Below, piece by piece: positions 1 through 62,035 of a stretch of DNA of 62,035 bases. The notes beneath the pieces are model-generated. The model was not told the origin of the DNA, did no database searches, and was given only the letters and a program-made list of their open reading frames with translations. Each line of letters opens with the position of its first letter. Position 1 is the first letter of the stretch. The stretch is taken from the IMG/VR virus record IMGVR_UViG_3300032462_000004, positions 1-62,035 of that record. One strand, 5' to 3'. The position numbers and the translations under genes are program-made. Origin of the DNA: a virus. Taxonomy: Duplodnaviria; Caudoviricetes.

Positions 1-278
1 GCCACAGAAGTAGGAGTGATAGAGCCCAGCGTAATGGTAATTGCTGGCGTTGTTGTAGCAGTTGCTACAGAACCAGAGACGCCAGCAACTGTTGACACCG
101 AGACAGAAGTAACTGTACCACTGCCGCCACCGCCGCCGGACAATGGAGTTTCGGTTCCCGACGAATCGAGTGAATAAAAAGTTCCGCTAGTCTTAGCGTA
201 TAACAGTATTTGTCCTGATGTGGGCGATGAAGGTACTGTATCCCCTTCTACCATTAAGATTCTTGCTGGTGTGCTCAT
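1..278 (-). CDS. Tail fibre / virion structural protein, N-terminal part (runs off window)
   Basis: Hand-translated MSTPARILMVEGDTVPSSPTSGQILLYAKTSG...GGGGGSGTVTSVSV...ATTTPAITITLG; the GTVTSV/TTTPAI Gly/Ser/Thr-rich style is typical of phage fibres; GATAAATA upstream at 415-422. Confidence 0.6.
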   Translation of the reverse strand, partial: MSTPARILMVEGDTVPSSPTSGQILLYAKTSGTFYSLDSSGTETPLSGGGGGSGTVTSVSVSTVAGVSGSVATATTTPAITITLGSITPTSV

Positions 279-394
279 AATATTGCTATAACTCCATAAT
301 TTTCTATTAAGCCGTCAAGTTCACCAGTCACTATATATATTGGTGTCTTGTAGAAACAACAAATGTTTCTGCAGTGGATACTAAATCTCTCCAT
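275..394 (-). pseudogene. Possible frameshifted remnant of a small virion gene
   Basis: LVSTAETFVVSTRHQYI and VTGELDGLIENYGVIAIL* lie in different frames joined across a TATATATA run; stop overlaps the next ATG. Confidence 0.3.
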
Positions 395-468
395 GTTATT
401 CCTTTTTGCTTTGTTATTTATCAGAAACCCACAATTACAATAACAATATAGAAAATCTATTTTATTTT

Positions 469-476
469 GATAAATA
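469..476 (+). promoter_or_regulatory. GATAAATA late-promoter motif (representative copy)
   Basis: Same octamer just upstream of gene starts at 415(-), 1386(+), 7166(-), 17731(-), 21766(+), 26190(-), 27816(+), 31955(-), 34838(-), 36332(-), 38507(+), 53030(-), 56627(-), 58595(-), 59272(-), 59989(-); resembles T4 late TATAAATA. Confidence 0.75.
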
Positions 477-480
477 ATGG

Positions 481-1167
481 ATGAAGCTTTTCGAACTTAT
501 TAATACTCAGACCAAGACAACTGATATAAAATCTCCGTTTGACATGGACAAATTAAATAAAGAATACGAGAAGAAAAAAAATGGGCCGGAATCCGGATCC
601 TATGCAAGGGCCCGGCCTAATAAGAAAGATCCGCATATGTATTCCAAGTATACATATTTTCCAACCGATCTTAAGAAAGATGCATATTATCAATACATAA
701 AGGCTATCGAACCTCATATTGGTTCCAATCCGTATTTTCCCAGAGTCTATGTTGTCGAACTAATACGTGACCCGCAAGGTCAAGTTAAGCCCAACTATGG
801 CATGGAAAAATTGGTTACTGCTGATAGTTTTGATACAGATGCAATTATTGCAATGGGTGACCGGATGTTTAAAGGCTTTGCAGATGATTTTGGGTCAGGC
901 GAAAATACAACAGGCGAGGTATTTAATTCAATAATCAGGCTTGTTGCCGAGATAATGGAATGGCCATCTTCGGCCGAATATATAAAAGATGAAGAACTCA
1001 GGCAAGCATTATCTTTAATAGACAAAATAGAAAAATCAGATCCGAGTTTTGAATACGATATGCATACAGGAAATGCTATGATCAGGGGAACATCCAAAGG
1101 ACCTCAGTTTGTGCTTATGGATCCACTTTGGGATAGATCACGGGGAAGCCAGATAGGCAAAAAATAA
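481..1167 (+). CDS. Protein-kinase-like fold protein
   Basis: GSYA loop, FPRVY, MEKL, catalytic-loop-like DMHTGN and DFG-equivalent LMDP. Confidence 0.6.
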   Translation: MKLFELINTQTKTTDIKSPFDMDKLNKEYEKKKNGPESGSYARARPNKKDPHMYSKYTYFPTDLKKDAYYQYIKAIEPHIGSNPYFPRVYVVELIRDPQGQVKPNYGMEKLVTADSFDTDAIIAMGDRMFKGFADDFGSGENTTGEVFNSIIRLVAEIMEWPSSAEYIKDEELRQALSLIDKIEKSDPSFEYDMHTGNAMIRGTSKGPQFVLMDPLWDRSRGSQIGKK

Positions 1168-1176
1168 GCAGACATA

Positions 1177-1204
1177 AGAAAAGCCACTTTAAGTGGCTTT
1201 TCTA
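1177..1204. terminator. Bidirectional intrinsic terminator
   Basis: AGAAAAGCCACT-TTA-AGTGGCTTTTCT hairpin between convergent units. Confidence 0.8.
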
Positions 1205-1217
1205 TTATAGTGCAATA

Positions 1218-1379
1218 TTACAGTGTTACGGGTTCTTGTGCAGATTCCAGAACAACAATTGCAATCTCGCTATTAACCACATCAACATTCACTTTGCCGC
1301 CGAATTTTAACTCGCCAAACAAAATATGCTTAGACAATGGCTTCTTAATCTTCTCTTCGAACAGTCGCTCAAGTGGTCG
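1218..1379 (-). pseudogene. Displaced original 3' end of clpA (53 aa, no start codon)
   Basis: Reads RPLERLFEEKIKKPLSKHILFGELKFGGKVNVDVVNSEIAIVVLESAQEPVTL*; 19 of the first 25 residues match the active ClpA tail RPLERLAETEIKKPLSKEILFGKLR. Confidence 0.9.
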
Positions 1380-1410
1380 TATTATGATAAATAACAATAG
1401 AGACTTAATT

Positions 1411-2349
1411 ATGAATTACCAATTACATTATGATACCCTTATTAATAGGGCTAAACTTAGGATTTTACCATTAGATCAATATACTGAATCTCATCATATT
1501 AGGCCAACATGTATCGGTGGTAGAAATATTAAAGCTAATTTGGTTAAACTAACACCCGAGGAACATTTTGTAGCACATCAACTGCTAGTTAAGTTATATC
1601 CAGTCAATCCACTTATATTAAAAGCATGTCATATAATGACAAATAGTAACAGTAAAGTTAAACGAAATAATAAATTATACGGCTGGATAAGAAAGAGGTT
1701 AAGTATTCTATCGTCTAAAAGAGTAAACGTCGATGATACAATATACACATCGATGTTAGAGACTAGTAGGGTGTTCAATATTTCCGCGGATGTTGTCAGG
1801 CATAGATGTAAATCAACAAAATTTCCAAACTGGAATTATGCTGATGGCCTTATCATTAAGAAAATCGGAATAAGAGAAATAAATAAAATAAATTGCGATG
1901 GTATACTATTTCCATCTACCGTGCAAGCTGCCTTACATTTTAATATATCAAAAGATGCCGTCGGTCATAGATGTAAATCAACAAAATTTCCAAACTGGTT
2001 TATTATCGGAAAAGAAAAGACTGAAGAAACAAGAAATAAAAGACCGAATAAAGGTAAAATATTATGTGATGGTGTTATATTTGATGATATATACGAGGCA
2101 GCTAAATATTTTAACGTTTGCACTAATAGCATAAGTGCTAAATGTAACTCACTATATCATGAGAACTGGAATTTTTTAAATTCCCCGATAATTAAAATCA
2201 AGAAAGTAAAGAAAATTCCAGTGTGTGATAGTATTGAATTTGCATCATTCTCTGATGCAGCAAAATATTTCGGAATTACATTACAGGGTGTACTATATAG
2301 ATGTAAGACCGAAACATTTAAAGACTGGTATACTAAATATCTAAATTAA
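1411..2349 (+). CDS. HNH homing endonuclease with four tandem NUMOD1/HTH-like modules
   Basis: ESHHIRPTCIGG..NLVKLTPEEHFVAHQLL HNH motif; repeated ...RCKS..F.NW modules (exact DNA repeat near 1801-1833 and 1966-1998); start reassigned to ATG 1411 after GATAAATA. Confidence 0.85.
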   Translation: MNYQLHYDTLINRAKLRILPLDQYTESHHIRPTCIGGRNIKANLVKLTPEEHFVAHQLLVKLYPVNPLILKACHIMTNSNSKVKRNNKLYGWIRKRLSILSSKRVNVDDTIYTSMLETSRVFNISADVVRHRCKSTKFPNWNYADGLIIKKIGIREINKINCDGILFPSTVQAALHFNISKDAVGHRCKSTKFPNWFIIGKEKTEETRNKRPNKGKILCDGVIFDDIYEAAKYFNVCTNSISAKCNSLYHENWNFLNSPIIKIKKVKKIPVCDSIEFASFSDAAKYFGITLQGVLYRCKTETFKDWYTKYLN

Positions 2350-4555
2350 GAGATTCAGTAATCGTAGATTCAATTGTTAGGTGTATTTTGTCATCCAACA
2401 CATCAAATATTGCGTGGCCACCATTCCTTAGTTTACCGAACAATATTTCTTTAGACAGTGGCTTTTTAATCTCCGTCTCGGCTAAACGCTCGAGTGGTCG
2501 AGCACCCATCTTAGGATCGAATCCATGTTCGGCAAGCCAAGCACGGGCCGTTATTGTCACAGCAATCGTAATGTTCTTAGGAGCCAACATAACTTCTGTC
2601 TTCTCGACTTCAGCATTAACAATCAATGCCATTTCTGTCATTGTCAATTTCTTGTATTTGACAATACCATCCAGTCTGTTTCTAAATTCTGGAGTAAAGA
2701 ACTTTCTCAACTCGGTTTCAACAGCGGATGAATTGTCCTGATCACCAAACCCAATTTTCAATTGCTCTGCGGCAGCAGCACCAATGTTAGCTGAAAGAAT
2801 AATAATAGTGTTGGAGAAGTCAACTGTCTTTCCTTTTGCAGATGTAAGTCTGCCATCATCCATCACCTGCAATAATACAGTCAGTACATCCGGATGTGCC
2901 TTTTCAACTTCGTCCAGCAACAATACACAATTTGGATCAGTATCGACTGCCTGGATTAATTGCCCTTCGCCCATCTTACCTTCACCGTGCCCAACGTATC
3001 CCGGAGGGGCGCCGATGAACTTGGATACAGTGTGCTTTTCCATATATTCCGACATGTCGAATCGTGTAAATTTAACACCTAAGATCTCTGCAAGCTTCTT
3101 TGCCGTGTATGTCTTTCCGCTGCCAGTTGGGCCAGTAAACAAGAAGCTTCCAATCGGCTTAGCTGGATTACGCAATCCTGCTTTAGACAAGTGAATTGCA
3201 TCTACCAACTTGTCTAATGCCTCATCCTGACCATAGACTTTATCTTTGAGTCTTGGAGCAAGTTCTGCTAATGCATCATTTTCTTTCATATTCATCATCT
3301 GTGCAGGAATACGTGACAGCTTCGAAGCTGCTGAAAGAACAACGTCGTCCGAAACAACTTTCTGTTCATTCAGTTTAGCGTTTGCGCCGGCTGAGTCCAT
3401 AATGTCGATAGCCTTATCCGGGAAGAACTTTTGTTTCATGTAACGATCAGCAAGGTCCACACACATATCGAGTGTACCGGGGTTATAAGTTACATCGTGA
3501 AATTTCTCATAGTATTTTGCAAGTCCAGCAAGAATCAATTTTGTCTCAGCAACAGATGGCTGATTAATATCGTACTTCTGGAATCGACGAAGCAATGCTT
3601 TGTCCTTTTCGAAATGTTCATGGAACTCATCATATGTGGTTGCACCGACACACATAAGTTCGCCCTTAGCGAGCATAGGCTTCAATAAGTTGCCTGCATC
3701 CATTTGACTGCCAGTCGCGGAGCCAGCACCAAGAATCATGTGAATCTCATCGATGAACATGATACAGTTGCCGAGCTTCTTAACTTCGTCAAGTACACCT
3801 TTGAGGCGCTCTTCGAAATCACCTCGGAACTTTGTTCCTGCAAGCAATGCGCCGAGATCCAGACTGTATACAACTTTCTCCTGCAATGCTTTAGGAACTT
3901 CTTTGTTTGTAATTTTCAACGCCAGGCCTTCCGCAAGGGCAGTTTTTCCTACCCCCGGTTCCCCAACATAGATTACATTGTTCTTTTTCCTGCGAGCCAA
4001 GATTTCGATAGTATCGATAACTTCTTTCTCGCGACCAATGACAGGATCGATCTTGCCGTCTGCTGCTTCTTTATTGAGATTTCGAGCAAACTGGTCGAGT
4101 GCAGATTCTTCCTTTTCTTGGGATTTTTCATCTTGTTTACGTAATTTCTCAATCAGTTTTTCTCTGGTCACGCCGTTCTTATTCAGGAAATAATATGCGT
4201 GGCTTGTTTCCTCGCTAAGGATACTTAGCAAGACCGATTCGTTACTCAGCTCATTTCTGCCGCTGAATACAAGCTGTGTCAATGCACGTTGGAAGGTTCT
4301 GTGAACAACCTGTGTTCGTTTAGCAGGAATTTCCTTTAATGCATCTGGTTTTTTGAGATTAGGATCTGCAAGAAATGCAATAACATCTGCCTTTATCTTT
4401 GCAGGCTGGCAACCAGCAGACAAGATCATCTCATTTACTTCTTTCTGGTGCAACAGAGAAAGCAAAATGTGTTCCAATGTCACGTACTCATGATTATTAT
4501 CATTAGCAAACTCTGTTGCTTTTTCAACCATTTTTTCAACTTTCTTAGTACTCAT
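2333..4555 (-). CDS. clpA: ATP-dependent Clp protease ATPase subunit ClpA
   Basis: Clp N-domain (HEYVTLEHILL), two AAA modules (GEPGVGKT, GPTGSGKT), FIDEIH, LLDEVEKAH, GARPL; no ClpB coiled-coil. Confidence 0.93.
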   Translation of the reverse strand: MSTKKVEKMVEKATEFANDNNHEYVTLEHILLSLLHQKEVNEMILSAGCQPAKIKADVIAFLADPNLKKPDALKEIPAKRTQVVHRTFQRALTQLVFSGRNELSNESVLLSILSEETSHAYYFLNKNGVTREKLIEKLRKQDEKSQEKEESALDQFARNLNKEAADGKIDPVIGREKEVIDTIEILARRKKNNVIYVGEPGVGKTALAEGLALKITNKEVPKALQEKVVYSLDLGALLAGTKFRGDFEERLKGVLDEVKKLGNCIMFIDEIHMILGAGSATGSQMDAGNLLKPMLAKGELMCVGATTYDEFHEHFEKDKALLRRFQKYDINQPSVAETKLILAGLAKYYEKFHDVTYNPGTLDMCVDLADRYMKQKFFPDKAIDIMDSAGANAKLNEQKVVSDDVVLSAASKLSRIPAQMMNMKENDALAELAPRLKDKVYGQDEALDKLVDAIHLSKAGLRNPAKPIGSFLFTGPTGSGKTYTAKKLAEILGVKFTRFDMSEYMEKHTVSKFIGAPPGYVGHGEGKMGEGQLIQAVDTDPNCVLLLDEVEKAHPDVLTVLLQVMDDGRLTSAKGKTVDFSNTIIILSANIGAAAAEQLKIGFGDQDNSSAVETELRKFFTPEFRNRLDGIVKYKKLTMTEMALIVNAEVEKTEVMLAPKNITIAVTITARAWLAEHGFDPKMGARPLERLAETEIKKPLSKEILFGKLRNGGHAIFDVLDDKIHLTIESTITESLNLDI

Positions 4556-4563
4556 CTTAATCC

Positions 4564-5379
4564 TTATAAATTAATGGTTTCTCTACGCTTCACAGATTTT
4601 AGCAATTCTAACTCCTCGGTCGACAACTTAGGGACTGTTATAGAAACTCTTACCAACATATCTCCGTATTGATCCGTCTCGGGGTTTTTCATTCCCTTTT
4701 TATTTAGCTTTACTATTTTACCAAATTGCATTCCAGCAGGTATTTCGAATTCGTACTCTGCACCATCCAAGTGTACAAATTTTGCATTAATTCCAAAAAT
4801 AGCTTCAATTGCTGTTATCTCCACTTCAATCAGCAAGTCATCATTTGATCTTTTAAATTTTAAATCTGGCAAAACATCCACCCTGAACATTTTACCACCA
4901 TTGAACAACTTAGTTCCGGTTCTTATGCCTTTCGGTAAGTGTATTGTTGTTGCAGCATCTATTGTTATTGTACGCCCTATATAAGCATCTTGCAATGATA
5001 TAGTAATTACATATAAATTTTGTTTGGTCCGGGTAGTGTAAAAGTCGTCTAAGTTACCGGGTCTATGTTTAAACATTTCAGTGAATGCCTTAGCTACACC
5101 GTCCATGTCATCATTACTGTTCCAACCATCCCAGTCTGTCTTATTGTGGAATCTCTGCGAGGGATTATCGTGGGCTGCTTTCTTTTCCGGATCACTTAAT
5201 GTCTCGTAAGCTTCCTTAGCCTCTCTGAATTTCGCCGTGGCATTATTCTTCTCCGACGATTCGGTAGGGAATTTATCTGGATGATATTTGCTTGCTAGTT
5301 TTCTATATGCAGATTTAATCTGCATACTATCTGCATCTTTAGCAAGTCCTAGGATTGTGTAGTAATCCTGTTTACTCAT
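4564..5379 (-). CDS. DnaJ/CbpA-type co-chaperone without zinc finger
   Basis: J-domain [27 protein letters not shown] plus C-terminal DnaJ_C-like region. Confidence 0.9.
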
Positions 5380-5389
5380 TATTTTCTTT

Positions 5390-5605
5390 CTAGAATCGGT
5401 AAGTGATTCGCCCTAAATTCAAATCATATGGACTCATTTCAACTTCAACCACGTCATTTAGTAAAATTTGGATGTTGTTTTTCCTAATCTTACCGCTAAC
5501 AACTGCGTTCAGTATGTGCCCGTTTTCCAGTTTAATTTTAAATCTGGCGCCTGGGGAAGCATCTGTTATCTTTCCGCGAGCTGTAATCATATCTTCTTTA
5601 GCCAA
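5390..5605 (-). CDS. infA: Translation initiation factor IF-1
   Basis: (M)[42 protein letters not shown]; TTG start at 5605 after AGGA. Confidence 0.95.
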
Positions 5606-5606
5606 G

Positions 5607-6362
5607 TTATCTAGTCCTATTAACAAGTTGAGTGTTCTTCACTAACATTACCGTGTCGTCTCTATTAACGCAAAGGTATTTTCCTATCGGTAAAACATCG
5701 CAGTTACCAAGCATGTTGCTTAATATGTTAGCTTCATATGGCTTATTTTCAAGGCCAAATGCAGACTCACTTAAGAAGTTTCTGCCGATAACTGTATCAT
5801 AGTCGCCGACATCTACAACTTCAGTAACTATAGTTCTACCGTTATGGCTCATTGTAACAATGTTCCCGTCAACTGTCAAGTTGGATGCATATGATTCCTT
5901 AAGGAACATCTCGATGCCTTCTTTAATATCTTTCATTTTAAATTCGTCCTTTGGAACATATTGTTCTGGGTTTAATATAACGTAATTGAATAATTCCGGA
6001 TCGTTGAATGCAAACTCTCTATCGTCTGATAGATATGTTTTCACTGCCCAGGTTATGCTGCCGGTTAAATTTTCTATATCCTTTAGCAGTGCCTGAAATT
6101 TATTTGGGAAAGTGTCATCCCTACCCATTTCCACAAATATTAAATATCTGCCTTCTTCGTCTGTGCTTGGGCTCACTTCAACATCTAATGTATCTATGAA
6201 GCCGCGTTGAATAAATGTATTCAGATCCTCGGCAGGTTCTTCGTCCGTTAAATAGAACGCAACAACAATAACATCCTTGTCGTCGCCTGCTTTAGGCGTA
6301 AACTCATCGATGGATACATCAGGCAGCAACTTACCATTTAGGTCGCCGTTCTTTAAACTCAT
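5607..6362 (-). CDS. Hypothetical phage protein
   Basis: 251-aa ORF translationally coupled to neighbours. Confidence 0.7.
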
Positions 6363-6931
6363 ACCCCGCCTCCCATTTCTTCATCGGGATTACCCATATC
6401 ATCCATTTGACCTACTTCGGAGGTTTCGGTCGACATGTCATCCATCTCCGATGTTTCGCCATATGCATCCGCTAAGTCCGAATTTGTCTTCTCTATGTCT
6501 TTCTGGATTATATCATCTGTATGTTCGATTCCACGATTAATATATTTAATGGGCATATCTATTGTTACAAGCCAGATTTCAGATTCGTCCATCTTAGCTC
6601 GTTTGGTTTCCGGGTCTACCCAATCCTGTGGACCTTTAACTTTAACAGGACGTTTGAATACACCCTTCCTGAATCCTATCCTGGCGCCAAGTTTAGTTAG
6701 GCGTAATCCGGCATTTGGATCGGGCATCAGTTTTGCCGGATACATCCACACAGTTTTAAACCAATACCTGTCGATGTGCGGCCCCTCAACAAGTTCTCCG
6801 AGAGTCCAATTTTTATAAGCAAATATTTCTGCATTATCTAAAGTTCTCTCTAATTCTAATAACATATCGAGTACACTGTCTCCTCTGGATATATTTACTA
6901 GCGTATTTTTTATCGAATCGAGATCAGTCAT
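6359..6931 (-). CDS. Hypothetical phage protein with acidic tail
   Basis: 190-aa ORF; stop overlaps next start. Confidence 0.7.
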   Translation of the reverse strand: MTDLDSIKNTLVNISRGDSVLDMLLELERTLDNAEIFAYKNWTLGELVEGPHIDRYWFKTVWMYPAKLMPDPNAGLRLTKLGARIGFRKGVFKRPVKVKGPQDWVDPETKRAKMDESEIWLVTIDMPIKYINRGIEHTDDIIQKDIEKTNSDLADAYGETSEMDDMSTETSEVGQMDDMGNPDEEMGGGV

Positions 6932-7159
6932 TTTTTTTCCTACATTGTGTTCCGTGCCATCTCTTATAATTTCCAGGATGCATTTTTACCAAAAGTTGAT
7001 GGACCACATAATGTTCTTCTGGGGACAATCGAACAATATTTTCTTTTCTGTTATTTCCATTCATACATTTGGGGATAATATGGTGTTTTCTAAATATATG
7101 TCAACGGGACGATTAATAGATCTGGAAATTAACATTTCATAATGATATTTATAATTCAT
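6924..7159 (-). pseudogene. Frameshifted, internally deleted HNH endonuclease
   Basis: MNYKYHYEMLISRS..YLE then, in another frame, HHIIPKCMNG..NIVRLSPEEHYVVHQLLVKMHP..KRWHGTQC; paralog of 1411-2349; GATAAATA at 7166. Confidence 0.8.
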
Positions 7160-7344
7160 ATGTCTTATTTATCACAATTATGCAGATGTCGAGATTAAAA
7201 TAAATAGCCCAATTATACTGCATATATCGAATATTGTATAAATACGATTACATGATATCCTTTTATAGAGATACATTTCACAATATTAATCCTGTTCTTG
7301 GATTAGTTGTTCCACAATCTAAAATTCTTAATGGAGAAATAACC

Positions 7345-9138
7345 TTGAGTAAAAATCGTAAAATGGCAAAACTATCACCTAATTCTCGCACATCATACAA
7401 ACCAACAGACGACCAACAGTCTACGGTTGTTAAGTTCGGAAATAGGAACTATAAGAAAGTCGAGATGTTACCCAGAAATACAGCGCAGGAAGCTTACGTC
7501 GAGGCATTGCTCGATAAACGTATGGTGTTTGCAGTCGGGCCGGCCGGCACAGGAAAGGCCCAGCCATTAGATGCAAAGATTAAGATCCCCGACGGATGGG
7601 TAACAATGGGCAATATAGGCATTGGCGATGTAGTGTCTACGCCGTCCGGCGGTACAGCAAATGTTGTTGGTGTATTTCCGCAAGGAATGAAAGACATATA
7701 TCGTATTACATTTTCCGATGGCAGAACTACCGAATGTTGTAAAGAACACTTGTGGGAGGTTTATTACAGAGATAATTGGGGCAATATATCCAAGGTCATG
7801 AGTTTAGGTGATATTATAGAAAAATCTAAGAAATTTAAAAAGAAATTTCAGATTAGATTGCCGAAGCACGAAAACACTGCCGATGTTGACCTGCCTATTA
7901 ATCCATATGTCCTAGGCTGTCTCCTGGGAGACGGATCTATGACTATTACAGGCAGGATAGAATTTTCGAGTGCAGACAAAGAAATCGTTAATCGACTTAA
8001 TGAATCTGTACCTGACGGCACATTTAAATTTAAATCCAACTATGATTATATATTTGTGTCAGGAGGAAAAGGGTCTGGCCATACACCAGGGAAGTTCGGA
8101 TCAGAATTAAGACAAAATATATTTAATCTTGGCCTGTTTGGAAAAAAATCTTTCGAAAAATTTATCCCATTAGCATATTTGAATTCTTCAGAATCTCAAA
8201 AAATTGAATTATTACGTGGATTGCTGGACACCGACGGATATGCTGATTCTAAAAATAACGGATTGTACTTTACATCTACCAGTAAAATACTTGCAGAACA
8301 AGTTCAGTACCTTGTAAGATCCATCGGCGGCACCGCAAAAATTTCATCCAAGGTCCCTACTTATACATATAAAGGAATTAAAAAATATGGCAGAATTGCA
8401 TATGATGTAAAGATAGATCGTAAAGACAAAAAAAATCTAGTATCTTTGCAGAGGAAAAAAGACTGTTTATCTGACAACGGACAATACATAAAATTTAACA
8501 CTATATCTATTAGTAAGATAGAATTGGCAGGATCTAAAGAAGCACAATGTATTATGATTGATTCCGAAGATCATCTGTATATCACCGACGATTTTATAGT
8601 GACACACAATACACTGTTGGCTGTTCTTAGAGCAATTAAAGCATTAAGGGAACATGAGATAACACGGATTATCATAACTCGCCCTGCTGTTAGCGTTGAC
8701 GAAAAACATGGATTTTTGCCAGGAGATTTGAATGCTAAAATGGAACCATGGACACGACCTATATTCGATGTGTTCGATGAATACTACGGTGTAGTGGAAA
8801 CAAAGAAAATGCTAGAAGATGGAACAATTGAAATTGCCCCACTAGGCTTTATGAGGGGTCGAACTTTTAAACATTCGTATGTGATTTTAGATGAGGCCCA
8901 GAATTGCACACCGTCACAAATGACTATGGTCCTAACTCGTTTAGGGGAAGGTAGTTCTATAGTAGTTACCGGTGACTTAAAACAACATGATAGAGGATTT
9001 GAAGAAAACGGATTAAAAGATTTCCTTAAAAGATTTCCTAAATCTGACAACGACATAGCTGTATGTACATTTGAAAGATGTCATGTCGAAAGAGACCCAC
9101 TTGTATCTAAGGTATTAGGCATTTACGGTCAGGATTAA
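7345..9138 (+). CDS. phoH: PhoH-family ATPase containing an intein
   Basis: GPAGTGK|T P-loop, TRPAV, GFLPGDL..KM.PW, RGRTF, ILDEAQN, VTGD..Q.D; TTG start at 7345 after GGAG. Confidence 0.92.
   Translation: MSKNRKMAKLSPNSRTSYKPTDDQQSTVVKFGNRNYKKVEMLPRNTAQEAYVEALLDKRMVFAVGPAGTGKAQPLDAKIKIPDGWVTMGNIGIGDVVSTPSGGTANVVGVFPQGMKDIYRITFSDGRTTECCKEHLWEVYYRDNWGNISKVMSLGDIIEKSKKFKKKFQIRLPKHENTADVDLPINPYVLGCLLGDGSMTITGRIEFSSADKEIVNRLNESVPDGTFKFKSNYDYIFVSGGKGSGHTPGKFGSELRQNIFNLGLFGKKSFEKFIPLAYLNSSESQKIELLRGLLDTDGYADSKNNGLYFTSTSKILAEQVQYLVRSIGGTAKISSKVPTYTYKGIKKYGRIAYDVKIDRKDKKNLVSLQRKKDCLSDNGQYIKFNTISISKIELAGSKEAQCIMIDSEDHLYITDDFIVTHNTLLAVLRAIKALREHEITRIIITRPAVSVDEKHGFLPGDLNAKMEPWTRPIFDVFDEYYGVVETKKMLEDGTIEIAPLGFMRGRTFKHSYVILDEAQNCTPSQMTMVLTRLGEGSSIVVTGDLKQHDRGFEENGLKDFLKRFPKSDNDIAVCTFERCHVERDPLVSKVLGIYGQD
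7558..8610 (+). mobile_element. Ala1 intein with LAGLIDADG endonuclease and class-3 WCT signature
   Basis: GK|AQPLDA ... CCKEHLW (block B Trp) ... LGCLLGDG, LRGLLDTDG ... AQCIMI (block F Cys) ... VTHN|T. Confidence 0.9.
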
Positions 9139-9155
9139 ATTTTTAATAAGGTATA

Positions 9156-9193
9156 AAGCTCGTCTTTTGTAATAGAAGACGAGCTTCCTTTTT
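9156..9193. terminator. Intrinsic terminator after phoH
   Basis: AAGCTCGTCTT...AAGACGAGCTT stem followed by a T-run. Confidence 0.7.
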
Positions 9194-9201
9194 TAAGATT
9201 A

Positions 9202-9801
9202 TCAATAGATATTATAATCCTTGCATACTATATCATAAATGTCCTTCCAGGGAGTATCGAAACTTACCTTAGGAAATAAATCAGTATTGTAATGTGTATT
9301 GTATGGGTGATTAATTAGCAACGGTCGCAATCCGTTTTCGTACCCTGCTTCTGCTTGCCGCATATGGTCCTCGATCCAGAAATATTTAGTCCCCTCCCAT
9401 GCCTGCAATGTAGTGAATTTGTTTGTGCCCATTGCAATGCAATGTACATCATCAAATATGTCACCGAAGTGATTAAGTAGATTACGCTTTCTGTATACAG
9501 CAGAAGCTGGATGATCGCTTATGCTTGTCACTACAGTGAATCTAAATCCTTTTTCTGCTAATTTTCCAACATATTTTACAGAATCTGAGAATGGTGCCAA
9601 CTCGGCTACATAACTACCTTCGTTAAACTCTTTAATAGAGGAATGTGCTAAATCTGGCGAAATTCCATGCCTGCCGGAGATGCTGTAATCAGCATCTGTA
9701 TCAGGTAATCTCGGATGACCTTTTGATAGCATGAATCTATCGAATCCAGCATTCCAATCTAATAGTACGCCATCGGCATCAGTTAATATTATCTTTTCCA
9801 T
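9202..9801 (-). CDS. HAD-superfamily nucleotidase/phosphatase
   Basis: ILTDADGVLLDW motif I, VVTS motif II, WIEDH motif IV. Confidence 0.8.
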   Translation of the reverse strand: MEKIILTDADGVLLDWNAGFDRFMLSKGHPRLPDTDADYSISGRHGISPDLAHSSIKEFNEGSYVAELAPFSDSVKYVGKLAEKGFRFTVVTSISDHPASAVYRKRNLLNHFGDIFDDVHCIAMGTNKFTTLQAWEGTKYFWIEDHMRQAEAGYENGLRPLLINHPYNTHYNTDLFPKVSFDTPWKDIYDIVCKDYNIY

Positions 9802-10019
9802 ACACTGTATCCGTCCTGTGTTTCTAGATGACTTACATCTCTCTTTATGTCGATAAGCGATCGTATCATGAGGTCTATCTCAGTTACCAGGTCCTCATGA
9901 ATTACCATCGGAGGGTCTATTATCTTATTGCGATTTCTTACCTGATTTTTTATATCATTTATTTTACATTTGAGGATATAGAATTCTCTTTCTATATATT
10001 GATCGAAGTTAGCTGACAT
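9789..10019 (-). CDS. Hypothetical protein
   Basis: 76-aa ORF coupled to neighbours. Confidence 0.55.
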   Translation of the reverse strand: MSANFDQYIEREFYILKCKINDIKNQVRNRNKIIDPPMVIHEDLVTEIDLMIRSLIDIKRDVSHLETQDGYSVWKR

Positions 10020-10372
10020 TATGAATCGAAGACAGTTTTTAATCTAACTGTTCCAAATTTGTCAGTGTACAATTCTGGTTCAGTGGCCTTTTCTGGCCTA
10101 TCAGCTTTGTACATACTATCTAGTTGCGATAGTTCTTTTTCATATTTCTTTCTAACATAACCCTCGAACTGTTTGTAATCGGTCATCCCGCTACGTGAGC
10201 CTGTCAGCATCTTTTCATTAAGGTAATCCGCAATAGCTGTCGACATTGTGTGATGTCTATTTCGGAGTTGGTTAACAAACTCCACAGTCTCGGAAACTTC
10301 CCAGTGATCTTTCGTGCCTCTCTTAAGGCTGTGCTTGTGAGATAATACGATGAATACTTTTTCTTTTGCCAT
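10019..10372 (-). CDS. Hypothetical protein
   Basis: 117-aa ORF with SD in operon. Confidence 0.65.
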   Translation of the reverse strand: MAKEKVFIVLSHKHSLKRGTKDHWEVSETVEFVNQLRNRHHTMSTAIADYLNEKMLTGSRSGMTDYKQFEGYVRKKYEKELSQLDSMYKADRPEKATEPELYTDKFGTVRLKTVFDS

Positions 10373-10382
10373 TTTATTCCCT

Positions 10383-11321
10383 TTACATTACCCCACGTGC
10401 AATCATTTCTAACTCTATAAATGTTGCTGCTAAATTTAGCTCTACGTCAGCACACATTGTATGCTTTACCAATCCGTCCCGAATAGTTAAAATACATTTA
10501 TTCTGGATATCACTATCCTCACCCCACACTTCGATGTTTTCATACATGAATGTATAGATGTCCTCATATTCGTCCTTGTTAGCCTGAGCACAAACAAGCT
10601 GTCTTGCTTCCTTATATTTCTGAGATCTAAATAATGCAATCATATCCAACTTATAATCTGCAACTTGCTCACTGTCCTCATCGGGCGATACTAATTTTCC
10701 ATCCATCGAATTTGCTTGCAACATACTAATCCCGCGACGCAAGTCTGGATATGTTTTCTCTGTTATAGCACCTAATGCATCAAAATTAATTTCCACATTT
10801 TCTGCGGTGAGGATAGCAATGAGTCTCATGTCAAACTCATCCTTATCCAAATTCTGGATATGCATTCTGCCGGTTTCACATCTGGACTTAATTGCAGGGA
10901 TAATCTTATTTGGGTAATTGCAGGTAAGCAGGCATCTTACCGAACTTGCATACTTCTCCATCGTGCCACGCAATACACCCTGGGCTGGTGCGGATAGTCC
11001 GTCTGCCTCATCTAGGAAAATATATTTCATTTCTCCATAGCCCATTGTCTCGGAAAAACGTGTAATAGTTTCACGAATGAAATCTATGCCATTATCTTTG
11101 GATGCATTGACTTCTAATACATCAAACGGATCAATCTTTAATTCGCCTAGTAAGGCTTTAATAAGAGTGGATTTGCCAGTTCCTGGGGAACCAGACAGAA
11201 GCATGTGCGGTAATGCCCCTGATTTAATCCATTTTTCTATTTGCGTTCTCTGTTTTTGATCTTTGAAAACGTAACCATCAATTTCGGCGGGTCGCCATTT
11301 TTCTGTCCAAAGTTCTTTCAC
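10383..11321 (-). CDS. Clamp loader ATPase subunit (RFC / T4 gp44-like)
   Basis: LWTEKWRP, GSPGTGKS, NAS..GID, LDEAD, SRC motifs. Confidence 0.9.
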   Translation of the reverse strand: MKELWTEKWRPAEIDGYVFKDQKQRTQIEKWIKSGALPHMLLSGSPGTGKSTLIKALLGELKIDPFDVLEVNASKDNGIDFIRETITRFSETMGYGEMKYIFLDEADGLSAPAQGVLRGTMEKYASSVRCLLTCNYPNKIIPAIKSRCETGRMHIQNLDKDEFDMRLIAILTAENVEINFDALGAITEKTYPDLRRGISMLQANSMDGKLVSPDEDSEQVADYKLDMIALFRSQKYKEARQLVCAQANKDEYEDIYTFMYENIEVWGEDSDIQNKCILTIRDGLVKHTMCADVELNLAATFIELEMIARGVM

Positions 11322-11346
11322 GTTATACTACCCTTTTGTTAAAAGT

Positions 11347-11376
11347 AGTATAACTTATTTCCTTATGGAATGTCAA
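11347..11376 (-). promoter_or_regulatory. Sigma70-type promoter for clamp loader
   Basis: TTGACA-18-TATACT; the -10 lies in one arm of a 10-bp inverted repeat. Confidence 0.65.
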
Positions 11377-11708
11377 GTAGATGTGAATTCAGAGAAGATC
11401 GCTGTTTCCGGATCTGTGTCAGAGACTAGGGAAACGGATTGTGGCCACTCGACGCCCCACATATTTACTTCTGTTCCATCATCTTCTTTAACTGTCATCA
11501 TGCGTGTCCAACGAACATTGTCGATTAAGATCCACTGTCCTTTCTTAACTTCGGTTACGTCAGGACCTGCCGAATATACCTTAGCCCAACGTGCTCGAAT
11601 TCCTTCGCTCTTTCCGTCGTCGTTGGGAATGATAATACCATTGACAACTCTGGAACCGCGTTCCAAATCTGTAACTAATACTTTACCTTTAAGTGCTCTG
11701 ATTTTCAT
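11373..11708 (-). CDS. groES: GroES-like co-chaperonin
   Basis: MKIRAL..KVLV....GIIIP.....A.V...GP....VKKG pattern. Confidence 0.8.
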   Translation of the reverse strand: MKIRALKGKVLVTDLERGSRVVNGIIIPNDDGKSEGIRARWAKVYSAGPDVTEVKKGQWILIDNVRWTRMMTVKEDDGTEVNMWGVEWPQSVSLVSDTDPETAIFSEFTST

Positions 11709-11741
11709 TTTTATCTCTCTCGTTGTGTGTAATGCTTATTT

Positions 11742-12080
11742 TCAATTGTCATTGTCATCTTCCATGATAATATCGCCAGATAGTAATTCCGTTTCTTTCT
11801 GCTTGTTAGCCTTAACCGGCTCCTTTGCTTTCTTCTTAGGAGTTTCGAAAGCATCTGGTGTTTTCGGCAGAGGACCCTTTAGCCCAGTTTTCACAATCGC
11901 AGTATGCGTTCTGTGATTTTCTCTTGCAATTTGGTCTGCTGTTTTGGTTACAATCCCGCTTCGAATTTGATCGCCCCTGGCATTTACTGGCATATTTCCG
12001 ACGGCAGGAACTTTTTCATTTTCCCTTCGCATGGAATCCATGTCGATTGTGAGACCTCTATATGTTACGTGGTTGCTCAT
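11742..12080 (-). CDS. Hypothetical phage protein
   Basis: 112-aa ORF with GAGG SD; AVGNM.VNARGD segment. Confidence 0.65.
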   Translation of the reverse strand: MSNHVTYRGLTIDMDSMRRENEKVPAVGNMPVNARGDQIRSGIVTKTADQIARENHRTHTAIVKTGLKGPLPKTPDAFETPKKKAKEPVKANKQKETELLSGDIIMEDDNDN

Positions 12081-12088
12081 CTTCCTCC

Positions 12089-12277
12089 TTAGGCTGCTTT
12101 AGCTTCTTTTCGTGAATTCTTTTCTGCAGTAATTTCATTTCTACGAGATTTAATCAACTTCGACATTTCTGCCAATGCTTTACGTGCTCGTGTACCAGCT
12201 GCCGAATTACCAGCTTGAAATTTTGCATCTTCTGCAAGAAATGTGTTGTATGTTTGTTCTAATTCTGTTGTTGTCAT
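12089..12277 (-). CDS. Histone H1-like (Hc1-type) small basic protein
   Basis: KF..GN.AAGTRARKAL.E..KL.K..R motif. Confidence 0.75.
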   Translation of the reverse strand: MTTTELEQTYNTFLAEDAKFQAGNSAAGTRARKALAEMSKLIKSRRNEITAEKNSRKEAKAA

Positions 12278-12285
12278 TTTATTCC

Positions 12286-12819
12286 CTATTTTAAATAATC
12301 TTTTATATCCAAATTGTACCGAAGTGAATCAACCCTATGTATTCCTATCAAATATAATATATATGACGAAACACTAGAACCCCTCCCTACACCCCATAGA
12401 AATTTATTCTTTCTCATGTAGTCAACAAGGTATATAAAGAGTCGAAGAAGCATTACTAGTTCTCTTTCTTCGAACATAGTAAATTCAACAGTAACCCTAT
12501 CTATCTCTTGCTGTGTCTTACATTTATCTAAGAGATACGTCTTAACGTCTAGTTGTTGATATATTATGGGGAATATCCACTCGTCCGCACGGTTTTCGTG
12601 GAATTTGTCAAAGTCTAAGACTTCCTCAGGCGCATCTAAAAAGGTAATTGTATCATGTAGCAATTCTGATTGATACTTTTCGAACAGTAATACATCTTCA
12701 TCGAAAATAACATTCAAATGACTTATGCTTTTGCCCTGTAAAATTAAGTCCCTTAATTTATCACTCGCAAGAATAGCTTGACCATATATATTTATTTTCA
12801 GACTTGTTTCGGTTTCCAT
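12286..12819 (-). CDS. Short DNA polymerase III alpha (DnaE)-like protein
   Basis: WGVGRGSSVSSYILYLIGIHRVDSLRYNL matches the DnaE GRGS..GS.V.Y.LGIT.VDP segment. Confidence 0.75.
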   Translation of the reverse strand: METETSLKINIYGQAILASDKLRDLILQGKSISHLNVIFDEDVLLFEKYQSELLHDTITFLDAPEEVLDFDKFHENRADEWIFPIIYQQLDVKTYLLDKCKTQQEIDRVTVEFTMFEERELVMLLRLFIYLVDYMRKNKFLWGVGRGSSVSSYILYLIGIHRVDSLRYNLDIKDYLK

Positions 12820-13505
12820 TTTTCCATTTTAATAATTTTTGCAGGTTCTTTAAGCATTGTAATATTGCTTGCTGAAATTTCTTCAATTATATTTTCAAAT
12901 TCGTCCATGGGATCGATAATAGAATCGAAAATCTCATTACTTTCTGCACCTTCGGGCTTTATAAACTCGAAGCAAAATCCATCATCGCGGAGCCACCATG
13001 GAACAATGTCCCTTGCAACTCCTTCCGGGTAATATTCTTTAATAGTATACGGCAACATATATTCGCTTCCAGCAGAATCGAAAGTATATTGCAAAGATGT
13101 ATCATTACCCTTTAAATGTGTTTCGCCGATAACAAGTTCTGTTCCAGCTAATGTAGATAGTTTATAGTGTATCAACTGTATTAGCAAGTCGTCGCCGGGG
13201 TTACCTGGGCAAAAGAGTGCAATATTCGAGGTTAGGTTAGCAAGATACAGATCATCTTCATTTTCTGCATCAACCATTACGGAATTATGCAAATTCGTGT
13301 CAAGCCAGAAATACAGTCTCTGGTACATCATACTTGCTTTATGTTCCGATTCTTCCCGGGGTCTGCCTTTTTTAACAGGTGCTATAATGTTAACTGTCAA
13401 GTTCCAATCTACGGGGGTAAGATTACTTTCCTGAATTCGTATTCCAGAAAAAGAGAATTCCAATGTCATGTAGCTTTTTATGACGTGACTTTTGTGCTTC
13501 ATCAT
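12798..13505 (-). CDS. Hypothetical phage protein
   Basis: 235-aa ORF with AGGAG SD. Confidence 0.7.
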   Translation of the reverse strand: MMKHKSHVIKSYMTLEFSFSGIRIQESNLTPVDWNLTVNIIAPVKKGRPREESEHKASMMYQRLYFWLDTNLHNSVMVDAENEDDLYLANLTSNIALFCPGNPGDDLLIQLIHYKLSTLAGTELVIGETHLKGNDTSLQYTFDSAGSEYMLPYTIKEYYPEGVARDIVPWWLRDDGFCFEFIKPEGAESNEIFDSIIDPMDEFENIIEEISASNITMLKEPAKIIKMEKWKPKQV

Positions 13506-13514
13506 AATAGCTCC

Positions 13515-13763
13515 TTAATTTTCTATTTTTCCCAATTCGATTGGTTTATTTGAATCTGGATATTTCTTGTCTACTTCGTCTGCCATTACTTTTTGCATCC
13601 TGGTTGATCGTTCTTCTTCCAAAGCTGTAATAACTTCTCGAATACTAACCACAGCAGGCATGTGTCCCACAGACTTTTGAAAATTCATAAAAGTGTAAGC
13701 TTTGCCTAATCGTTCGATAATTTCCTCATCTGATAATTTAGTAACATCTAAAAATGGGTGCAT
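13515..13763 (-). CDS. Hypothetical protein
   Basis: 82-aa ORF with GAGGAG SD and TATAAATA upstream. Confidence 0.65.
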   Translation of the reverse strand: MHPFLDVTKLSDEEIIERLGKAYTFMNFQKSVGHMPAVVSIREVITALEEERSTRMQKVMADEVDKKYPDSNKPIELGKIEN

Positions 13764-13830
13764 AAAAACTCCTCAACTATGTATTTATACCAATTTTTAG
13801 ATAATTTTCGTATTTGTTGGAAATTTTTTA

Positions 13831-14247
13831 TTATTCTTCAAGGAATTCGTGTATGGTAAATCTTACGTGTGTGGGCCACATCTTAACATCCCTTGCAGTT
13901 TCATCGATTGTAAGTCTGAACTGTAATACATCCATCTCGTCTGTAAAACAGAAATATCCTCTGTATCTAATTTCGATGTCGCTATCTCCGAATAATGCTG
14001 CTAGACTGATAAGTCTGTGATTACTATTCATTGATGCTTGTGGTGGAGCGTCAGCTGTTCTTTTTACAGATTCCATTTCCAGACGAGAATGGCCCCATGT
14101 TCCTTTTATCAGTTTATAGGTCTGCCTGGTAATACTGCTATATTTGTAATGTGCAGCGGTTTCTGTGATGTCGGCTGAAAATTGTACCCTGACCACAATC
14201 GGGTCTGGAAAAAATATCTCCGAATTAGTTCGTATGGCTCTTACCAT
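13831..14247 (-). CDS. Hypothetical protein (F-x3-D-x3-F family)
   Basis: FTDEMDVLQFRL motif. Confidence 0.6.
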   Translation of the reverse strand: MVRAIRTNSEIFFPDPIVVRVQFSADITETAAHYKYSSITRQTYKLIKGTWGHSRLEMESVKRTADAPPQASMNSNHRLISLAALFGDSDIEIRYRGYFCFTDEMDVLQFRLTIDETARDVKMWPTHVRFTIHEFLEE

Positions 14248-14489
14248 TACACATACTCGTGGTGCTTTCTATGGAAAGATGTTACGTCTTCTTTTTCGGA
14301 AAATCGAATAACAACATATTCTCCAAGATCCATTTCTGCGTACAGACCCTTGACAGCTTTAAGACTTTCCTGGAATTGATCCATCCTTCGGTAAAATGTT
14401 GCTGGATGCAACTTAACGGACATCCATTCAGCTGTGAATCTGTCCACGCTAGTCATATTCCCAATAATACAGTTACCTACTTGTTTCAT
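14247..14489 (-). CDS. Hypothetical protein (F-x3-D-x3-F family)
   Basis: FSEKEDVTSF motif. Confidence 0.6.
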   Translation of the reverse strand: MKQVGNCIIGNMTSVDRFTAEWMSVKLHPATFYRRMDQFQESLKAVKGLYAEMDLGEYVVIRFSEKEDVTSFHRKHHEYV

Positions 14490-14490
14490 A

Positions 14491-14735
14491 TCATTCCTTA
14501 TTGATTTTTAACCACTTATCGACTACAGATTGGAGAAGGGCGGCCAACGAATTAATAGACACAGTGTGATCCTTGCCGGAGACAGTCATTATCTGGAATG
14601 TCGTGTCGTCCCTGAGTTTGTCAACAGTTTGTAGTTCGTCGTCCGAATATCCAAAATTCATACTTTCGATAAACTTAAAATGGACTATGATACACCGTCT
14701 GCTATAAGGACATCATATGGGTAGCAATAGTTCAC
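14491..14735 (-). pseudogene. Small hypothetical gene, probably with a 1-nt frameshift (intact 56-aa ORF at 14491-14661)
   Basis: GTG overlapping upstream stop reads VNYCYPYDVLIADGV; another frame continues IIVHFKFIESMNFGYSDDE...KWLKINKE*. Confidence 0.4.
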
Positions 14736-15001
14736 AGAAGGCTGAGATACAAAGCATTTGATTCCTCAAAGTCTACTCTGTAAATATAAATATTTGGAGA
14801 TACGGTCTTGCCCTGCTTAAGGATTCGCAGAACTCGTCCTTCCATAGTCCATTTATCTTCTCCTTTGCCGACGTTCGTATTAAGCCAGTTCACAATTTTG
14901 TAAAAGTGTGGCTGATCACGGATAGTTACACGGAAGGTATGGCTTGCATTTTTCTCTTTCATGTTTACAGGTTGTTCGCCGGTAGTTTTTTGCTTAGTCA
15001 T
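14732..15001 (-). CDS. Hypothetical protein
   Basis: 89-aa ORF directly after consensus promoter. Confidence 0.65.
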   Translation of the reverse strand: MTKQKTTGEQPVNMKEKNASHTFRVTIRDQPHFYKIVNWLNTNVGKGEDKWTMEGRVLRILKQGKTVSPNIYIYRVDFEESNALYLSLL

Positions 15002-15032
15002 ATTACACTTTCTATATGTGAGTTGAGATTTA

Positions 15033-15061
15033 ATTATAAACTATAGCGTTAATTATGTCAA
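15033..15061 (-). promoter_or_regulatory. Consensus sigma70 (early) promoter
   Basis: TTGACA-17-TATAAT. Confidence 0.85.
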
Positions 15062-15067
15062 CTGGTG

Positions 15068-15256
15068 CTATATGAATTTGAAAGATCCGCACATTTTACA
15101 CTTGTAGGCAACTTCATCCGCGTATCCATTTATGTATGTCCAGCCCTTATTATGTGGGCACTCGTCCTTAAGGACGAGTATTGCTTGTTCCTCAATGGAC
15201 GGTGCTAAGTGTTCATATTCATATTTTTGCTTCGACGATTCTGACTCCAGCTTCAT
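15068..15256 (-). CDS. Small putative zinc-binding protein (start uncertain)
   Basis: CPH..GW.Y...YKCKMC; paralog of 16372-16554. Confidence 0.55.
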   Translation of the reverse strand: MKLESESSKQKYEYEHLAPSIEEQAILVLKDECPHNKGWTYINGYADEVAYKCKMCGSFKFI

Positions 15257-15674
15257 TTAACATCTCCATTGATACTATCATATCTTCTTTCCAACGCTCT
15301 GGCATTTTATCTGCTGCATATTCTGCATCCACAACTATGGTTGCAATATTACGTTGGATGATTGACTGGGCGCAGCTCGAGCATGGGAAGAATGTAACAA
15401 ACATTACACATCCGGATAAATCAGATCTGGATGCTAAGTCCATTGCATTGCGTTCTGCATGGGCGAACCATTTATATTTTAGTGGACGCTCTTGCCTTTC
15501 CGGCAGCGTATCATTTACGCCCATCGGCATACCATTAAATCCCCACGATATAGGCTTTCCATCCTCGGTAGTAATAACTGCACCTACTTTTGTAGATTCA
15601 TCCTTGGACCAACTTGCGACTTCCTTTGCCATGTTGAGCAATCTGCTTGCCCATTTATCATTAGTTATATCCAT
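15219..15674 (-). CDS. dCMP deaminase
   Basis: SKD.STKVGA, GFNG, HAE.NA, PC..C motifs. Confidence 0.9.
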   Translation of the reverse strand: MDITNDKWASRLLNMAKEVASWSKDESTKVGAVITTEDGKPISWGFNGMPMGVNDTLPERQERPLKYKWFAHAERNAMDLASRSDLSGCVMFVTFFPCSSCAQSIIQRNIATIVVDAEYAADKMPERWKEDMIVSMEMLNEAGVRIVEAKI

Positions 15675-15885
15675 ATTTTAATTCCCATATTAATCTCTCG
15701 GACTCGTCTATGAAATTAAATTCTGCACTCAGCCCTCCTTCTATCTCGTTGCAAATTACCGAATAGTCGCCGGGATATTTCTGTTTAATGTCTGCTTCCA
15801 CATTCCTAATAGTAAATTTATCAGCAGGTCCAAACATATGGCCCTCGAGAAGTCTCGAAATATTTGACATTATCTTGTTAAGCAT
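15661..15885 (-). CDS. Hypothetical protein (F-x3-D/E-x3-F/W family)
   Basis: FIDESERLIWELKY C-terminus. Confidence 0.55.
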   Translation of the reverse strand: MLNKIMSNISRLLEGHMFGPADKFTIRNVEADIKQKYPGDYSVICNEIEGGLSAEFNFIDESERLIWELKYGYN

Positions 15886-16169
15886 TCGATTGTAATGATT
15901 TGTGCTATTTCTTCGCCAAGGTCCTCCTCGTCAGTTACAATATATAACTTGGATTTATGCTGATCTTTTACGGGATCATATGAACTAAGTTGGATTACTT
16001 TTCCACCAATTGCACTAAAGACTGTAAAGTTTATTCCATTATTGAAATCTTTTATGGACATCCTTGTCACACTATTGCTGTACAATGATACCGACTCTTG
16101 TTCCTGTTTATTATCAGAATTATTTGCCCAGCGAATTATTCTTTTTACCACATTTCTTAATATCTTCAT
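15870..16169 (-). CDS. Hypothetical phage protein
   Basis: 99-aa ORF overlapping neighbours. Confidence 0.65.
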   Translation of the reverse strand: MKILRNVVKRIIRWANNSDNKQEQESVSLYSNSVTRMSIKDFNNGINFTVFSAIGGKVIQLSSYDPVKDQHKSKLYIVTDEEDLGEEIAQIITIECLTR

Positions 16170-16375
16170 TTAATATATCCTCCCCATTTTAATTTAAAAA
16201 TCAGTGCTGTATCTTCATGCTTGAATGCAAATACGTCTCCCGTACCGGATTCGTGAACTATCCAGTCACCATATTCTATGCCAGTTTGTTGCCGACACCA
16301 AATACACATTTTACTTGTCATGTCTGAATCCACTCTTATCGACACGGGCCAGTATTTTTTATTTAATACTCTCAT
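16166..16375 (-). CDS. Hypothetical protein (F-x3-D-x3-F family)
   Basis: WC...W...FAFKHEDTALIFKLKW. Confidence 0.65.
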   Translation of the reverse strand: MRVLNKKYWPVSIRVDSDMTSKMCIWCRQQTGIEYGDWIVHESGTGDVFAFKHEDTALIFKLKWGGYIK

Positions 16376-16554
16376 TTTTCTATAAGTTGAACCATATTGT
16401 GAGTTTCAATTTTATCACATACCTTACATTTGTACGTTATGGATGCGCCCTCACGAATAACATATGACCAACCACTCTCGTGACTGCAACCTTTTAGGAT
16501 AGTGATTATCCTTTCGGCCTCTTGTCTCTTATTCCTGCACTTAATCAGGGCCAT
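16372..16554 (-). CDS. Small putative zinc-binding protein
   Basis: CSH..GW.Y...YKCKVC. Confidence 0.55.
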   Translation of the reverse strand: MALIKCRNKRQEAERIITILKGCSHESGWSYVIREGASITYKCKVCDKIETHNMVQLIEK

Positions 16555-16766
16555 GTTAATTCGAATAAGGTTCCATCTTCTTCTCTGGAAAATCCTATCT
16601 CTAGATTATCCATATTATCCCTACAAATATCCCAATTCCAGGCTTTGCCCTGTTGACCTATATTCTCTTCGAGCCATAGTCGATAACGATCATTGGGTTC
16701 CTTGTCTGAGCCCTTTATCATAAATTCTCTATGAGCTATATGTGCATAAACTATGTTTGCCATCAT
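16545..16766 (-). CDS. Hypothetical protein (F-x3-D-x3-F family)
   Basis: WLEENIG.QG..W.W...FSREEDGTLFELTW. Confidence 0.65.
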   Translation of the reverse strand: MMANIVYAHIAHREFMIKGSDKEPNDRYRLWLEENIGQQGKAWNWDICRDNMDNLEIGFSREEDGTLFELTWP

Positions 16767-16814
16767 GAAGTGCCTTTATTATAAATCTGATATTAACGGG
16801 TGCATAGTTTTTCC

Positions 16815-17711
16815 TTAATTTCGAGTTCTAATAATAGTGTACTTGATTGTAAGTAACTTTCCTAGTAATTCTTTTTCATTATCTCTTGCAACACTTTCTG
16901 CAATGGTAGTAAGATTTGTTTTCCACGGATATGCTTTTTTATTCCCATCAGTGCTTGCCTCATCGATTGTGTAATGAAATGGTCCGTGGTATTCTAATAT
17001 TTCAACAACCTTAGATTTGTTACCCCTGTAACCTAGTTCAAACACTACTAAATCGTATAGTACCCATCTACCATTATGGTATATTCCCCATTCGTGTAAC
17101 TCGCTCTCTGCATCGGCGTATGCACATTGTTCTGTTAAATACCCGTTTTCATTGATATAATTTCTAATGTATAAGGTTGCCTCTCTACTTGAATTTGACT
17201 TAGTAAATCCTCCATTTGCAATTTTAGTAGCAACTATTTTAGCAGATATTTCCTTATTTTTTGACGGAACATCAACTCCATATCTTTTAATATTTGTGTT
17301 TCTTGTTCTTTCGCGAACTACTTTGGATTTATTAGGATTAGTTACTCCGTAATTTTTCAAACACGTAGCTTCTTTTTTCTGCTTAATTGCTTGGTCCTTT
17401 GACGGATTATCAACGCCGTATACTTCAATGAATTTAGCCTTAATCTTGTTTTTTATTTGGTCCGAAGAGGCTGGATTCTTCGTTCCGTATTTTTCCAGAT
17501 TTGTGTCTATTGCCTTGATCCTTCCGCATTTTGCACAACCTGATCCTCTTCTGTGGTCTCCGGCTCGCTGTTCGAATTCTCCGTGTGCTTTACATACTAT
17601 AGTAAGTTTATTATCGTTGCCACTATACTCGGATTTACTATAATCGTAACTCTGAGCATTATCTTTTCGAGTCAAGGCTAGTTTTTCTAAATATTGTGCG
17701 GTAGTAATCAT
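16815..17711 (-). CDS. Putative free-standing endonuclease (zinc-ribbon N-terminus, YGV repeats, PD-(D/E)xK-like C-terminus)
   Basis: YDYSK..Y......IVC..HGEF.Q...H..G.GC..C; T.L.KYGV.NP repeats; YD...ILEYHG.FH. Confidence 0.7.
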   Translation of the reverse strand: MITTAQYLEKLALTRKDNAQSYDYSKSEYSGNDNKLTIVCKAHGEFEQRAGDHRRGSGCAKCGRIKAIDTNLEKYGTKNPASSDQIKNKIKAKFIEVYGVDNPSKDQAIKQKKEATCLKNYGVTNPNKSKVVRERTRNTNIKRYGVDVPSKNKEISAKIVATKIANGGFTKSNSSREATLYIRNYINENGYLTEQCAYADAESELHEWGIYHNGRWVLYDLVVFELGYRGNKSKVVEILEYHGPFHYTIDEASTDGNKKAYPWKTNLTTIAESVARDNEKELLGKLLTIKYTIIRTRN

Positions 17712-17765
17712 AATAACACCTTTAATATATTATTTATCAATATATGTGACTTAGGTGTTATTATG
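17709..17765 (-). promoter_or_regulatory. Start-codon-sequestering hairpin with late promoter in the loop
   Basis: Perfect 13-bp IR CATAATAACACCT / AGGTGTTATTATG covering SD and ATG; GATAAATA at 17731-17738 between the arms. Confidence 0.8.
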
Positions 17766-17767
17766 TA

Positions 17768-18175
17768 TTATATGTCTCCTGCTTCTCTTTTCTCAGACCT
17801 CTCTACCGAAAACCCTCCAGGATACCTGGCAGACAGTTTACTGACATTTTCGTTAATAACATCATTCGGGTCTAAATCAAGCGCACGGCAAGCATTAATC
17901 CAGTAAAACATAACGTCTCCAAGCTCACGCTTCATATGGAAAATGTTATCAGCATTATATTCCTTGCCCTGAAACAAAATCTTCTTAACGATTTCATCGA
18001 ACTCGCCGCCCTCACTTGCTAAGCCGATACCAGCTGTGCTAAGTCTTGCAACCTGCATACCTTGTGCTGATAATTCGCGAATTCTTGCGATAAACAGCTC
18101 GTCATCTTTGCTGACTTGGCTTGTTACACCATCTACGAATTCTGCATACTTATTTAAGTCTAATTTCTTTGCCAT
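17768..18175 (-). CDS. MazG-like NTP pyrophosphohydrolase
   Basis: GLASEGGEF.E.VKK...ELGDV.FY....N..KL..RYP. Confidence 0.85.
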   Translation of the reverse strand: MAKKLDLNKYAEFVDGVTSQVSKDDELFIARIRELSAQGMQVARLSTAGIGLASEGGEFDEIVKKILFQGKEYNADNIFHMKRELGDVMFYWINACRALDLDPNDVINENVSKLSARYPGGFSVERSEKREAGDI

Positions 18176-18186
18176 TTTATTTCCTG

Positions 18187-19335
18187 TTATATGTAAGTGT
18201 TATTCTTTACATGTTTGACTATTTTATAGAATTTCGCAAAAAAGTCAAGTTTATGTGTTTCGGTACTTTTGTAGCCCCATACCTGTTTTTTATTTTTGCG
18301 AGAAATACTAAATTCGTCGATTAGTGCATCTATTTCTACAGCATTAAACGATATGGGATCAGGTATAATACTATTATTGTACCCATACATAAAATTTGCC
18401 ATATACTGTTTGCAATTTTTTGCTTCGAACAGCAAAACACCTGTATCTGAATATCCGAATGCTTCCTTAAATAACGCTGCTGCCTCGTTAATATCTATCT
18501 CTACTAACTTCAAAGTAGCTTTAGTAACAGTATCAGTTGAGGCAAAAGATATCATACCGTGAGTAGAGTACAATGTTTGCGGACTTCCGTCAGTATAAGA
18601 CGTGAAGTTTGCAGTCTTAGCCTGAATTCCATCATTTAACTCTTTCATTACCTGCTGCTTTGTTCCGGGTGTCAAGGTGACCTTTGTTACTTTTAATATC
18701 TTAGTATCTGCTTGATAAAAATAGTTGTTAGGTGACAATTCGACAACTTGGCGCCTTGGGTAAACCTTAGCAGTAGATGTTGAGCCGGAGTATCCCATAT
18801 TTGTAAGCGGTCCGTATAAGGAAATGATTCCCTTATAGATTCCAGTTTTACCATTTTGAAGCAAGACCTCGTCGCCAATCTGTATGTCCTTACGACTAAC
18901 TTTATCTTCTAGCAGTTTAGTATTATCCTGAGCAAGTTGGTAATCAGGTGAACTGATTGGCACCAATGTTAGTTTTGTTTGACTATCTTGTCTTGCCCAA
19001 ATGCATCTTTCCTGTATAAGCCCTTCGGTTATTCCTGTAACTAATAAAATGTCAGATAGGTTATCATTTGTAATCCTGACAAGGTAGCCTCGTGGGTCAA
19101 TAACAAGCCATGACATGTCTGCCGATCCCCGGTATTGTCTATCAGGTTTATGCAGCGTAAAACCAGGCAATGCTGTGTTCTCAAATTCTTTGATATTTAA
19201 ATACTTCGAGGTCGCCTTTGATAGTTTTTTCTTTTCGTTTGTTGTGTCACCATGCGGTACTATAGTAACTTCCGGTAATGATTTCGTTGGTGCAACAGAC
19301 CATGCTGCATATATTTGTCTAGAAACATTTAGCAT
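18187..19335 (-). CDS. Hypothetical phage protein
   Basis: 382-aa ORF coupled to upstream gene. Confidence 0.75.
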   Translation of the reverse strand: MLNVSRQIYAAWSVAPTKSLPEVTIVPHGDTTNEKKKLSKATSKYLNIKEFENTALPGFTLHKPDRQYRGSADMSWLVIDPRGYLVRITNDNLSDILLVTGITEGLIQERCIWARQDSQTKLTLVPISSPDYQLAQDNTKLLEDKVSRKDIQIGDEVLLQNGKTGIYKGIISLYGPLTNMGYSGSTSTAKVYPRRQVVELSPNNYFYQADTKILKVTKVTLTPGTKQQVMKELNDGIQAKTANFTSYTDGSPQTLYSTHGMISFASTDTVTKATLKLVEIDINEAAALFKEAFGYSDTGVLLFEAKNCKQYMANFMYGYNNSIIPDPISFNAVEIDALIDEFSISRKNKKQVWGYKSTETHKLDFFAKFYKIVKHVKNNTYI

Positions 19336-19568
19336 TATGATACTCCGAAGCCGAATTGGATTTTAAATAGTGTTGCATCTTCTCCGTCCTCGAATGCAAA
19401 TTTATTTCCTCCCAGCATCGTCCATCTTCCCTCTAAGTTTTCAATGCACCACATAACAATTCCGTGTTTGGCAATTTCTATGTATTCCATATTTAAGTGT
19501 GTAAATGTCCATTCAGTTTTTTTATCTTTTACAAGATTATTCATTGGTATATATTTGTGTTTGTCCAT
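19335..19568 (-). CDS. Hypothetical protein (F-x3-D-x3-F family)
   Basis: WC.EN..GRW...FAFEDGEDATLFKIQF. Confidence 0.65.
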   Translation of the reverse strand: MDKHKYIPMNNLVKDKKTEWTFTHLNMEYIEIAKHGIVMWCIENLEGRWTMLGGNKFAFEDGEDATLFKIQFGFGVS

Positions 19569-19584
19569 GTGTCTCCCGTGGTTA

Positions 19585-19614
19585 ATTGTAACAAATTTTG
19601 TTACAGAATGTCAA
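19585..19614 (-). promoter_or_regulatory. Sigma70-type promoter containing a TGTAACAAA/TTTGTTACA palindrome
   Basis: TTGACA-18-TACAAT with TG extension. Confidence 0.6.
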
Positions 19615-19626
19615 ATTTGGCAGGGA

Positions 19627-20355
19627 TTATTTTAAGTACGGAGTCCAGCACTCTTTCGTATTTAGAAGTCTGTTTGCTATGATAAAGACAGAAATGGGAT
19701 TATGGCCTAGTCCCAAATGGCTTGCTCCGGGAATTTCTATGTTTTCATAGAATGGCCCACTGTCCTCGATAGAGCATTCCCAATGTACCACGCCGTCCGA
19801 TTTACTATACATTGATGTAAATGGGACCGGTGGTGCAGTGCCGATTTTTTTAATTATTTCGGGATCAAGATGACTCTTGTCCTTGCTAAGTAACTCGTAC
19901 AGAGCACTTGCATTTGTGCTGTTATTTGCTGATTTAAACGGTGTACCGAGGGTGATTACTTGTCTGACCAAGTCTGGGCAAATTTTTGCAATTTCCCGAC
20001 CATAAATCCCACCCAAACTCCACCCAATAATGCTAACTTCGCTATTGTCATGCAACTGTGAGATTTCAGAGACTCTGGCAGACAGTTTATCCATCATATT
20101 ATCCATACCATCTCTTGGACCGTAATTACGACCTAGATTCCAAGTCTGTGGCTTATATCCGATTTTTTCTAAGAAATTTCTTAAATAATGTGTAGACGAG
20201 TCGCCTGCGCCGAGTCCTGGTAATATAAGAACAGGATGACCATCTCCCTTTGGGGAAATATATTGAAGTGGCATATTAAGCAACCATCCTATTCCGAATT
20301 CATATAGTCCACGAATTGCTTCAACACTTAGCAATATTTTAGATGGGCCTGACAT
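19627..20355 (-). CDS. Alpha/beta hydrolase (lipase/esterase-like)
   Basis: LILPG, GWSLGG nucleophile elbow, ITLGTP, DGVV, SHLGL. Confidence 0.85.
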   Translation of the reverse strand: MSGPSKILLSVEAIRGLYEFGIGWLLNMPLQYISPKGDGHPVLILPGLGAGDSSTHYLRNFLEKIGYKPQTWNLGRNYGPRDGMDNMMDKLSARVSEISQLHDNSEVSIIGWSLGGIYGREIAKICPDLVRQVITLGTPFKSANNSTNASALYELLSKDKSHLDPEIIKKIGTAPPVPFTSMYSKSDGVVHWECSIEDSGPFYENIEIPGASHLGLGHNPISVFIIANRLLNTKECWTPYLK

Positions 20356-20530
20356 TTGCGTCCTTTAGTTTATACATGTAGTTATCAGAAACCTGCTGAA
20401 CTTCCGCATCTACTTTTCTTATTTGAATCATTTTATACAAAGGTTTCGCCCATTGAATATCCTTTGTAATCCAAATCGATTCCTCGGCAAGTATTCATAT
20501 AATTTTTCTTTTGCTTTTAAGTTACTTTAA

Positions 20531-21127
20531 TCAAGCCCTTTTATCTACTATATGATCTGCAAGTCCCAATTCCAATGCCATCGGCGCCGGCAACCATTTA
20601 TCACGGTCCATTAGTTCTGCAAACTTTTCGTACGATACTCCTTTCGAATTATGTTTAACATATAGTTCTGTCATTTCTTTCTTGATACGCAAACTCTCAA
20701 TAAGATCAATTTCCATATCAGACACCTTACCACGTGTGCCGGATGATGGCTGATGGATCATTGTTATCGCCCTTGGCAAAAGATATCTATGTCCAGGTGT
20801 ACCAGCTTGTGCAAGAAAAGACCCCATACTGGCTGCCATCCCCGTAACATATGTGTGGACTGGACTTTTGATATATTGCATAACATCATAAACTGCCAGA
20901 CCGTCATAAACAGAACCCCCCGGACTATTTATGTACATGCTAATAGGCATTTCTGGATTCTCTGCTTCGAGGAATAACATCTGTGCAACCAGGATATTAC
21001 ACATGTGTGTTTCTACCGGGCCCGTAAGGAAAATTACACGTTCCTTCATTAAACGAGAATATAGATCGTAAGACCTTTCCCCACGTGGTGTTTGTTCTAC
21101 TACCATTGGGATTAAAGCGTTTTGCAT
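20531..21127 (-). CDS. clpP: Clp protease proteolytic subunit
   Basis: [40 protein letters not shown]. Confidence 0.95.
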
Positions 21128-21140
21128 GTGTGTTTTCCTT

Positions 21141-21737
21141 TTAAATAAGTTTTGTCGATATTCCCATCTGAAGCGATTCTTCAGCTGTAAATTTTTGATC
21201 TGTATTTACAGATCTTCTGTCGTGAAATTGCTTCTTTGTTAGTTTAGCCCTCGAACGGAATATTTCATCAGTATAATCCTCAATTTCATTCAATCTCGTA
21301 GTAGCTGTATTCAACAATGATTGTAAAGTATACACTTCTGCTAAGGTCAAAATCAAATCGCCATTGTTGTTAAGAGACTTATATGTTCTTAGAAAGCTAT
21401 ATGCACCCCATAATGTCCAAGATGTCGGATGAATCATAAAATTAACTTTCTTCCCTGCAAGTCTTATATCGGCTGCAAGAAATATTAACACTGCTGAACT
21501 CATGCAATCTCCATTTGAAATTGTAGTTGTCCTGTCTCTAAAATTTTCTAAAGAATCGTAAATAACTTTTGCTGCATCCGGATCTCCACCGTTAGAATCG
21601 ATAGTTATTTCTAATAGCAATTCCGGATCATTTTCTAAAAGCGTGATGGCAGATTGCACAATGTTTATATGAACGTCATTAATAGATCCGAATATGTTAA
21701 TACTATGTGCCATCCGTGGTCCTTCTTTCTTCAACAT
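21141..21737 (-). CDS. Divergent ClpP-like protease
   Basis: IDSNGG, CMSSA (Ser), FMIHP (His), [10 protein letters not shown]. Confidence 0.7.
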
Positions 21738-21778
21738 AGTATTTACTCTCTTAGCTTATTATTTTGATAAATACGATT

Positions 21779-22168
21779 ATGAAATTAAAAGACATATTGC
21801 TAGAATCCCCGACGGACGTAGTTGCTCGATTTTATATCGAGGCAAGTGCTGCGTCTGACAAATTCTATAACCCCGAAGATGTTAAGTATAAGGAAAAAAC
21901 TTCTGCATACTATAAAGAACACTTTGATAGTTGGTTTAAAGAAGGTAAAGTCCCTGTTTTTGAAAAGCCTACAGATTTAGTCCAACCGGAATATACTAAC
22001 GAACCTAAACAAGGTAAATTACAATCTCCAGGTTTCCGTGGATTACAATATGCTTTAGCTGCGGCCGGTTTACCATATAATCACAAACTACAAGCATACG
22101 AACCAAATGCTGCCGGGATTGTCGCTACTCCGACGATGGACGCGGCTCAAAACAATAACGGGCAATAA
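21779..22168 (+). CDS. Hypothetical late protein (possible head cargo)
   Basis: ATG directly after GATAAATA; begins MKLKDILLES. Confidence 0.65.
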   Translation: MKLKDILLESPTDVVARFYIEASAASDKFYNPEDVKYKEKTSAYYKEHFDSWFKEGKVPVFEKPTDLVQPEYTNEPKQGKLQSPGFRGLQYALAAAGLPYNHKLQAYEPNAAGIVATPTMDAAQNNNGQ

Positions 22169-22393
22169 TCATTTCCCAAACCTGTTAAACACAAACTGCA
22201 TTAATTCATCTTCTGTGAATTTATGAGCTACCATTGCGTAGTCATTATAATCAATAGTCATATCTTGTAATAGTTGGTCGATTTCAATCTGGGAATATCT
22301 AATTACAGGCAATGTAGCATGCTCTTTCGGTATAAATATGGTCATTTGACCGACTTTGCATAAGATACTATCCTTAAGACGTATTCCGTACAT
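22169..22393 (-). CDS. Hypothetical protein
   Basis: 74-aa ORF coupled to exonuclease stop. Confidence 0.55.
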   Translation of the reverse strand: MYGIRLKDSILCKVGQMTIFIPKEHATLPVIRYSQIEIDQLLQDMTIDYNDYAMVAHKFTEDELMQFVFNRFGK

Positions 22394-23160
22394 TATAATA
22401 CTTCGTTTATACTCGCCGCCAAGTCTGGATCATAGTTATCGGCTTCATCATTAAACCAGTCTGTATTTTTCATACCCCACGCCCAGTAGCTCTTAGGAAT
22501 ATCTTTCATCAGTTCGCCTTTGTGTTTACCGAATGGCATCCTCTTATAAATGATAGGTGCTTTAGCCCATTCTGCAATCTGTGGACCATATGGAATACTT
22601 GTGTCTATTAGATTAGATTTTTCCATAAAATCTACAAAGAATTCAAGCAGTCTTGCAGTAACATATGAGTCGTTACCTGCACGATGGCAATGTAGTTCGA
22701 TGGGAACATCGAGTTTCAAAGCAAATCGTAAATATGGGAGATTGGTTTCTTCTACTTCAGGGACATCGTTGAAGATTTTCTTAGCCATACGCCAAGTACA
22801 AATCCAGGAATGATCCTCAGTATTGATTCCGTGATTCGCTAATACACGCATATCATAAAAATGATTATGGGCAACGAGATAACCATCGGAATATCCGTTT
22901 ATAACTGTTTGGAATGTTTCGCTTGAATCGAGGAAGGATGGTTTGTCTTCGACCATTTCATTTGTAATGTAACAAATGGACGATACTGTCGGCGGAACAT
23001 CGGTGTCTATAGGCTTATGCAATTCTTGAAAGATGGTCCAATCGATTCCTTCACGAATGACAAATCCAGACTCGATTATTTCTGCAGTTTTATAATCTTT
23101 TCCTGTCGTTTCAGTATCTAAAACTAAACACGATTTTAGGAAATCTTCTTTATGTGACAT
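22393..23160 (-). CDS. DEDDh 3'-5' exonuclease (ExoX/DnaQ-like)
   Basis: VLDTETTG, VAHN..YD, HRA..D, C-terminal MPFGKHKG. Confidence 0.9.
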   Translation of the reverse strand: MSHKEDFLKSCLVLDTETTGKDYKTAEIIESGFVIREGIDWTIFQELHKPIDTDVPPTVSSICYITNEMVEDKPSFLDSSETFQTVINGYSDGYLVAHNHFYDMRVLANHGINTEDHSWICTWRMAKKIFNDVPEVEETNLPYLRFALKLDVPIELHCHRAGNDSYVTARLLEFFVDFMEKSNLIDTSIPYGPQIAEWAKAPIIYKRMPFGKHKGELMKDIPKSYWAWGMKNTDWFNDEADNYDPDLAASINEVL

Positions 23161-23781
23161 TTTCTTTACCTTTATTTTCTTTTATTTTTGCCCATCTTTT
23201 CCTGTGGGCTGCTGACATCTTTTGTTTCCACTCTTCCGAAAAGGGTTTCCGTTTTAATCCAGTCTTAGATTTAGAAACATTGTTGTTATGTTCTACAGAT
23301 TTCGGTTTTCCTGCTAATGATTTGGATCTCTTCTGTTTAGTTTCTTCGGAATGTATATTTCCTGTATTGGAAATTTGTATTTTCTTTCTTGTGTTTTCCG
23401 AATGGGGAATTCCCAGATTCCATGGAACAGAACCTTTTCTACTTTGTGAAATTTTATTTCGTGTTTCGGGAGTGCAGATCCATCCAGTGTTGCCCTCTCC
23501 ACCGTCTGTCAGATTCAACAATGAACCTTTACCTAAATCCTTTCTTCCGAATCTAGATATAAGTTCCATTTCTAACAAATGTGCAAATTCTTCATCTAAT
23601 CCAGAATACATTCCTATTATAGGTCTTATATTATTTCGCTTCATAAGTTGTAATCGCTGAACAAATGGATGTTTTTCTGTTCTGTACGAATGTTCCCATG
23701 CTCGTGGGCATGTCCTTTACCTACATAAATAGGTTCGTTATTTCTAGATGGATCGTAATAAATGTAAGCGTAAAATATCAC
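23150..23781 (-). pseudogene. GIY-YIG-like/NUMOD3 endonuclease with 1-nt frameshift near 23705
   Basis: GTG 23781 reads IFYAYIYYDPSRNNEPIYVGKGH; another frame continues RAWEH...FGRKDLGKGSLLNLTDGGEG plus HSEETK repeats. Confidence 0.8.
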
Positions 23782-23801
23782 AAATAATGCCTTTATGTAA
23801 T

Positions 23802-23830
23802 ATTATAGCAGATGTCAACGGGAATGTCAA
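23802..23830 (-). promoter_or_regulatory. Consensus sigma70 promoter
   Basis: TTGACA-17-TATAAT with TG extension. Confidence 0.85.
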
Positions 23831-24129
23831 CGACGGTTTGTGGGATTGCTTGGAGTTGGCGATTCTATCTTTTCCGTAGTAAATAAGTCTTGTATAACTT
23901 TTCTATTTACTGGATCCGCAGCCTTTTTCATGAATTTGCCAATGATTGCAGAACTCCTCCCTTTACTACGTCTTCAACTTTCATTAATGCTGTGAATACG
24001 GGACCACCGGCCTATCGTAACCATCAGGTTCCGGATAAACTGGATACTGATCTTTATTGTATTCTCCTGGAAAGGTCATTTCGTTTATCATCGAGCGTAA
24101 AACCATACGATCTTTGGTCGTGTTGTAGT

Positions 24130-24363
24130 TCACAGTAATTCTAATATCTCAGTATAGATAGCACTTATTAATTCGCTTTTTAATATCCAGATTTCTAAAT
24201 TTTCTCTATCATAATACACCCGTTCTTTAGACAAATTTATTAATTGTAAAAATTCTGGAGTAAGTGTTCTTGTTGTCGAACCTGCCAATAAAACAGTATG
24301 TATATCTTTTAGGTTTCTGTATACAATCTCAATAGTATCTCCAGATATCTCATCAATCCTCAT
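24130..24363 (-). CDS. Hypothetical late protein
   Basis: Begins MRIDEIS, like the upstream gene. Confidence 0.55.
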   Translation of the reverse strand: MRIDEISGDTIEIVYRNLKDIHTVLLAGSTTRTLTPEFLQLINLSKERVYYDRENLEIWILKSELISAIYTEILELL

Positions 24364-24658
24364 ACAATCTGTTTTGTGCTTTAAGATAGTTGAATTGTTT
24401 TACGATGTCGGATACTGCAGGGAAAAAAGTTTCCTTCAAATTACGATATGATTGTTCGAGTGCTTCATCCGAATTACTACTTTCTTTAACAGACTTCTTA
24501 GCATCGTTATCAAACTGCTTCTTAGTAGCTTTTACAATCCCGGCAAAGCGTTTATCGCCCTTCTTAAAGTCGCCCTTCTTATCGGCAGCAGACGCGTCTT
24601 TGCCTGCGGCTGTTTTATAGTCCGCAAGCTTCTTTGTCGATATTTCGTCAAGGCGCAT
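24353..24658 (-). CDS. Hypothetical late protein (possible head cargo)
   Basis: MRLDEIS..KL..YK..A; internal VKES site. Confidence 0.65.
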   Translation of the reverse strand: MRLDEISTKKLADYKTAAGKDASAADKKGDFKKGDKRFAGIVKATKKQFDNDAKKSVKESSNSDEALEQSYRNLKETFFPAVSDIVKQFNYLKAQNRLYED

Positions 24659-24659
24659 G

Positions 24660-26183
24660 TTAGCGTCCGTAGCCCTTCATGTTGCCAAGCTTAGAAAAAC
24701 GGCTCATCCATTCTAAAACTTCTGGATCAGCACCTTCGTCTAGGTCATCTTTCTTATCTTTCTTCTTTTCTTTGTCAGCTTCTTTGCCTGTGTAGCTCTT
24801 ACCTTTTACGGCTGTACCAGACTGCTCTTTGCCGGACTTGTCTGTCCAAGGCTTGTCAGACTTTTCTTCGTCGACTTTTTCTTTCTTGTCCTTAGCTGCT
24901 TTAGCAATGGATTCATCTTTGTCGCCGTCTTTGTCAAGATCAGGGAAGTCTGGCTTCTTCTTTTCCATCATTGGTGATTTTGATGCCTTAAGGTCATCAT
25001 ATGCTTTGAATCTTCCGATCCAATTTTGAATATCTTTATCTGCGTGTTCCATCATACTTCCTTTATTTGTAATTGATTCCGGCATAGTTGGTGCTGTGCC
25101 TGGAGGATAGCCACCGCCACCTCCGCCCATCCCGGCACCACCGCCACCCAATGTGCCGCCAGTTGCCATATCTCCACCCATCTGGGCATCCTGCGGCATC
25201 ATTTCGTCTTCAGAGACTGTGCCCATAACTCTGTCGAGACATTGTTTTAATTCCTCGTGGTCATAAGACATAAGTTCATCATACGTGTATGATCTGTCAT
25301 CATTCGATAATCCCATATACTGCAACTCCATGATACTCTTTGCTGTTTCTTCCTGTTCTTGTCGGAAATCTCCATATCCCGCGTCGTCTTCATTTTCGAC
25401 CATGCCGAAGTTATCTTGTTGATAGCGGCCAGCTTTGCCATACTCGTCGCCCGATGTATCTGGCATTTGAGTAAAGTCCATTGCCTCTTCTTCCATTCCG
25501 CCGCCCATGTCTCCGCCGAGGTCGTCTCCGTGTGTCAGCGGGGATTCTTCACCGGCCGACACATACTTCTGCACAATGCTACCAAGCTTAACACCCTTAC
25601 CCGAACGTGGTTTTTCAACTGAGCCTGGTTCTTCGTCCATCATATGTTCTGGCTCTTCGCCTACAACAGGTTTTGTGCGAGGATTATTTGGCAAGCTTAC
25701 ATTGGCGGCCTTTCCCCGCTGTTGGGACATATTACCCTTCCCGGTCTGCGACCCGATATGCTTTGATGCAAATGACCTACCTGGAGTTTCTTTATTCATA
25801 TATGGTAACTTAGTAACTTGTCCGCCACTGGCCATAAATGCTGCCACAGCATCGTCATCTTCGTCCATAGTGACATCAACTAAGTCCACTTCATCGCTGT
25901 GTTCATGATCGTCGCCATGTGTTTCTCCAAATAAAGGGCAAGCATGTCCACCTGCTGTCATTCCCATTGCTGGTTCCATTTGTGGGGCCATTGCCATTCC
26001 GTGGACTGGTGCCTGCTCTGGGAAACACGCCGGACAATTCCAGTCCCCGCATCCGCATTCACTTCCGTGTGGAACAACTTCTTCTAAGTCTGACATCCCT
26101 TCGGTTGTTAATGCTTCCTCTACTGCTGACATCCATTTTGTAAATTCGTCTCTTTGATCCATTTCTGGCTCCTCATTGTTCAA
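24660..26183 (-). CDS. Acidic low-complexity late protein (possible protease-processed head protein)
   Basis: 507 aa, many hydrophobic-x-E sites, PDLDKDGDKDE motif, GATAAATA at 26190. Confidence 0.7.
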   Translation of the reverse strand: MNNEEPEMDQRDEFTKWMSAVEEALTTEGMSDLEEVVPHGSECGCGDWNCPACFPEQAPVHGMAMAPQMEPAMGMTAGGHACPLFGETHGDDHEHSDEVDLVDVTMDEDDDAVAAFMASGGQVTKLPYMNKETPGRSFASKHIGSQTGKGNMSQQRGKAANVSLPNNPRTKPVVGEEPEHMMDEEPGSVEKPRSGKGVKLGSIVQKYVSAGEESPLTHGDDLGGDMGGGMEEEAMDFTQMPDTSGDEYGKAGRYQQDNFGMVENEDDAGYGDFRQEQEETAKSIMELQYMGLSNDDRSYTYDELMSYDHEELKQCLDRVMGTVSEDEMMPQDAQMGGDMATGGTLGGGGAGMGGGGGGYPPGTAPTMPESITNKGSMMEHADKDIQNWIGRFKAYDDLKASKSPMMEKKKPDFPDLDKDGDKDESIAKAAKDKKEKVDEEKSDKPWTDKSGKEQSGTAVKGKSYTGKEADKEKKKDKKDDLDEGADPEVLEWMSRFSKLGNMKGYGR

Positions 26184-26219
26184 TATACTTATTTATCAAG
26201 TAAGGCAGTATTTTTAGTC

Positions 26220-26243
26220 AAAAAAAAGGCACCCGAGGGTGCC
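26220..26243 (-). terminator. Intrinsic terminator
   Basis: GGCACC-CTCG-GGTGCC followed by T8. Confidence 0.85.
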
Positions 26244-26260
26244 AATGGTGCTATAGTGGA

Positions 26261-26410
26261 TTATCGACAAATAGTTCTAATTAATATTGGATCCACATTA
26301 GCTTTTATTGCCTCTTTTCTACAGTCATTGTTCTGAAACGAACAGGAAGTAAAGAACCCAATTATTAGTGTAATTATTACACCAGCGAGTATTGCTTCAT
26401 ATTTGTTCAT
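26261..26410 (-). CDS. Small membrane protein (49 aa, not in ORF track)
   Basis: MNKYEAILAGVIITLIIGFFTSCSFQNNDCRKEAIKANVDPILIRTICR; ATGA overlap with ligase stop. Confidence 0.55.
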   Translation of the reverse strand: MNKYEAILAGVIITLIIGFFTSCSFQNNDCRKEAIKANVDPILIRTICR

Positions 26411-27768
26411 TTGATTTCTTTCGAAGAGTTTGCAATCGACTTGTCATATCTAAATTCAGCATATCGTGGAAGGAACAGTGAATCTACTCCAGGTCGGCTC
26501 TTATCACTAATACGCTCGTTATACAGCACTGCGACAATGGTACCCATTATTTCCTTAATCCGCACAGTAATGTCTTTTCTTACATCATCTGTAAATCCGC
26601 TAAGATTTGTTTCCACAAGTCCATCACTTGATGCACACAATAAGCTACCAACCATTCCAACAAATTTACCCTTACCTTCAGTCCAGCCTATAACTTCCAA
26701 ATCACAATCTTTTTCAGATTTAAGCTTTACAAGATGCTTACTTCTTGTATCTTCCCAGAATGCACATCCATTCTTGAGAATCGTACCTTCTTCCTTGATG
26801 GAAAGCATTTCTTCGAAGTGCTCTTGTGCTTCTTCTAAGTTATTGACCATTCGCCATGGAATAACCCAATAAGTGAAGCCAGTGCCTTTTAATGCTGCCG
26901 CAGTCCTGTCTCCCGGAGTAATTTTATCCGTCTCAGTCTTGATTGCAGCAATCAGTTTATTGAATCGATCTGTATATTCTTCCTTGGATTTTCTAGCTTT
27001 GAATTCATCCGCAGGAATAACGTCCCAAAGCTGGACACGGACCATCTTAGCCTCTTCGGCAGACATCGTGCCTTTTATGGCCTTGTTGATAATACCGTTG
27101 CCAACTTTCCTGGAAAGCAATTTACTATCTGGACCCATAACAACTAATTCGCCGTCGAATACAACAGGTGTGGAAAAGTTAGTTCCAAGTTGTTCGAAGT
27201 CTGAGTCTAGTGTGTTCAGCAGATCCATTACTTTGCCACTGCGTCCGCAGAATGTAATACCGGAGCCATTTACGTGAATATTTACTCGAACACCATCTGC
27301 TTTAAGTTGGCTGTATGCCGGGTAAACAATGTTCTTAATGTTTTTTGCTTCGTATGGTCGTGCAAGCAAACACGGATAAGTTGGAATGAAATCTTTTATT
27401 GCCTCGTTGACTGTACCATCCGCTGCAGAAACTCGTAAATCTTTACCAATAATACGCTCAACAACAATAGCATCGTCACTGATAAGATTAGATAGAATAT
27501 TTCGAAGATGCTCAATACCTGCGTGACCAGTGAGTTGTCTATTCGACAGCTTTTCAAGCTCAACTAATGCCCAGTCTAGATTCTTTGCTCCTGTTGCTTT
27601 ATATTCGGGTATCTTTCGTATAAAAAAGTTTGTATAAGGATCTAACGTAAGAAATAGTGTCCGTTTAAATAATTCATTATCTTTATGTTTGGTAATGACA
27701 TTAATCTTATATGTGCGGGCAGAATTAGCCCCGATTTCATTTAATATAGTTAAAATTCCGCTATTCAT
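26407..27768 (-). CDS. ATP-dependent DNA ligase
   Basis: QLKADGVR (motif I), VFDGEL, EEGTILK, VKLK, SLFLPR. Confidence 0.93.
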   Translation of the reverse strand: MNSGILTILNEIGANSARTYKINVITKHKDNELFKRTLFLTLDPYTNFFIRKIPEYKATGAKNLDWALVELEKLSNRQLTGHAGIEHLRNILSNLISDDAIVVERIIGKDLRVSAADGTVNEAIKDFIPTYPCLLARPYEAKNIKNIVYPAYSQLKADGVRVNIHVNGSGITFCGRSGKVMDLLNTLDSDFEQLGTNFSTPVVFDGELVVMGPDSKLLSRKVGNGIINKAIKGTMSAEEAKMVRVQLWDVIPADEFKARKSKEEYTDRFNKLIAAIKTETDKITPGDRTAAALKGTGFTYWVIPWRMVNNLEEAQEHFEEMLSIKEEGTILKNGCAFWEDTRSKHLVKLKSEKDCDLEVIGWTEGKGKFVGMVGSLLCASSDGLVETNLSGFTDDVRKDITVRIKEIMGTIVAVLYNERISDKSRPGVDSLFLPRYAEFRYDKSIANSSKEIK

Positions 27769-27845
27769 ATATTCCTAATATGTTATCTATGTTTTGTCTG
27801 CCACACCGCACAACTGATAAATAATTATATAATAAAGTCCTGCAT

Positions 27846-28715
27846 ATGTCAACACCCTTCACTTACAAAATAACCTTTAATAAAACCGGATATTTTTATA
27901 TTGGATCCTGTTATAAGAAAGGTGCTCATCCTTTTCAACTCGGTAATATCTATTTCTCATCTTCTAACACCGTAAAGAATTTATTAAAAATAGATAATAA
28001 TGTAACATATAAAATTATTTCTACCTATACAGACATAGAAAGTGCTATATTAGATGAGAAGAGGTTGATAGAAGAAAACTTTAATGATCCATTAAATATA
28101 AATCTACATCGTGGAACAGGTTCTTTAAATCTTGCGAAATATTATATATTATTACAAGCAGGAATAATACAACATCCGATAAAAGGTAAACATAGAATAA
28201 CAAACGGAACTATTATTAAATTTTCAACAGAAATTCCTACTGGATTTATAATTTGTTCATCTAAATCAGTTAAAGATAAAAAATGCTATAATAATGGTAA
28301 ACGGGACAAATATTTTTCAATAGAAGATAATATACCGGACGAATATATCTTCGGATCAATTCACAAAAAACACAATAAGGATAAGAGATGGATCACCGAT
28401 GGATTAAAAAATCTTTGTACCGGTAAGAATGATATTATTCCGATTGGATTTTATCCTGGTCATACACAATATCATAAATATCAAAAATTGACATATTATA
28501 ATAATGGTATAAAAAATATCAGGATACAGGAAATCAATAAAATACCAGATGGATTCGTTATAGGAAGATTACAGAATCATGGCGATTTTAAGAAAAATTC
28601 AGAAAAGAAATACTGGATAAATGATGGCATAAGACAAAAGCTAATTCCCGTATCCGAATCGTGCCCTAATGGATTTACATTAGGTAGACCCTTACGCTCT
28701 ACTCAATTAACTTAA
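27846..28715 (+). CDS. GIY-YIG-like (Seg-type) endonuclease with repeated W/Y-x-N/D-G modules
   Basis: FTYKI...TGYFYIGS, YFSSS; repeats YNNG/WITDG...IP.GF..GR; AT-rich, opposite strand, GATAAATA at 27816. Confidence 0.75.
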   Translation: MSTPFTYKITFNKTGYFYIGSCYKKGAHPFQLGNIYFSSSNTVKNLLKIDNNVTYKIISTYTDIESAILDEKRLIEENFNDPLNINLHRGTGSLNLAKYYILLQAGIIQHPIKGKHRITNGTIIKFSTEIPTGFIICSSKSVKDKKCYNNGKRDKYFSIEDNIPDEYIFGSIHKKHNKDKRWITDGLKNLCTGKNDIIPIGFYPGHTQYHKYQKLTYYNNGIKNIRIQEINKIPDGFVIGRLQNHGDFKKNSEKKYWINDGIRQKLIPVSESCPNGFTLGRPLRSTQLT

Positions 28716-28866
28716 GTTCTCTATCCAATATGTATGTTGCCATCTCTGGGAGATAAGTGTCATACATCCTGTCATAGTGGTTTTCACAATATGATTTTCC
28801 AAATATAGTGGGCTGATGACATTTTTCACCATCCCCAATCCATGTACATTTCTTTTCTAATTTCAT
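28699..28866 (-). CDS. 55-aa Cys/His protein resembling the GcrA C-terminal domain (not in ORF track)
   Basis: MKLEKKCTWIGDGEKCHQPTIFGKSYCENHYDRMY...; C-x-W-x-GD..C..P....YC..H pattern. Confidence 0.6.
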   Translation of the reverse strand: MKLEKKCTWIGDGEKCHQPTIFGKSYCENHYDRMYDTYLPEMATYILDRELKLIE

Positions 28867-28872
28867 ATATTA

Positions 28873-29010
28873 GGCCCTATGATGGAACACTTCAAACCAC
28901 CGACCTATCAGTTAAGTGCTGATTGCTCTCTATAATGTAACTAAGACAACATAGAGGAGGCGGCGCCGCCTTGTGTCTAGAGGCTATTTGTTTTTCTGAG
29001 CTAATAGGGC
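28873..29010 (-). ncRNA. tRNA-like RNA (Lys CTT-like) with about 60-nt D-loop insertion
   Basis: GCCCTAT/ATAGGGC acceptor, TA, GCTC/GAGC D-stem around a 69-nt loop, ATCAG/CTGAT around CACTTAA, AGGTC, GGTGG/CCATC around TTTGAAGTGTT; no CCA. Confidence 0.75.
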
Positions 29011-29016
29011 AATATT

Positions 29017-29045
29017 ATTATAACACAGTTATTCTAATTCTTCAA
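29017..29045 (-). promoter_or_regulatory. Sigma70-type promoter for the tRNA-like RNA
   Basis: TTGAAG-17-TATAAT with TG extension; acceptor-stem G is the 7th base after the -10. Confidence 0.7.
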
Positions 29046-29397
29046 GGTGTTCCATAATAATTTTATTATAGCCATGATTTATTGCGAATTCTATTAATTC
29101 CGGTAATGAAGCTTCTTCTTCAGATGTGGAATACCAAAAGATACTATGGGGATCTACATCTTCATATCCTGCAAGAACTTCGATAGATTTTGCTAGGTAA
29201 TTTTGCATTGTCTTAAAATCATCCGTATAGGGGCCCAAAGCGGCGTCTAGAATTTCAGAGTGAGGGATTACTTGGATGGAGCCTACTATCTTTCCTGATT
29301 GATCAGATACTGTGTAATCTGTCCCAAGTTGATCAATGTGCGTAATTTTATACATAATTTCTCCTAGATTTTTATTATAATTCTCTATCTCTGCCAA
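29029..29397 (-). CDS. Hypothetical protein (start probably at MYKI)
   Basis: ORF with AGGAG before an internal ATG. Confidence 0.6.
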   Translation of the reverse strand: MAEIENYNKNLGEIMYKITHIDQLGTDYTVSDQSGKIVGSIQVIPHSEILDAALGPYTDDFKTMQNYLAKSIEVLAGYEDVDPHSIFWYSTSEEEASLPELIEFAINHGYNKIIMEHLEELE

Positions 29398-29403
29398 TAC
29401 TAT

Positions 29404-30438
29404 TTATGGCAATTTTAAAAACTTCGACTTATAGTCGTAGAAACGAACCGATCCCGCTATTCTGTCCAATACCATTCTGTCTACCAAATCCTCGATGTAT
29501 GTATGTATTTCTATCGCTGTTTTATCATTCAGTTCATCGATTTCTATGTCAGATACAGATATAGATGAATCTGGCGACGCGTCCAGGCCAACGACAACCG
29601 GAAAGAAAGTTACATCTGCTTTCCCCATTAGGATATCTTTATAACTGACAACAACAGAATAATCCATTGTTTCTGGATACACAGACAAGACAGAATGGAA
29701 ATTTTGTCCATTCGATTTAACTATTCCTAAAAATTCTGACTTCGAGCCTGGGGCATGTATTATCTTATTTTCATCTAAGACGTTAGACGAACCTTTACCC
29801 ATAAGTTTATGAAAGAATTTTGAATTTTCTCTTGCAATAATATTTCGATATACAAATGAAATTGCCGATTTGTTGTTATTATAAATTGTTAATAATTTTA
29901 GATTCGAACTATCCTGTAGCACATAATTCGTAACACTATTTAGAGCACCAAAACTTTCAATTTCCTCAACTACTTCGATGCCGAGTCCAGGGCCTATCTC
30001 AAATACAACAATCGAATTATAAAAAGATTCGAAGTCGGATTTGTATCTGACATAAATGGGTTCATCCATTTCCCCTGTAATCTGAAACATCGTATGATTT
30101 TGGCAAACAAGATATGCTAATGTCGAGAATGTTTCGGGGTTATAGAGACTTCGTGGGTTAGTAGCTTGATCTTTATTTTCCAGAGAATTCGTAACAGCAA
30201 CAGACGGATGATCGTACAATTGCTTACTTATTTGAATTTCGTTTCCGGAAATAGTTACAATTAATCCATCAAGGGATGGATCGATAATCATCTGTGCTTT
30301 ATTGCTTTGGATCAGGAAGCGTTGATCAAATATGGTGTCGATTTTTGTCCCAGAATACTTGTCCTGTATAGAAGAGTAATTGAGTTCCGAGTAATATTTT
30401 CCGAGAAAAGATTTGATTGGTATTAATATATTGGACAT
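29404..30438 (-). CDS. Divergent SufD/SufB-like beta-helix protein
   Basis: DKY..T.I N-terminus, PIYV.Y..., alternating beta-strand pattern and GKADVTFFP resemble SufD. Confidence 0.5.
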   Translation of the reverse strand: MSNILIPIKSFLGKYYSELNYSSIQDKYSGTKIDTIFDQRFLIQSNKAQMIIDPSLDGLIVTISGNEIQISKQLYDHPSVAVTNSLENKDQATNPRSLYNPETFSTLAYLVCQNHTMFQITGEMDEPIYVRYKSDFESFYNSIVVFEIGPGLGIEVVEEIESFGALNSVTNYVLQDSSNLKLLTIYNNNKSAISFVYRNIIARENSKFFHKLMGKGSSNVLDENKIIHAPGSKSEFLGIVKSNGQNFHSVLSVYPETMDYSVVVSYKDILMGKADVTFFPVVVGLDASPDSSISVSDIEIDELNDKTAIEIHTYIEDLVDRMVLDRIAGSVRFYDYKSKFLKLP

Positions 30439-30467
30439 TTATTTCCTGTATTACAGGATATTTATTA

Positions 30468-30773
30468 TTATAATTCTTCGTATGTCACAGTTAATGGAAA
30501 ACTGTTTGCGCGAGCATAAGCAACCGACTCGGTTGTCTTTTCCTGTGCGATTTCCAATGTATATGGTGCACCAGCAATACCCTGGCCATTCACATGGACA
30601 GATTTCGCAATCTCGACTGCTTCTTCCATGTCCTTATGGAAGATTGTTATCAGAATGGATATGACAAATTCAAACGTGGTAGAATCGTCATTGTGCAACA
30701 GGACTTTGTATAATTTCGGGATCAAAACTTTAATAGTTTCGTCAACTCTCTCGATAATCTCTATATCTGACAT
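30468..30773 (-). CDS. clpS: Clp protease adaptor ClpS
   Basis: PKLYKVLLHNDD.TTFEFV..IL..IF.....A......VH..G.G..G.Y..EIA..K......FPL. Confidence 0.93.
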   Translation of the reverse strand: MSDIEIIERVDETIKVLIPKLYKVLLHNDDSTTFEFVISILITIFHKDMEEAVEIAKSVHVNGQGIAGAPYTLEIAQEKTTESVAYARANSFPLTVTYEEL

Positions 30774-30790
30774 TCTGTTTTCCCTTATTT

Positions 30791-31411
30791 CTAGTGTGTT
30801 AATGATCTACGTAATTGTTGTGCTATTCTCATTTTATTCTTTGTATCTTCAGATTTCGAACGACCTGCTAATGCATTTGATATTTTATCTTTGTGATCTT
30901 GCGTATGCGGCCCCTGCTTTTTACCCATATGGCTTTTAGAAATCTTTAGTTTAACTTCCTTTGATCGACTATTTCCCCTATTAATATTCGACATCCTTTG
31001 CATATGTTCCGGAGAATGCATTTTTCCTTTTTGTGCAATCGACATCTTCTCTTTAGTCTCATCTGAGAATATTCTGCCCGTTAATGCAATAGAAAGTTTA
31101 TTTTTATGTTCTTCCGAAAATATAGCACCGGGAGATCCTTCCCCTCCATCTGTCTTATTATGTAAAATACCAGTTCCCAAATCTTTTCTTCCGTACCATT
31201 TAATCATTCTTCGTTCTAAACACAAAGACCCAAAGTTAGTCAGATTCGTCTCTAAAAACACAATTTTAGTATTATCTTTAGGTAAAGAAACGCCGACATG
31301 CTTTCTATACGCCCTGTCTCCAGAACCCTTTCCTATATAATATGGTGTTCCGCTCTTTGCTGTTATAGAATCGCTCGATCTAATATATGCATAAACGTAA
31401 AAACTAATCAT
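30791..31411 (-). CDS. GIY-YIG-like homing endonuclease with NUMOD3 repeats
   Basis: FYVYAY...PYYIGKG.G.RA, YGRKDLGTGIL.NKTDGGEG, (H/F)SEEHK repeats. Confidence 0.85.
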   Translation of the reverse strand: MISFYVYAYIRSSDSITAKSGTPYYIGKGSGDRAYRKHVGVSLPKDNTKIVFLETNLTNFGSLCLERRMIKWYGRKDLGTGILHNKTDGGEGSPGAIFSEEHKNKLSIALTGRIFSDETKEKMSIAQKGKMHSPEHMQRMSNINRGNSRSKEVKLKISKSHMGKKQGPHTQDHKDKISNALAGRSKSEDTKNKMRIAQQLRRSLTH

Positions 31412-31444
31412 TAATAAATAAACCCCGGGTCATGTGTATCCTTA

Positions 31445-31473
31445 ATAATACACTGCCCGTGGTCAAAAGTCAA
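31445..31473 (-). promoter_or_regulatory. Sigma70-type promoter
   Basis: TTGACT-17-TATTAT. Confidence 0.6.
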
Positions 31474-31478
31474 GTAGT

Positions 31479-31898
31479 TTAAAAGATATTAATTACTTTT
31501 GGCTTATCGGCCTCGGGTTCATTCTTCTGCAAATTAATAGATAGTAATCCATCTGCCAATTTTGCGTCGACAACTTTGATGTATTCCGCAAGCCTGATGG
31601 ACTTGGTGAAAGATCTTTGTCCTATTCCCCTGAATTGATAGTTTCCCTGGTACTCGCTAGTTTTGTCTGTTTTAGTTCCGGTAATTGTTAGGACACCTTT
31701 TAGTTCCTCAATTGCAATTTCTTCTCTTTTGAATCCTGCAACTGCAAGTTCCAGGACATAATTGTTATCATAACCCTGTACAATGTTGTGTGGAGGATAG
31801 CCGGTAACGGCATATTGAAATTCTCTGAATATTGGGCTGAAGCCAACTGTTAGTGAGTCGAGACGATCGTACAATTTATCAAATCCATCTTTAGGCAT
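31479..31898 (-). CDS. Small heat shock protein (Hsp20/IbpA-like)
   Basis: YPPHNI, ELAVAGF, RGIGQRSF, A.L.DGLL.I.L. Confidence 0.93.
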   Translation of the reverse strand: MPKDGFDKLYDRLDSLTVGFSPIFREFQYAVTGYPPHNIVQGYDNNYVLELAVAGFKREEIAIEELKGVLTITGTKTDKTSEYQGNYQFRGIGQRSFTKSIRLAEYIKVVDAKLADGLLSINLQKNEPEADKPKVINIF

Positions 31899-31951
31899 AA
31901 AATACTCCTATTAAGCAAGTTAATGCACAGTCCATAATTGGCACTGTGCAT
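31899..31951 (-). promoter_or_regulatory. ROSE-like RNA thermometer leader
   Basis: 5' hairpin ATGCACAGT/ACTGTGCAT, then CTTGCT-TAAT-AGGAG pairing on the SD. Confidence 0.65.
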
Positions 31952-32056
31952 TTTTATTTATCACCTATTATAGCAGTTATGCCAATAAAACGTATGCAAT
32001 CAGAGCCAAAACAACAGGCTCCGTAGAGCCTATTTGCATACACTATATAGTAGTGC

Positions 32057-32311
32057 TTAGTATTTTTTGTCTTTGAGCCAGGCGCCGTTCTCGATCTGGT
32101 CCTCGACTATTCTTTCCCAGCGTTTACGTGCTTGCTTCTTAAGGCGCTGTCTTAATACAGCTGGCTTCTCGTAGGACATACGATCTTTGACCTCTTTGAG
32201 CAGGCCCGAATCTTGGACCTTCTTGGACCAAGTGCGTAACGCTCTTCCAAAGTCGTCATTTCTGACTTCTACAACGAGTCCTCGGACTCTGCGGTTATCT
32301 CTATTATTCAT
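32057..32311 (-). CDS. rpsU: Ribosomal protein bS21
   Basis: VEVRNDDFGRALRTWSKKVQDSGLLKEVKDRMSYEKPA..R..K..ARKR; start reassigned to ATG 32311. Confidence 0.9.
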   Translation of the reverse strand: MNNRDNRRVRGLVVEVRNDDFGRALRTWSKKVQDSGLLKEVKDRMSYEKPAVLRQRLKKQARKRWERIVEDQIENGAWLKDKKY

Positions 32312-33533
32312 CGTTTGCTCGTTTTTCTGCCTTGTATACATGTTTAATATTCCCGGTTGCGTCAACATAAATTTTGGTAACGCCGGCTTTCGCTAATCTC
32401 GGCAAAGTAAATTGAACAGCCAGGAGATTCTTCTCCATAATCGAACGCAAACCCCTTGCTCCAATTTTCTGTTTCAAACATTCTGCTGATACATTCAGTA
32501 GGTATTTATCATCAAACTCTAAAGTCACCCCATCATACTTAAATAATGCTTTAAACTGGTCTACTAAGCAGTTTTTAGGTTCTTTTAGGATTCTGAGCAG
32601 CGTCTGTTCTGACAAATCATCAAATACAACTACAACTGGGTGGCGACCGACAAATTCCGGTATTAAACCATATTTGACAAAGTCGGACGGTATTGCTGTT
32701 TTAACAATATTGGAGAATAATGTCTTGGTCTGCAATGGTGCTCCAAATCCAATTCCAGACTTTGATCTATTTTTCCTGATAATCTCATCTAGTCCGACAA
32801 ATGCACCACTACAAATGAACAGTACATCCTTTGTATCAAAATCGACCATTTCGCCATATTCATCTTCGATCTTCAGAACTGTGCCTTCTATAAGCTTCAG
32901 CAATGACTGTTGGACGCCTTCGCCGGATACATCTCGACTAATAGTAGAGGATTCGCTCTTTCTGCTCTTTTTATCTATCTCGTCAATGAAGATAATCCCG
33001 AACTTAGCTTTTTCTATGTCATCGTCTGCATTTGAAATTAATCTCTTTATCAAACTATCTACATCTTCCCCTACATACCCTGCTTCTGTCAATGTAGTTG
33101 CGTCTGCTATAACGTATGGCAAATCAAATAGTTTTGCAATAGTCTTTACTGTTAATGTCTTGCCAGAGCCGGATTCCCCGACCATAAGAAGGTTTGATTT
33201 ATCAATTTCTACGCCCGACTTGTCACTTATTCGCTTATAGTGGTTTCGTACTGCTACAGATATGGCAATCTTTGCGTCATCTTGTGCAATTATGTATTCA
33301 TCTAGAAATTTCTTAATTTGCTCGGGTGTGTAGATTTGTGTAGTTTTCTTTTTCTCTAGCTTAATGGTATCTTCATGATGAAGTATATCGTAAGTCATGT
33401 CAACACATTCATTACAAATGTAGATATTCTCTGTATCCATTACAGGACCTTCTACCATTTGATCTACTTCGTGCCTGCCCTTTTTGCAAAACGAACAAGT
33501 AATGATTTCCCTAATAATGTCATTATTTCCCAT
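32304..33533 (-). CDS. clpX: Clp protease ATPase subunit ClpX
   Basis: CSFC..C..C zinc domain, GESGSGKT, TEAGYVGEDV, RDVSGEGVQQ, IGFG loop, GARGLR. Confidence 0.95.
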   Translation of the reverse strand: MGNNDIIREIITCSFCKKGRHEVDQMVEGPVMDTENIYICNECVDMTYDILHHEDTIKLEKKKTTQIYTPEQIKKFLDEYIIAQDDAKIAISVAVRNHYKRISDKSGVEIDKSNLLMVGESGSGKTLTVKTIAKLFDLPYVIADATTLTEAGYVGEDVDSLIKRLISNADDDIEKAKFGIIFIDEIDKKSRKSESSTISRDVSGEGVQQSLLKLIEGTVLKIEDEYGEMVDFDTKDVLFICSGAFVGLDEIIRKNRSKSGIGFGAPLQTKTLFSNIVKTAIPSDFVKYGLIPEFVGRHPVVVVFDDLSEQTLLRILKEPKNCLVDQFKALFKYDGVTLEFDDKYLLNVSAECLKQKIGARGLRSIMEKNLLAVQFTLPRLAKAGVTKIYVDATGNIKHVYKAEKRANDE

Positions 33534-33534
33534 A

Positions 33535-34833
33535 TTATGTCCTCTTAAATTCTTTTAACCAACTTAATACTTCGGGTGGAGTTTTCTTTACTGGTGCAGG
33601 GATCGGCTGCGAGGCCCTTACCTCGGCTAATTTCTGAGGTATGAAATGTGACTGGGTTCCGAGCAATTCGTCCAATATGTGCCCCTGGTGTAACCATGGC
33701 GCAGTCGATTTCTTTGGTTGTAATGCAGTAGCGATTTTGTTCCCTACTAGACTCGGTTCCGGGTTTCTTAACACGGGCGAAGGTAATTCGATTATAGTAA
33801 TCTTTGCCGGGGTTGGGTCAACCGCGTCTATATTTAGAATTTCCAATGACCGCTCATATATCGGAACATGTACCTCGGCGTCTTTGTCTGCCTTGCGAGT
33901 TTCTGTAATATTGTCTGGTATCTGCGGAAGTTGGACAGGCTCCTCGACTTGTGCGACTGTCTCATTATCTTGTCGGTTCTCCGGATTTCCCGAACGGTTT
34001 TCCGGTTCAGGATCGCCAGGGGTTTGCAGGCTGCCCGCAACATCCGGTCCATTGCCTCTACTCGAACTGTCCTTTTCTTTCTTCTCATTTTGTAATCTAA
34101 TAAGTGTATGGTTGGCTGCTATTAACAGTGCAATAGCAAGTGGATCTAGTGATAATACTAACAATGAGCTAAAGGCTCTAATTGCAGACTCGATGTTTTT
34201 CTGCGGATCGCCGGCGGCGCCATATATTAGCTCTGCTATATACCTGATAGGACCTACTTCCAATTCTAATTTCCTTACTTCCGATTGTAAAGCAAATCTC
34301 TCTTGACTAATATCGTCAATCCGTTTCTGTATTGCCTCCGTATCTTTCCTGAGATTCTCTCTTTCGACTTTTTGTTTATTTCTTGCCGAAATCGACCTAG
34401 CGGCTGCGCCGCTATCGAGATAAGACTTAATTGTGGCATCCATTTGATCAATCACACGTTGGTTGTCTACAATTTTCGATTTTTCTTGCGAGATTTGTTC
34501 TTCTAGTCTTACTACTTTAGCACCATTGTCTAAAGTTGATGCACCTTGCTCTAAGTGAGCCTTAGATAAGAATCCATACACCCCAATACTTGTTGTCGAC
34601 ATAATAATCGCAGATAGAAATATAAGTGGTGCTAGTATTTTCCAATCTGTGAAGAGCCAATTTCGGTAGATCCAACTAACTGTAACTATCTTACCACATT
34701 CAATAACTATTCCTGCTACTAATGCGTGAAGTGGCGCGCCGGCATAAATCGCCATAATGCCTATAATAGAAAACCAACCAGCGACTGCTGCAAGCCCTAA
34801 TGCTGCTAATAAAGTGAGAAATGCAAATATCAT
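33535..34833 (-). CDS. Membrane protein with coiled coil and Pro-rich tail
   Basis: Hydrophobic N-terminal helices, GVYGFLSKAH, EVGPIRYIAEL, DPLAI. Confidence 0.7.
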   Translation of the reverse strand: MIFAFLTLLAALGLAAVAGWFSIIGIMAIYAGAPLHALVAGIVIECGKIVTVSWIYRNWLFTDWKILAPLIFLSAIIMSTTSIGVYGFLSKAHLEQGASTLDNGAKVVRLEEQISQEKSKIVDNQRVIDQMDATIKSYLDSGAAARSISARNKQKVERENLRKDTEAIQKRIDDISQERFALQSEVRKLELEVGPIRYIAELIYGAAGDPQKNIESAIRAFSSLLVLSLDPLAIALLIAANHTLIRLQNEKKEKDSSSRGNGPDVAGSLQTPGDPEPENRSGNPENRQDNETVAQVEEPVQLPQIPDNITETRKADKDAEVHVPIYERSLEILNIDAVDPTPAKITIIELPSPVLRNPEPSLVGNKIATALQPKKSTAPWLHQGHILDELLGTQSHFIPQKLAEVRASQPIPAPVKKTPPEVLSWLKEFKRT

Positions 34834-34863
34834 CTAATATTTATCTTAGATATATTCTTCAGA

Positions 34864-35376
34864 CTACGCAAGTAAATCTTCGTCCCACTCGCAATGTCCT
34901 TCTCTGAAAGCCATATTCGATTGTGTCTCGCGCACCTCGACTCTATAGCACCACAGACGTGCAGATTCGGCTTGACCCCACATATCGGGAATAAATATTC
35001 CATTTACATATTTGTAAAGCATATCGGATAATGCTTCACAACCTAATGCAGGCAGAACAGTAAGTTTTGCCAACTTGCGACGTTCCATTTCCTTATAGAA
35101 CTCTAGCTCTGGATCATCCTGTGCAACTAATGTAGTGTGGTCGAATTGTGATTCGAGAATTTGTTTAAGTTCCTTAAGTCCGCCGTAATCTGCCATCCAG
35201 TTTCTGACATCTAAATCATTGCCGCCGAAATAAAACTTCATTGAGAAACTATATCCGTGATTCATGTTACAATGAGAATCGGCCTTCCATTGACGATAAG
35301 CACACGGAAATGCATCAATATATTCTTTTGTCGATGTCCATTTATAACTAACTGGGAAATATTTAACGTCTGACAT
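34864..35376 (-). CDS. queD: 6-pyruvoyl-tetrahydropterin synthase / QueD-like
   Basis: HC...HGY, DYG.LK, FDHT, E.L, VEVRET. Confidence 0.8.
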   Translation of the reverse strand: MSDVKYFPVSYKWTSTKEYIDAFPCAYRQWKADSHCNMNHGYSFSMKFYFGGNDLDVRNWMADYGGLKELKQILESQFDHTTLVAQDDPELEFYKEMERRKLAKLTVLPALGCEALSDMLYKYVNGIFIPDMWGQAESARLWCYRVEVRETQSNMAFREGHCEWDEDLLA

Positions 35377-35393
35377 ATTATTCCTTTATCTAT

Positions 35394-35552
35394 TTATACC
35401 AATTCTTCAACAACTCCGCCGATTTCAGCTAAGATAATTAATATACCTGCTGTTACGAATATTCCTGACATTAATGCTACACCGGCGGCAATTCTTAATC
35501 CACTTTTTACCAAACTGATGTATAAATGTAACTTTGGATCTGGATGTTTCAT
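35394..35552 (-). CDS. Small membrane protein (52 aa, not in ORF track)
   Basis: MKHPDPKLHLYISLVKSGLRIAAGVALMSGIFVTAGILIILAEIGGVVEELV fills the folE-queD gap. Confidence 0.65.
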   Translation of the reverse strand: MKHPDPKLHLYISLVKSGLRIAAGVALMSGIFVTAGILIILAEIGGVVEELV

Positions 35553-35553
35553 A

Positions 35554-36273
35554 CTATCCCTTATTAATGGTCACAAGTCTCATGAATTCAGCTCTTACCT
35601 GTGGTTCATTCTTGAAACAACCACCTAGTTTGCTTGTGATTGTGCTGGAACCAACATCTTCGACACCGCGACTCTTAACACAGTAATGCTGGGCATGGAT
35701 TACCACGCCAATATTGTCAGTTTTCAGGATAAATTGCAGTGCGTGATAAATTTGTTCTGTTAGTCTTTCTTGGATCTGTGGACGTTTGCTAAAGTATTCC
35801 ACAATGCGGTTAATCTTACTTAATCCTAATACTTGTTGACTAGGAATATAACCTACTGTTGCCACGCCGTCGATGATAACAAGGTGATGTTCGCAATTCG
35901 ATTGTACATTGATATTCTTCTCTACAACCATCTCGTCATATTTCATCTTATTATCGACTGTTGTACATTTTGGAAATGCTTCGTAGTCGAGTCCCCAGAA
36001 GATTTCGTTGACGTACATTTTAGCAACACGTTTAGGTGTTTCCATCAAACTATCATCGGATAAATCTAATCCTAATGTCTTCATTACCTCTGTCATGTGA
36101 CGTTCTATTTCTGCAATCTTATCTTTACGGTCTAAATCGTCGACTTGTACCTTAACACCATTTTGCAATGTGATTGTATTATTTACTTGCGGTGTTTCTA
36201 CTCCGCATTTTACTAAATGTGCGTGAACTTGTTTGCCGAGTTCGGCGTCTGTTTTTGTTTTATTGTATGACAT
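35554..36273 (-). CDS. folE: GTP cyclohydrolase I
   Basis: [37 protein letters not shown]. Confidence 0.95.
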
Positions 36274-36341
36274 ATGAATCCTTCCTTAAACGGATATTAT
36301 TTTTGAATTTGTAACCTTTTTGTTACAAAAGTATTTATCGT

Positions 36342-36662
36342 TTAATAAACGTTGTGCTTTTGTTTTAGGTTATGAAAATCTGTAGTGTAAGCAAGCGTCG
36401 TTTGATTCAATATTTTCAATAACATAGCAAAATCCGCCTTCATGGTTATCATATCTGATTGCAATTGGGCAACTGCAAGTTGTTTAGCGTCTAATTCCGA
36501 TACTACTGTACTAAGTAGCTGCGAATTGTTGTTTATACCCTTCAATTTTGCAGCTACCAAGTCGCCATTCATGCTCTCCTGCAATTCATCCGACGTATAA
36601 CAACCTAACAGTTTGTCGAGGGCATTAATTTTCTTCCTTGTCTCGTCATCAATAATAATCAT
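36342..36662 (-). CDS. Hypothetical coiled-coil protein
   Basis: 106-aa ORF with ATGA overlap to thyA. Confidence 0.6.
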   Translation of the reverse strand: MIIIDDETRKKINALDKLLGCYTSDELQESMNGDLVAAKLKGINNNSQLLSTVVSELDAKQLAVAQLQSDMITMKADFAMLLKILNQTTLAYTTDFHNLKQKHNVY

Positions 36663-37567
36663 GTCGCCATCCCCGGTTTGTTTGCAATGTCAGGATGCGG
36701 ATCATACCCGATTAGCTCAATGTCTTCCCATTGCAAGTTAAGAATATCATCAAATTTGGATAAATCCTTGTTTATCTTAAGTTTTGGCAATTCTTTAGGT
36801 GCCCGTGTTAATTGTTCCTTTACCATATCCATTTGATTCTGATAGATATGAACGTCCCATCCCATGTATACAAGGTCACCGGGAATCATCTCTAAATGTT
36901 TTGCGAAAATCATGTTCAGTAATGCGTAAGACATGATATTATAGGGTAAACCAAACGGGACATCATTGCTTCTCATTACAAATCCGGTGTGAAGTTTTCC
37001 GTCGCCCGTTGTGAAGTCACTCTCCACAGAATAAAGATGCAACATATGGCATGGTGGTAAGGCCATCTCATGAAGTTGCCCAGGATTCCAGCCTGTTATA
37101 ACGTGTCGACGGCCAGTCGGGTCTTTCTTAATACCGGTCAACAGGTCAGCAACTTGATCAGTCTCCTTGACTCGATAAACCATGTCACCAGTTTTTGCAG
37201 AAGCTGCAGAATCCCATTGCGGTGTCTGCCAATGTCTCCACTGGAACCCGTACCCTTTACCCATATTACCTTCCGGTAAGTGAGATAGCCCGACTTTATC
37301 GAGAAACTCTCTGGAAGTATTACCTTTCCAGATATTAATCTTCTTTTCTTCTAATAGTTTTGTGTTAGTTTCGCCTCGTAGGAAGAACATTGTTTCCTCG
37401 AACGCGATACGCAGGGAAACTTTCCTTGAGGTAATGATCGGGAACCCGTCGTTTAAGTCCCACCGCAATAATCTTCCGAAGACTGCCCTGGAACCGATGC
37501 CGGTCCTGTCGCCTTTATCTACACCATTGGTGTAAACATCATTTAATAAATCTAAAAAATTTTGCAT
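36659..37567 (-). CDS. thyA: Thymidylate synthase
   Basis: DRTGIG, YGFQWR, RR, MALPPCH, RSND..GLPYN, HIY.N. Confidence 0.95.
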   Translation of the reverse strand: MQNFLDLLNDVYTNGVDKGDRTGIGSRAVFGRLLRWDLNDGFPIITSRKVSLRIAFEETMFFLRGETNTKLLEEKKINIWKGNTSREFLDKVGLSHLPEGNMGKGYGFQWRHWQTPQWDSAASAKTGDMVYRVKETDQVADLLTGIKKDPTGRRHVITGWNPGQLHEMALPPCHMLHLYSVESDFTTGDGKLHTGFVMRSNDVPFGLPYNIMSYALLNMIFAKHLEMIPGDLVYMGWDVHIYQNQMDMVKEQLTRAPKELPKLKINKDLSKFDDILNLQWEDIELIGYDPHPDIANKPGMAT

Positions 37568-37592
37568 GCCTTTGACTCCGTTTCATATAGCT

Positions 37593-37621
37593 ATGATACT
37601 ATATATAAGCGAAAAAGTCAA
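37593..37621 (-). promoter_or_regulatory. Sigma70-type promoter for thyA
   Basis: TTGACT-17-TATCAT. Confidence 0.6.
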
Positions 37622-37899
37622 AGATTATCTGCTAACTTCCTTGTTAGGTATTCTGCTTCGGTGATGTTCTCTACAAAATCGACATGTCCGTTATTGTAAT
37701 CCCTGAATGAACTATTCCAGTTGTTATATTTTTTATAATAAATCTTAAATAGGACTATCTCTCCGTCAGAACATGTGGTTCTAAAGAATGAGAATTTCTT
37801 TTTATAAAATGAGGTGACATCTAGCCCGGATTCATTTCGCCAATCTGTATGGTCTGTGTCCATAAGCATCCGACGGTTCCTACTCTTTGTAGAAGTCAT
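37618..37899 (-). CDS. Hypothetical protein (start uncertain)
   Basis: ORF in operon context. Confidence 0.55.
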   Translation of the reverse strand: MTSTKSRNRRMLMDTDHTDWRNESGLDVTSFYKKKFSFFRTTCSDGEIVLFKIYYKKYNNWNSSFRDYNNGHVDFVENITEAEYLTRKLADNL

Positions 37900-38404
37900 G
37901 GTTACCTATTCTCATTGTTTTATTCATCTCGAGTCTCCAAGATGGGAAACTAATAAATGGATTATGGAAATGTGTTGCCCCTTTTGTATTATCCTCCACT
38001 TCGCCTGCAAGTGTCGATATAGCAACCATGGATGCTACTTGGAATTGATCTACGATGCGTTGATTCATCGAACCATCCTTGTTCTTAATGGGAATTTCCT
38101 TATTTTTCATATTGTTCTCACAATACCATGAAAATGCACATACTATCTTTTTACTAGTTCTGGATACTGCACTGGATTTCACTACACCACATATTGTGCT
38201 TGGAAATCTTTCGTCATTTGCTCTATTTATTGTTACTGCTGCCACAGCAAATTGTCCTCGTATATCTTCGTTTCTTGCTTCGTAATAAACGTTTTCCGCA
38301 AGGCAATAAGCTTGGTTCAGATCCACGCGAGAAATATCCATATTAGGATTTATTGCGACCATGCTTTGCATCAAATATGCGAGGAGAAGTTTTGTTGTTA
38401 CCAT
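37880..38404 (-). CDS. Cell wall hydrolase (SleB/Hydrolase_2)
   Basis: CLAENVYYEARNE..GQ.AVA.V..NR...FP.TICGVV, FSW, GATHFH, IGNH.FY. Confidence 0.9.
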   Translation of the reverse strand: MVTTKLLLAYLMQSMVAINPNMDISRVDLNQAYCLAENVYYEARNEDIRGQFAVAAVTINRANDERFPSTICGVVKSSAVSRTSKKIVCAFSWYCENNMKNKEIPIKNKDGSMNQRIVDQFQVASMVAISTLAGEVEDNTKGATHFHNPFISFPSWRLEMNKTMRIGNHDFYKE

Positions 38405-38471
38405 TAAACTCTCCTGATTGGATTCCTAAGATAGCGTCAAAGGACTGTTATTTAGTCCATAACTTGTGTCC

Positions 38472-38500
38472 ATTATACATATTGTGAAGTAGATTGTCAA
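38472..38500 (-). promoter_or_regulatory. Consensus sigma70 promoter
   Basis: TTGACA-17-TATAAT. Confidence 0.8.
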
Positions 38501-38536
38501 TAAATGGATAAATACTGCAAACGAAAGGATTAACCT

Positions 38537-40591
38537 ATGAAACTTGGACAAATTAATAAAGACATGTCACTTTTTAAAAGTGAATATATGGAATTATCTG
38601 CCAATAAGAATATTTCCGAATCTCCCGCTACAGAGATACCGGAATCATCGGAGATGCCCGAAAAAGGTGACACCATTCGAACATCTAAAATGCAGATGGA
38701 AGGTAAAGTCGAGAGAGTAGGTCAAAATCGAGCAGGATACGATGAAGTTTTCTTCAGGATTGCCGATGGTAGGTTAATGAAGACTCCGGTGAGTAATGTT
38801 ACTGTTGTAGAGAAACTTGCCGATGACGAGATGGAAGAAGCTATTACATTTGCACCAGGTTCTTATCCGGATGTCGATCACATGCCAGGTGCAGTCCATA
38901 AAAACGGTGTGCTTCCGGCTAAATCGTCGGGCAATGTAAAATCATTTGACGATTACGCAGACTGGAAAAAGAATGCGGATCATATAAATTCGGTTGTCCA
39001 TGACGACAATTCAGAAATTATAAGCAATTCTTCTTCAGAAACTTACGGGCCAGAAAATGGTAAAGTTTTTGCAAAATGGAACAAGCAGACAAATACTGGT
39101 AAGATATTAATGCCAACAAATGAAGGAATGATGGGCGGAATCAATCGTGCTGCTCCTGCTGTAGATGTTAGCTATGAAAAAGTATTAGACGAAGTAACAT
39201 CAAAGTATCGTATGGACGAACTAAGCATAGGCAAATTACAAGCATATCAGCAGAAGGTTAAATCCCCAGAACGGATGAGATTAGCTTCGTTGTCGCAGCT
39301 GAACCGCGATGTCGAGGGCAACAGGCGAGCACAGGGCAAAATTGCAACAAAATCCGGCCAACAAATCCCAGATAGATCCAAGTTCAGAGAAGAAGGCAGC
39401 AATACAGATAGTAAAGTTGCCGAATTGAAGAAATGGGCTGAAGATAATTACAGTAATGGTGCTGACACTTTCGTAGAAACATATGGAGACGAAGAATACG
39501 CATTAATGTTAGACGATAACAACGGAGACGTTGCGGAAACCATCGAATTTATGAAGATCATGGCAGATGTTTGGCAGGAAAAACAAGCCGATGCCGATTA
39601 TTATTCTCGTGGCGAAATGGATGAAGCTTATGATCTTAATTCGTTTACTGGAGTACTGAATAGGCAACATGCAGAGAAACCTGTGGCTAAGAAAAAGACA
39701 GTTAATGTTCCGTATAACGGGTGGCTTATAAGATATCGGCCGCCTGCCAAACCTGGAGAAAAGACTGTTTGGCAAGTTATGGACAAATCAGATACAATTA
39801 AGAAAGCCGGAGAAGCCACTACAGATAAAGATGCTGTACGAGATGCTCAGGAATGGATTAACGCGGGTGGTGGTGAAGGTCAGACGTCGTCAAACAAAGT
39901 AACCATCGACTTTAACGTGAATTTTGCAAGAGAATTTGCGCCAGAGGGCGATACATTTTATGCTAAAATAGAAAAATATGGTGCTGGAACAGCATTAATG
40001 GTTTCGACCACTCAGCATGAAGGGTATAAAAGAAGTCATATTAGGAATCAAAAAAATAAGATAACAGGCACAACTACCAAGCTACCTATGATACCAATGA
40101 GTGCTTCGGAAGCTAACTCTGCCGGCTTGGTTGCCAACGGACGTTACACATTGGGCGGCAAGGAAGATATGGGTGACGATACAATGTTATTCCCACTGGA
40201 ATACCAAGGCAAAACCCAGAGCAAAACAGATGCAGTTAGATTAAACAAGCCGGGCCTAACAGTTGCAACAGAAAGAGATACAGTTGGTGAAGCTATAGAT
40301 CCTTGGCACGGGTATACACCAGACGATAAGAAGGCGAATTCCCTTTCGAAGGCACCTAAAACAACCATGCAGGGTTCGGGAGATTTACCATTTGATCAAA
40401 TGGTAAAAGACACAATCAACACCCACGGACTGAAGTGGGCGTTTGATTATTATGTCAGGAAGAATGGATTGCCGCCAAGACAATTTCAGATTTTTGCTGG
40501 ATTGACTGTTAAACCTAAGAATAAATCGCCAGTCGCAGATAAAGAGTCCTGGTTGCAGAAATTACGAGGTAAATTACCATTTGAAGAATGA
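38537..40591 (+). CDS. Modular late protein (possible protease-processed head cargo)
   Basis: 684 aa after GATAAATA; modules separated by ISES, EMEEA, TNEG, VLDE, MDEL, FREEG, MDEA, VGEA. Confidence 0.7.
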   Translation: MKLGQINKDMSLFKSEYMELSANKNISESPATEIPESSEMPEKGDTIRTSKMQMEGKVERVGQNRAGYDEVFFRIADGRLMKTPVSNVTVVEKLADDEMEEAITFAPGSYPDVDHMPGAVHKNGVLPAKSSGNVKSFDDYADWKKNADHINSVVHDDNSEIISNSSSETYGPENGKVFAKWNKQTNTGKILMPTNEGMMGGINRAAPAVDVSYEKVLDEVTSKYRMDELSIGKLQAYQQKVKSPERMRLASLSQLNRDVEGNRRAQGKIATKSGQQIPDRSKFREEGSNTDSKVAELKKWAEDNYSNGADTFVETYGDEEYALMLDDNNGDVAETIEFMKIMADVWQEKQADADYYSRGEMDEAYDLNSFTGVLNRQHAEKPVAKKKTVNVPYNGWLIRYRPPAKPGEKTVWQVMDKSDTIKKAGEATTDKDAVRDAQEWINAGGGEGQTSSNKVTIDFNVNFAREFAPEGDTFYAKIEKYGAGTALMVSTTQHEGYKRSHIRNQKNKITGTTTKLPMIPMSASEANSAGLVANGRYTLGGKEDMGDDTMLFPLEYQGKTQSKTDAVRLNKPGLTVATERDTVGEAIDPWHGYTPDDKKANSLSKAPKTTMQGSGDLPFDQMVKDTINTHGLKWAFDYYVRKNGLPPRQFQIFAGLTVKPKNKSPVADKESWLQKLRGKLPFEE

Positions 40592-41698
40592 TTATTCCCC
40601 TGAATAATATTTCTTATATGATCTTGTCTTTTTAAATTTATCGAAATCTATATCGGAGTGATTTATCACTCCTTTAATTTTCTTTTCTAACATTAATTCT
40701 AAAATAGCAACGCCCGAGCCGGCCGTTGTTGCCTGAATACCTGTTAAACCATCTGTACCATAGAATTTAGCAGAATAGTTTCTAACAATCTTTCGATCAT
40801 CTTCGTCACGGCCGGATGCTTTTGCATATACAACAATAACATCCTGATTATTATATGGGAATGCATTAAGGAATTCTTTCTTTACGCTATCGAAATCCTT
40901 ATTATGCTTAGATACTATATCTTTTACATACCTATAATGACCCGGATACCGTAATGTCTTGTAATGTATGTTCGAGACTCCAGGTAAATCACTGATTAGA
41001 CTTCCAACGCCACCCGATGTGTGGGCTGCTTCGTAGGTCATGCCATCAATAATGATAATTTCGACCCCGGATAATGCTTCTATTTCACATACTACATCGT
41101 TTTCCTTAACTCTGCATGGTCTAATGTATTCATTAACTAATCCATCAATACTCCATGAGAGATTATATGAAGATTCGGGTAAATTTGGATCAAATGACAC
41201 CATCTTAGGCAATGCACCTACGCTGACCATCAATGACTCGGGTTTATATATTTTTTTGGCTAACTCTAGCCCTACATAGTTAATAAATCCAGGTGCAAGT
41301 CCGCATTTTACTGCACAGCTTAAACCGCTGTCCTTATATATTGCCTGGACATTATCTGCCATGACATCGTCTTCTGTAAAATCAATATAAGAACATTTTG
41401 CATTCCTGGAAGCTGTGGCAATTTTCTCATTAAAAGAAAACGGCAGAGCATTTATGACATGTGTAATTTTGGAACTAACTAGAATTCTGGTTATTTCGCC
41501 AACTGTTGAAGTTGACAGATCCATATTACACATGCTTTCGATTTGATCGTCGGTTGAAATGACTGAATCAATCACCATCGGATAGTTGCGAAGATTACTG
41601 CAAACACTCCGATGATAATTGACTAATCCTTTAGCAATTTTATAAACACCTTTGCCAATTTGTCCGTATCCAAAAATTGCTATATTTACATCTGCCAT
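40592..41698 (-). CDS. Saccharopine dehydrogenase-like oxidoreductase
   Basis: G.GQIG Rossmann, INALP, YID.TED, CGLAPG, WS.DGL.NEY, YKTLRYPGH. Confidence 0.85.
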   Translation of the reverse strand: MADVNIAIFGYGQIGKGVYKIAKGLVNYHRSVCSNLRNYPMVIDSVISTDDQIESMCNMDLSTSTVGEITRILVSSKITHVINALPFSFNEKIATASRNAKCSYIDFTEDDVMADNVQAIYKDSGLSCAVKCGLAPGFINYVGLELAKKIYKPESLMVSVGALPKMVSFDPNLPESSYNLSWSIDGLVNEYIRPCRVKENDVVCEIEALSGVEIIIIDGMTYEAAHTSGGVGSLISDLPGVSNIHYKTLRYPGHYRYVKDIVSKHNKDFDSVKKEFLNAFPYNNQDVIVVYAKASGRDEDDRKIVRNYSAKFYGTDGLTGIQATTAGSGVAILELMLEKKIKGVINHSDIDFDKFKKTRSYKKYYSGE

Positions 41699-41724
41699 AA
41701 ATCCCCTGATAAGTATGTACTTAT

Positions 41725-43125
41725 TTAGCGGACAGGCAGGTTAGCTCGCTCTCGAATCTGAACAAATGTTGTCTCACTATAGCTAACACCGTTCTTGAAG
41801 CGTGTTATTAATAGATCCTCTTGGCCCGATTTATATTCGAGTTCTTTGGTGGCATACTTGTCATCTTCCAACACAAGCATCAATCGACCACGCTTACTTT
41901 TCTTTTCAGGTGCATTGATCGGATCCTTGTACACATCACGCCATTCCAACTTGCCATCAGCACCCTTGATTCCGATTGCACTACATTTCATTGCAAACTG
42001 CAAGGTATCACGGTTAACTTGTTGCAAGAGTGCGCCGCCTTGGCCAAATGCTACGTTATCTGCACTATAACCGGCCAAATCCAAGCAGAACAAGATGGAT
42101 CTGATAGACGCATGGTCGATGCCGTCGCCTTGTATAACCCTGACATTGTTCAACACCCTGTAACCTTTGGCATTCTTTACACTACCAAAGCGTTTATCGA
42201 GTGTATGAACGCATGCAAGAACAACAGAACTCGGATTGCCACTGTCTGGGCGAATAACAACAATTGCACCAGAGTCAATTACTTGTTGCTTTAGCTGTTC
42301 ACCCCAGATTTTGTCGCAAGCATGCCCGATGTCATAGCTATCACTAACGAATGCAATAGGTGCGCCTGCTTTACCGTGAGTTCTCAACATGTTGCTGTAA
42401 GAGTCTGCTTCATTTTCACGACCCCAGCTCGTCACAGTGCTATGTTCCATTGCAGGGATACTAAATCCACAGATTTCTGCATCATAGTATTCCATTGCGG
42501 TCAATACGCCGGAAACAGTATCGGTGCCCATGAAGTTTACCAAGTGTGCCATACCGCCAAGGCCGGCAGATTCGAAACTGCTTACACCACGCGCACCAAA
42601 GTCGTGTAACTTGAAGTCGATGAGACTTGGATCGCCATTCTTTTCCAGATAATGCATAATAATGCGCTTACTTTCATGACTGTTAGTTGCAACAGTCGTT
42701 GGATACCAAATAGCACGAAGCAATGCAGTTTCCAAGAAGCTTGGCAACCACCAGCACTTAGGATCAGTATTAACAATGGTCAGCAACACGTTTTTCAAGC
42801 GCATGACTGAACCTTCATCCACTGCTTTGATTTCTACTGGCAAAATACCGCCGTGCATATTAAGAATATGCATCCACCCTTCTTTATTGAATGGTTCACC
42901 GTGAACTGCCATGAAATCAGCAGCTTGGTCGATCATTGCGCGGGTAATAGGTGTCTTCAGATATTCACGGATGAATGCTTGGAGGCCAAGGAACACTAAT
43001 TGATCGTATGCTCCACCGCGAGATTCGATATACGAGTAAACATACTCGGTACCTGGCGGGTATTGGTTATATTGAGAAAACTTGTATGAATCTGAATTCA
43101 ATATAATGTTTTTTGCGAATTTCAT
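41725..43125 (-). CDS. nadV: Nicotinamide phosphoribosyltransferase
   Basis: DSYK, LHDFGARG, F.GTD, SIPA.EHS, VSDSYD, IRPDSG, IQGDG, FG.GG.LLQ..NRD. Confidence 0.95.
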   Translation of the reverse strand: MKFAKNIILNSDSYKFSQYNQYPPGTEYVYSYIESRGGAYDQLVFLGLQAFIREYLKTPITRAMIDQAADFMAVHGEPFNKEGWMHILNMHGGILPVEIKAVDEGSVMRLKNVLLTIVNTDPKCWWLPSFLETALLRAIWYPTTVATNSHESKRIIMHYLEKNGDPSLIDFKLHDFGARGVSSFESAGLGGMAHLVNFMGTDTVSGVLTAMEYYDAEICGFSIPAMEHSTVTSWGRENEADSYSNMLRTHGKAGAPIAFVSDSYDIGHACDKIWGEQLKQQVIDSGAIVVIRPDSGNPSSVVLACVHTLDKRFGSVKNAKGYRVLNNVRVIQGDGIDHASIRSILFCLDLAGYSADNVAFGQGGALLQQVNRDTLQFAMKCSAIGIKGADGKLEWRDVYKDPINAPEKKSKRGRLMLVLEDDKYATKELEYKSGQEDLLITRFKNGVSYSETTFVQIRERANLPVR

Positions 43126-43176
43126 AATGATAAACTCCTTATCGTTAAATTGCCCAACTCACTGTCGGGATTTGCT

Positions 43177-43413
43177 CTATATTAACACTGATCTCATCAT
43201 TAATACAATCTTATCTTCGTCGGATATAAAATATTCATCTTTTATTCCGTAACGATTTTTTATTTCCGTAACTGTATTGCCCTTGACTAAGTATGCTCTC
43301 TCCGCAAACTGCATTTCTTCCCTGTAGTCTGTATTTTCCATGTTAATCATGCACAATGCAGCTGGTGCGCCGGCGATTCGAATCGCCATATCCGAGAATT
43401 CTAGAAAAATCAT
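43177..43413 (-). CDS. Hypothetical protein
   Basis: 78-aa ORF overlapping upstream stop. Confidence 0.55.
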   Translation of the reverse strand: MIFLEFSDMAIRIAGAPAALCMINMENTDYREEMQFAERAYLVKGNTVTEIKNRYGIKDEYFISDEDKIVLMMRSVLI

Positions 43414-43736
43414 TTTACTCCTAAGATTTCCATGTCTTCTGCCGTAAGTTTAGCTAAAGCCCTTGCTTTCTTTGACGCTGCTTCTTCCAGACGGTGTCTG
43501 GAGTCAAGTTTCTTGTGTTTTGTATGCCACGACATCAGTTCTTTCTTTGTAATGCCGGCACCTTCACAATCAATTAAATCATAATACTTGGTTTTATCTT
43601 GCAATACTTTTTCAAAAGCATCTAATGTAGCGCACAGGGCACTCTCAGCAAAACTGATCTGCTTTTTCAGTGCTGGCTCAGTAATATCAGTAAAATACTG
43701 TTGTGGATGATCGTCGTAATAATTTCTGCATGGCAT
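43410..43736 (-). CDS. Hypothetical phage protein
   Basis: MPC..Y..., LC, WH..H...D; AAGGAG SD. Confidence 0.65.
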   Translation of the reverse strand: MPCRNYYDDHPQQYFTDITEPALKKQISFAESALCATLDAFEKVLQDKTKYYDLIDCEGAGITKKELMSWHTKHKKLDSRHRLEEAASKKARALAKLTAEDMEILGVK

Positions 43737-43746
43737 ATTAATCTCC

Positions 43747-44007
43747 TTAAGTTAACCAATTTGGCTCAACATGTGGTTCCAATTCTGGAACTACCGTACT
43801 ATAGACTCCGCCGTGCGCAAGTACAAATGCTAAGGCGTCGTCCTCACTTTCAAACTTTAAATGCGCGGCTGCATTATTCATACTGTCGCCTTGCCATCCG
43901 CCTGGATCGTAATCAACTTCGCTAAGCCCGTTGTTATTAAGCCACTCGCCTAATTTGCAAAGGTCCAAGCGACCATTAATTCTCGGTATACGGATGTAGT
44001 GGCTCAT
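43747..44007 (-). CDS. Hypothetical protein (F-x3-D-x3-F family)
   Basis: LKFESEDDALAFVL. Confidence 0.6.
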   Translation of the reverse strand: MSHYIRIPRINGRLDLCKLGEWLNNNGLSEVDYDPGGWQGDSMNNAAAHLKFESEDDALAFVLAHGGVYSTVVPELEPHVEPNWLT

Positions 44008-45074
44008 TTCTTTGCTCGTGCCACCATTGTTTGGATAATATGTGCATGATCGCCGTACATCACTTCACCCATTGTTGCAACTTCAGCCAAAGTAAACCAT
44101 TTTGCCTTCTTGGCATCATCGGACCCCTTGACTCTCGGAAGCTCTCCGTTACCGCCGTCCAACTCAATCAGATATGCATGAGTGATAGTGCGCCCACGTA
44201 GATCACGATCGGGATGGTCGAATACTTTATTGTACGTTATAGCCTTACGAAGAACGATTTCCGGTACTTTAATTTTTGTTTCTTCAATTAATTCCCGAAC
44301 AACACAGTCTTCGAGCAATTCCTTAGGATTAATGAACCCACCCGGAAGAGCCCAGAGTCCTTTACCAGGGGAAAATCCTCGTTGAATAAGCAGGATGTGA
44401 CCTCCCTGGACCACGACCGCGTCAGTGGTCTGAAAAACTGGAACGAATGGTGCCGATTCCCAGGCTTTATGATAGCCTTTATAGAAATAATATTCTTCGA
44501 CCATCTTTTCGTAATGATTAGTGGTCCTGAATGCTACTAGCCATTCAAATATTTCAGATGGAACTGCACCCTTTACAAAGTCTAGGTGTCCTTCGAACAG
44601 AAGTTCTCTGATTTTTGTAGCGTCAATTGGGTGTGATCCGTGTTCGACGAATCCTTTAAGTTCGATAAACTTCCAAGCAGGGAAAGCATGATTGTACCAG
44701 CTTGATTCATCTTTATCGAACCCAAGGATACAAATTTCGGAATCAGCAACACCTGGATGTTCAGATCCGACCTGTGTTTGGACTTCGCGAATCCAGTTAT
44801 TGTTGCTGTATTTGTGATCGCGCAGTGGACTGATGGTGTAATTATATTCCAGAGAATCCATTACCTTGATTGATCTATTCAATGAACTAGCAATCATTTG
44901 CTTTCGTTCATAATAGTCGAAGGGATTCTTCGGAGTGCTTGGTTGGAAAGAACTCCCAACCAAAATATGGACATGTTCAGCAAGGTCGAGTGCTTGCATT
45001 ACATTCCGGAGATGTCCGTTATGGAATGGTTCGAATCTGCCGATAAGTACGGCGACTTTATATTTCTTTGTCAT
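44004..45074 (-). CDS. nadM: Bifunctional NMN adenylyltransferase / Nudix hydrolase (NadM-Nudix, NatV-like)
   Basis: IGRFEPFHNGH, KNPF...ER, ATKIR; Nudix box GG.....E......RELIEET; DRD.RGRTITH. Confidence 0.93.
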   Translation of the reverse strand: MTKKYKVAVLIGRFEPFHNGHLRNVMQALDLAEHVHILVGSSFQPSTPKNPFDYYERKQMIASSLNRSIKVMDSLEYNYTISPLRDHKYSNNNWIREVQTQVGSEHPGVADSEICILGFDKDESSWYNHAFPAWKFIELKGFVEHGSHPIDATKIRELLFEGHLDFVKGAVPSEIFEWLVAFRTTNHYEKMVEEYYFYKGYHKAWESAPFVPVFQTTDAVVVQGGHILLIQRGFSPGKGLWALPGGFINPKELLEDCVVRELIEETKIKVPEIVLRKAITYNKVFDHPDRDLRGRTITHAYLIELDGGNGELPRVKGSDDAKKAKWFTLAEVATMGEVMYGDHAHIIQTMVARAKK

Positions 45075-45200
45075 AATTGGCTCCCAATTAAGTTATTGTT
45101 TGTAGAAGTCTGTCTCTACGTTGTATTTAGCCGTTAGTATAGCATCGACGGTAGTTATTGGTCAATCACCCTACATTAGACCTACCACCATTTGATAAAT

Positions 45201-45599
45201 CTAATCATCTTTTTTGCCACTATCTTGATTGGTAACAATATCCAAGAATGCTTCTTCTTCTCCTTCGGTCCATTCCAAAAGATCCGTAGATTGTTCTGCT
45301 GTGAGCACTGGTGCATAAGCAACAGGCTTCGGATATGTCGGAAACGGCCATGCTCCACTAACATCTGCTCCGTGGTTTTCCGGAATACCAGTGTCCTGAA
45401 CATCATCCATCTTCGCAAAGTCATATTTACCCTTGATAAATTTGGAATAATATTCGCCGAGGGAAACAGCAACAATGAAATCTCTGTATACTTGCTCGGG
45501 AACAGCACCATATTCATATACGCCACCATTTTTCAGAGTGACAGTAAGCCAACCACCGTTGGCCCACTGCACACCATTAATAATACTCGAATCTTTCAT
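45201..45599 (-). CDS. KTSC-domain protein
   Basis: SS.I..V......L.V....G.VYEY..VP..VY..F..A.S.G.Y....IKGKY. Confidence 0.8.
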   Translation of the reverse strand: MKDSSIINGVQWANGGWLTVTLKNGGVYEYGAVPEQVYRDFIVAVSLGEYYSKFIKGKYDFAKMDDVQDTGIPENHGADVSGAWPFPTYPKPVAYAPVLTAEQSTDLLEWTEGEEEAFLDIVTNQDSGKKDD

Positions 45600-46360
45600 T
45601 TAAACTCCTTAAATTCTTCAAATTTAAAACCACGCTTACCGTGTGACACAACTGCGCCACTTAAAACCCCACCCTTACCACAGCCTGTGTCTAAGAATAT
45701 AACTTTACCACCATTTGCATTGGTAACAACCATCGGTTCGGTTATCGGCACCTGATGTATCGGCTGCTTATCATGACCTACCATTAAAGTTTTGCCTATA
45801 GGGACTTCGTCCATCCAGTTATATAGCCGAACAGGATACCCATCTTCAAATACTTCGCCGTTAGTCTCACCAACTAAGTATCTGGACTTAGCAGACTTGC
45901 TCATTTCAGCAGTCCCGTCCCATAAAGATGGGTGACTTGCAGCATGCACTAAAACTACATCATCGAATTTATGATGAAATCCAGATAACGTTTCATGATT
46001 AACAACTTTCGAATACATTCTTAAAAATTCAGCTTCTCTCTCCGCGCCGACAGCTAATAAAGTGTTTTTTGCATCAACCGAAAATCTAACCTTAGCGCCA
46101 TTCAGATATCTGGAATATTTGTCGTCGTGGTTACCAACTGTAAAGCCGGCCGCACCTAAAGACATTGCATAATGCATTGTTTCGACAACTTCATATGGTT
46201 GTACGCCTCTGTCAACTAAGTCACCTAAAGACATAAAGAAGAAGTTATTGTCCATAGCAAATTTATATGCTTTTACGAAGGATTTAAAATCTCCGTGGAC
46301 GTCCCCGAAGACTAACATGCCTTCAAAGTTGTTTTTTACGTAATTTGCTAAAAATCCCAT
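45596..46360 (-). CDS. Calcineurin-like metallophosphoesterase
   Basis: GDVHG, GDLVDRG, GNHD, VHA, GH, DTGC. Confidence 0.9.
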   Translation of the reverse strand: MGFLANYVKNNFEGMLVFGDVHGDFKSFVKAYKFAMDNNFFFMSLGDLVDRGVQPYEVVETMHYAMSLGAAGFTVGNHDDKYSRYLNGAKVRFSVDAKNTLLAVGAEREAEFLRMYSKVVNHETLSGFHHKFDDVVLVHAASHPSLWDGTAEMSKSAKSRYLVGETNGEVFEDGYPVRLYNWMDEVPIGKTLMVGHDKQPIHQVPITEPMVVTNANGGKVIFLDTGCGKGGVLSGAVVSHGKRGFKFEEFKEFK

Positions 46361-46419
46361 TTCTTCTTTCAGTGGATGCCTACATTATACACTCGCACAT
46401 TAAAATAGCAACTGGTAAT

Positions 46420-47196
46420 TTACACCCAAAGACTCTTTCGAATTTTGATTAGGCGAATCAGCATGTCTGTATCTTCCTGCTCCCATATTTCCTCCATATC
46501 ATTTATCTTATCCATCGCTGCCATGTATGAAACATAATCAGGAGCATTAACATCGAAGCTAGAATCTAAACTACCAAGTTCAAACCCCTGATAACTGTAA
46601 GTGGTCCTGGTGGCTTCTTCTCTTGCTGGTCTAAGCAAGGTCCACCAAGTATATAGTGCTAACACTTCTCGGGCGGACCTTGCTTGATCAGGCGACTGTT
46701 CATGCGGTGGCAATGCCGGATTATCCAGGGTTGCTGCCCATTCAAAATAAGCGACACCTAGTTCCGGATTCTTAAATTTAGTAAGTATGTTGTAAAAAGG
46801 CATGTACTTTTCACAAAATGTCAGGTTGCCTGACACACAATGGTTATGCCACGCGGAGTCGATTTCGACATGTTCTTTTAATAAGAAAAAAGACGCATAT
46901 AGCATTCTTTTACTAAGCTCTATATAGTCGGGTTTTAATTCCGTTTTTACAACATGGGATCTTTCCGTTGTCCTGTATATAATCCAATACTTCACATGCG
47001 CAATATTATTTACAATACGATTTATAATTTTTCTCTTTATAGTCTTGTTCAAGAGATAACGAATAGGTGCGTTTTTCTTGTATTCTCTGTTGAATAATCG
47101 CCAGCCGCGGGCAGATAACGCGCCTGGCGGGCTGTATGCCATCCAATGCTTAAATTTTTTTACTAATCTGGTTATTTTGTTCATAAAAGTGCCCAT
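46420..47196 (-). CDS. Hypothetical phage protein
   Basis: 258-aa ORF; LY.WW...RP, EDTDMLIRLIKIR..LW. Confidence 0.75.
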   Translation of the reverse strand: MGTFMNKITRLVKKFKHWMAYSPPGALSARGWRLFNREYKKNAPIRYLLNKTIKRKIINRIVNNIAHVKYWIIYRTTERSHVVKTELKPDYIELSKRMLYASFFLLKEHVEIDSAWHNHCVSGNLTFCEKYMPFYNILTKFKNPELGVAYFEWAATLDNPALPPHEQSPDQARSAREVLALYTWWTLLRPAREEATRTTYSYQGFELGSLDSSFDVNAPDYVSYMAAMDKINDMEEIWEQEDTDMLIRLIKIRKSLWV

Positions 47197-47204
47197 ATAA
47201 GCGC

Positions 47205-47233
47205 AGTATATACACTTTATATGGGCATGTCAA
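47205..47233 (-). promoter_or_regulatory. Sigma70-type promoter embedded in an 11-bp inverted repeat
   Basis: TTGACA-17-TATACT; TGCCCATATAA/TTATATGGGCA arms. Confidence 0.7.
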
Positions 47234-47237
47234 TGGA

Positions 47238-47435
47238 TCAAAAGTTATGTTTACTGACTGATACAAACTCGTTCAGTTTTGTTGCTTCGATAATTACTTC
47301 CTCGGAAGTTGGTGCGGCAGCTATATCGCCGCCGGCGTTGCCAGTAGACACTACTTGTTTCTCTTTAAGAATATTAAATGCCAATTGTAGCAAGTCTAGT
47401 CTAATCTCGTATGGGCTTTTGTTTGTCGGCTTCAT
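47238..47435 (-). CDS. Small conserved-looking phage protein
   Basis: PYEIRLDLL.LA...PT.EEVI..A.KLN.FVS. Confidence 0.65.
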   Translation of the reverse strand: MKPTNKSPYEIRLDLLQLAFNILKEKQVVSTGNAGGDIAAAPTSEEVIIEATKLNEFVSVSKHNF

Positions 47436-47450
47436 TGTGTTTCCTTTGTG

Positions 47451-48950
47451 TTATTTTCCGCTATCTAAATATGTATACTGTTGTATTGGCAGGACATCTC
47501 TGCCTACACTAATCATATATGTGTATGGGTATTTTCCATATAATACTCTGGCACTTTTCTCAAATTTCATGCTAGATAGTAATAAAAGAGCCTGTCTGAG
47601 AACCGGGACGACTGTACTATTTACATATTCCCTGATCTGAACATATCCATACGGGGCAGTTGGTGTTGGTAATGTATAATTATTCTCTGGACCAAACGGC
47701 CCTGCAATGTCGCCTCCTGGTCTTGCATCATACACATCCTTCCAGGCCGCAATTTTTGCAGGATCTGTCGATGTTCCTTCTGTGTTTGCACCACCAGCGC
47801 CGGCGGCAAGTTTCTTCCCTTCATATTGGTTCGTATTTATCCAATCTTCCACATATGTTTTTCTAAATTCTGCTACAGCGTTCGTAATCTTTATAACTAT
47901 TTTCTCTTGTGCCTTAACTGGTGGAAACAATAAATCGCTTACTTCGTCATACGTATACGGAACAATAGCGCCTGGCGGTACAGGAATCGCTTGCGCTGCA
48001 GGAGCCGTTTGTACTGGAGTTATTACAGGAACTTCTGCATTCGCAGCAACAGCAACTATTGTGGGTTGACCAGGCAATACTATTTCCTTCTTTAAGCTCA
48101 TATTGGAAACTTCTACTGCTATTACGTCAACTTGTGCTGGATTCACAGAATTTGCCATAACATTATTGATACATGGATTACTACTGGAAATAAGATTTAC
48201 AACGTCCTGCCCTTTTACAAAGTTGGAGGCTGCCGCGACGGCGTTGGCTTCTGTCACTACCGCTGCTGAAAAGTCGGTAGTAAGATTTCCAACATCGGAT
48301 TGTGCTGATGCAAACGAACCTTTTAACGATGCCACCATTGTAGGGGATGCTGTAATCGAGTTTTTAATTGCAGTTACAACCGCGGCCGGGGCATTAGCGA
48401 CATATGCCAACAATTCTTTCCCTGATGCAATAATCGGGCCACCGGCAGTCTGTATAGCTGTAATCATCGGAGCAAGTGCTCCAGATACGTCTAGTGAGGA
48501 ACCCATGGCGTTTATTTTCCCTGCAACCATTGCACCTGTTTCTGTAATAGTTTTAAAAGAATCCTTTATGGACACGGTCGGACAGTCACCTGGAGAAGGA
48601 AAGGCTTTATTAATTATGTCCGGGTATCCTGTACCTGATACAATTGCATCTATCTCAGTAACTCTTATTTGTAATGCTGCCGCACTTGATACAAACGCCA
48701 ATTGATTAGGTATTTCATTAATCTTAGCAGTAAGTTGAGTCGATATATCAGATACTGCTGTGGTCATCGACCCCGTTAATGCAGAAGGATCAAATCCAGG
48801 GTCACTAATTACCATTGCTTGACCGAAAATATCATAACTACCATTCGCGGTAGAAAAATCATTCAATTCTACTGTTGCAGGTAGTTTATATAGTGATCCT
48901 ATGCTACCTAGCGGCGTTGTAGCCGATGCTATCATTGAAGATAATGACAT
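47451..48950 (-). CDS. Putative virion structural protein
   Basis: 499 aa, Ala/Ser/Thr/Pro-rich. Confidence 0.55.
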   Translation of the reverse strand: MSLSSMIASATTPLGSIGSLYKLPATVELNDFSTANGSYDIFGQAMVISDPGFDPSALTGSMTTAVSDISTQLTAKINEIPNQLAFVSSAAALQIRVTEIDAIVSGTGYPDIINKAFPSPGDCPTVSIKDSFKTITETGAMVAGKINAMGSSLDVSGALAPMITAIQTAGGPIIASGKELLAYVANAPAAVVTAIKNSITASPTMVASLKGSFASAQSDVGNLTTDFSAAVVTEANAVAAASNFVKGQDVVNLISSSNPCINNVMANSVNPAQVDVIAVEVSNMSLKKEIVLPGQPTIVAVAANAEVPVITPVQTAPAAQAIPVPPGAIVPYTYDEVSDLLFPPVKAQEKIVIKITNAVAEFRKTYVEDWINTNQYEGKKLAAGAGGANTEGTSTDPAKIAAWKDVYDARPGGDIAGPFGPENNYTLPTPTAPYGYVQIREYVNSTVVPVLRQALLLLSSMKFEKSARVLYGKYPYTYMISVGRDVLPIQQYTYLDSGK

Positions 48951-49264
48951 TATCGACCAGTTACAATAGAACTTTTCTGTGGAACAACAATCGGAGAAAT
49001 GGTGCTTTCATAATGGTCCTGTAGCTTGGCATCCGGCTTAGCCATAATACATGGCTTAGGAATATATACTTTCTCATTCATGTTAGCCATCATCAAAAAT
49101 GGTGCAAACTGTAATCCTTTATCAGTTGATACCATTGACAATGGTTTCTCGACAATCCAGTGTGTTACGTTATCGTCTACTACCTTGCAAATAAATTCTT
49201 CGCCGCTATTCATCTTAAAAACTGAAATAGTCGGAAATGAATCTATGTGATTTTGTTTTAACAT
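48950..49264 (-). CDS. Small Sm-like-fold phage protein
   Basis: FKMNSGEEFICKV....V.KP......GL.FAPF. Confidence 0.55.
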   Translation of the reverse strand: MLKQNHIDSFPTISVFKMNSGEEFICKVVDDNVTHWIVEKPLSMVSTDKGLQFAPFLMMANMNEKVYIPKPCIMAKPDAKLQDHYESTISPIVVPQKSSIVTGR

Positions 49265-49320
49265 TATTTGTCCTTGTGTTTGTTATTCTATATTATATGC
49301 GTTTTGTTAAATATTGTCTA

Positions 49321-51885
49321 TCAGCTACATTTACCGGAGCCGCAGTTAACACATTTCTTGCATCCTTCTTCGTATACTACATTAGACGAACCGCATTCTG
49401 TACAAACTTCGCCATGCACTTTATCTCCGTCCTTAATAAACGATGCTAAGTATTTCTTAATCTGGAATAAGAAACTACCAATATAAACATCTTCTAAAGA
49501 ATCTAGTGTAGACACAATGTTCTTAATAAGGACACCATGTCTTAAATTTAAAGAAACCATTCGTGCAATTTTTGTAGCATTATCACTACCGTTAATCTTT
49601 CTTGTCACTTCGTCAATATACGTCTGAGGTATACCTTTTCTGATTGCTAAATCGGTAAGTTTTTCTATAGCATCGGATGTCGTAACATTCTTCTCATGGT
49701 GATTTGTGTGAACAAACAAAGCATGCGGACGTGTTTGGGTTTCATTCCACACTACCGACAAATACCATTTCCTGCCTTCTGCTCTCAATGTCTTCATAGA
49801 AGCTGGTGCAGATTCTGGGAGATCCACTGTGTCCAGAATAATTTCTTCGTCTGCATCTTCTGCATGCTTCTCATCCTTACCTGACAACACAGTTGCCATT
49901 GTACCAGACCTGTATGTTGTAAAGCCTTTGATGAAACCAGTGTTGTAAACTGTAAGATAAAGGTGTTTGAAGTCTTCATATGGGTAATCAAACGGAATAT
50001 TGCATGTCTTCGAACATGCTGCATCTGTCCATTGAGAAAATCCCTTCAAATCAGAGATGTGATCATGCACAGTGAGATTGGTAGTAGTTACTGCCCAATC
50101 TGCATTTGGGTCCCATTGATCTTGTGATTTCAGGAACCTAACACCATAGTCCTCGCATAATACTTCTTTAGTAAGTCCACGATTCTTATCAATCTTATAT
50201 GTTACACCTTTATAAGTACCTTTTAAGATTTCGTCATCGCCTTCCTTAGATAGTTTAAATAGTTTTGTCTCAAACCATTCGCCTTCATACCATTTAGGAG
50301 TAACATCCGCTATTTCATCTGGACACTGAGAAACAATAACAGTTCTGACATATTCCGGCATGAAGATTGGCTCGATACCACCAGATACTACGTTTGCAAG
50401 GATAGATGAATTTCCATTAGGTTGTTGACTCATTAAAGATGCATTACGAATACCTGTGGTACTCAATTTAAGTTTATATTCCTCGGACAACCCCAATTGT
50501 TTAATAAACACAGATTCGGAATGCCAATCTGGCTTACAATACTCGAACATGCCTTTCTCTACAGCCAAATCAATGGATGTTTCGTATGCAGTCTTCGAGA
50601 CAAGCTTCATTAGCTTTTCCCTGATCACTTCTGCTTCATCAGATGCAAATCTTGTCTTCAGCATAAACAATGAAGAACCCCATCCCATAATACCAAGGCC
50701 AATACGACGCTTCTTTCTCATAGAATCAATATATTCGGGCAACGGTGCCGAGGAATAAGAGTTGACATTGTCTAAGAAACGAACCATATACGCTACGTAT
50801 TTCTTAATGGCGACCCAATCGAATCCAGATCCGTCTAACTTGACGAATTGTGTCAAGTTGATAGTTCCTAGGCAACAAATGTTCCCAGGCGATAGTGTTT
50901 GCTCTCCGCAAGGATTGGTCGCAAAGATTGTTTCTGCATAGTTTAATGGATTAAAATAGTTTGCACGGTCTAGGAAAAGTACACCTGGTTCTGCACGATT
51001 ATACGTGGATTCCATGATAAGATTCCATAACCATTTTGCAGAGATGGTGTTATGCACCTTTACAGGATAGCCATGGGCCAGCCATGCTTTAATATCACCT
51101 GTCCACGACTCTTTATATTCTTTGCAAGTAGTTACAGGGAAAATCAGGTCCCATTTATCCAACTTAGCTACCTTTTCTGCAACAGCATCGGTGATATCTC
51201 CGGATTCTAGCTTGTCCATTTCCACTATGCGAGACATAAATTCATCTGTACAGTTTGCCGACACATTGAACTTTGTCAGACGTCCAGGTTGCTGCTTTGC
51301 GGTAACAAATTCAATAATATCCGGGTGCCAGACATCCATAACGCCCATCATGGCACCTTTACGAATCTTACCTTTTGCTTTTGCATTTGTAGACTTTTTA
51401 CCAGATCCTGCTGTAATAATCTCTGATGCTTTGTCAAAAAGCTCCATATATTTTACAGAACCCGGGGTTTCTACACCAATACCATTAATAAATGATCCCC
51501 TAGGACGAATATACGAAAAGTTTTCTCCCCATCCGCCTTCAGATTTTAGTGTTTGTGACTGACTCAACAAATGGCTGTAAATGCCTTCCAACGAATCGAT
51601 ATCATATTTTTCTCGGGGACCGACGAAACAATTCATTAGTGTCGTGCCAGACCATTCGGTACCAGCGTTTGACATAATCCTGCCGCCTGGCACACCTTTA
51701 AAATTTGTCAATAATTCAAAGAATCTCTTTTCCCACAACACCTTCAGTTCGTCGGTTGCTTCGACCGAAGCAATAGCTCTTGCTATTCGTCCCAATGTGT
51801 CGTTTATATCATTATCTTTATGATCTTTGTATGTAGTTTCCCATATTTCCCTAGAAAATGGATCCTGAAATACTGTTGTTGCCAT
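49321..51885 (-). CDS. nrdJ: Class II (B12-dependent) ribonucleotide reductase
   Basis: PGGRI, NCFV, EPGVLF.D, TNPCGEQ, C.LG, R.IGLG, SGGIEP, T.YR.G, C-terminal zinc ribbon; no beta subunit nearby. Confidence 0.88.
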   Translation of the reverse strand: MATTVFQDPFSREIWETTYKDHKDNDINDTLGRIARAIASVEATDELKVLWEKRFFELLTNFKGVPGGRIMSNAGTEWSGTTLMNCFVGPREKYDIDSLEGIYSHLLSQSQTLKSEGGWGENFSYIRPRGSFINGIGVETPGSVKYMELFDKASEIITAGSGKKSTNAKAKGKIRKGAMMGVMDVWHPDIIEFVTAKQQPGRLTKFNVSANCTDEFMSRIVEMDKLESGDITDAVAEKVAKLDKWDLIFPVTTCKEYKESWTGDIKAWLAHGYPVKVHNTISAKWLWNLIMESTYNRAEPGVLFLDRANYFNPLNYAETIFATNPCGEQTLSPGNICCLGTINLTQFVKLDGSGFDWVAIKKYVAYMVRFLDNVNSYSSAPLPEYIDSMRKKRRIGLGIMGWGSSLFMLKTRFASDEAEVIREKLMKLVSKTAYETSIDLAVEKGMFEYCKPDWHSESVFIKQLGLSEEYKLKLSTTGIRNASLMSQQPNGNSSILANVVSGGIEPIFMPEYVRTVIVSQCPDEIADVTPKWYEGEWFETKLFKLSKEGDDEILKGTYKGVTYKIDKNRGLTKEVLCEDYGVRFLKSQDQWDPNADWAVTTTNLTVHDHISDLKGFSQWTDAACSKTCNIPFDYPYEDFKHLYLTVYNTGFIKGFTTYRSGTMATVLSGKDEKHAEDADEEIILDTVDLPESAPASMKTLRAEGRKWYLSVVWNETQTRPHALFVHTNHHEKNVTTSDAIEKLTDLAIRKGIPQTYIDEVTRKINGSDNATKIARMVSLNLRHGVLIKNIVSTLDSLEDVYIGSFLFQIKKYLASFIKDGDKVHGEVCTECGSSNVVYEEGCKKCVNCGSGKCS

Positions 51886-51901
51886 TTACACTCCTGCTAT
51901 G

Positions 51902-52339
51902 TTAATTTATTTGTTTTATTTTTTCTTTTGAAAACCGTTGCAATACCGTAAAGTCATCGTTCAGTTCCGAGTATGTACTTACCTTGCCGATCTCATAATT
52001 TAGTATAAATTTGTTATCTATTATGGGTAACAAATACTGACCATCTGTGTCATTTACTAGGTGTAATTCCACTGATTCAGGGTCGTCTAGCATAGTTAAT
52101 GTATAGAAAATTAATAAGCTTATAGAGCTTGTGCAAAATAAATCGTGGGACAGGATTTCCCATGGTGTCGGCCAATTCTCCGGAGTATAGTAATCGATTG
52201 ATCGAGAACCGAATGGTATTGTGGAACAAAATTTCGCAACTTCATTTAATCTTTCTTCCTTAGGAAGTAAATTTATATCTGTTCGTAATTTTTTCCACAA
52301 GCGGAGGCGCTCTTCGGTTGGCAGTGATCCCCAGAACAT
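51902..52339 (-). CDS. Hypothetical phage protein
   Basis: 145-aa ORF; WPTPWE. Confidence 0.7.
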   Translation of the reverse strand: MFWGSLPTEERLRLWKKLRTDINLLPKEERLNEVAKFCSTIPFGSRSIDYYTPENWPTPWEILSHDLFCTSSISLLIFYTLTMLDDPESVELHLVNDTDGQYLLPIIDNKFILNYEIGKVSTYSELNDDFTVLQRFSKEKIKQIN

Positions 52340-52342
52340 ACT

Positions 52343-53005
52343 TTAGAATGGTAACCACTTAATGGAACTACTGCTAAATGTCAGAGATCCAGCAAAATCA
52401 TGCATATAAGAAATTTCAACTAAGGTTTGTGTTCCATCGTATTCAGTTTTAAATGTTATGCTGTTGGGCAGAACTGTATTAACTTCGGTACCTGTGTCTG
52501 ATAAGACAACCGAAGTTACGTCTGGAAATGGGGGATTCGGGATAGGCGCAAAATATGCAGTAGCAGTAATTTCTAATTGACCATTTCTCGAAAATGTAGT
52601 ACCTACTGTATTCCAGTCTGGGCTCAATACATCTGTGATGTCATATAGGATTGTAGTAAACGGTGTAGCAGTATAAGTTAATGCAGGTATTACTGTGAAT
52701 ATTGCTGCTGGCGGTAAAACTAATACTAGTGGATTTAATAATATGTTGTCCTGAGCAGGTACATCGCCAATTTCTATGTATTCACCACTTATATTACCGA
52801 TGAACATTCTTCTTGTATCTGTACACAATGCTATCTCGCCGGCTGCTAATACTCCTGGAAAATTCACAATTGTGAACGGTGGAATACTTATATATCCAGG
52901 ATCAAAGCCACCAACACCGGTGTATCCTGCAGGATACAACCCATCAAATTGAGCCTGGGTGCCTCTTCGATTCTGAATTCTTGTTACTACTACGGGTGTT
53001 GCCAT
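52343..53005 (-). CDS. Putative virion structural protein
   Basis: IQNRRG...L..GEI..CTDTRR.FIG N-terminal motif typical of fibre/tail-associated proteins; GATAAATA at 53030. Confidence 0.7.
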   Translation of the reverse strand: MATPVVVTRIQNRRGTQAQFDGLYPAGYTGVGGFDPGYISIPPFTIVNFPGVLAAGEIALCTDTRRMFIGNISGEYIEIGDVPAQDNILLNPLVLVLPPAAIFTVIPALTYTATPFTTILYDITDVLSPDWNTVGTTFSRNGQLEITATAYFAPIPNPPFPDVTSVVLSDTGTEVNTVLPNSITFKTEYDGTQTLVEISYMHDFAGSLTFSSSSIKWLPF

Positions 53006-53021
53006 GATTTAATCCTAAGTC

Positions 53022-53696
53022 TTATGGTGTATTTATCGAAATTTCAGGCAAAGAATAGTAAACATCGACTTTTTCTAACCACATAACTTGGTACTTAATA
53101 AATTCATCACCTTCGATTATAAATTCTTGATATCTGGCATCTCTTGTAGCTACCATAACAACCCCTTTCCTAATATCTGTACCATACATTTCGTTATGCG
53201 ACAAAGAGTAGGCTGCTAACTGCATAAAATAGTCTTCGATCCACTCTTTTTCCTTGGCGGACCTGCTATTCTTGTAATCCATGATAGCAGGTACGTTTTC
53301 GTGGAGGCCAACTAAGTCTGTTGTCCCGGCATACAATCCTTCTGTATAAAGCATTACCTCCGATCCCCAAATTTCAGTAATCCTGGGGAACGCTTCTTTT
53401 ATAATCAATTTTGCAAGGGCTTTGGCCATGAATGACCCAGACATTTCTTTTCCTGCAATGTAATTTTCTAAATTATTATGCATAGCTGTGCCTAAGAACC
53501 CAGCTTCAGTAACAATTTGGTCTGCTTTAGCATCTCCCACTGCACGGCGCCATTCATCCAATCCAGTCATATCCTTAGTCTTGGACAAGATAGTAGTTAC
53601 ACTAGGTAGAGAAACACCGTCTCGGACAACATATTGGCGTCCGTCTGGGCTATCAATACGTTCTAATTTTTTGTAATTGTATTTTGCTGTAATCAT
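53022..53696 (-). CDS. PD-(D/E)xK exonuclease
   Basis: PSVTTIL, GT.MH..LE, E..L, YAGTTD, IMDYK, QLAAY; start reassigned to MITAKY behind the promoter. Confidence 0.85.
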   Translation of the reverse strand: MITAKYNYKKLERIDSPDGRQYVVRDGVSLPSVTTILSKTKDMTGLDEWRRAVGDAKADQIVTEAGFLGTAMHNNLENYIAGKEMSGSFMAKALAKLIIKEAFPRITEIWGSEVMLYTEGLYAGTTDLVGLHENVPAIMDYKNSRSAKEKEWIEDYFMQLAAYSLSHNEMYGTDIRKGVVMVATRDARYQEFIIEGDEFIKYQVMWLEKVDVYYSLPEISINTP

Positions 53697-53702
53697 TAAC
53701 GA

Positions 53703-53732
53703 ATTGTAACACAAAGAGTATCACAATGTCAA
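53703..53732 (-). promoter_or_regulatory. Sigma70-type promoter
   Basis: TTGACA-18-TACAAT with TG extension. Confidence 0.6.
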
Positions 53733-53736
53733 AGAT

Positions 53737-54909
53737 TTACCAGCAAATTCTCCACTGGACAGTGTTGCCATTATCTGGATTACTTTGAATTTGGATTGTA
53801 TATTTTAATCCCTTAAAGTAAGCCAACACCGAGTTCAATTGTAATTGAATTGGTTTATTTGTTGCTGTACCTGACCACACTTGCCAATACAAGTTTGGAT
53901 TTGTACCAAATGTATTCACTGCTGTATTGATGGTAACGACTGATGGTGTTGCCGGAGGATTCGGTAAAGCTGCTGTAGGTGGATTAAGGACATTACCTGT
54001 TGCACCTGTTGTATATTGACTTCCTTGCACATTTACTGCAATAGATGCAACAGATGTTCCTGCCAGTGTCACAGTAGTCGTCGCCCCGGTTCCTGGGTCA
54101 GATATAACTAAATATGGTGGAAAAACAGCATAGCCGGCGCCCGTATTGTCAACTATCACCTGTGTGATTGTTCCAGGTATATCTGTTAAGACTGTTCCCA
54201 TAAATCCAGATCCAAGTGGGTATGGTAATAAAGGATTTAATGTAGAAACTATCTGTGCAACTGCAACACTGGCTTGATATCCCGATCCTGCATTCAAAAT
54301 AGCAACACCTACAATTTGTCCTGTAATACTTACAGAAGTAATTTGAAACACTGCATTAACATATGCAATGTTTGGAAGAACTGCTCTGGTAGCAGTAACA
54401 GTATCGCCGATTGTATATCCTGTACCTGCTGATGCAATATTTACGTTGACAATGTTTCCAGCACCGTTAACTAGCGGTTCCAGAACGGCGCCTGCGCCGA
54501 GTATAGAACTAACACTCATTGTTGCAGAGACTGGCTGATATCCTGATCCACCGTCTGTAATGTTGATTGCTAAGATATTTCCGCCGTTTGTTGTAACTGT
54601 GCCTGTTGCAATAACAGTCGGTATTACGCCAACCGGAGGAATAAAGTATACAGATGGACTATCTTCAAAATAGTCAGCGCCGCCATTAACTACTGTTACA
54701 GATGAAACACCTGTTACAAAAGTCATCGGAGTCATTCCGCCAACAATTGTACACATTTGACCGCCGCCGACTTGACACTGACTCGATGCAGCCAATATGG
54801 CTTGCTGAATCATGCAGATCTCTTCCCATACTACAGGGAAATTCGTAGCCAACTGCTCCATTGTAGAAGCAGTTGGGAATCCTGAGCCAGGGGTGCAACA
54901 ATCTGCCAT
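53737..54909 (-). CDS. Virion structural protein with I-x-I-x2-G-x-G-Y repeats
   Basis: Repeats NGGADY, DGGSGY, SAGTGY, NAGSGY, NTGAGY, VQGSQY. Confidence 0.75.
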   Translation of the reverse strand: MADCCTPGSGFPTASTMEQLATNFPVVWEEICMIQQAILAASSQCQVGGGQMCTIVGGMTPMTFVTGVSSVTVVNGGADYFEDSPSVYFIPPVGVIPTVIATGTVTTNGGNILAINITDGGSGYQPVSATMSVSSILGAGAVLEPLVNGAGNIVNVNIASAGTGYTIGDTVTATRAVLPNIAYVNAVFQITSVSITGQIVGVAILNAGSGYQASVAVAQIVSTLNPLLPYPLGSGFMGTVLTDIPGTITQVIVDNTGAGYAVFPPYLVISDPGTGATTTVTLAGTSVASIAVNVQGSQYTTGATGNVLNPPTAALPNPPATPSVVTINTAVNTFGTNPNLYWQVWSGTATNKPIQLQLNSVLAYFKGLKYTIQIQSNPDNGNTVQWRICW

Positions 54910-54914
54910 TTTTC

Positions 54915-55241
54915 TTATCCTATACTATTAGCTTTCTGTGCCATGTCAGACACTTGTGCTGCACTATCTTGGGCTACACCAGGTGCTCCGCCCTGAGCAG
55001 AGCCTTCGGGTGCAGTTAATTGAATCATTTCTGGTGTTGCGTTCATTACAACTGGGTTATTACTTAATAACGACATAATGCTGTTAACATCTACAGCATA
55101 GCCCATTTTATATAGTTGATCAACCAGTTGTTGCGTGTCGATCTGCTGAGATCCGATACCTTTTGCTCCTATAAGCAAATTAGTTAAATCTGATTCTAAG
55201 TTCTGATTGTAATCCTCTTGCAAAAGTTCTCTTGCTCTCAT
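54915..55241 (-). CDS. Hypothetical late protein
   Basis: Begins MRARELLQE. Confidence 0.65.
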   Translation of the reverse strand: MRARELLQEDYNQNLESDLTNLLIGAKGIGSQQIDTQQLVDQLYKMGYAVDVNSIMSLLSNNPVVMNATPEMIQLTAPEGSAQGGAPGVAQDSAAQVSDMAQKANSIG

Positions 55242-56596
55242 TAAGCAGACCTTGCTTCTCTGATTTTTTTAGCCTTCTCGACTAATTTCTTCATTTCAAG
55301 GATTCTTTTCTGTAATTTTGCAGATTCCATCTTCTTTGAACGGCCTAGTGGTTCTTCGCCGCCAAAATCATCTTCGGCGTCCAATTCAGCGTCGATGTTG
55401 TCTAGATCCATATCATCGCCGCCAAAATCATCTTCGGCGTCCATTGCATTTGGATCACCCATGCCAGCATCCATGCCATCCACCGGAAGATCCATGTCAG
55501 ATGGTGCATTGAATTGACCAGTTGCAGCCATATTTGAAACTGCATCATCGACTTGATTCTTTGCTGTGTACAGAGAATCCATAACACCTTGGAGAGCGCC
55601 ATAAATTTGTGTCTGGAATGCAGATGCAGATTCCATACCATATGTTTCCCTCATTTGATCTGTTACTGGTGGAAGATCTTCGTTTTGTAGACGACCAATC
55701 TTTTCTACCATTTCCTGGAGTTCCTGAGCAAAGCCTTTTGCTGCCATCATAACTTCTGCCTGGCTGACTTCTGTCTCTAATAGCCGACGAAGATTTTTTA
55801 CTAAAGTTGCATGTTCTTTCATTTTAACACCCTTCTGTTGTTCTGTTGATTCATTGTATGCCTGGCCTTGTTTCCTGGCTGCTTGTGCTGCAAATGGATC
55901 AGCTACCATTCTGCCTGTTGTTTTATCTCTTACCATCGGTACTGCCTTATCGCCACTTTGTGGAGCTAAACTTAGTTCCGGAGCATCTAATGCTTTCATT
56001 GCCAGCAGACCTTGTGGGGAGGAAGGTGCTGTAGCTGGTGCGCTACCATCGCGTTTTCCTATCTGACTCCAATCTGCATCGGCTTCGAAAACATCTGGAC
56101 CAGCCATATTTAATTCAGGTGCGCCACTACCCTGTGAATTCATACATACTGGTAATGATTTTGATCTTACTCGCTGTTCAATGATATTGTCAGCAAAACG
56201 ATACTTGCTAGATCTATAATGACCCATTGCACCTTCTACTGCACGTTCATAATGAGTCGGATTTTCGCCGGTCAGTCTGAACGTGTCTATAACAAACTTA
56301 GTAAGCCCATCTATAACCATGTCTAAGTCCGGTGATTGGAATTTACTCATCGCAAATTCTCGCAAGCTTCTCATGCCTTCTAATACAAGCAGCCTTTTCG
56401 ATATTTCCGGGGAAGCCTTTGAATCATCGCCCTTAATCTTCAATTCAGTTATTTCATCCTGGATTTGTTCCATTATAACAACTAAGTCTCTATCACTGAC
56501 ATCTTCAGATATCTTAAAACCGTAATTAGTTTCGAGGTGCTGATTTATCCTTTTGAAGGTGGTATCTGGTGCTTTACCAATATCGTTTAAGAGCAT
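55241..56596 (-). CDS. Putative head/scaffold-associated protein
   Basis: 451 aa after GATAAATA; LREF, VFEA, YNES, LLET, KMES sites; acidic low-complexity tail. Confidence 0.65.
   Translation of the reverse strand: MLLNDIGKAPDTTFKRINQHLETNYGFKISEDVSDRDLVVIMEQIQDEITELKIKGDDSKASPEISKRLLVLEGMRSLREFAMSKFQSPDLDMVIDGLTKFVIDTFRLTGENPTHYERAVEGAMGHYRSSKYRFADNIIEQRVRSKSLPVCMNSQGSGAPELNMAGPDVFEADADWSQIGKRDGSAPATAPSSPQGLLAMKALDAPELSLAPQSGDKAVPMVRDKTTGRMVADPFAAQAARKQGQAYNESTEQQKGVKMKEHATLVKNLRRLLETEVSQAEVMMAAKGFAQELQEMVEKIGRLQNEDLPPVTDQMRETYGMESASAFQTQIYGALQGVMDSLYTAKNQVDDAVSNMAATGQFNAPSDMDLPVDGMDAGMGDPNAMDAEDDFGGDDMDLDNIDAELDAEDDFGGEEPLGRSKKMESAKLQKRILEMKKLVEKAKKIREARSA
55356..55443. repeat. 28-bp direct repeat within CDS (DAEDDFGG x2)
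   Basis: TCGCCGCCAAAATCATCTTCGGCGTCCA at 55356 and 55416. Confidence 0.85.
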
Positions 56597-56644
56597 ATAA
56601 ATCGTTCCTGTAAGTTTTATTTCTTATATTTATCATTCTGGCAA

Positions 56645-57094
56645 CTATTTTACTCTTTTGAAGAACGAAATCTTATCACGCAAATCGTTAGCATGTACTT
56701 CGGCCATTTGAAATTTATCTTCCAGAATACATAGTCTTTCCATATCTTTCTTTACTTTTACTTTCCTCATACAATTTAAGTAATATGTCATGTCAGTATG
56801 ATACTTAAAAAATGAAGATTCGAGCGAAAGAACTGTCTTTAATTCTTTTCTCTGCCCTTTGGAATATTTCTGGGCAACTATAACAGCTACATCAAAGACA
56901 CAGATGTCCTTGTATATGACATCCTTACTAGAATTTAGTATGTTATAGAATCCATGTCCACTTTTCTGGACATATGCTGCATCAACTTTAATTAGTTTCT
57001 CTGGAATAGGTAAAATAGTGCCGCGCCGAATAGCGACCAGAGCAACTTTATCTGTTGCCCTGTCTATTCTGTCAAGCATGTCACTTCTGTTCAT
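56645..57094 (-). CDS. Hypothetical protein
   Basis: 149-aa ORF coupled to upstream stop. Confidence 0.65.
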   Translation of the reverse strand: MNRSDMLDRIDRATDKVALVAIRRGTILPIPEKLIKVDAAYVQKSGHGFYNILNSSKDVIYKDICVFDVAVIVAQKYSKGQRKELKTVLSLESSFFKYHTDMTYYLNCMRKVKVKKDMERLCILEDKFQMAEVHANDLRDKISFFKRVK

Positions 57095-57870
57095 TATTTT
57101 TTCTTACGACCGTTATTGATTCTTGAGGCTGTCTTTTTTCCGTTAGCTGCTAATGTTGCAGATAATTCGCCACTTGCTTGTTGCGGCTTAGTATCCCCGA
57201 TTATGGTCTTTACAGGAGCGGTCCTGTAATACTCTTTTTTCTGTTCTGTGGTGCCGGATCTTTTCTGCATTCCACCCAATGCAGTTGGAGCAATAGCTAT
57301 GCCCCCGGCGCCAGTTGCACCTGCGCTTGAATTTTCTCTAATTCCTGCTAATTCCCGCAATCTGGAAATGTGTTTAGCCTCTTCTGTTGGCTGGGCAGTT
57401 CCCATAGCTGCATCTTGGAATGGTTCCAAAGCGTCCATGTTAATCCATTCATCCTGATTCGTTGTTGGATTCCTAACTTTGACTCCATTGGCCGACTGGT
57501 CCACCTGTGATACTTGTCCCGGGACTGCGATTCCGTCTTGTCCCTTCATACCGACTGTCATTCCCATCTGTACTGGTGCGCCTTTTCCTGGCCATAGGGA
57601 TTTTATGCCGGACAAATCCGAGGTCGAGGAAGTTCCTGTTGTTGATGTAGGCCCTATTGTTTGACCCGACGGTGGAACAATTGGTGCTTCGGATAATGCT
57701 CGATATTCTAAGAATGACATCTTTGAAAGCTCTTCCCGTGCTTCCGATAGGCCTATATTTCTGTCTTTAACTAGCTTCTGGATGGTGTCTCCATAAATTA
57801 AGTCACCGATAATTTTATCATTTTGTATCATACCGATTGCATCCTTGAAAATACTGTATTTTTTGCCCAT
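57094..57870 (-). CDS. Hypothetical late protein (start uncertain)
   Basis: LSEA, PTEE, LRELAGIRENSSAGATGAG motifs. Confidence 0.65.
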   Translation of the reverse strand: MGKKYSIFKDAIGMIQNDKIIGDLIYGDTIQKLVKDRNIGLSEAREELSKMSFLEYRALSEAPIVPPSGQTIGPTSTTGTSSTSDLSGIKSLWPGKGAPVQMGMTVGMKGQDGIAVPGQVSQVDQSANGVKVRNPTTNQDEWINMDALEPFQDAAMGTAQPTEEAKHISRLRELAGIRENSSAGATGAGGIAIAPTALGGMQKRSGTTEQKKEYYRTAPVKTIIGDTKPQQASGELSATLAANGKKTASRINNGRKKK

Positions 57871-58328
57871 CCTGTCGGACTTCCCGAAACAGTTGTTACT
57901 CTAACTCCACTCGGAATAATTACCCCATTTAGGTCATCGACTAATAATCCTACCGGACCGGGTGTCCCATATGGTGTAAAATTAAAGAATTGAACACCCC
58001 TCTCTACTGCAAATTTCCATACAAACCCTTCTCCAGAAAGTTCTTGTGTCAGATCTGCTAATTCTATAACTGCATACGGATCAGATAATACTACTGGCAT
58101 TGCTCGTAAGCCTATACTCATTAATAATACTTCGAAGTTTTTCTGACTTTCGTCTAATGGATTCCCTGTTACTTGTATGTTCATTAATCTAATTATTTCT
58201 TGTGAGGCAGGTGGATTAGGATTAGGATCTGTGAAAGCTCCCGGCGACGATGCATAGCAAACATAGTATTGTAGGTCTGCTGTTAAATTCTGCATCGACG
58301 ACGCTGCGCCGTGAATTTGTTTAGTCAT
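57828..58328 (-). CDS. Putative virion protein (M-x3-V/I-N/H-G family)
   Basis: MTKQIHGAA...QNLT. Confidence 0.65.
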   Translation of the reverse strand: MTKQIHGAASSMQNLTADLQYYVCYASSPGAFTDPNPNPPASQEIIRLMNIQVTGNPLDESQKNFEVLLMSIGLRAMPVVLSDPYAVIELADLTQELSGEGFVWKFAVERGVQFFNFTPYGTPGPVGLLVDDLNGVIIPSGVRVTTVSGSPTGWAKNTVFSRMQSV

Positions 58329-58362
58329 TCTTAATCCTTATCCTCTATTTACCAGGGTTTTA

Positions 58363-58569
58363 TTAGTTCACTGAACCAATTTGAAGTTCCCAGTCATTGT
58401 TATCACTAACAATGAAAATACATTGTTCGGTTACATCAAGTTCTATGGAATCAGTTGAGCCGAGGTCAGTGTTAATTTCATCGGCAAGCATCCCGACATC
58501 TACATAGTGTGCAAGTGAGCCTGTTAGGACCTGTTCATCGAACACACCACCGGTTGTACGAATAGGCAT
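58363..58569 (-). CDS. Short member of the same virion family, possibly internally deleted
   Basis: MPIRTTGGVFDEQVLTG.L; GAGG SD and GATAAATA. Confidence 0.55.
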   Translation of the reverse strand: MPIRTTGGVFDEQVLTGSLAHYVDVGMLADEINTDLGSTDSIELDVTEQCIFIVSDNNDWELQIGSVN

Positions 58570-58624
58570 ATTATTGTTCCTCGAATATTTCTTATATTTA
58601 TCAAGAAACGAAGAACACTATGCC

Positions 58625-58649
58625 AAAAGAAAAGCGACCGAAGTCGCTT
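58625..58649 (-). terminator. Intrinsic terminator with UUCG loop
   Basis: AAGCGAC-TTCG-GTCGCTT then TTCTTTT. Confidence 0.85.
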
Positions 58650-58668
58650 GTCTCTTTTCCTGTAATTA

Positions 58669-59244
58669 TTACGCTAAATTGTAATATGTAGTTGTTCCCA
58701 ATGAGAACGAAACTTCTTCCACTGTGACACCGCCGAATACTACTACTGTAGAAACGGGAGGCTGAGTCGGGTCATCTGGTGCGCCTGCAGTAATATATAC
58801 TGTTGCATTCGGTAATGCCTGAATTGCTGCCTGCATCTCCGTTTCTGCGCCTGTTGGTGTATCTGGCAATTGCTTTTCATCTGCGTCTGCAGGAGGTGCA
58901 TCGTATGCAGGATCATCTGATCCCCACCCGAGTGCTGATGCCGAAAGTGCAATGTGCAATTCTGTTGTATCGCCATACGAAGCTGGCAATAAGCCGATAA
59001 TAATAATACCTGCTTTCTTGCTAACTTCGCGCAATACAATGTCTGCTGCGCTATTTGGCACAGGGCGATTATTCCCTACTACAAAATAACTAGTGACTGG
59101 AGTTGCTCCCCCGGTCGTGAAAACTGGCAAGTTAACCGACCCATCCGAAACTGCCCATTCAAATGGACCCGTAATTTTAAAAAACCTCATTCCGCCTGTC
59201 AGCGTTTGATTGCTGATAATTCCACCGTTTACTCGAAGTGCCAT
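58669..59244 (-). CDS. Putative virion protein (same family)
   Basis: MALRVNGGIISNQTLTG.M.FF. Confidence 0.7.
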   Translation of the reverse strand: MALRVNGGIISNQTLTGGMRFFKITGPFEWAVSDGSVNLPVFTTGGATPVTSYFVVGNNRPVPNSAADIVLREVSKKAGIIIIGLLPASYGDTTELHIALSASALGWGSDDPAYDAPPADADEKQLPDTPTGAETEMQAAIQALPNATVYITAGAPDDPTQPPVSTVVVFGGVTVEEVSFSLGTTTYYNLA

Positions 59245-59302
59245 GTCTGTAATCTCCTACAATATTGCATTTATTTATCAATAAACATAAATTTTAGTCA
59301 AC

Positions 59303-59326
59303 AAAAAAGCACCCGAAGGTGCTTTT
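59303..59326 (-). terminator. Intrinsic terminator with UUCG loop
   Basis: AGCACC-TTCG-GGTGCT followed by a T-run. Confidence 0.85.
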
Positions 59327-59353
59327 CTGAAGTTCCAACTAACTCTGTTCGAA

Positions 59354-59941
59354 TTAGTAAGGAAGACCGACTGGGTAGTAGCCTGGTGTACCAGTTGGGC
59401 TGTTTGTAGGTGTAGCACCTGAAGTAGCTCCTGGGCCAAAGTCCAAGTCACCTGCTGCAAATGTAGCTACTGGCATTGTACCGTTAAATGCTGCAAATTC
59501 CATGTTAAATGTAACTGCACCAGCTGCAACGCTAACTAGAGCGCCAACTGTATCCGTAGGTGCTGCACCAGCTGTTGTTACAACTGCTTGAGCATTAACT
59601 ACTGGAAGTGCTGCTGCGATAAGACCGGCTGTATCAGAGAACCAACCTTCTGCATGGCCTAGCATAACGTCAACACTGAATGCTGATGCATCGTAACGGC
59701 TGATTGCTAATACTGTGGACTTTGTTTGCAATGTCTTAAGTGCTTGAACCATTGCGCTTTCTACAACTGCGAAAGTTGCATCAGCTACAGTGCCATCACC
59801 AGCTGCCGTTGCTGTACCCAAAACACGAAGATCGGCTGTTAAAAGAGCTGAGATGTCTGTATTGAAGGTTAACTTAACAAATGTTACTTGCTTCTCTACC
59901 CAAATGCCTGCATATGCGGCACCATTTACTTTTGTCGTCAT
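59354..59941 (-). CDS. Putative abundant virion protein (same family)
   Basis: MTTKVNGAAY; AAGGAG SD, own late promoter and terminator. Confidence 0.7.
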   Translation of the reverse strand: MTTKVNGAAYAGIWVEKQVTFVKLTFNTDISALLTADLRVLGTATAAGDGTVADATFAVVESAMVQALKTLQTKSTVLAISRYDASAFSVDVMLGHAEGWFSDTAGLIAAALPVVNAQAVVTTAGAAPTDTVGALVSVAAGAVTFNMEFAAFNGTMPVATFAAGDLDFGPGATSGATPTNSPTGTPGYYPVGLPY

Positions 59942-59987
59942 TTTGAAAACTCCTTAAATTTGTGATAGGTTAATCCTATTCATAAAC

Positions 59988-60866
59988 TTATTTATCATTT
60001 TCGGAAATATACTTGGCTATTTCGGGTGGATATATGAACATTTTAGCATCATCTCGCATAGATAAGTCATATACAATCTGCTTCCATACCTTTTCTTGAG
60101 TATTCTTATCATAATTACGCTTAACAGCATTCATTAGTGTTTCGACACTGTCTAAATCAAACAATGTGTTACTTTCAGGAAATAATGTACCAATAACTGC
60201 GTGGAAATCAAATACAGGCGTAGTTAATTGCGTATCTTTCTGTTTTTTATGAACTTTTCCCGAAGATTCGTTAAAAGTCGATACTCTTTCGACCTGAACA
60301 AACCCTTTTGGGCCAAATTTCCACCTAATCTGGGATACAGGGCGCCCAAAAGTATCCAATTTATCTGAAACTTCGGTTGCCAATGCGGTACAAATTGCAG
60401 ATATTAATATATTTCTGTGAAATCCTTTATACTCTGACTCGGCGCCGGCACTAAAATGGAATATCTTTTCCCATTTTACATCGCCAAATATAAAATCAAC
60501 TTGAACAAACCCTGTTCGTGGTTTTCTCTCTTGTAGTTCTTCCTTGTAATTTACAATGGGATACTTAAGATGAATCATTGTTCCTGTTCGGCGAGTGTCA
60601 TTTTCGTTATATATTAAATCCAAGTGCTTCTTGAATGCTACAGGACCATGGCCCCACTCGTAGTCACCTAGAACTAAATCTAAGTCACCCGAATATTCTT
60701 TCTTACCAGTAGAACCTATAGCGAAATCATTCAAATCGATATGAAATCCTAGATCATCTGATAATTTATCTAACGTTGGCTTTACTTCCGATTTGTGAAT
60801 GGTTCCGCAATCCGGTATAGCACCACCACCTTCATTTTCGGGTATTGTTCTGTATTTTAGTTCCAT
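59988..60866 (-). CDS. Pol-beta-superfamily nucleotidyltransferase-like protein
   Basis: IGSTGKKEYSGDLDLV (hGS..DxD) and VQVDF third Asp. Confidence 0.7.
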   Translation of the reverse strand: MELKYRTIPENEGGGAIPDCGTIHKSEVKPTLDKLSDDLGFHIDLNDFAIGSTGKKEYSGDLDLVLGDYEWGHGPVAFKKHLDLIYNENDTRRTGTMIHLKYPIVNYKEELQERKPRTGFVQVDFIFGDVKWEKIFHFSAGAESEYKGFHRNILISAICTALATEVSDKLDTFGRPVSQIRWKFGPKGFVQVERVSTFNESSGKVHKKQKDTQLTTPVFDFHAVIGTLFPESNTLFDLDSVETLMNAVKRNYDKNTQEKVWKQIVYDLSMRDDAKMFIYPPEIAKYISENDK

Positions 60867-60867
60867 T

Positions 60868-62035
60868 TTAGCTTTCTATTAAATATTTTCCTGCAACAGT
60901 CTCTAGCAAATCGGACGGAACAGTCGATTTCTCAATTTTGTATTTTGTGTCATTTATCCTAATAAATGTCTCTGCAAATGTCTCCAGAGTACGCCTTCTT
61001 ATTTCGCCTGTATCGGTGTGATCTTTATATGATGCTAATAATCCAGATAACTCATAAGATGCTTCGTCTGCCAAATGAAATAGATATGATTTTATGGATT
61101 CAAATTCCATATATTCATTTATACTGCTAATAATATCTTTTATCGGTATATTTAATCTTTTCAAATATGGTCTAGCTTGTATAGTACCTAATTCTGGGTG
61201 GCCTAATGCAAATGCTAATCCTACGTCCAGTTTACCCATGATACTTGCAGGATTCTGGGCACTCATCGATCTTTCATTTATACTGTTACGTGTTTTCCAT
61301 GCACGCTGTCTCATTACCCCAAAGACATTTTTATCTACTAGTTTCAGCATATTTCCGGTGGTTTTATGCCTGAAGACAACACCTTCTATCCACCCACCTT
61401 CTTCGCATATTGGTCCAAATGCACTTGGACGATTATGGACAATGTATTGCAATAATATTTCTTTTATTACCAGTTTCATGTCCATAACTTGCTGCCGTAG
61501 TATTTCACGCTCGTTTGTTATGTCTAACTTTTCTGTTGACCAATCTGAATGACTGATAAACTCGGGACACTTATTCATCTTCAACGAATATATGTCCAAC
61601 CGTGATACACCATCATACATTGTCCCTGCATGTAGAAAATATTCTAACTTATCTAACAAATGCCTAACCTTTGTATAGATTTCGTTTGACAATGTTATTA
61701 CCGGGGATCTTTTAAACTTCCAATCATGCATTTCTGTACGTATAGACATTGTAATACCGTCGTCAGTATACGGAACATCTAACACTGTGGATATGTACTT
61801 GTCTGCTAAAGAATTTTGCAACTTGTTTATGTCTACTAATCCAGCTGTTGACCTTAAAAAGATCAAGTAATTCGTGTCGGGTGAATAAGGTACCACGTTT
61901 GGTAATTCTCCAAATAAAACTTCACATTCTATTTGGTCACCTACACTTAGTCCAATCTCTTTTAACGTCGGAAGAATAGATTCTAATAACAGATGTACTG
62001 ATCTTCTGTAAGTTGTAGAAAATTGGATGTCGTAT
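60868..62035 (-). CDS. Hypothetical protein, C-terminal part (probably starts beyond window)
   Basis: Long open frame; WIEGVVFR...MLKLVDK resembles ligase-type motifs IV/V. Confidence 0.55.
   Translation of the reverse strand, partial: YDIQFSTTYRRSVHLLLESILPTLKEIGLSVGDQIECEVLFGELPNVVPYSPDTNYLIFLRSTAGLVDINKLQNSLADKYISTVLDVPYTDDGITMSIRTEMHDWKFKRSPVITLSNEIYTKVRHLLDKLEYFLHAGTMYDGVSRLDIYSLKMNKCPEFISHSDWSTEKLDITNEREILRQQVMDMKLVIKEILLQYIVHNRPSAFGPICEEGGWIEGVVFRHKTTGNMLKLVDKNVFGVMRQRAWKTRNSINERSMSAQNPASIMGKLDVGLAFALGHPELGTIQARPYLKRLNIPIKDIISSINEYMEFESIKSYLFHLADEASYELSGLLASYKDHTDTGEIRRRTLETFAETFIRINDTKYKIEKSTVPSDLLETVAGKYLIES

Follow-up and report, generated by a model that had tools for sequence, protein, structure and literature searches.

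This phage locus raises the question of how a whole clpA gene came to be followed, on the same strand, by a second ClpA ending, with an endonuclease gene lying between the two. The analysis covered the complete stretch of 62,035 nt (from here on the window), together with related clpA and endonuclease loci. The observed layout, consisting of a whole clpA gene, an antisense HNH gene, a second ClpA ending and a hairpin, is confirmed as real, and each of these elements was found at the coordinates where an earlier note on this DNA had described them (Table 1). The clpA gene (2333..4555, minus strand) is a single whole ORF of 740 aa, and its product has the complete domain set (Clp_N, AAA, AAA_2 and AAA_lid_9) and matches the ClpA family TIGR02639 with an E-value of 2.1e-260. 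The D2-small domain is complete as well (residues 637-715) and includes part of the working ending. This substitute ending continues the reading frame of the body, so that ClpA stays whole.

Table 1. Features of the clpA locus, with coordinates as positions in the window.
Feature	Coordinates	Strand	Remark
clpA body, codons 1-685, to the Gly-Ala of the sensor-2 GARP motif	2501..4555	-	ORF and domain set
Working (replacement) clpA ending, codons 686-740 and stop	2333..2500	-	in frame with the body
Predicted MobE-like HNH homing endonuclease gene, free-standing, 312 aa	1411..2349	+	antisense to clpA
Promoter-like motif TGATAAATA, 17 nt 5' of the HNH start codon	1385..1393	+	enrichment
Putative inserted unit, 1,121 bp	1380..2500		ends resolvable only to within the 14-nt repeat
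14-nt imperfect direct repeat, upstream copy (clpA sense), RPLER codons	2487..2500		
14-nt repeat, downstream copy, first codons of the stranded ending	1366..1379		
Stranded clpA ending of native type, lacking a start, 53 codons and stop	1218..1379	-	
Terminator-like hairpin, 12-bp stem, flanked by A-run and T-run	1177..1203		
Convergent ORF across the hairpin from the stranded ending	481-1167		

The gene antisense to clpA is predicted to be an intact, free-standing HNH homing endonuclease of the T-even MobE type, and has the features of the free-standing Mob class: a catalytic motif, homology to MobE, and a modular C-terminal DNA-binding domain. Its start was placed with four full-length homologues (P0122-P0125, 48-56% identical over their whole length), all of which begin with MNY, and according to the ORF coordinates its 3' end extends across the clpA stop, with an overlap of 17 nt. 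The protein matches phrog_655 ('homing endonuclease', E 3.3e-42) and phrog_12434 ('HNH endonuclease', E 7e-7), contains four I-TevI_DNA-bd stretches (E 2.2e-35) as well as NUMOD1, matches the I-TevI DNA-binding domain 1i3j (E 2.5e-6), and shares 35% identity with T6 MobE across residues 1-202 (E 3e-16). A Pfam HNH domain was not found in the N-terminal 120 residues; residues H28, H29, N43, H52 and H56 are invariant across 49 homologues, and the profile matches the HNH region of McrA (6ghc, E 0.0044) and the HNH regions of Cas8f-HNH fusions. The GC content of the gene is 0.308, about 10 points under its surroundings, while that of the putative inserted unit is 0.317. An intron- or intein-borne nuclease was considered and rejected, since there is no Rfam match (no family in 900-3000 at E-values up to 1), the nuclease gene is antisense, and the clpA frame continues into a ClpA-like ending; with no intein-like in-frame insertion present either, the earlier statement that neither intron nor intein is involved holds.

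Upstream of the HNH gene lies the promoter-like motif TGATAAATA, of which the window contains 14 copies where 1.98 were expected, a number reached in none of 100 shuffles. Twelve of the 14 copies precede an ORF of at least 50 aa at a distance of 4-56 nt, and a 13th precedes a decayed HNH gene. The T4 late promoter consensus is not enriched in the window (6 copies, 7.4 expected). The late promoter which the earlier note placed 7 nt from the breakpoint is thus supported in part, as an enriched motif positioned upstream of ORFs. A σ70-like site was also searched for upstream of the HNH gene, and none was found.

The two ClpA endings were compared with each other and with the endings of 119 relatives. 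The ORF at 1218..1397 (minus strand) contains 53 codons (1221-1379) which can be aligned to ClpA residues 686-738, with 26/53 residues identical (49% at the protein level, E 4e-14), and the stranded ending also matches Pfam PF10431 (E 1.2e-5). The Arg codon of RPLERL (1379 and 2500) is the precise point where the homology of the two endings begins, and a hand count from the alignment gives 19 identical residues among the first 25, so that both the initial identity and the shared breakpoint described before are reproduced; at the nucleotide level, 57 of the first 84 positions are identical. Both endings keep 15/17 conserved positions, and their GC content is 0.375 for the working and 0.414 for the stranded ending, next to 0.428 for the clpA body. 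The stranded ending lacks a start codon of the ATG or GTG kind, and no Shine-Dalgarno-like sequence was seen by eye before its TTG. Its reading frame stays open in only 1.8% of 20,000 shuffles.

While the clpA body is 76-84% identical to the 119 relatives, the mean identity of the working ending to their endings is 0.496, versus 0.59 expected, which places it below all 119 relatives. A donor of the working ending was not found among the sequences searched, with best matches of 32/55 and 55-56%, and its top neighbours include the closest relatives of the body (P0003 and P0004), so that the foreign origin of this ending is a statistical signal only. A sliding nearest-neighbour analysis showed the clpA body to be a mosaic, with no clear co-conversion tract upstream of the joint. 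Both endings carry a rare Leu (RPL) at a position where 116/119 relatives have RPF, and the sharing of this Leu needs either conversion at the junction or a native allele of the RPL type.

It is the stranded ending that looks native, as the earlier note had proposed for the downstream copy. It is the nearer one to the relatives' endings in 102/119 comparisons (the working ending in 13/119, with 4 ties), and its divergence is normal for a ClpA with this body, at the 27th percentile given the body identity to the 119 relatives. The terminator announced for this position is represented by the hairpin at 1177-1203 (dG -19.4, z -5.4), which begins 17 nt past the stranded stop and was missed by a consensus terminator scan; a hairpin of at least 8 bp starts 1-21 nt past the clpA stop in 23/27 unique relatives. 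No terminator hairpin was found 3' of the working ending. The proposed native status of the stranded ending is a matter of context and statistics, because the next ClpA is only 83% identical.

At the junction, the copies of the 14-nt repeat at 2487-2500 and 1366-1379 are identical at 13/14 positions, and only 2/146 other loci match the 14-mer of the stranded copy at 12 or more positions. Of the 204 nt examined, the 15-nt segment with the highest conservation is the one that contains the junction, which lies at the sensor-2 GARP codons, and directly after the repeat 9/18 nt differ between the endings (hand count from the alignment). Among 36 close relatives whose sequence includes the ending, none has an insertion between the clpA ending and the terminator, and none has an HNH gene at this site; at 8 loci a homologue is instead located upstream of clpA, about 2.6-3 kb away. 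The segment from 1380 to 2500 behaves as one insertion, in which the promoter-like motif and the HNH gene are accompanied by a replacement clpA ending antisense to them. The data also support its position at the conserved GARP codons, in a gene whose arrangement with its terminator is otherwise canonical.

We then looked for uninterrupted alleles and for further cases of the same layout. No HNH-free allele with a near-identical clpA body was found in the collections searched, the best being the 83% identical ClpA from the protein database: megablast against phages gave no match, the best tblastn match against phages was 48.7%, the best relative in a scan of IMG/VR was 81%, and an exact 30-mer of the stranded ending had no match in IMG/VR. 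A metagenome scan based on generic AAA+ patterns gave relatives of only about 50% identity among the matches listed. The closest HNH-free relatives start their clpA endings with ...FEEKIKKPLSKEILFG, like the stranded copy and as had been predicted, and the ...LAE... start, which the earlier note would have taken as contrary evidence if HNH-free relatives ended in its ...LAETEIKK form, was confined to one of the 119 proteins and to locus L034, both of which are distant in the body.

A second clpA ending was found at none of 147 other clpA loci. Eleven loci had no recognised ending; one of these lay on a truncated contig, and the other 10 had colinear ClpA genes in which the motif was a different one, without an interruption in any of them. 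At locus L149 there were 33 scattered weak matches on both strands, which were taken as compositional noise. A search for stranded endings called as small proteins, a weak one since it needs shared words of five residues, returned only the ORF of the window itself. From the side of the nuclease, a duplicated gene end was seen at 0/79 related HNH loci; the 12 related HNH loci with flank-to-flank similarity had tRNA genes on both sides (7), tandem GIY-YIG genes (1) or short weak matches (4), and the related free-standing HNH genes are typically intergenic, often within tRNA arrays.

From these sequence comparisons we consider it probable that a MobE-type HNH gene was inserted as one unit of 1.1 kb, which brought with it the promoter-like motif and a foreign clpA ending, and that the unit spread by homing. 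The unit (1380-2500) would have entered the jumbo phage clpA at the sensor-2 GARP codons, where it would substitute the last 55 codons of the gene and leave the original last 53 codons and their terminator stranded downstream. During co-infection the enzyme may nick or cut HNH-free clpA alleles near the conserved GARP site, after which recombinational repair would copy the unit from the HNH-bearing genome, with the clpA body as homology arm on one side and the stranded ending and downstream DNA on the other. Recoding at the start of the substitute ending may spoil the recognition site, and could in this way protect the carrier. A more far-reaching version makes the unit a self-contained and still active 'end-replacement' homing cassette, with a nuclease, its own promoter and a recoded end, and with the stranded end serving as the downstream homology arm; this is possible, but we put it forward tentatively and with some doubt.

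The same structure would result if clpA had been broken, whether by this nuclease or by a different one, and repaired a single time from a diverged co-infecting phage with an HNH gene downstream of its own clpA, and the far end had been joined illegitimately or via the 14-nt microhomology, so that the locus is a scar and not a homing cassette. A layout that is unique among the 147 clpA and 79 related HNH loci, the 13/14 repeat at the joints and the usual position of the free-standing HNH genes of this family between genes would all fit with such a patch. Once formed, however, it would also contain both homology arms for homing, and the compactness of the unit, its own promoter motif and the overlapping 3' ends are not what one would look for in a scar; moreover, the rare Leu codon at the joint in both copies is expected if the donor already had a stranded ending, and we therefore judge a one-off repair to be unlikely. 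Less likely again is the reverse polarity, in which the working ending is the native one and the HNH gene arrived past the clpA stop with a foreign clpA end fragment (~1218-2332). The lack of a near-identical relative for either ending would allow this, as would the presence of the closest body relatives among the top neighbours of the working ending, but the canonical context of stop, spacer and hairpin belongs to the stranded and not to the working ending, and it is the stranded ending which is typical for the body, with the working ending more divergent than all 119. Reverse polarity would also need the native spacer and terminator to have been lost in addition to an insertion, and leaves the start of the fragment exactly at the conserved Arg codon without a reason.

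The direct repeat architecture could also be explained by a tandem duplication of the gene end in place, followed by divergence and the later arrival of the HNH gene between the copies. This we regard as very improbable, since the copies, with their 49% protein identity and 57/84 identical nucleotides, are as distant as different lineages, the unused copy is family-typical and open while the used copy is the outlier, which is the opposite of decay after duplication, and two endings without an HNH gene occur in none of the 147 loci. An assembly artefact that joined two strains is hardly credible: although the record is a metagenome assembly, and in run X5 a contig of low depth stops at 1376, 4 nt short of the joint, both joints are bridged without differences by contigs of run X1, the likely source run (403-1830 and 1969-5400), and again by the independent run X4 (1380 by contig 1301-1531, 2500 by contig 2444-2882), while run X6 also bridges 2500 (contig 2426-2576). 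With the junctions spanned by contigs of runs that belong to three further studies, the misassembly at 1380 or 2500 that had been named as a concern was not seen. Run X5, in which 1621-2520 is uncovered at a depth of about 4, was also considered as a possible HNH-free variant, a reading for which this depth is too thin. The hybrid ClpA is present on 6 contigs, as is the HNH protein, and the identical arrangement was found in samples of 2017, 2020 and 2022, while none of the RNA runs contained this stretch. It is therefore fixed and not caught in the act, and the recent event suggested in the earlier note is not borne out.

If the reading as a single inserted unit is correct, this locus offers a phage case, resolved cleanly, in which an endonuclease gene occupies a conserved catalytic-motif site without an intron or intein and a foreign end is swapped in. 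Such events would create chimeric essential genes and carry sequence between phage lineages, and they can mislead gene callers, as the stranded ending was called as a 59-aa ORF on 2 contigs. Should the unit home, it would extend the mechanism of the mitochondrial mobile endonuclease ORFs (mORFs) to phages and provide a testable pair of nuclease and target. Were the doubtful reading as an active cassette to be true, a substitute gene end would constitute a third general route into catalytic-motif codons, beside introns and inteins, for homing endonucleases that colonise the conserved genes of large phages.

By analogy, the clpA layout is of a known kind, that of the mobile-ORF gene hybrids of fungal mitochondria, and the parallel drawn in the earlier note is a real one. 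The passages on gene hybrids in Beaudet et al. (2013, PMC3630166) describe mORFs that make such hybrids in atp6, atp9, cox2 and nad3 of Glomus sp., and cite atp6 of Allomyces macrogynus as a further case. As described there, the endonuclease ORF lies between two copies of the C-terminal part of the gene, the inserted copy is in frame and used, and the native copy is stranded downstream and closer to the relatives. The clpA locus likewise has two copies with an endonuclease ORF between them, and its working and stranded endings probably correspond to the inserted and the native copy; neither an intron nor an intein is needed in either system. The copies are strongly diverged in both systems, with 64-81% nucleotide identity in the mORF hybrids and 57/84 in the first 84 nt of the clpA endings. 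Compared with those hybrids, the clpA case differs in its jumbo phage host and chaperone gene, in having an HNH instead of a LAGLIDADG or GIY-YIG nuclease, and in the orientation of the nuclease gene, which is antisense and has its own promoter-like motif, whereas the mORFs are in phase with the host gene; it also lacks a near-identical uninterrupted relative and is known from sequence alone.

Among phages, the closest parallel in the nuclease itself is T-even MobE, a homologous HNH enzyme that is likewise free-standing beside a conserved gene, and which, in the account of Wilson and Edgell (2009, PMC2790892) as far as it concerns MobE, nicks the neighbouring gene of phage that lack MobE and passes to the progeny at high frequency together with flanking DNA. 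MobE, according to the same account, is located between nrdA and nrdB, has no promoter and brings no duplication with it, whereas the HNH gene described here lies inside the span of the clpA reading frame and appears to bring a replacement gene end. The view of the earlier note that the strategy is unusual for phages is weakened by the HEG-islands of ICP1-like phages (Barth et al. 2023, preprint, PMC10055350), which also place homing endonuclease genes beside essential genes, although the HEG-island text of that preprint resolves no case in which a gene end is replaced precisely and in frame while its native counterpart is left stranded. Endonuclease insertions that split genes, i.e. Aeh1 nrdA/mobE, T4 39/60 mobA and phage 25 gene 43, as listed by Edgell et al. 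(2010, PMC2988022), resemble the clpA locus in that a free-standing endonuclease gene has been inserted into a conserved gene at a region critical for its function. As presented in that article, such split genes yield two polypeptides, whereas ClpA remains one polypeptide of 740 aa, because the putative insertion supplies a new end.

The window, the whole of a 62,035-base IMG/VR record that is estimated to be 16% complete and is therefore a fragment of a jumbo phage, encodes a ClpA with the full domain set (Clp_N, two AAA modules, AAA_lid_9 and D2-small at residues 637-715) matching TIGR02639 at E 2.1e-260. The gene is followed by an antisense MobE-like HNH gene, the last 17 nt of which overlap the clpA stop, and then by a second, start-less ClpA C-terminus, here called the stranded ending to distinguish it from the working ending of the clpA ORF. 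Gene callers start the HNH gene at an upstream ATG (321 aa); we placed the start at 1411, since all four full-length homologues begin MNY. The stranded ending is identical to ClpA residues 686-738 at 26/53 positions (E 4e-14), and still matches the D2-small Pfam model (E 1.2e-5). Homology between the two endings starts in both copies exactly at the first Arg codon of GARPLERL, with 13 of the first 14 nt in agreement. The layout is thus confirmed at every coordinate given in the earlier note.

Features of the window discussed in the text, with position and strand
Feature	Position	Strand	Description
ClpA gene	2333-4555	minus	740 aa
HNH gene	1411-2349	plus	312 aa, directly after clpA
DNA-binding part of HNH gene	1774-2335	plus	165-nt modules
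TGATAAATA before HNH gene	1385-1393		17 nt 5' of HNH gene start
Stranded clpA ending	1218-1379	minus	53 codons and stop, beyond HNH gene
Hairpin	1177-1203		12 bp, dG -19.4, z -5.4; 17 nt after stranded stop
IF-1-like ORF	5390-5626		short; identity from reading its sequence
Decayed HNH copy	6921-7174	minus	TGATAAATA at 7166-7174
PhoH-like gene	7234-9138	plus	634 aa
Endonuclease-like ORF	30791-31411	minus	NUMOD3; phrog_314 'homing endonuclease', E 1.4e-15

Misassembly at 1380 or 2500, a possibility raised in the earlier note, was not found. Both joints are bridged by contigs of run X1, the likely source (403-1830 and 1969-5400, zero differences), and of X4, an independent salt-lake run from 2020 (1301-1531 and 2444-2882), while contig 2426-2576 of X6, an estuary run from 2022, also bridges the 2500 joint; in run X5 a low-depth contig ends at 1376, to which no meaning is attached. 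The second X4 contig has two differences from the window, and thus comes from a slightly different strain. The X1 contigs are broken where two adjoining modules of the DNA-binding part of the HNH gene have a long run of identical bases in common (1802-1833 and 1967-1998). Six contigs are on record for the hybrid ClpA, and six for the HNH protein. The arrangement is no assembly artefact, and as it recurs in samples from 2017, 2020 and 2022, it is established in the phage rather than caught in the act.

A comparison of alleles before and after the event was not possible, since the nearest other ClpA in the protein database is 83% identical and the best IMG/VR clpA loci are 72-81% identical, and we therefore compared the two endings with those of relatives. 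In 23/27 unique relatives the clpA stop is followed 1-21 nt later by the start of a hairpin of at least 8 bp; the stranded ending has this context, including AGAAAAG...CTTTTCT flanks as in the related loci L004 and L037, and the working ending has no hairpin after its stop and leads into the antisense HNH gene. Many relatives have a GATAAAT motif after the clpA terminator. The endings of 119 relatives were mostly nearer to the stranded ending (102, vs 13 nearer to the working ending and 4 ties), and their commonest start, RPFERLFEEK (43/119), is shared by the stranded ending, which differs from it only in having Leu for Phe; the working ending has ...LAETE.... Calibration on pairs of relatives predicts an ending identity of 0.59 at a body identity of 0.81, and the mean identity of the stranded ending (0.568) is at the 27th percentile of the values for the relatives themselves, with that of the working ending (0.496) lower than all 119. 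Context, similarity and calibration, all three indirect, agree in pointing to the stranded ending as native. Three observations complicate this picture: P0003 and P0004, to which the body is most closely related, are among the five best neighbours of the working ending, each ending keeps 15/17 conserved positions, and the Leu common to both is found in just 3/119 relatives. This shared Leu and the 13/14 repeat suggest that the joint underwent conversion or that the native allele was of the RPL type; the stranded 14-mer is matched at 12 or more positions by only 2/146 other loci.

The most conserved 15-nt stretch of the 204 nt examined (28 unique relatives) begins 10 nt ahead of the joint and extends across it, and corresponds to the codons of K-M-G-A-R-P, with GAR(P) presumably the sensor-2 motif of the second AAA+ module. 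Such conserved stretches are the usual sites of homing endonucleases. Just past the repeat the two ending copies differ at 9/18 nt, including a change of a 97%-conserved Phe to Ala, and we infer that this recoded start would make the working ending resistant to cutting. The layout is most economically read as one insertion of 1,121 bp (1380-2500) at the GARP codons of a canonical gene-plus-terminator arrangement, which would have brought in the HNH gene with its promoter motif and, antisense to them, a foreign ending for clpA.

Duplication of the clpA end in place is unlikely, because the divergence between the copies (49% identity in protein) is as great as that between different lineages, and because the unused copy is typical and still open (shuffles stay open in only 1.8% of trials) while the copy in use is the outlier. 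The reverse polarity, with a native working ending after which the HNH gene and a foreign fragment were placed, needs more events and is contradicted by the context and calibration tests. Within the single-insertion reading, the unit may be either a cassette homing today or the scar of one repair event; the anatomy put forward in the earlier note (insertion, native-type stranded ending, GARP site) is supported, and the dynamics proposed there are hypothetical.

The promoter claimed for the HNH gene is plausible, since TGATAAATA is enriched in the window (14 copies vs 1.98 expected, a count reached in 0/100 shuffles) and 12/14 copies are located 4-56 nt upstream of an ORF of at least 50 aa; other sites include 468-476, 21765-21773 and 59989-59997. 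The earlier note has the promoter as a late one; the T4 late promoter consensus is not enriched in the window. A 13th copy of TGATAAATA precedes a decayed gene of the same HNH family, with a MNYKYHYEMLISRS... start in one frame after the motif, an HHIIPKC...EEHYVVHQLLVK core in another frame behind stop codons, and no DNA-binding domain. In eight relatives (L005, L006, L009, L012, L018, L021, L029 and L032) an HNH homologue precedes clpA by about 2.6-3 kb, approximately where the decayed copy is in the window.

The HNH protein matches phrog_655 'homing endonuclease' (E 3.3e-42), with weaker matches to 'HNH endonuclease' PHROGs, and contains four I-TevI-type DNA-binding stretches and NUMOD1, matching the I-TevI DNA-binding domain structure 1i3j. 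Its N-terminal 120 residues have no Pfam match; H28, H29, N43, H52 and H56 are invariant among 49 homologues, and the profile of its homologues matches HNH regions of McrA (E 0.0044), Cas8f-HNH fusions and a group II intron maturase. At a GC content of 0.308, its gene is richer in AT than the clpA body (0.428) and the window overall (0.392). T6 MobE is 35% identical over residues 1-202 (E 3e-16); MobE is described as making a strand-specific nick in the neighbouring nrdB of the MobE-free phage T2, and as being inherited at high frequency (Wilson and Edgell 2009, PMC2790892).

The end-replacement layout is unique among the 147 clpA loci and 79 loci with related HNH genes searched. None of 36 close relatives that include the clpA ending has an HNH gene or second ending downstream, no credible second ending was found in the 147 clpA loci, and of the 11 in which no ending was recognised, one is a truncated contig and 10 have colinear genes, none interrupted. 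The catalytic domain family is large (371 proteins, and 372 stretches in IMG/VR), with four full-length homologues (48-56% identical), and a screen which detects the window's own duplication as positive control found no duplicated gene end in the 79 HNH loci, seven of which have the HNH gene within a tRNA gene array. HNH relatives within such arrays are seen at L082 (2863-3796), L167, L189, L195, L213, L214, L233 and L200. In L082 the HNH gene (2956-3714) has an 82-nt tRNA-Thr gene immediately on each side; the two differ in anticodon and are about 85-89% alike, which could be an analogous duplication around an endonuclease gene or simply two paralogues; in L200 (1683-2576) the HNH gene has GIY-YIG-type genes on both sides, which share 57% identity over about 220 aa.

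Elsewhere in the window, the P-loop GPAGTGK of the PhoH-like protein is separated from the remainder of the PhoH domain (459-631) by a LAGLIDADG_3 domain at residues 322-400, a probable intein of the Walker A motif. The endonuclease-like ORF has the ClpS gene on one side and the Hsp20 gene on the other. Genes for a complete proteostasis set (ClpA, DnaJ, two ClpP, ClpS, ClpX and Hsp20) are found at 2333-33533, together with a gene for ribosomal protein S21. The phage is possibly akin to the aquatic 'moraphages', the core genes of which are reported to include ClpA and PhoH (PMC12619734).

In the article texts searched, no paper was found that resolves an in-frame replacement of the end of a phage gene. 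The T4 review of Edgell et al. describes genes split by endonuclease insertion, and the words 'duplication' and 'duplicated' do not occur in it (PMC2988022). Fragments of essential genes adjoining endonuclease genes have been described in 'HEG-islands' and proposed to be recombination substrates (Barth et al. 2023, PMC10055350). Mobile endonuclease ORFs of fungal mitochondria make 'gene hybrids' of matching layout (atp6, atp9, cox2 and nad3 of Glomus sp., atp6 of Allomyces), in which the native C-terminal part is stranded behind an endonuclease ORF and a C-terminal part of foreign origin, and is the copy nearer to that of the sister species (Beaudet et al. 2013, PMC3630166); the same kind of C-terminal duplication is described in PMC6279837 and PMC7487136.
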